From: Escherichia coli
Lineage (GTDB): Bacteria > Pseudomonadota > Gammaproteobacteria > Enterobacterales > Enterobacteriaceae
Assembly (NCBI RefSeq): GCF_001677475.2
Contig: NZ_CP015229.1
DNA length: 64,000 nt
Strand: one strand, 5' to 3'
The stretch's first letter is position 1; the number at the start of each line of letters is the position of its first letter. This document shows, piece after piece, positions 1 through 64,000 of this stretch. The notes beneath the pieces are model-generated. The model did no database searches. It had not been told where the DNA came from and saw only the letters and a list, made by a program, of their open reading frames with translations. Both the position numbers and the translations under genes were made by a program.

Positions 1-35932: not shown

Positions 35933-37528
35933 TTACCCTCGTGCCGCCAGTGCGGTGACTCTGTCGTAAGCGGAACCACTGCGCAGTACCTCAAGAACGG
36001 TTTGCGCATTGGCTTGCAGATCTTCATGGCCATGCAGGCGCATTAACATGGCGACGTTCGCAGCGACGGCTGCTTCATGGGCGGCGTCGCCTTTACCTTG
36101 TAACAAACGTGTTAAAATGTCACGGTTTTCTTCCGGTGTTCCGCCTGCCAGTTGCTCCTGGTGGTAGGGAGTCAGGCCAAAATCTTCAGCGGTCAATTGA
36201 TAGCTCTTAATTTCGCCGTCATGCAGCTCGGCAACGATTGTCGGCGCGTGTAATGAAACTTCATCCATCCCGCCGCTGTGCACCACCGCCGCGCGTTGAT
36301 ACCCCAGCACGCGCAAGGTTTCGGCAATCGGCAGCACAAGTTCCGGACTATAAACACCAATTAACGCCAGCGGCGGATGCGCCGGGTTAATCAATGGCCC
36401 CAGCACATTGAACAGGGTGCGGGTTTTCAGTTGCTGGCGAACCGGCATCGCGTGGCGGAATCCGGTGTGATACTTCGGCGCAAAGAGGAAACAAACACCT
36501 AACTCATCCAGCGCCTGGCGCGATTTATCGGCGTTCATATCAAGATTAATACCGAACGCCGCCAGCAGATCGGACGAACCAGATTTACTGGAGACGCTAC
36601 GGTTGCCGTGTTTCGCCACTTTCAGCCCACAGGCCGCGGCGACAAACGCACTGGCGGTAGAAATATTGATGCTGTTGCTGCCGTCACCGCCAGTACCGAC
36701 GATATCAGCAAACAGATAATCCGGGCGCGGGAACGGCGCGGCATTTTCCAGTAGCGCGGTTGCTGCCCCGGCGATTTCGTTTGGGTGCTCGCCGCGAATT
36801 TTCATGCTCACCAGCGCCGCCGCCAGTTGTTCCGGTTTCAGTTCGCCACGTACCACCGCTGAAAACAGCTGGTGGCTTTCTTGTTGGCTAAGCGTCTGCG
36901 CCTGATAAAGTTTTTCCAGAATCGGTTGCAGCGTGTTGGTTGGCTCTAGTTTCTGCTGCGCCCAGGCCAGCGTTTGTTCCAGCAGGCGAGCACCCTGGGT
37001 AGTAAGAATGGATTCCGGATGAAACTGGAAACCGCAAACGCGATCTGCATCGTGACGCACCGCCATCACCATGCCATTAAAATGGGCGTTGATGGTTAAA
37101 CCGGCCGGAATATTACTGCCAACCAGCGAGTGATAACGCGCCACCGGCAATGGGTTTGTTAATCCGGCAAACATCGCCTGACAGTCATGTTCAATGCTCG
37201 ACGCTTTACCGTGAAGAATTTCGCCCGCCTGACCGACATAGCCCCCGTAAGCTTCGACAATTGCCTGATGTCCGAGGCAAATGCCAATAATGGGTAGCTT
37301 GCCACGCAGGCGGGTGAGGAGTTCCGGCATACAACCGGCTTCGCTCGGCACACCGGGGCCAGGAGAAAGCATCAGTACCGGATTGCTCATCGTCGCCAGG
37401 CGTTCAATTAAGGTTTGTGCCGGAATATGGTTGCGGTAAATCACCACGTTATGCCCATTGCTGCGCAACTGATCTGCCAGGTTGTACGTAAAAGAGTCGA
37501 TATTATCGAGCAGCAGAATGTCAGCCAT
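35933..37528 (-). CDS. trpD: Anthranilate synthase component II / anthranilate phosphoribosyltransferase, 531 aa
   Basis: Track ORF; glutamine amidotransferase N-terminus. Confidence 0.95.
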
Positions 37529-39090
37529 CAGAAAGTCTCCTGTGCATGATGCGCGGTGGCAATAGCGCGCAGTACAGCGCGGGCTTTATTACGGGTTTCG
37601 TCGGCTTCCGACTGCGGAACAGAATCAAGTACCACGCCAGCACCGGCTTGTACGGTGGCGATACCGTTTTCCACCAGTGCCGAGCGGATCACAATGCAGG
37701 TGTCGAGATCGCCATGCGCGGTGAAATAACCTACCGCGCCGCCGTAGCTGCCGCGGCGACGACCTTCCGCCTCGGCAATTAACTGCATGGCGCGCACTTT
37801 CGGCGCACCGCTTAATGTCCCCATATTCATACAGGCGCGGTAAGCGTGCAGGGCGTCGAGATCGTGGCGCAGCTCACCGACCACGCGGGAGACCAGGTGC
37901 ATCACGTAAGAGTAACGGTCAACTTTGGTAAGATCGGCGACGTAGCGGCTGCCGGGTGTGCAAATGCGTGCCAGATCATTACGGGCGAGATCCACCAGCA
38001 TCAGATGTTCAGAAAGCTCTTTATGATCGGTACGCATTTCCAGTTCGATGCGGCTGTCGAGGTCTCTGTCCAGTGAACCATCGGCACGAAGACCGCGTGG
38101 ACGTGTTCCGGCAATCGGGTAGATCTCAATCTGGCGGCTGGTGGCGTCATACTTGAGCGAACTTTCCGGCGACGCGCCAAACAGGGTGAAATCATTATCC
38201 TGCATAAAAAACATGTACGGGCTGGGATTACTCTTTTTCAGCACGTAATAGGCCGCCAGTGGTGACGGGCATGGCAGAGAGAAACGGCGAGATGGCACCA
38301 CCTGGAAAATTTCTCCGGCGCGAATCGCTTTTTGCAACGAACGCACTACGCCACCGAACTCTTCATCGCTCTGATTACATTCACAACGCATATGCGGCAC
38401 GGAAACCACCGGCAGCGGCGGCGCGGTTTCGGTCAGTTGCTGACGTAGTTTGTTCAGGCGAGCAGTGAGACGTTGTTTTTCTTCTTCATTCGGAGCAAAC
38501 AGGCTGGCCTGAATGCGGGTGCTTTTTTTCTGATGGTCAATCACCATCAGCGTTTCAGCGAGATAAAAACAGAAATCAGGGCAGTTATTTTCCGCTGACA
38601 GTTGCGGTAAATCTTCAAACCCCGCCACAAGGTCATAAGAGAACAGGCCGCCGAAGAACATGGCTTCTCGTTCTTCCTTCGGTACATTCAACAGACTCTG
38701 CAATAAGCGGAAAGCGTCAAAAACCGAAAGGGAGCATAAGCGAGCGTCTTCATCCAGCAGTGGACTGACAGGGGGGAAGCGCAGCACACGGCAGTTTGGT
38801 GATTGTTCATTTTCCACACCCGCAGGCAGGGCGTTGTCCAGTAGTGCCAGCAGGGCTTCGCCATTGCTGGAAAGCGCCTGAATTGTGACAGTGTCACCTA
38901 ATGCTGTAATGCGCAGCGCACTGTCTACCAGTAGCAGGCTTTTTAAATCATCTTTGCTGTCGATATCTGCGGATTCCAGCAGCAGCGTTGCCGGACGATC
39001 CTCACACAACTGGTGGAAAAGCGCGGTGGGATTGTCGCGATAAGTGCCTTCGCAGGTTAGCAGTTCGAGAGTCGGTTTTTGTGTTTGCAT
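37528..39090 (-). CDS. trpE: Anthranilate synthase component I, 520 aa
   Basis: Track ORF; starts [12 protein letters not shown]. Confidence 0.95.
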
Positions 39091-39111
39091 TGTTATTCTC
39101 TAATTTTGTTC

Positions 39112-39139
39112 AAAAAAAAGCCCGCTCATTAGGCGGGCT
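39112..39139 (-). terminator. trp attenuator (3:4 terminator hairpin plus U-run)
   Basis: Minus-strand AGCCCGCCTAATGAGCGGGCTTTTTTTT between trpL and trpE. Confidence 0.9.
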
Positions 39140-39181
39140 GGGTATCTGATTGCTTTACGCATGGTGAATACACTGCCCGTT

Positions 39182-39226
39182 TCAGGAAGTGCGCCACCAA
39201 CCTTTCAGTACGAAAATTGCTTTCAT
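39182..39226 (-). CDS. trpL: trp leader peptide, 14 aa ([14 protein letters not shown]) with tandem Trp codons
   Basis: Minus-strand ATGAAAGCAATTTTCGTACTGAAAGGTTGGTGGCGCACTTCCTGA; stop lies 91 nt upstream of the trpE ATG. Confidence 0.9.
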
Positions 39227-39251
39227 TGTCGATACCCTTTTTACGTGAACT

Positions 39252-39289
39252 TGCGTACTAGTTAACTAGTTCAATGATTAATTGTCAAC
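39252..39289 (-). promoter_or_regulatory. trp promoter with overlapping TrpR operator
   Basis: Minus-strand TTGACAATTAATCATCGAACTAGTTAACTAGTACGCAAG: -35 TTGACA, 17-bp spacer, -10 TTAACT, palindromic operator ACTAGTTAACTAGT. Confidence 0.9.
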
Positions 39290-39363
39290 AGCTCATTTCA
39301 GAATATTTGCCAGAACCGTTATGATGTCGGCGCAAAAAACATTATCCAGAACGGGAGTGCGCC

Positions 39364-40245
39364 TTGAGCGACACGAATTACGCAGTGATTTACGACCTGC
39401 ACAGCCATACCACAGTTTCCGATGGCTGCCTGACGCCAGAAGCATTGGTGCACCGTGCAGTCGAGATGCGCGTCGGCACCCTGGCGATCACCGACCATGA
39501 CACCACAGCTGCAATCGCGCCAGCAAGAGAGGAAATTTCACGTTCGGGACTGGCGCTGAATCTAATTCCCGGCGTGGAAATTTCCACGGTCTGGGAAAAT
39601 CATGAAATTCATATTGTCGGGCTGAATATTGATATTACTCATCCGCTAATGTGTGAGTTCCTCGCGCAGCAGACAGAACGGCGCAATCAGCGGGCGCAGC
39701 AAATTGCCGAAAGACTTGAAAAAGCGCAAATACCTGGGGCGCTGGAAGGCGCACAACGACTGGCGCAGGGCGGCGCAGTGACGCGCGGTCATTTTGCGCG
39801 TTTCCTTGTTGAGTGCGGCAAAGCCAGTTCAATGGCGGATGTCTTTAAAAAGTATCTGGCGCGCGGGAAAACCGGATACGTTCCGCCACAGTGGTGTACA
39901 ATAGAACAAGCTATTGATGTCATTCATCATTCTGGCGGTAAGGCGGTGCTAGCTCATCCTGGGCGGTACAATCTTAGTGCTAAATGGCTGAAAAGATTGG
40001 TTGCGCATTTTGCCGAACACCACGGCGACGCGATGGAAGTCGCGCAGTGCCAGCAATCGCCCAATGAACGCACCCAGCTGGCGACACTTGCGCGTCAGCA
40101 TCATTTATGGGCATCACAAGGATCTGATTTTCATCAGCCATGCCCGTGGATCGAACTGGGTCGTAAACTCTGGCTGCCCGCAGGCGTTGAAGGCGTCTGG
40201 CAGCTATGGGAACAGCCGCAGAACACCACAGAGAGGGAATTATGA
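39364..40245 (+). CDS. yciV: PHP-domain phosphoesterase (TrpH/YciV), 293 aa, TTG start
   Basis: Track ORF; PHP motif HSHTTVSDG ... ITDHD. Confidence 0.85.
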   Translation: MSDTNYAVIYDLHSHTTVSDGCLTPEALVHRAVEMRVGTLAITDHDTTAAIAPAREEISRSGLALNLIPGVEISTVWENHEIHIVGLNIDITHPLMCEFLAQQTERRNQRAQQIAERLEKAQIPGALEGAQRLAQGGAVTRGHFARFLVECGKASSMADVFKKYLARGKTGYVPPQWCTIEQAIDVIHHSGGKAVLAHPGRYNLSAKWLKRLVAHFAEHHGDAMEVAQCQQSPNERTQLATLARQHHLWASQGSDFHQPCPWIELGRKLWLPAGVEGVWQLWEQPQNTTEREL

Positions 40246-40862
40246 GCCAGTTTTTTTATATTCATCCTGATAACCCGCAGCAACGTCTGATCAACCAGGC
40301 GGTGGAGATCGTGCGTAAAGGCGGGGTGATTGTTTATCCAACTGATTCCGGCTATGCGCTCGGCTGTAAAATTGAAGATAAAAACGCGATGGAGCGTATT
40401 TGTCGTATTCGCCAGCTGCCGGACGGTCACAACTTTACCCTGATGTGTCGCGATCTTTCTGAACTCTCGACCTATTCATTTGTCGATAACGTTGCGTTTC
40501 GTTTAATGAAAAACAACACGCCGGGCAACTATACCTTCATCCTGAAGGGGACGAAGGAAGTGCCACGCCGTCTGTTGCAGGAAAAACGCAAAACCATCGG
40601 TATGCGTGTGCCTTCTAACCCGATTGCGCAGGCGTTGCTTGAAGCACTGGGCGAACCGATGCTTTCCACTTCGCTAATGCTGCCAGGCAGCGAATTTACC
40701 GAATCCGATCCGGAAGAAATTAAAGACCGTCTGGAAAAACAGGTAGATTTGATTATTCACGGCGGCTATCTCGGGCAGAAACCAACAACGGTTATTGATC
40801 TTACCGATGATACGCCGGTCGTGGTGCGTGAAGGCGTAGGTGATGTGAAGCCTTTCTTATAA
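40242..40862 (+). CDS. yciO: YrdC/Sua5-family dsRNA-binding protein, 206 aa
   Basis: Track ORF 40206..40862 trimmed to MSQFFYIHPDNPQQR; ATGA overlap with yciV stop. Confidence 0.85.
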   Translation: MSQFFYIHPDNPQQRLINQAVEIVRKGGVIVYPTDSGYALGCKIEDKNAMERICRIRQLPDGHNFTLMCRDLSELSTYSFVDNVAFRLMKNNTPGNYTFILKGTKEVPRRLLQEKRKTIGMRVPSNPIAQALLEALGEPMLSTSLMLPGSEFTESDPEEIKDRLEKQVDLIIHGGYLGQKPTTVIDLTDDTPVVVREGVGDVKPFL

Positions 40863-40889
40863 CAAATTGCGTTCCACGGATGGAAGATT

Positions 40890-42785
40890 ATGGCAGGGAT
40901 AGATCGCTGCATTTTGCTGTTGATAGTTGGGCTTTTTTTCTCTTCGTTGAGTTATGCGAAAAACACGGAGATCCCTTCTTATGAAGAAGGGATCTCGCTC
41001 TTTGATGTTGAAGCCACTCTGCAACCGGATGGGGTGCTCGACATCAAAGAAAATATTCATTTTCAGGCGCGAAATCAGCAGATTAAGCACGGATTTTATC
41101 GTGATTTACCACGACTCTGGATGCAGCCTGATGGGGACGCTGCACTGCTGAACTATCATATTGTTGACGTCACCCGTGATGGTATTCCTGAACCCTGGCA
41201 TCTTGACTGGCATATCGGGTTAATGAGTATTGTCGTGGGCGATAAACAACGTTTCTTGCCTCAAGGCGACTATCATTATCAAATTCATTATCAGGTTAAA
41301 AATGCTTTCCTGCGTGAGGGAGATTCAGATCTGTTAATCTGGAACGTGACGGGTAACCACTGGCCGTTTGAAATCTATAAGACCCGATTTTCACTCAAGT
41401 TCCCTGATATTGCGGGTAATCCATTTCGCGAAATCGATCTCTTTACTGGAGAAGAGGGCGACACATATCGAAATGGCCGCATCCTTGAGGACGGAAGAAT
41501 TGAATCCCGCGATCCGTTTTATCGTGAAGATTTCACGGTACTCTACCGCTGGCCTCACGCTTTACTTAGCAATGCCCCGGCTCCACAAACGACGAATATT
41601 TTCAGCCATCTTCTTTTACCCTCCACGTCATCGTTGTTAATTTGGTTTCCGTGTCTGTTCCTGGTTTGTGGATGGTTATATCTCTGGAAGCGCAGGCCGC
41701 AATTTACGCCGGTAGATGTGATTGAAACCGATGTCATTCCGCCAGATTACACGCCCGGCATGTTACGTCTCGATGCGAAGCTGGTTTACGACGATAAAGG
41801 TTTTTGTGCCGATATCGTAAATCTGATTGTGAAAGGAAAAATTCATCTGGAAGATCAGTATGATAAGAACCAGCAAATCCTGATTTGTGTTAATGAAGGC
41901 GCGACCAGAAATAATGAGGTATTACTGCCCGCAGAGCAGTTATTACTGGAAGAGTTATTTCGTAAAGGCGATAAGGTCGTTCTTACGGGGAGACGCAACA
42001 GAGTCTTACGCAGGGCATTTTTACGGATGCAGAAATTTTATCTGCCGCGTAAAAAGTCTTCGTTTTACCGGCCTGATACGTTTTTGCAATGGGGTGGACT
42101 GACAATATTGGCGGTCATTCTCTACGGTAACCTGAGTCCTGTAGGCTGGGCAGGAATGAATCTGGTGGGCGATATGTTTATTATGATCTGCTGGTTTCTT
42201 CCTTTTTTATTTTGTTCCCTTGAGCTTTTGTTTGCCCACGATGATGACAAGCCTTGCGTTAATCATGCAATCATCACTTTGTTTTTACCAATGATTTGTT
42301 CAGGCGTGGCCTTCTATTCTCTCTACATCAATGTCGGAGATGTATTCTTTTACTGGTATATGCCAGCGGGTTATTTTAGCGCTGTTTTCCTGACCGGTTA
42401 TCTCACTGGCATGGGGTATATTTTTCTGCCAAAGTTTACCCAAACAGGGCAGCAACGTTATGCCCACGGTGAAGCTATCGTTAACTATCTTGCGCGTAAA
42501 GAGGCAACAACACACAGTGGGCGGCGGCGGAAAGGGGAAACACGGAAACTGGATTACGCGTTGCTAGGTTGGGCAGTCTCGGCAAACCTTGGAAGAGAAT
42601 GGGCAGCACGTATCACGCCGTCACTCACAGCGGCTGTTCGCGCCCCGGAAATTGCCCGTAGTGGCGTTTTGTTCTCATTACAGATGCACCTGAGTCTGGG
42701 GGCCAATACCAGTTTGTTGGGGCGAAATTATTCCGGTGGTGGTGCTGGCGGCGGCGCGGGTGGCGGAGGCGGTGGTGGCTGGTAA
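40890..42785 (+). CDS. yciQ: DUF2207 membrane protein, 631 aa, with C-terminal Gly-rich tail
   Basis: Track ORF; signal/TM segments; ends GGGAGGGAGGGGGGGW. Confidence 0.85.
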   Translation: MAGIDRCILLLIVGLFFSSLSYAKNTEIPSYEEGISLFDVEATLQPDGVLDIKENIHFQARNQQIKHGFYRDLPRLWMQPDGDAALLNYHIVDVTRDGIPEPWHLDWHIGLMSIVVGDKQRFLPQGDYHYQIHYQVKNAFLREGDSDLLIWNVTGNHWPFEIYKTRFSLKFPDIAGNPFREIDLFTGEEGDTYRNGRILEDGRIESRDPFYREDFTVLYRWPHALLSNAPAPQTTNIFSHLLLPSTSSLLIWFPCLFLVCGWLYLWKRRPQFTPVDVIETDVIPPDYTPGMLRLDAKLVYDDKGFCADIVNLIVKGKIHLEDQYDKNQQILICVNEGATRNNEVLLPAEQLLLEELFRKGDKVVLTGRRNRVLRRAFLRMQKFYLPRKKSSFYRPDTFLQWGGLTILAVILYGNLSPVGWAGMNLVGDMFIMICWFLPFLFCSLELLFAHDDDKPCVNHAIITLFLPMICSGVAFYSLYINVGDVFFYWYMPAGYFSAVFLTGYLTGMGYIFLPKFTQTGQQRYAHGEAIVNYLARKEATTHSGRRRKGETRKLDYALLGWAVSANLGREWAARITPSLTAAVRAPEIARSGVLFSLQMHLSLGANTSLLGRNYSGGGAGGGAGGGGGGGW

Positions 42786-42995
42786 TTAAGCTGATGTTAA
42801 TCGAAACAAGCTTTAACCATAAAGATAGTGTAGTATGTTGCGCCTCAAAGCCAGGCCGATAAACGTCGAGGCGTTTACTTAAGGCCTGAAGAGTTCAAAC
42901 AGACTTTACTATCAGTGAGTCAGATGTAAGTTCTGACTCATTGTTGCACAAAAGCATATCAGACGCCTGGGAAGGCGACACCAAAAGGAAGCTCT

Positions 42996-43871
42996 ATGAG
43001 CGAAAAGCTACAGAAAGTGCTGGCGCGTGCCGGCCACGGTTCTCGCCGTGAAATCGAATCTATTATTGAAGCCGGTCGTGTGAGTGTTGATGGCAAAATT
43101 GCTAAACTCGGCGATCGCGTCGAAGTTACCCCTGGATTGAAAATCCGTATCGATGGTCATCTGATTTCGGTACGTGAGTCCGCTGAACAAATTTGTCGCG
43201 TTCTGGCCTATTACAAACCGGAAGGTGAGTTGTGTACCCGTAACGATCCGGAAGGGCGTCCAACGGTGTTTGACCGTCTGCCAAAGCTGCGTGGCGCACG
43301 CTGGATTGCCGTGGGTCGCTTGGACGTTAACACCTGTGGTCTGCTGCTGTTCACCACCGACGGTGAACTGGCAAACCGTTTAATGCATCCAAGCCGTGAA
43401 GTTGAACGTGAATATGCCGTGCGTGTATTTGGTCAGGTTGACGACGCGAAACTGCGTGATTTGAGTCGTGGCGTGCAGCTGGAAGATGGTCCGGCAGCCT
43501 TTAAAACCATCAAGTTCAGCGGCGGTGAAGGGATCAACCAGTGGTACAACGTGACTCTGACCGAAGGCCGTAACCGTGAAGTTCGTCGTCTGTGGGAAGC
43601 GGTTGGTGTTCAGGTGAGCCGCCTGATTCGTGTTCGTTACGGTGATATCCCTCTGCCAAAAGGTCTGCCACGCGGTGGCTGGACGGAGCTGGACCTCGCC
43701 CAGACTAACTATCTGCGCGAACTGGTGGAGCTACCGCCAGAAACCAGCTCTAAAGTCGCTGTAGAAAAAGACCGTCGTCGCATGAAGGCGAATCAGATTC
43801 GTCGTGCGGTGAAACGTCACAGTCAGGTGAGCGGCGGTCGTCGTTCTGGCGGACGTAATAATAACGGTTAA
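42996..43871 (+). CDS. rluB: 23S rRNA pseudouridine(2605) synthase, 291 aa
   Basis: Track ORF; S4 domain N-terminus, Arg/Gly-rich C-terminal tail. Confidence 0.92.
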
Positions 43872-43887
43872 TTTAAGTTAAGTATAA

Positions 43888-43912
43888 AATAAAGGCCCTG
43901 CGGGGCCTTTCC
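43888..43912 (+). terminator. Hairpin downstream of rluB (putative terminator; left edge of the AT-rich islet)
   Basis: aaaggccctgcggggccttt GC stem about 20 nt after the rluB stop; no strong T-run; approximate coordinates. Confidence 0.4.
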
Positions 43913-44040
43913 TTCATTTGAAGCATGATAAATAGTCGCAGTATTTTAATTTAATTTCATACTTGCTTATGAATAATGCCAGGAAATAGCCACATTACTA
44001 TTTAATTATCTGAGATAAACTCAACGTCAAGAGGTGGGTT

Positions 44041-45063
44041 ATGATTAGATATAGTGGAATATTTCTATCGCTGTTAATGCTTTCAGGTTGTGCAACCGAA
44101 GCATTGAAGAATGAACAAGCTGAAACTGTTATTACTGCGGGTAACAAGGCGGTTGCGGCGAATGCAAGTTTCTTTAAACAATACTATGCTTCTCGTGAAA
44201 ACTTCCTTGTTAATTTTTATGCGACTAATCCGGATTGTGCATTGCGACCTGATTATGAAACGATTATGGAAAATAATACTAATAAAGAGTCCTTATGTTT
44301 GCAATCAGAGAAAGGGGGGAAAACATCGTATAAAGATATTACTAAAATTCAATTGGCAACAACAGAAAAACAAAAACTACTGGCTTCACTTGAGGTCGTT
44401 AATAGTATGAGTTCCTATGTGGAGTTGTTGACGGTGGGTATGGATGTTGAGGATAGTAAACAAATTATATTACTTAATCAGGCGCTCGATCACGCAAACA
44501 ACGCCCAAAAACTACTTGGCGTTTCAGAAGGTGAAGAACTGACTAAGTCAGCTGTGGCTGTTAAAGATTTAGTTCAATATTTCAATGGATTATACAAAGA
44601 GAAGATTAAATCAGAAAATGTTGGTAAAACGGTAGGTAGTGACTGGCCACGACTTCAAAGAAATTTACAAGATTTACTTGATGATATAGCAACGAAACAG
44701 CAGCAAATGGATCGGAATAATTTTGCGAACATCAGTAATAATTTTTATTACTATAATAAGGCCCGGGCAAATACTAAAAATATAGAATTTAAGACGTTAA
44801 AGAACAGGCAGGAATTTTTGAGTGCAGTAATTAATCTTAATGAAAGCAGATTGCGTTCATCTGATCCGGCGGCTCCAGCAATACAAGCTATTAATGCCTT
44901 CATGGATAAAGGAAATCATCTACAAGATTTATACTCTAATAAATCTCTTTCAAAAGCGGATTTAGATCGTAGGAATGAGATCCTGCGTTCTCAAGTTATT
45001 AGTGGTCTACAGGCGTCAGAGGAGCTGGCAAAACTTCTTATTGCCAGCGGAGTTATGTTATAG
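44041..45063 (+). CDS. Hypothetical lipoprotein, 340 aa (accessory, AT-rich; not recognised)
   Basis: Track ORF; SD aagAGGTGGgtt 6 nt upstream of ATG; N-terminus MIRYSGIFLSLLMLSGC with lipobox LSGC then Ala at +2; K/N/Q/E-rich; AT-rich codons (TTA, ATA, AAT) atypical for flanking genes. Confidence 0.8.
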   Translation: MIRYSGIFLSLLMLSGCATEALKNEQAETVITAGNKAVAANASFFKQYYASRENFLVNFYATNPDCALRPDYETIMENNTNKESLCLQSEKGGKTSYKDITKIQLATTEKQKLLASLEVVNSMSSYVELLTVGMDVEDSKQIILLNQALDHANNAQKLLGVSEGEELTKSAVAVKDLVQYFNGLYKEKIKSENVGKTVGSDWPRLQRNLQDLLDDIATKQQQMDRNNFANISNNFYYYNKARANTKNIEFKTLKNRQEFLSAVINLNESRLRSSDPAAPAIQAINAFMDKGNHLQDLYSNKSLSKADLDRRNEILRSQVISGLQASEELAKLLIASGVML

Positions 45064-45072
45064 GAGGTCATT

Positions 45073-45381
45073 ATGAACGATGTGCAAAATCGACGAATAC
45101 TGGCATTGCTCAATATGCTGTACTATGCCTTAGGAAACCGAACAACCTGCGATATATGTCACAAATATTTTATTCTGGTTTTGTCGGTAATGAATAATCT
45201 GACAATTAATTATGGCTCGCAAACGTCACCAGAACTGACTGGTATTAGTTATGAAGATGCTAATGATTTGATCACTGAATTAATACTGTTTATTGAAGAC
45301 GTCAATGCGGATAATGATATGGAATATCCCGCACACTTGAATAAAATTCAAGCTCTTCTTAATTTTGCCGTGGCTAATTAA
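45073..45381 (+). CDS. Hypothetical small acidic protein, 102 aa, translationally coupled to the upstream lipoprotein gene
   Basis: Track ORF; ORF1 stop TAG sits inside SD tAGGAGGt 7 nt before the ATG; no signal peptide; CxxC at residues 26-29; acidic C-terminal half. Confidence 0.75.
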   Translation: MNDVQNRRILALLNMLYYALGNRTTCDICHKYFILVLSVMNNLTINYGSQTSPELTGISYEDANDLITELILFIEDVNADNDMEYPAHLNKIQALLNFAVAN

Positions 45382-45402
45382 GCCATTCAGTATCTAAAAT
45401 TA

Positions 45403-45431
45403 GCACCTCAAGAGGCGATCTTTTGAGGTGC
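45403..45431. terminator. Bidirectional hairpin between the islet and convergent btuR
   Basis: gcacctcaagaggcgatcttttgaggtgc (9-bp stem) about 20 nt after the ORF2 stop and just before the btuR stop; T-rich flank on the minus strand. Confidence 0.55.
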
Positions 45432-45437
45432 TTTCCC

Positions 45438-58229: not shown

Positions 58230-59399
58230 ATGCTGGAGTTGTTGTTTCTGCTTTTGCCTGTAGCCGCTGCCTATGGCTGGTATATGGGCCGCAGAAGTGC
58301 GCAACAAAACAAGCAAGATGAAGCCAACCGCTTGTCGCGTGATTACGTAGCGGGGGTTAACTTTCTGCTTAGTAATCAACAGGATAAAGCGGTAGACCTG
58401 TTTCTCGATATGCTTAAAGAGGATACAGGCACCGTTGAAGCCCACCTTACGCTCGGAAACCTGTTCCGTTCGCGTGGCGAAGTTGATCGCGCTATTCGCA
58501 TCCATCAGACCCTAATGGAAAGCGCCTCGCTGACCTATGAACAGCGTCTGTTGGCGATTCAACAACTGGGGCGTGATTACATGGCCGCCGGGTTATACGA
58601 CCGCGCGGAAGACATGTTCAATCAGCTGACCGATGAAACTGACTTCCGCATTGGCGCGCTGCAACAGTTGCTACAAATCTACCAGGCTACCAGCGAGTGG
58701 CAGAAAGCAATAGATGTAGCCGAACGTCTGGTGAAGTTGGGTAAAGATAAACAGCGCGTCGAAATTGCCCATTTCTACTGTGAGTTAGCCCTGCAGCATA
58801 TGGCCAGCGACGATCTCGATCGTGCCATGGCCTTGTTAAAAAAAGGTGCGGCGGCAGATAAAAACAGCGCCCGCGTATCCATCATGATGGGACGCGTGTT
58901 TATGGCGAAAGGAGAATACGCCAAAGCCGTCGAAAGTTTGCAACGCGTGATATCCCAGGACAGAGAACTGGTCAGCGAAACGCTGGAAATGCTGCAAACC
59001 TGCTATCAGCAGTTGGGTAAAACTGCCGAATGGGCAGAATTCCTGCAACGCGCGGTGGAAGAGAACACCGGTGCCGATGCTGAACTGATGCTTGCGGATA
59101 TCATTGAAGCGCGCGACGGTAGTGAGGCCGCACAGGTCTATATTACGCGCCAGCTTCAGCGTCATCCGACCATGCGTGTCTTCCACAAGCTAATGGATTA
59201 CCACTTAAATGAAGCGGAAGAAGGGCGTGCCAAAGAGAGCCTGATGGTGCTGCGTGACATGGTTGGCGAAAAGGTACGTAGTAAGCCTCGTTATCGCTGC
59301 CAGAAATGTGGTTTTACCGCATACACCCTCTACTGGCATTGTCCGTCTTGTCGTGCCTGGTCAACCATTAAACCGATTCGCGGTCTTGATGGCCTGTAA
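58230..59399 (+). CDS. lapB: LPS assembly protein LapB (YciM), 389 aa; TPR repeats and rubredoxin-like C-terminus
   Basis: Track ORF; C-terminal CQKCGF ... CPSC zinc-binding motif. Confidence 0.9.
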   Translation: MLELLFLLLPVAAAYGWYMGRRSAQQNKQDEANRLSRDYVAGVNFLLSNQQDKAVDLFLDMLKEDTGTVEAHLTLGNLFRSRGEVDRAIRIHQTLMESASLTYEQRLLAIQQLGRDYMAAGLYDRAEDMFNQLTDETDFRIGALQQLLQIYQATSEWQKAIDVAERLVKLGKDKQRVEIAHFYCELALQHMASDDLDRAMALLKKGAAADKNSARVSIMMGRVFMAKGEYAKAVESLQRVISQDRELVSETLEMLQTCYQQLGKTAEWAEFLQRAVEENTGADAELMLADIIEARDGSEAAQVYITRQLQRHPTMRVFHKLMDYHLNEAEEGRAKESLMVLRDMVGEKVRSKPRYRCQKCGFTAYTLYWHCPSCRAWSTIKPIRGLDGL

Positions 59400-59591
59400 T
59401 TTTTAAAAAAATCCGACTTTAGTTACAACATACTAATTATTGATGTTCCATTGTGCTCCGGCAACGACAGCGCAGAAAAAGCCTGCCAGGGAAAAAATCG
59501 CAACTGTTAATTTTTTATTTCCACGGGTAGAATGCTCGCTGTTTACCTGTTTCGCGCCACTTCCGGTGCCCATCATCAAGAAGGTCTGGTC

Positions 59592-60329
59592 ATGACGTTA
59601 ACTGCTTCATCTTCTTCCCGCGTTGTTACGAATTCTCCTGTGGTTGTTGCCCTTGATTATCATAATCGTGATGCCGCGCTGGCCTTTGTCGACAAGATCG
59701 ACCCACGCGATTGTCGTCTGAAAGTCGGCAAAGAGATGTTTACGCTGTTTGGACCTCAATTTGTACGCGAACTTCAACAGCGTGGTTTTGATATCTTCCT
59801 CGACCTGAAATTTCACGATATTCCCAACACTGCAGCGCACGCTGTCGCTGCTGCAGCTGACTTAGGCGTGTGGATGGTGAACGTTCACGCCTCCGGTGGG
59901 GCGCGTATGATGACCGCAGCGCGTGAGGCACTGGTTCCGTTTGGCAAAGATGCACCGCTTTTGATTGCTGTGACAGTATTGACCAGCATGGAAGCCAGCG
60001 ACCTGGCCGATCTTGGCGTGACACTGTCACCTGCAGATTATGCAGAACGTCTGGCGGCACTGACGCAAAAATGTGGCCTTGATGGTGTGGTGTGTTCTGC
60101 TCAGGAAGCTGTGCGCTTTAAACAGGTATTTGGTCAGGAGTTCAAACTGGTTACACCGGGCATTCGTCCGCAGGGGAGTGAAGCTGGTGACCAGCGCCGC
60201 ATTATGACGCCAGAACAGGCGTTGGCGGCTGGTGTTGATTATATGGTGATTGGTCGCCCGGTAACGCAATCGGTAGATCCAGCGCAAACGCTGAAAGCGA
60301 TCAACGCCTCTTTACAGCGGAGTGCATGA
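59592..60329 (+). CDS. pyrF: Orotidine-5'-phosphate decarboxylase, 245 aa
   Basis: Track ORF 59532..60329 trimmed to [12 protein letters not shown]; motif [10 protein letters not shown]. Confidence 0.9.
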
Positions 60330-60655
60330 TGAGTGATTCCAACAGCCGTCTGGTCTACTCAACGGAAACCGGACGTATTGATGAGCCAAAAGCGGCCCCT
60401 ATACGCCCTAAAGGCGACGGTGTGGTGCGTATTCAGCGTCAGACCAGTGGACGTAAAGGTAAGGGCGTTTGCTTGATTACCGGTGTCGATCTCGATGATG
60501 CCGAACTGACAAAACTGGCAGCGGAACTGAAGAAAAAATGCGGCTGCGGCGGGGCAGTTAAAGATGGAATTATTGAAATCCAAGGTGATAAGCGCGATTT
60601 ATTAAAATCACTGCTTGAAGCGAAAGGGATGAAGGTAAAACTCGCCGGCGGTTAA
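60329..60655 (+). CDS. yciH: SUI1/eIF1-family translation factor, 108 aa
   Basis: Track ORF 60326..60655; start taken at the second ATG; coupled to the pyrF stop. Confidence 0.85.
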   Translation: MSDSNSRLVYSTETGRIDEPKAAPIRPKGDGVVRIQRQTSGRKGKGVCLITGVDLDDAELTKLAAELKKKCGCGGAVKDGIIEIQGDKRDLLKSLLEAKGMKVKLAGG

Positions 60656-60660
60656 CATAA

Positions 60661-60688
60661 AAAGCCACGGATATATCCGTGGCTTTAG
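60661..60688. terminator. Bidirectional terminator between yciH and osmB
   Basis: Hairpin aaagccacggatatatccgtggcttt. Confidence 0.7.
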
Positions 60689-60780
60689 AATATTTTACTG
60701 TGTGTATTATTCAGATGTTTCGTACTGAACAGAATCAAGCGTATTATAATTGCGAGTCGATAATCGACATTTATTTACGA

Positions 60781-60999
60781 TTATTTACCGACCTGGTGAC
60801 CAATAACACCACCGACGGCTGCACCACCTAATGTACCCAGCGTACTGCCATCGGTCAGTACTGCACCGCCTAATGCCCCTGCACCCGCGCCGATTGCGGT
60901 GTTACGGTCTCGTTTAGACCAGTTAGAACAGGCACTCAGAGACATTGCCAGGGTAATTGCCAGAACAGCCGCGGTCATTTTTTTGCTCGTTACAAACAT
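60781..60999 (-). CDS. osmB: Osmotically inducible lipoprotein B, 72 aa
   Basis: Track ORF; lipobox LSAC, Gly-rich GxxxG repeats. Confidence 0.9.
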   Translation of the reverse strand: MFVTSKKMTAAVLAITLAMSLSACSNWSKRDRNTAIGAGAGALGGAVLTDGSTLGTLGGAAVGGVIGHQVGK

Positions 61000-61267
61000 A
61001 ATACTCTCTCCTGAATTTATGATTCACGGAAGTAAGCTCTCTATAACTATAATAGCTAAGAATAAGCCTGGTGAAATTATTCCGTGAAATCCGCTCGCGC
61101 GCAGGGTTATATCACGCAGGTGATAATGACTTCCTGTTATATCGCTGATAATAATTTTATATCTTGAGATTGTTAATAACAGGTAAATAGTCTTAATTAT
61201 CAACCAGGAATCATCTTAGAGCGGATGATTTGCCAAACTGCAAATCATCCATAGAGAAGGGAAATGG

Positions 61268-62017
61268 TTAAATGTCAACGACGTGAACGGTGAGTTTACT
61301 GTGCTCAAGATGCATCAGATCGCTGGCGCGTATTTTCGAATCGGTAATCACGCGATTGAATCGCTCAACGGGACCGATGGAGTATGAATGTACAGCACCA
61401 AATTTCGAGCTGTCAGTCAGGACTATCGCTTCGCACTCTTTTTCCAGCACGGCATTGACCACATCGGTACGCATCATATCGCGACCGGTAAATCCAGTTT
61501 CAGGTTGCCAGCCATCAATACCAATAAATGCTTTGCTGAAATGCACCTGTTGGATGCACTGGCGTGTCAACGGGCCAACCATACTTTCGCTTTTTTTCTG
61601 GTACACGCCACCGAGCAAAATGACTTCACAAGGCGCGTCTTTCAGCAAATGCGCGATGTAGCTGCTGACCGTGATGATAGTGACATTTTTCTTCTGCTCC
61701 CCCAGAGTCCGGGCGAGCAGGGCATTGCTACTGCCATTTTCGATAAAGATGGTTTCGCCCGGTTGAACCAGTGACGCGGCAAACTCGGCGAGTTCACGCT
61801 TCAGCGTATAGTTGCTCATCATACGGGTTTCGACGTCATCACTATCAAGCGAAACTGCAAAGCCATGTGCACGGCGGAGGTAACTCAGTTTTTCGAGGGT
61901 GTTGAGATCCTGGCGAATGGTAACTTCAGAAACTCCAGTGGCTTTTGCCAGATCGGTTACGCTAACCTGACCCTGGTCAATGACCATCTGTAGAATAGTT
62001 TGTTGTCGGGAATTCAT
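61268..62017 (-). CDS. yciT: DeoR-family transcriptional regulator, 249 aa
   Basis: Track ORF; N-terminal HTH ([20 protein letters not shown]). Confidence 0.85.
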
Positions 62018-62106
62018 CGCTGTAATTCTTATAACGTTATAATACTAAATAAAAAAATACTGACGCGCCGGGCATCCTCAAATAGGAAAACCTGAAGGCA
62101 CGATTG

Positions 62107-62280
62107 TTAAATCTCCCACGGTGCCTTCGGGATGTCTGGCGTAGATTCAGCAACCTGGCGCAAGAGTTCTGCTTTAAGTATCTCGAGATTATGGATCGCA
62201 GAGTGGTAATCGCCTGCCACAAGGATATCTAACACAATATCAATACGTTCGGCAACGCGCTGGGCATCAAATTCAGACAT
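62107..62280 (-). CDS. yciZ: Small protein YciZ, 57 aa
   Basis: Track ORF 62107..62322 trimmed to [14 protein letters not shown] by K-12 length. Confidence 0.6.
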
Positions 62281-62426
62281 CAAGGACATCCTTATAGCAA
62301 AAGTGGAAAAGGAATAATGCAAAAATTGCCGCTAAAAGAGAAGTGTTTAACAGCAACGGCTAATTATCATCCGGGAATACGATATATAATGACGGAATAT
62401 AGCGCTAAGTATATATATTCATCTAC

Positions 62427-64000
62427 TTATGCGCGCTTCAGATAGCGTTTATACCAGCGTTCGAAGGCGACGGCGGGCATCGGTTTGGCAAACAAAAATC
62501 CTTGCCGCTCATTGATCCCGTTCTTGGTTAAAAAAGCATCTTCCTTTGCACTCTCTACACCTTCGGCGATCACCTGAAGATTCAATGCCTGGGCCACAGC
62601 GACGATTGCCCGAACCAGTGACTGCGAGACAGGTTGTTTGTGAATATCTCGAACAAAAACCTGGTCAAGTTTAATCGCATCGATCGGAAAGCGCGCCAGT
62701 TGCGAAAGTGAAGAGTAGCCGGTACCAAAATCATCCAGATGCACTTGCGCACCTAGTTGGCTAAATTGTTGAATAACAGACAGTGCCAGTTCATCATTCT
62801 CAATCAGACAACTCTCTGTCAGTTCAACATCTATAGGGCAGTATTCAAAATTGAGTTCCTGGAGAACCTGTTTCAGGGAGGTGAAAATGGTTTGATCTGC
62901 GAGCTGACGTGCAGAAATGTTTACCGCCACTCGCAGGTTAATACCTTTATCCCGCCACTTTGCCACCTGGCGTACGACATCGAGAATCACCCAACGGCCT
63001 AAAGGCACAATTAGCCCTGACTCTTCGGCGTAGGAAATGAAGTCCAACGGTGGAATCAACCCACGTTCAGGTGACTGCCAACGTACTAGTGCTTCCAGAC
63101 TGCGCACTTCGCCACGCCAGGTGATTTTCGGTTGATAGTGAATAACCAACTGATCGTTTTCCAATGCTTTACGCAAGTTGGTATCCAGCCAGAGATATTC
63201 AAATACCCGCTGATTCATATCTGGGGTAAAAACGCAAAATTGTCCTCGTCCGCCTTCCTTCGCTGTGTACATTGCCGTGTCGGCGTGACGAATAATAGCC
63301 GCGCTGTCCGAACCATGTTCGGGAGAGAGTGAAATACCTACTGAACAGCTGGTATAAACTTCAATTAAACCAATGCGGAAAGGGAGCCGTAAGCGGGTCA
63401 AAATTCGTGATGCCATTGCTTCCAGCGCGCTTTGTGAGGTATTGGATGCGAGTACCAGAAACTCATCGCCACCTGGACGCGCCAACACCTGGTCATGTTC
63501 GAGACAGCTTAAAATAGCCAATGACACGTCGCGTAATAACTGGTCACCAAACAAATGCCCATAGGCGTCGTTGACCTTTTTAAAATTATCCAAATCAAGA
63601 TACACAACCCCAACTTTATTGTTATCTGCATGATTAATAGCGTGATCGATTAACTCCTGCATTGCGTTACGATTCGGCAGTCCGGTGATACTGTCGGTAT
63701 TTGCCAGAATACGCAGTCGCTCCTGAGCGCGGCGCTCTTCGGTAATGTCGGTGCCGGAACAGATTAAAAAAATCTCGTTTTTGCCACTGCCGCTGTGGAC
63801 AAATTTATTGCGAAATAGAAACAGCCGCTGGCCTTTACGTGTTGGTATCCACAGTTCGACTTCATATGCATTGCCGCTTCGAAAAAATACACGGTTATTG
63901 CGCCTGGATGCCGCAGCTTCACGACGGCTCATAAACAGTTTAAACACGCTTTGGCCAATGACGTCGTGTTCGTTCAACCCTGTGTAATCTTCACATAACC
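62427..64000 (-). CDS. pdeR: Cyclic-di-GMP phosphodiesterase PdeR (GGDEF-EAL), C-terminal ~524 aa; the N-terminus lies beyond the window end
   Basis: Track ORF 62427..63977; the frame stays open to position 64000; degenerate GGDEF (PGGDEF) and EAL (EGVES, DDFGTGYSS) motifs. Confidence 0.88.
   Translation of the reverse strand, partial: LCEDYTGLNEHDVIGQSVFKLFMSRREAAASRRNNRVFFRSGNAYEVELWIPTRKGQRLFLFRNKFVHSGSGKNEIFLICSGTDITEERRAQERLRILANTDSITGLPNRNAMQELIDHAINHADNNKVGVVYLDLDNFKKVNDAYGHLFGDQLLRDVSLAILSCLEHDQVLARPGGDEFLVLASNTSQSALEAMASRILTRLRLPFRIGLIEVYTSCSVGISLSPEHGSDSAAIIRHADTAMYTAKEGGRGQFCVFTPDMNQRVFEYLWLDTNLRKALENDQLVIHYQPKITWRGEVRSLEALVRWQSPERGLIPPLDFISYAEESGLIVPLGRWVILDVVRQVAKWRDKGINLRVAVNISARQLADQTIFTSLKQVLQELNFEYCPIDVELTESCLIENDELALSVIQQFSQLGAQVHLDDFGTGYSSLSQLARFPIDAIKLDQVFVRDIHKQPVSQSLVRAIVAVAQALNLQVIAEGVESAKEDAFLTKNGINERQGFLFAKPMPAVAFERWYKRYLKRA

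Follow-up and report, generated by a model that had tools for sequence, protein, structure and literature searches.

A two-gene islet between rluB and btuR of Escherichia coli as a probable alternative allele of the intergenic region

The junction between the convergent core genes rluB and btuR is occupied, in the stretch of Escherichia coli DNA analysed here (64,000 nucleotides of contig NZ_CP015229.1, hereafter the window), by a 1.57-kb AT-rich insert containing two co-oriented ORFs, a predicted lipoprotein gene and a small partner gene. With a probability that we put at roughly 70%, this islet (bases 43872–45437) is best explained as an alternative allele of the rluB–btuR intergenic region, consisting of a self-contained two-gene accessory operon whose proposed working and history are given below. 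The architecture of the islet is ordinary. The features on which the argument relies are as follows (positions are those of the window):

42996–43871, plus strand: rluB, the left core flank (ORF list, RefSeq annotation of matching loci, alignment A1)
43891–43910, both strands: hairpin 1, aaaggccctgcggggccttt, with arms AAAGGCCC-TGCG-GGGCCTTT, a bidirectional terminator-like stem-loop (scan and fold)
43911–44040, plus strand: AT-rich leader of 130 bp with a candidate promoter and a Shine-Dalgarno sequence (alignment A5)
44041–45063, plus strand: ORF1, a predicted lipoprotein of 340 aa (lipobox LSGC, Cys17, Ala at +2)
44222–44256, no strand: internal mosaic breakpoint in ORF1 (sliding-window identity, partial matches, pS)
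45073–45381, plus strand: ORF2, a protein of 102 aa predicted to form a helical bundle
45403–45431 (extended, 45402–45432), both strands: hairpin 2, gcacctcaagaggcgatcttttgaggtgc, with arms AGCACCTCAAGAG-gcgat-CTTTTGAGGTGCT, an islet-specific terminator-like stem-loop (fold)
45438–46028, minus strand: btuR (cobO), the right core flank (ORF list, matching loci)

The islet and the empty site

The TAA stop codon of rluB lies at 43869–43871 and the stop codon of btuR at 45438–45440. The islet is surrounded by yciQ, rluB, btuR, yciK and sohB, with no phage genes nearby, and its G+C content is 32–41%, versus 49–57% in the flanking genes; a base composition unlike that of the surroundings is a trait that it shares with phage morons. 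An earlier sequence-only reading of this DNA had noted the lack of mobility genes, and indeed no transposase or integrase was found in the islet, neither ORF having a match in Pfam, NCBIfam, PADLOC or PHROGs. Likewise, no Rfam RNA family was detected within 43700–45600.

The islet is present in 1237 of 5426 complete E. coli genomes (about 23%); of these carriers, 780 have the full A allele described below, and in about 450 the match is limited to the first 384 bp. The rest (about 77%) carry a REP-derived spacer. In empty E. coli sites, the spacer measures 39 bp and contains one REP-like hairpin (ATGCCGGA-cgtcata-TCCGGCAT), which is unrelated to the islet hairpins. REP elements are imperfect palindromes with a consensus of the GCCGGA...TCCGGC type. 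As in REP/BIME elements, such palindromes are found in the empty spacers of E. coli, Salmonella and Citrobacter (the pattern is present in empty sites L001, L002, L012, L091 and L107–L109), and longer REP versions of the empty site occur in another E. coli-like species, in Salmonella and in Citrobacter; the islet, in contrast, lacks the pattern, and neither of its hairpins matches it. More generally, rluB and btuR are convergent neighbours in 80 Enterobacterales species, mostly 21–100 bp apart (39 bp in K-12), and a single one of these species, E. whittamii, has the islet. All ORF1/ORF2 homologues down to 54% identity lie at the rluB–btuR junction with both hairpins present, and unrelated cargo occupies the same junction in other genera.

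When the islet-bearing sequence is aligned with empty E. coli sites, alignable sequence ends at 43872, 1 nt past the rluB stop codon and the last base in common (alignment A1), and resumes at the btuR stop codon. Neither islet hairpin is present in the empty sites of the K-12 type. With the K-12 alignment breaking at the rluB and btuR stop codons, the two hairpins fall inside the polymorphic segment and are part of the islet allele. The sequence-only reading had placed the cargo exactly between the terminators of two core genes. With respect to K-12, this placement fails, since the breakpoints map to the rluB and btuR stop codons, outside both hairpins and not between them; it retains some merit in that hairpin 1 is probably an older rluB/btuR terminator, as argued below.

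Exchange of the islet between strains

SNP clusters between islet-bearing and empty strains end within the first 100–250 bp of btuR: (i) between 536 and CFT073, the first 200 bp of btuR contain 9 and 5 SNPs and the following 1.4 kb about 0; (ii) ST131 and CFT073 differ by 4, 7 and 2 SNPs, then by 0; (iii) no107 and K-12 differ by 6 SNPs, then by about 0. On the other side, no SNP cluster marks a recombination endpoint in rluB. The last ~70 bp of btuR (45441–45507) form a haplotype linked to islet allele A, whose carriers (the window, 536, 317 and ST648) differ from all other E. coli examined at 8–10 of 70 sites.

At least three deeply diverged mosaic versions of the islet are found in E. coli. 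In a sliding-window comparison, alleles A, B and C are 96–100% identical to the left of 44222–44256 and 55–70% identical to the right, and the genomes with partial matches (about 450) match query bases 1–384 only, which correspond to 43873–44256. The same transition is visible in pS, which is 0.02–0.2 in ORF1 codons 1–72 and 0.64–0.75 afterwards: the leader and 72 codons are near-identical among the three alleles, and synonymous sites are saturated in the ORF bodies. With a dN of about 0.3 and an omega of about 0.2 in its body, ORF1 is under purifying selection. ORF2 is saturated between A and B/C, with a dS of only 0.27 between B and C. The SNP clusters in btuR and the mosaic alleles support the spread of the islet in Escherichia by homologous recombination through its flanks. 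Acquisition by this route had been proposed earlier, and the proposal thus stands for transmission between strains.

These data also bear on the possibility that the gene pair is ancestral at this site to Escherichia, or to an older clade, in which case the majority empty state would have arisen by deletion and the islet would be a relic. All close homologues are strictly syntenic, including those of a Citrobacter-like lineage in which islet divergence parallels flank divergence; the divergence of the alleles predates the species (dS above 1.4); and loss does occur, as ORF1 is interrupted by IS1 in L009 and an IS1 has taken the place of the whole cargo in L115, where both hairpins are retained. 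We nevertheless consider this history unlikely. The empty E. coli spacer is no deletion scar, its REP-type hairpin being absent from the islet and common to the empty sites of Salmonella and Citrobacter; the pair is missing in 79 of the 80 species representatives; the cargo has 32–41% G+C in a background of roughly 50–57%; and short imported tracts distinguish islet-bearing from empty haplotypes within a phylogroup.

Two terminator-like hairpins

The GC stem that had been seen after rluB corresponds to hairpin 1, which starts 20 nt past the rluB stop codon. With a stem of 8 bp and a loop of 4 nt, it is scored as terminator-like on both strands by the terminator scan and folds with an energy of −16.4 kcal/mol (z = −2.3 in a 54-nt context). 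It is conserved in every islet, including those of Citrobacter sp. ANG330 and metagenome locus L008. Within 782 kb, its motif (AAGGCCC-loop-GGGCCTT) occurs only at the rluB–btuR junction, in both the islet and the empty states; in three other enterobacterial genera with an empty junction (L047, L053 and L059), the spacer contains no element other than this motif. Because the same motif alone fills these three spacers and is found nowhere else in the 782 kb, hairpin 1 is probably an older, ancestral terminator common to rluB and btuR. Note that its homology to the terminators of other genera relies on a short motif, so that the resemblance could reflect convergence.

The 9-bp-stem hairpin reported between the ORF2 stop codon and the convergent btuR stop codon was also recovered. 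This hairpin 2 lies 22 nt past the former and 6 nt before the latter, and its 9 perfect pairs extend to 13 pairs over 45402–45432. Its folding energy is −20.4 kcal/mol (z = −4.6), and none of 200 shuffled sequences folds as well. Every islet locus has hairpin 2, and no empty site does. It folds in all lineages, that of ANG330 having C:G in place of an A:T pair, which leaves the stem intact, and alleles A, B and C have kept its sequence despite the saturation of the adjoining ORF2. In the scan, it is called on the minus strand with a 5-bp core only, and on the plus strand the stem is followed by TTTCCCTT. In the window copy, neither hairpin is followed by an unbroken T tract (TTTCCTTCATTT and TTTCCCTTAAT). 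Terminator prediction, which had been suggested as a check, yielded five terminator-like sites in 43700–45600 versus 1.5 ± 1.4 in shuffled sequences. Altogether, both hairpins have the hallmarks of Rho-independent terminators (a G+C-rich stem, a short loop and a T run on the 3′ side) and are predicted to act as such.

Could the hairpins be incidental, i.e. REP-like or chance palindromes with no role in delimiting or insulating the islet? The weak T tracts of the window copy, the 5-bp core to which hairpin 2 is reduced in the minus-strand scan and the modest z-score of hairpin 1 (−2.3) are what one would expect in that case. Yet both hairpins are held in position where the surrounding non-coding sequence is unalignable, with a compensatory change in the stem of hairpin 2, the sequence of which is preserved across A, B and C beside a saturated ORF2; both outlast the IS1-mediated deletion of the whole cargo; and neither fits the REP pattern of the empty sites. 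We therefore hold an incidental origin to be very improbable. The two hairpins resemble the bidirectional intrinsic terminators of convergent genes, with G+C-rich stems bordered by A-rich and T-rich sequences and located 6–22 nt from the stop codons; single hairpins of this kind fill the rluB–btuR spacer in most Enterobacterales, whereas the islet has two, one presumably inherited and one islet-specific, with T tracts that are degenerate in E. coli.

The leader and the gene pair

The sequence-only reading had described an AT-rich leader of about 130 bp that could carry a promoter. The leader measures 130 bp and contains a −35-like GTCGCA (43935–43940) separated by a 17-nt spacer from a −10-like CATACT (43958–43963), as well as a Shine-Dalgarno sequence, AGAGGTGGG, at 44030–44038. 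In an alignment of six leaders (A5), TAGTCGCAG and TTCATACTTG are invariant and the intervening 17-nt spacer varies in sequence but not in length. A consensus promoter scan made no call in the leader. Given the fixed spacing of the conserved blocks, we infer that the leader carries a plausible, candidate promoter of its own. The Shine-Dalgarno sequence of ORF2, AGGAGG (45062–45067), overlaps the ORF1 stop codon, and ORF1 and ORF2 are therefore taken to form one operon.

ORF1 is predicted to be a bacterial lipoprotein: its N-terminus (MIRYSGIFLSLLMLSGC) has the features of a signal peptide ending in a lipobox, [LVI][ASTVI][GAS]C, the Cys of which is invariant in 40 family members. The protein is predicted to be all-helical, with Cys66, Cys86 and Tyr126 invariant; its AF2 model, based on an 11-sequence alignment, shows helices only and, with a pLDDT of 44, was left out of the fold search. 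ORF2 has no predicted signal peptide, and its invariant residues are Cys26, Cys29, His30 and His88. Its AF2 model (pLDDT 85, pTM 0.79) matches only generic helical bundles. The CxxCH motif of ORF2 was considered as a haem-c site and rejected, in view of the missing signal peptide and of the loss of the motif in the homologue from locus L092.

ORF1, ORF2 and their distant homologues matched no family of Pfam, NCBIfam, PADLOC or PHROGs, and profile searches of the PDB with ORF1 and ORF2 returned only coiled-coil or zinc-finger noise. None of the PADLOC-DB 2.0 defence models recognized ORF1, ORF2 or eight distant homologues, the matches being at chance level (E-values of at least 0.006). No toxin domain was found in the cargo, and a polymorphic toxin/immunity pair was dismissed, as the alleles are homologous over their full length (54–86% identity, 100% coverage) with an omega of about 0.2. 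No mention of the RefSeq protein accessions of the pair was found in the literature, where the only paper with both gene names is, judging by its title, an unrelated proteomics study. Thus, the pair matches no described family in the databases or literature searched. As a working guess, a cargo made of an outer-membrane-type lipoprotein and a small helical protein would have an envelope-related accessory role.

Edges of the islet and original insertion

No direct repeats had been recognized by eye at the islet edges, and this is true of the window copy, where the best in-register match is 12/16, a value reached by 443 of 1000 shuffles. In the lineage of Citrobacter sp. ANG330, which comprises the most divergent relatives, the edges bear a repeat made of the 3′ half of the terminator (20-bp unit, GCCCCGAGGGGCCTTTTTTA): the direct repeat is 19/20 in L005, where it ends on the btuR stop codon, and 17/20 in L006, each matched by 0 of 1000 shuffles. 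No Escherichia copy has a significant edge repeat. A shorter, 11-nt repeat (ACGTCAAGAGG at 44024 and ACCTCAAGAGG at 45405) was discarded as a cassette boundary, its left copy being deleted in the ANG330 and L008 leaders. Because of the 19/20 repeat in the ANG330 lineage, the original insertion may not have been a plain flank-mediated exchange, and here the earlier proposal of acquisition through the flanks may not apply; the repeat could also stem from a later gene conversion rather than from the original insertion. A check for inverted repeats indicative of a transposon remnant found none pairing the islet edges, the only strong ones being the two local hairpins.

Distant homologues are scattered across bacteria and keep the paired-gene arrangement. 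In L092, a P2-like prophage carries the pair between its gpS and gpV genes, at 35% G+C in a 60% G+C background, and some other distant copies adjoin transposase genes. Profile comparison revealed no common link among all the small partner proteins, that of L092 being the only one demonstrably homologous to ORF2. Among close relatives, none was found in phages (50,697 phage records; IMG/VR), and three PLSDB "plasmid" matches proved to be chromosome fragments, which disposes of plasmid carriage.

One may then ask whether the segment is what remains of a site-specific mobile element, whether transposon, integrative cassette or phage-delivered moron, that targets terminator hairpins by means of an enzyme supplied in trans. 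The terminator-derived repeats that flank the cargo in L005 and L006, the moron-like position of the L092 pair and the copies next to transposase genes point in this direction. However, the islet has no recombinase gene and no terminal inverted repeats, the edge repeat is insignificant in every Escherichia copy, close homologues never occur at a second site, be it in the phage collections above or in genuine plasmids, and homologous exchange accounts for all the variation seen inside E. coli. We thus judge such an origin to be unlikely and favour the recombining spacer allele.

Comparison with known systems and proposed working

The islet has features of two known systems. Phage morons are accessory genes with their own promoter and terminator that are inserted between genes adjacent in related genomes, and one known insertion site for them is orf30, between S and V of P2-like phages (PMC6823313, PMC3091744). 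Similarly, the islet is an AT-rich unit between genes that are adjacent in relatives, with a promoter-like leader upstream and a hairpin downstream, and the distant pair of L092 lies exactly at the P2 orf30 site; unlike a moron, the window copy lies between chromosomal core genes, outside any phage or prophage, and spreads by flank recombination and not by phage. The second system is that of replacement islets or recombination hotspots, in which conserved core genes flank a variable cargo that is swapped through homologous recombination, e.g. O-antigen and capsule loci. The rluB–btuR islet resembles these in its fixed position, lack of mobility genes, deeply diverged alleles and endpoints in the core flanks, and in that other genera have unrelated cargo at this junction. 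It differs from them in its very small size (two genes), in that the alternative allele is a REP-like hairpin and not a gene set, and in that its own leader and 3′ hairpin double as homology arms.

We propose the following scheme, in which promoter and terminator activities are predicted from sequence. Transcription would start from the candidate promoter in the 130-bp leader, and ORF1 and ORF2 would be translated as a coupled pair. Hairpin 1 would insulate the operon from rluB and also block antisense read-through, and hairpin 2 would end both the operon and the convergent btuR transcript. As to its history, the cargo would have been inserted once, directly 3′ of the older AAGGCCC...GGGCCTT bidirectional terminator common to rluB and btuR; one lineage would still have a second copy of about 20 bp from the 3′ half of this terminator at its right edge, as the 3′ arm of hairpin 2. 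For Escherichia, the comparisons above show that the allele now moves, is lost and is reshuffled only by homologous recombination, with rluB, btuR and the conserved ends of the islet serving as arms.

The rluB–btuR junction offers an unusually detailed view of an ordinary process, in which a small accessory operon flanked by two predicted terminators acts as an allele of an intergenic spacer and is gained, lost and reshuffled by homologous recombination ending a few hundred bases into a core gene. The edge repeat derived from half a terminator hints at how cassettes devoid of mobility genes first enter a convergent intergenic region. For E. coli itself, about 23% of the complete genomes, including ST131, 536 and ST648, keep a pair made of a predicted lipoprotein and its partner under purifying selection, and may also express it.

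Layout of the islet

The window covers the Escherichia trp-topA region, including yciK and sohB, and carries between rluB and btuR an AT-rich two-gene islet (32–41% G+C in 43872-45437, versus 49–57% in the flanking genes). On recomputation, the layout put forward in the sequence-only reading, namely two hairpins, a leader and two open reading frames, proved accurate in every detail. The ORF1 stop codon is overlapped by the AGGAGG Shine-Dalgarno sequence of ORF2.

Features of the islet and its flanks in the window
40890-42785, yciQ
42996-43871, rluB
43872-45437, intergenic segment from the rluB stop to the convergent btuR stop, 1,566 bp
43891-43910, hairpin 1, folding at -16.4 kcal/mol (z = -2.3)
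between hairpin 1 and ORF1, 130-bp leader
44041-45063, ORF1, 340 aa
45073-45381, ORF2, 102 aa
45148-45162 and 45334-45336, ORF2 C-x-x-C-H motif (codons 26-30) and His88 (codon 88)
45403-45431, hairpin 2, 13 pairs when extended to 45402-45432, -20.4 kcal/mol (z = -4.6)
45438-46028, minus strand, btuR/cobO

Over window positions 40000-50000, the best match among 5,426 complete RefSeq E. coli genomes reaches only 98.2% identity; the lineage of the window is therefore absent from those genomes, although the islet carried is the common allele A, one of at least three diverged E. coli versions (A, B and C among them). At the 3' end of yciQ (42740-42785), the C-terminus of YciQ is a Gly/Ala run (GGGAGGGAGGGGGGGW); the annotated length of this CDS varies by strain from 1,584 to 1,896 bp, and an IS5 lies within it in strain MS 198-1.

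The empty site and the origin of the hairpins

The islet is present in 1,237 of the 5,426 complete E. coli genomes and absent from the remainder; the empty genomes, K-12 included, have a 39-bp spacer (tcaaagtATGCCGGAcgtcataTCCGGCATttttacaga). When the window is aligned with K-12, identity stops one base past the rluB TAA and restarts at the btuR stop. Both islet hairpins are missing from the empty E. coli spacer, which holds a GCCGGA...TCCGGC palindrome not found in the islet; longer, REP-shaped palindromes of this kind occupy the spacer in Salmonella, Citrobacter and another E. coli-like species. Thus, the proposal that the cargo sits between the terminators of two core genes does not hold relative to K-12, where the entire intergenic region, terminators included, is replaced, although it survives in part if hairpin 1 is read as an older core terminator.

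This reading of hairpin 1 comes from a BtuR scan with one genome per species, which yielded 80 Enterobacterales loci. In these, rluB and btuR are convergent neighbours nearly everywhere, usually separated by 21–100 bp that hold either a single bidirectional hairpin or REP copies. Across the 782 kb of sequence collected, the hairpin-1 motif, AAGGCCC-N2-7-GGGCCTT, has 19 occurrences, all at the rluB–btuR junction: 16 lie in islet copies, and in the other three it is the sole element of an empty spacer from another genus (Pluralibacter L059 and two Enterobacteriaceae, L047 and L053). A single base in 30 separates the copy in comparison locus L008 (ATGCAAAAAGGCCCCTCGGGGCCTTTTTT) from the Pluralibacter spacer. 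Hairpin 1 can accordingly be read as a probable descendant of an older terminator common to rluB and btuR. Hairpin 2 (GCACCTC...GAGGTGC) is restricted to islet loci; it folds in all lineages, survives an A:T to C:G change in the Citrobacter-like lineage, and is nearly identical among alleles A, B and C, next to ORF2 sequence that is saturated. In E. coli the T tracts 3' of both hairpins have interruptions; the Citrobacter-like copies have cleaner ones.

Within the leader, TAGTCGCAG and TTCATACTTG are invariant across six leaders that otherwise align poorly, and the 17 nt between GTCGCA (43935-43940) and CATACT (43958-43963) are fixed in length and variable in sequence. These blocks form the pattern expected of a promoter and would mark a candidate one, as the earlier reading suggested for the leader, but the hexamers are weak and a consensus promoter scan made no call there.

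Edge repeats

No direct repeats had been seen by eye at the islet edges, and indeed the best in-register match in the window (12/16) is equalled by 443 of 1000 shuffles; terminal inverted repeats are likewise lacking at these edges. In Citrobacter sp. ANG330 (L005), a 20-nt repeat, GC(C/A)CCGAGGGGCCTTTTTTA, is found at both edges (3853-3872 and 5352-5371) with 19/20 identity, and in the related contig L006 the two copies (266-285 and 1765-1784) match at 17/20; neither score was reached in 1000 shuffles. The left copy runs from the loop of hairpin 1 through its 3' arm and T tract; the right copy takes in the 3' arm of hairpin 2 and the T tract after it, ending exactly with the btuR stop codon. 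Identical bases thus serve one structural purpose in hairpin 1 and another in hairpin 2, which argues against convergence and for a duplication; this duplication may date either from the original insertion (target duplication) or from later gene conversion.

Spread by homologous recombination

Three lines of evidence, strict synteny, short tracts and mosaic alleles, point to movement of the islet by homologous recombination, in keeping with the exchange through conserved flanks proposed at the outset. First, all ORF1 and ORF2 homologues down to 54% identity are located at the rluB–btuR junction, in a set comprising E. coli, E. whittamii, Citrobacter sp. ANG330, metagenome contigs and E. albertii (the last by database name only). 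Searches of phage genomes and IMG/VR turned up none, nor did any lie on a genuine plasmid. Of the three PLSDB 'plasmid' records matching ORF1, CP054249.1 is a chromosomal fragment, heavily frameshifted, with trpL and rluB present; CP054253.1 and NZ_CP134663.1, one of them 4.9 Mb, were judged chromosomal from size only.

Second, rluB is nearly identical between strains 536 (islet) and CFT073 (empty), and btuR shows 9 and 5 SNPs in its first two 100-bp windows, then 0–2 differences per 100 bp beyond about 200 bp. Successive windows give 4, 7, 2, then 0 SNPs for ST131 versus CFT073, and 6, then about 0, for no107 versus K-12. Carriers of allele A have a common btuR 3'-end haplotype, with 8–10 of 70 sites unlike all other E. 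coli examined. No left tract endpoint is visible in rluB, itself nearly invariant. As a separate observation, btuR (45441-45980) is strongly mosaic in E. coli whatever the islet state; a block at 45662-45738 has about 12 SNPs common to ST648, JNE070796, DA33137 and the empty strain MS 198-1.

Third, about 450 genomes match the window over 43873-44256 only (96–99% identity); past 44256 identity falls to 55–70%, rising again at hairpin 2. Synonymous difference in ORF1 is 0.02–0.2 over codons 1–72, then 0.64–0.75, with dN about 0.3 and omega about 0.2 among alleles; for ORF2, comparisons of A with B/C are saturated, and B versus C gives a dS of only 0.27. The allelic lineages are therefore older than the species and under purifying selection, and they are reshuffled with the conserved islet ends and flanks as homology arms.

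The islet is also lost in other ways, through IS1 decay. ORF1 is interrupted by IS1 after about codon 56 in one strain (L009, 3080-4860), and in E. coli Ec-U3 (L115, 2500-3360) a single IS1 takes the place of the leader and both ORFs, with hairpin 1 and hairpin 2, the latter of B type, intact around it. Elsewhere in the region, strains CFT073 and DA33137 carry an IS200C between sohB and yciN (L107 6806-7264, L106 9535-9993 and L109 540-1520 cover these insertions and the IS5 in yciQ).

The btuR junction is a general variable spot across genera. Unrelated cargo lies downstream of btuR in other genera (L013, L034, L044-L048, L054-L057, L061, L064, L070, L077, L080, L088), and between btuR and rluB in L034, L054, L070, L077, L080 and L088, rluB being outside the 3 kb covered in the remaining loci. 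Examples are a ~666-aa gene together with a ~324-aa one (Klebsiella, Kluyvera, Yokenella, Cedecea, Shimwellia), a 198-aa gene (Hafnia, Rahnella), a 94-aa lipoprotein (Yersinia) and a 741-aa protein (Pseudocitrobacter).

The two proteins and their relatives

The ORF1 signal peptide ends in a lipobox, LSGC, with Ala at +2, a residue that directs lipoproteins to the outer membrane by the usual sorting rule, which suggests an outer-membrane lipoprotein. Cys66 and Cys86 are also invariant; the protein is predicted to be all-helical, and its structure model (pLDDT 44) was too poor for structure search. ORF2, without signal peptide, gave a confident helical-bundle model (pLDDT 85). Its invariant residues are Cys26, Cys29, His30 and His88; the C-x-x-C-H motif and His88, kept in homologues down to 59% identity, suggest a metal site. 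No match in Pfam, NCBIfam, PADLOC or PHROGs, or among solved structures, was obtained for either protein or for a family alignment of 40 members.

Searching 1.84 billion representatives with a profile gave 59 relatives, of which about 30 are full-length lipoproteins (325–357 aa). A 96–107-aa gene lies directly downstream in seven of nine contexts examined; L095 has a 269-aa gene in place of the small partner, and the L113 contig ends before the downstream gene could show. Homology to ORF2 is demonstrable for the nearest partner only (E = 2e-5 and 3e-6). This prophage homologue has C-x4-C and no His, so that the motif is not kept. The copy it belongs to, L092, forms an insert of 35% G+C in a P2-like prophage of 60% G+C, where it lies between gpS and gpV. 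Its position is orf30, one of three known moron sites in P2-like phages (PMC6823313, PMC3091744). Other relatives adjoin transposase, VapBC, Fic or H-NS genes.

The islet is a moron-like accessory operon that acts as an intergenic-spacer allele, swapped by homologous recombination. Its architecture is of a known kind, and this particular gene pair is undescribed in the literature and databases searched; should the pair have a defence or envelope function, its interest would extend beyond the architecture.

Follow-up and report, generated by a model that had tools for sequence, protein, structure and literature searches.

An accessory islet between rluB and cobO of Escherichia coli, with an orphan lipoprotein gene followed by a gene for a small acidic protein

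The DNA analysed here (the window, a stretch of 64,000 nucleotides of Escherichia coli contig NZ_CP015229.1, assembly GCF_001677475.2) contains a two-gene islet set in Escherichia core chromosome. The genes rnm, yciO, yciQ and rluB lie before it on the plus strand, cobO (btuR) and yciK follow it on the minus strand, and then come sohB, yciN and topA. The convergent genes rluB (stop 43871) and cobO (stop 45438) enclose a segment of 1566 bp, which has a GC content of 32-39% against about 52% in the flanks. In an islet-free E. coli (L016) the rluB-cobO spacer is just 39 bp long and carries a different hairpin. Neither repeats nor an integrase are seen at the borders of the islet, and the entire intergenic region differs from the islet-free version. 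The two genes, called here ORF1 and ORF2, and the other features of the segment are the following:

43872..45437, plus strand: whole islet, from the rluB stop to the cobO stop (composition, the empty site in L016 and the gene map).
43891..43910, no strand assigned: GC-rich hairpin AAAGGCCCTGCGGGGCCTTT directly 3' of rluB, terminator-like on both strands (terminator scan).
43911..44040, plus strand: leader and putative promoter region of the ORF1/ORF2 operon (sliding identity and promoter scans).
44041..45063, plus strand: ORF1, a predicted lipoprotein of 340 aa, orphan family (ORF list, a weak lipoprotein signal-region match and alignment).
44257..44355, plus strand: hypervariable segment of ORF1, about aa 73-105 (alignment, per-column identity and nucleotide identity).
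45061..45067, plus strand: junction, ORF1 stop TAG (45061-45063) overlapping the ORF2 Shine-Dalgarno AGGAGG (45062-45067) (sequence; conserved elsewhere).
45073..45381, plus strand: ORF2, an acidic protein of 102 aa, predicted to be a cytoplasmic four-helix bundle, orphan family (ORF list, structure model and selection).
45148..45159, plus strand: codons of C26-D-I-C29, an invariant CxxC at the start of helix 2 (sequence, alignments and AF2 helix limits).
45259..45294, plus strand: codons A63-I74, with the signature A-N-x-(L/I)-I-T-E-L-x-L-F-I, in helix 3 (ORF2 family alignment).
45402..45432, no strand assigned: 13-bp hairpin 3' of ORF2 (fold; minus-strand terminator-like match at 45417-45404).

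The hairpin 3' of ORF2 has a dG of -20.4 kcal/mol (z -4.35), begins 20 nt past the ORF2 stop and ends 5 nt short of the cobO stop, and it probably terminates transcription in both directions, of the islet operon on one side and of cobO on the other. Where the islet is present there are two hairpins, the first behind rluB and the second common to ORF2 and cobO; the islet-free L016 has a single unrelated hairpin at 680-703 (ATGCCGGA...TCCGGCAT) within its 39-bp spacer. As the hairpins are unlike in the two kinds of genome, the terminators seem to have been swapped along with the islet. The 130-nt leader at 43911-44040 is 96-100% identical among the two E. coli alleles of the islet (A and B, described below), E. 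whittamii and E. albertii, and is conserved at least as well as the adjoining rluB coding sequence. A strict scan detects no promoter in this leader, and a relaxed one gives weak sigma-70 candidates at 43918-43947 and 43950-43977 with 8/12 matches and nothing better, so that a regulatory element may reside in this strongly conserved stretch, which has no good sigma-70 match. No Rfam family matches inside or around the islet. ORF1 has its own Shine-Dalgarno sequence, GAGGTGGG, immediately 5' of position 44041.

The first-pass annotation of this DNA described the ORF1 stop as embedded in the Shine-Dalgarno of ORF2, with the ATG 7 nt later, and read this arrangement as obligatory co-expression. 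The overlap is exact, since the TAG at 45061-45063 enters a perfect AGGAGG at 45062-45067. The distance has to be corrected: the spacer between AGGAGG and ATG is 5 nt (tcatt) and the gap from stop to start is 9 nt. Terminator and promoter scans find no terminator and no consensus promoter at the junction, and the sole plus-strand promoter-like site is in the middle of ORF1 (44428-44457). Co-expression of both genes is very likely, given the 9-nt gap, the lack of an intervening terminator or consensus promoter in these scans and the single strong hairpin past ORF2. The word obligatory goes too far, because AGGAGG with a 5-nt spacer is strong independently and translation of ORF2 need not hinge on that of ORF1. 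Sequestration of the ORF2 start in the mRNA was considered as proof of coupling and rejected, since the fold around this start is no stabler than that of shuffled sequences (z -0.8).

Across the aligned loci the close spacing of ORF1 and ORF2 is conserved. The TAGGAGG junction is invariant in the Citrobacter-type loci and is kept in 17 of the 19 metagenome loci; the gap from stop to start is 9-12 nt in the metagenome loci, whereas the Citrobacter-type loci have 6-9 nt according to which ATG is chosen. In a distant pair from Duffyella, which is described below, the stop of the lipoprotein gene precedes a GGAGG by 5 nt, and 14 nt separate stop and start. Two gut metagenome loci of allele A (L030 and L031) have TAGGGGG in place of TAGGAGG, a natural weakening of the ORF2 Shine-Dalgarno.

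The N-terminus of ORF1 (MIRYSGIFLSLLMLSGC) has a signal peptide and a lipobox, L-S-G-C17, in which Cys17 is invariant and is followed by Ala at +2. Under the established Lol sorting rules, Ala at +2 of a lipoprotein leads to outer-membrane sorting, and ORF1 is probably sorted to the outer membrane. The protein is predicted to be mostly helical, its structure model is unusable (pLDDT 45), and its mature form is not basic, with a pI of 6.3. No transmembrane segment is predicted in ORF1 or ORF2, and searches of Pfam, NCBIfam and PDB profiles find no recognisable toxin or enzyme domain in ORF1. Besides the lipid-bearing Cys17, the invariant cysteines of ORF1 are C66 and C86. The hypervariable segment begins right after C66 and spans C86; its column identity is 0.09-0.39, it contains indels, and alleles A and B are 35-48% identical in nucleotide sequence across 44257-44355. 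Invariant C66 and C86 together with an indel-rich hypervariable segment fit a region that is exposed and disulphide-bonded within an oxidising compartment, and residues 73-105 look like an exposed loop under diversifying pressure.

ORF2 starts with ATG and is annotated in RefSeq as a hypothetical protein. Codon comparisons show that it is a real gene under purifying selection, with a dN/dS of 0.155 against E. albertii and of 0.138 between allele B and E. whittamii, so 0.14-0.16 at informative distances; between the E. coli alleles A and B, pS is saturated at 0.81 and pN is 0.14. The N-terminus MND-x-Q is very strongly conserved, and its first codons have synonymous changes across clades, which assigns this conservation to constraint at the protein level. 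ORF2 has a net charge of -7 and a pI of 4.38; its N-terminal half is at +2 and its C-terminal half at -9, the latter as acidic as the first-pass annotation had described it. The absence of a signal peptide, also proposed there, agrees with our analysis, in which no credible one is found and the N-terminal segment is a confident helix of the bundle. The maximum Kyte-Doolittle mean is 1.06 over 19 residues, and therefore no transmembrane segment is predicted. Two hydrophobic helices had been placed near the N-terminus (about residues 9-20 and 32-45): helices are indeed modelled there, and they are amphipathic in the AF2 model and plainly polar in the Duffyella homologue (P0043), so they are neither signal peptide nor membrane anchors.

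The CxxC pair, which had been noticed from the start, is formed by C26 (45148-45150) and C29 (45157-45159), both invariant, with H30 next to them. The motif C26-x-x-C29-H30 is invariant within the Escherichia/Citrobacter clade, and H30 is replaced by Lys in P0043. The residues that are invariant in all clades and in Duffyella are M1, N2, Q5, L16, N22, C26, C29, S52, E54, I58, A63, N64, I67, T68, E69, L70, L72, F73, I74, H88, and I92, and the stretch A63-I74 is the most conserved of the protein, the Duffyella homologue included. The CxxC with H88 could be a metal site, a redox site or a dimer "hook". The AF2 model of ORF2 is an up-down four-helix bundle with helices at 3-21, 27-44, 60-78 and 82-95 (pLDDT 84.5, pTM 0.79). 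A Foldseek search of this model against AFDB50 gives one significant match alone, to a family member, and a BFVD structure search gives no match. When the ORF2 model is superposed on that of a 74%-identical homologue in AFDB, the TM score is only 0.55, which makes the packing and topology of the model uncertain; as modelled, ORF2 is a generic four-helix bundle.

ORF1 and ORF2 are orphan families as judged by homology searches. Pfam, NCBIfam, PADLOC and PHROGs return nothing significant for either protein; the defence models of PADLOC-DB v2 contain no family that matches at E up to 1, and a Pfam-A scan of ORF2 gives zf-FCS only, at E 0.14. Sequence-profile searches of the PDB with both proteins give chance coiled-coil matches only. 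Among 5.8 billion clusters, word-indexed searches with ORF2, with ORF1 and with an ORF1 profile find members from Escherichia and Citrobacter only, and no further lineages emerge when 100,044 species genomes, the JGI metagenomes and IMG/VR are scanned. ORF1 has no match in the phage collection, and the pair is absent from the phage and viral collections, IMG/VR included. Some matches labelled as plasmid are E. coli records with 24-41% identity, one of them of 4.9 Mb, and were taken as mislabelled chromosomal sequence. A literature search by accession and by flanking gene names returns nothing on the islet proteins. The suggestion, made from size and charge, that ORF2 is an immunity, antitoxin or chaperone-like protein was offered as speculative and is still so: it gains no support from homology or from a specific fold.

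Out of 5426 complete E. coli genomes, 1234 (about 23%) contain DNA of ORF1 and likewise 1234 contain DNA of ORF2, and both genes split these genomes in the same way, 775 at identities of at least 95% and 459 at 60-80%. Allele A, with proteins of 340 and 102 aa, is the type found in the window and includes O25b:H4 strains; allele B, with 333 and 102 aa, was met with in L014 and L015. Carriers of the pair include O25b:H4 and JJ1887 strains, members of the pandemic ST131 lineage. The alleles form a mosaic: identity is 93-100% over the end of rluB, the leader and ORF1 codons 1-70, falls to 35-78% over ORF1 codons 71-340, ORF2 and the terminator, and is back at 87-100% in cobO. When positions 43601-45700 are compared with L014, L012 and L013, the switch in identity is sharp, near 44250, and reverts at the cobO stop. 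In amino-acid sequence the alleles are 75% identical in ORF2 and 65% in ORF1, and the ORF1 alleles are homologous over their full length, with no swapped unrelated C-terminal domains. E. albertii has an A-like and E. whittamii a B-like version, so the polymorphism crosses species. By these comparisons the islet exists in E. coli as two anciently diverged alleles.

The pair occupies the slot between rluB and cobO also in Citrobacter sp. ANG330, two related metagenome contigs, E. whittamii and E. albertii, the last two being the sole matches in the scan of 100,044 species-representative genomes. The JGI metagenomes hold 22 loci, all of type A or B, and in the 19 of them that are long enough to judge an intact ORF2 always follows ORF1. 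Neither ORF1 nor ORF2 was found alone in 1.84 billion representative proteins or in the searched contig collections. The view of ORF2 as the partner of ORF1 is borne out by this strict linkage and by an adjacency that persists even in the distant pair borne by an integrative conjugative element (ICE): the counts and allele splits agree in the 5426 E. coli genomes, the gene order is kept in every locus that can be judged, and an exhaustive profile search, in which ORF2 homologues might have appeared widely without ORF1, finds no relatives outside the pair. These genomic data support ORF1 and ORF2 as a functional unit. The pattern of presence could reflect largely vertical inheritance plus one deletion, and the range of the family, as sampled, is very narrow: Escherichia, one Citrobacter lineage and one Erwiniaceae ICE.

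The distant pair emerged when 1.84 billion representative proteins were searched exhaustively with an ORF2 profile HMM; this search returned the family itself and P0043, a protein of 95 aa (E 1.6e-7) that is 35% identical to ORF2 and belongs to another bacterial family. Its gene is directly 3' of a gene for a 347-aa lipoprotein, 29% identical to ORF1, and the two reside in a PFGI-1-class integrative conjugative element of Duffyella gerundensis (L007, 4943-7220). They lie between DtrJ-like and RAQPRD genes, adjoin an Mrr_cat nuclease gene and are near the coupling-protein gene of the element. In a sister ICE of Klebsiella michiganensis (L022, 11846-15103) the same slot is filled by a gene for a metallo-beta-lactamase-fold protein, which has a weak match to anti-Pycsar Apyc1, and by three small ORFs. 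This unrelated content marks the lipoprotein/ORF2-like pair as mobile cargo in a variable hotspot. Another candidate relative of ORF2, P0047, is a low-complexity eukaryotic mucin-like protein and was discarded.

In six loci (L013, L009, H103, L035, L045, and L046) ORF1 is truncated or interrupted and ORF2 intact, some of these cases being possibly assembly errors, and the reverse occurs in none; this excess of 6:0 is not significant given the 3.3:1 length ratio of ORF1 to ORF2 (p ~0.2). E. albertii NBRC 107761 (L013, 2898-4237) has a broken ORF1 and a full-length ORF2, and E. coli MS 21-1 (H103) has an IS1 inside ORF1. Both genes are damaged in L017 and L011. Natural knock-outs of ORF2 only were sought and none was found: P0013 and P0014 are explained by poor assembly and contig-end truncations, and E. 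coli MSB1_4I (L017, 764-3715) has IS elements in both genes, an IS1 in the 5' end of ORF1 and an ISKpn26 in ORF2 past nucleotide 161.

Several known classes were compared with ORF2. For colicin/pyocin immunity proteins (PF01320) there is no profile match and the PDB profile search gives nothing relevant, and the upstream ORF1 is a lipoprotein without a Pfam or NCBIfam domain, not a nuclease bacteriocin; ORF2 resembles Im7 and Im9 in its size class (about 85-100 aa), acidity, four helices, position directly downstream of the partner gene and co-expression. A type II antitoxin would have a recognisable antitoxin or DNA-binding domain (RHH, HTH, AbrB, Phd) and a cytoplasmic toxin partner, and neither is found. 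The H-x3-C-x2-C motif of zinc-binding anti-sigma factors (ZAS) is absent, as the invariant N22, and not a His, stands four positions ahead of C26. A c-type cytochrome is contradicted by the lack of a credible signal peptide, by Lys at the position of His30 in P0043 and by the absence of a match to cytochrome families. In sequence ORF2 is 7-12% identical to MLKL 4HB, the plant CC/CC-R domains of Rx and NRG1, and HeLo-like/RPW8 domains; de novo designed bundles score equally, so the likeness is that of a generic fold, and, unlike these executors, ORF2 has no attached sensor or kinase domain.

The arrangement of the islet is closest to a precedent in myxobacteria, where SitA proteins are outer-membrane lipoprotein toxins with the cognate immunity gene, sitI, immediately downstream (PMC5562445), and where these cassettes are polymorphic (PMC5562445; PMC8546572). 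The islet also has an outer-membrane-type lipoprotein gene, with a lipobox signal in its product, followed at once by a small gene without signal peptide; it is polymorphic, with the 5' part of the lipoprotein gene conserved and its remainder and the downstream gene diverged, and it is associated with mobile DNA through the Duffyella ICE. ORF2 is always present downstream and falls within the same diverged block as ORF1, although the alleles are homologous. Unlike SitA/SitI, the islet proteins have no sequence similarity to that system, ORF1 lacks a C-terminal toxin domain of known type in Pfam, NCBIfam and PDB searches, its alleles are homologous throughout and do not carry unrelated C-terminal domains, and no sitB-like accessory gene is present; nor is E. 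coli known to exchange outer-membrane proteins by a TraA/TraB system. A second comparison is with TraT and TraS, the surface and entry exclusion pairs of conjugative plasmids, of which TraS is an inner-membrane protein. The islet shares with them a lipoprotein gene beside a small gene, a location near a coupling-protein gene in the Duffyella ICE and polymorphism; it differs in that ORF2 is predicted to be soluble, ORF1 and ORF2 match no family by sequence, the slot of the sister ICE holds unrelated cargo, and the E. coli copy has no surrounding conjugation genes.

ORF1 and ORF2 form a two-gene operon with ORF2 as its second cistron, and the explanation that we tentatively prefer, at clearly less than even chances, places ORF2 in a conflict-type pair. 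A single mRNA would start in the conserved 170-nt leader, and ribosomes ending ORF1 would sit on the start region of ORF2, so that the products would be made together, with an output of ORF2 that is probably equal to or higher than that of ORF1. ORF1 would be exported, lipidated and disulphide-bonded in the envelope, and ORF2 would stay in the cytoplasm, perhaps as a dimer or with a metal bound via its CxxC. The pair may then act, speculatively, as a polymorphic module in inter-bacterial competition or in the exclusion of phages or mobile elements. ORF2 would be the cognate cytoplasmic partner, which protects the producer from, or holds, the precursor of ORF1 or a re-imported form, and its target would not be mature ORF1 of the envelope. 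The annotation of both proteins goes no further than hypothetical, and no described family includes them, though the pair is present in about 23% of the complete E. coli genomes. Should it be a toxin-immunity or defence module, it would bring a new protein family into bacterial conflict systems and would account for the deep split into two alleles at one fixed site of the chromosome, while a mere envelope lipoprotein with its helper would make the islet an ordinary lineage marker. The two deep alleles, the ICE-borne relative and the presence in major pathogenic lineages make the pair a reasonable and cheap experimental target.

The broader reading of the pair as a conflict module has about even chances, set against the lack of any known defence system in the PADLOC searches; the narrower one, in which ORF2 is an immunity protein or holding partner, is possible and rather doubtful. 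Gene order and tight spacing, the conserved head of ORF1 followed by allelic divergence of its remainder and of the downstream gene, the size and charge of ORF2, and the six loci with ORF1 broken and ORF2 intact against none reversed all favour an immunity-like role, and SitA/SitI is its precedent (PMC5562445). It is weakened by the statistics of that same count, which is not significant, by the absence of any link from ORF2 to immunity, antitoxin or chaperone families by homology or specific fold, and by an ORF1 that has no recognisable toxin domain and is homologous throughout between alleles. The predicted compartments also differ, ORF1 being exported and lipidated and ORF2 cytoplasmic, which makes neutralisation of mature ORF1 topologically awkward; mature ORF1, with its pI of 6.3, is not basic and so offers no obvious complement to the charge of ORF2; and conservation is higher in ORF2 than in ORF1, where many toxin-immunity pairs show the reverse. 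Neither a pathway that exchanges outer-membrane lipoproteins nor a delivery route is known in E. coli. An unlikely alternative, within the same field of conflict, is defence or exclusion triggered at the envelope, in which outer-membrane ORF1 blocks or senses a phage or conjugative element and ORF2 works in the cytoplasm as effector or regulator, for instance as a four-helix bundle whose target is the membrane or a host factor, and does not protect against ORF1. A low-GC accessory pair with two ancient alleles, a distant relative that is cargo of a variable ICE slot beside an Mrr-type nuclease gene, a hypervariable loop as expected of an exposed contact surface and the very strongly conserved MND-x-Q of ORF2 are consistent with it. 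PADLOC and PHROGs give no matches, phage and viral collections lack the pair, and nothing links periplasm and cytoplasm, since neither protein has a transmembrane segment; moreover, the lipoprotein exclusion factors Cor, Llp and TraT work as single genes. The boldest version, a new enterobacterial conflict system made of a lipoprotein toxin with cytoplasmic immunity, or of a defence/exclusion pair whose cytoplasmic bundle would act in the manner of the MLKL or CC-NLR cell-death executors, and of which two ancient specificity alleles occur in extra-intestinal pathogenic E. coli and are spread by conjugative elements, is decidedly unlikely, and its toxin-immunity form assumes a route of cell-to-cell delivery that is yet to be described.

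The remaining readings take the pair out of conflict. ORF2 could help an ordinary envelope or colonisation lipoprotein, either by keeping pre-ORF1 competent for export or as a redox- or metal-sensing regulator through its CxxC, and tight co-expression, strict linkage, invariant C26, C29 and H88, and the occurrence of the islet at one site in whole Escherichia lineages and in Citrobacter, consistent with a housekeeping-like accessory trait, agree with this. We regard it as quite unlikely, because Sec-exported lipoproteins normally need no dedicated chaperone, ORF2 has neither a DNA-binding motif nor a match to a regulator family, it is intact where ORF1 is broken, and the deep allelic dimorphism would be left unexplained. 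Functional independence, with ORF2 sharing the transcript only and hitch-hiking in the same recombination block, would account for the different predicted compartments and for an ORF2 that stays intact under ORF1 disruption, and the partnership is drawn from linkage and not from direct evidence of ORF1-ORF2 interaction; order and adjacency are nevertheless kept down to 29-35% identity, in ICE cargo and in another bacterial family, and neither gene occurs alone in the 1.84 billion representative proteins or the searched contig collections, which makes independence improbable. Least credible by far is an exported ORF2, a small periplasmic, cytochrome-like partner of ORF1 with RR-ILALL... as Tat/Sec signal and CxxCH as haem c site. 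R7-R8 are followed by a moderately hydrophobic stretch and by a possible A-L-G cleavage site before N22, and C26-x-x-C29-H30 is invariant in the Escherichia/Citrobacter clade. No cytochrome family matches, and the idea is largely refuted by P0043, whose N-terminus is polar and without RR and whose residue at the position of His30 is Lys, and by Asp14, which in most alleles falls inside the would-be hydrophobic core of a segment that is modelled as a confident helix of the bundle (pLDDT 87-92).
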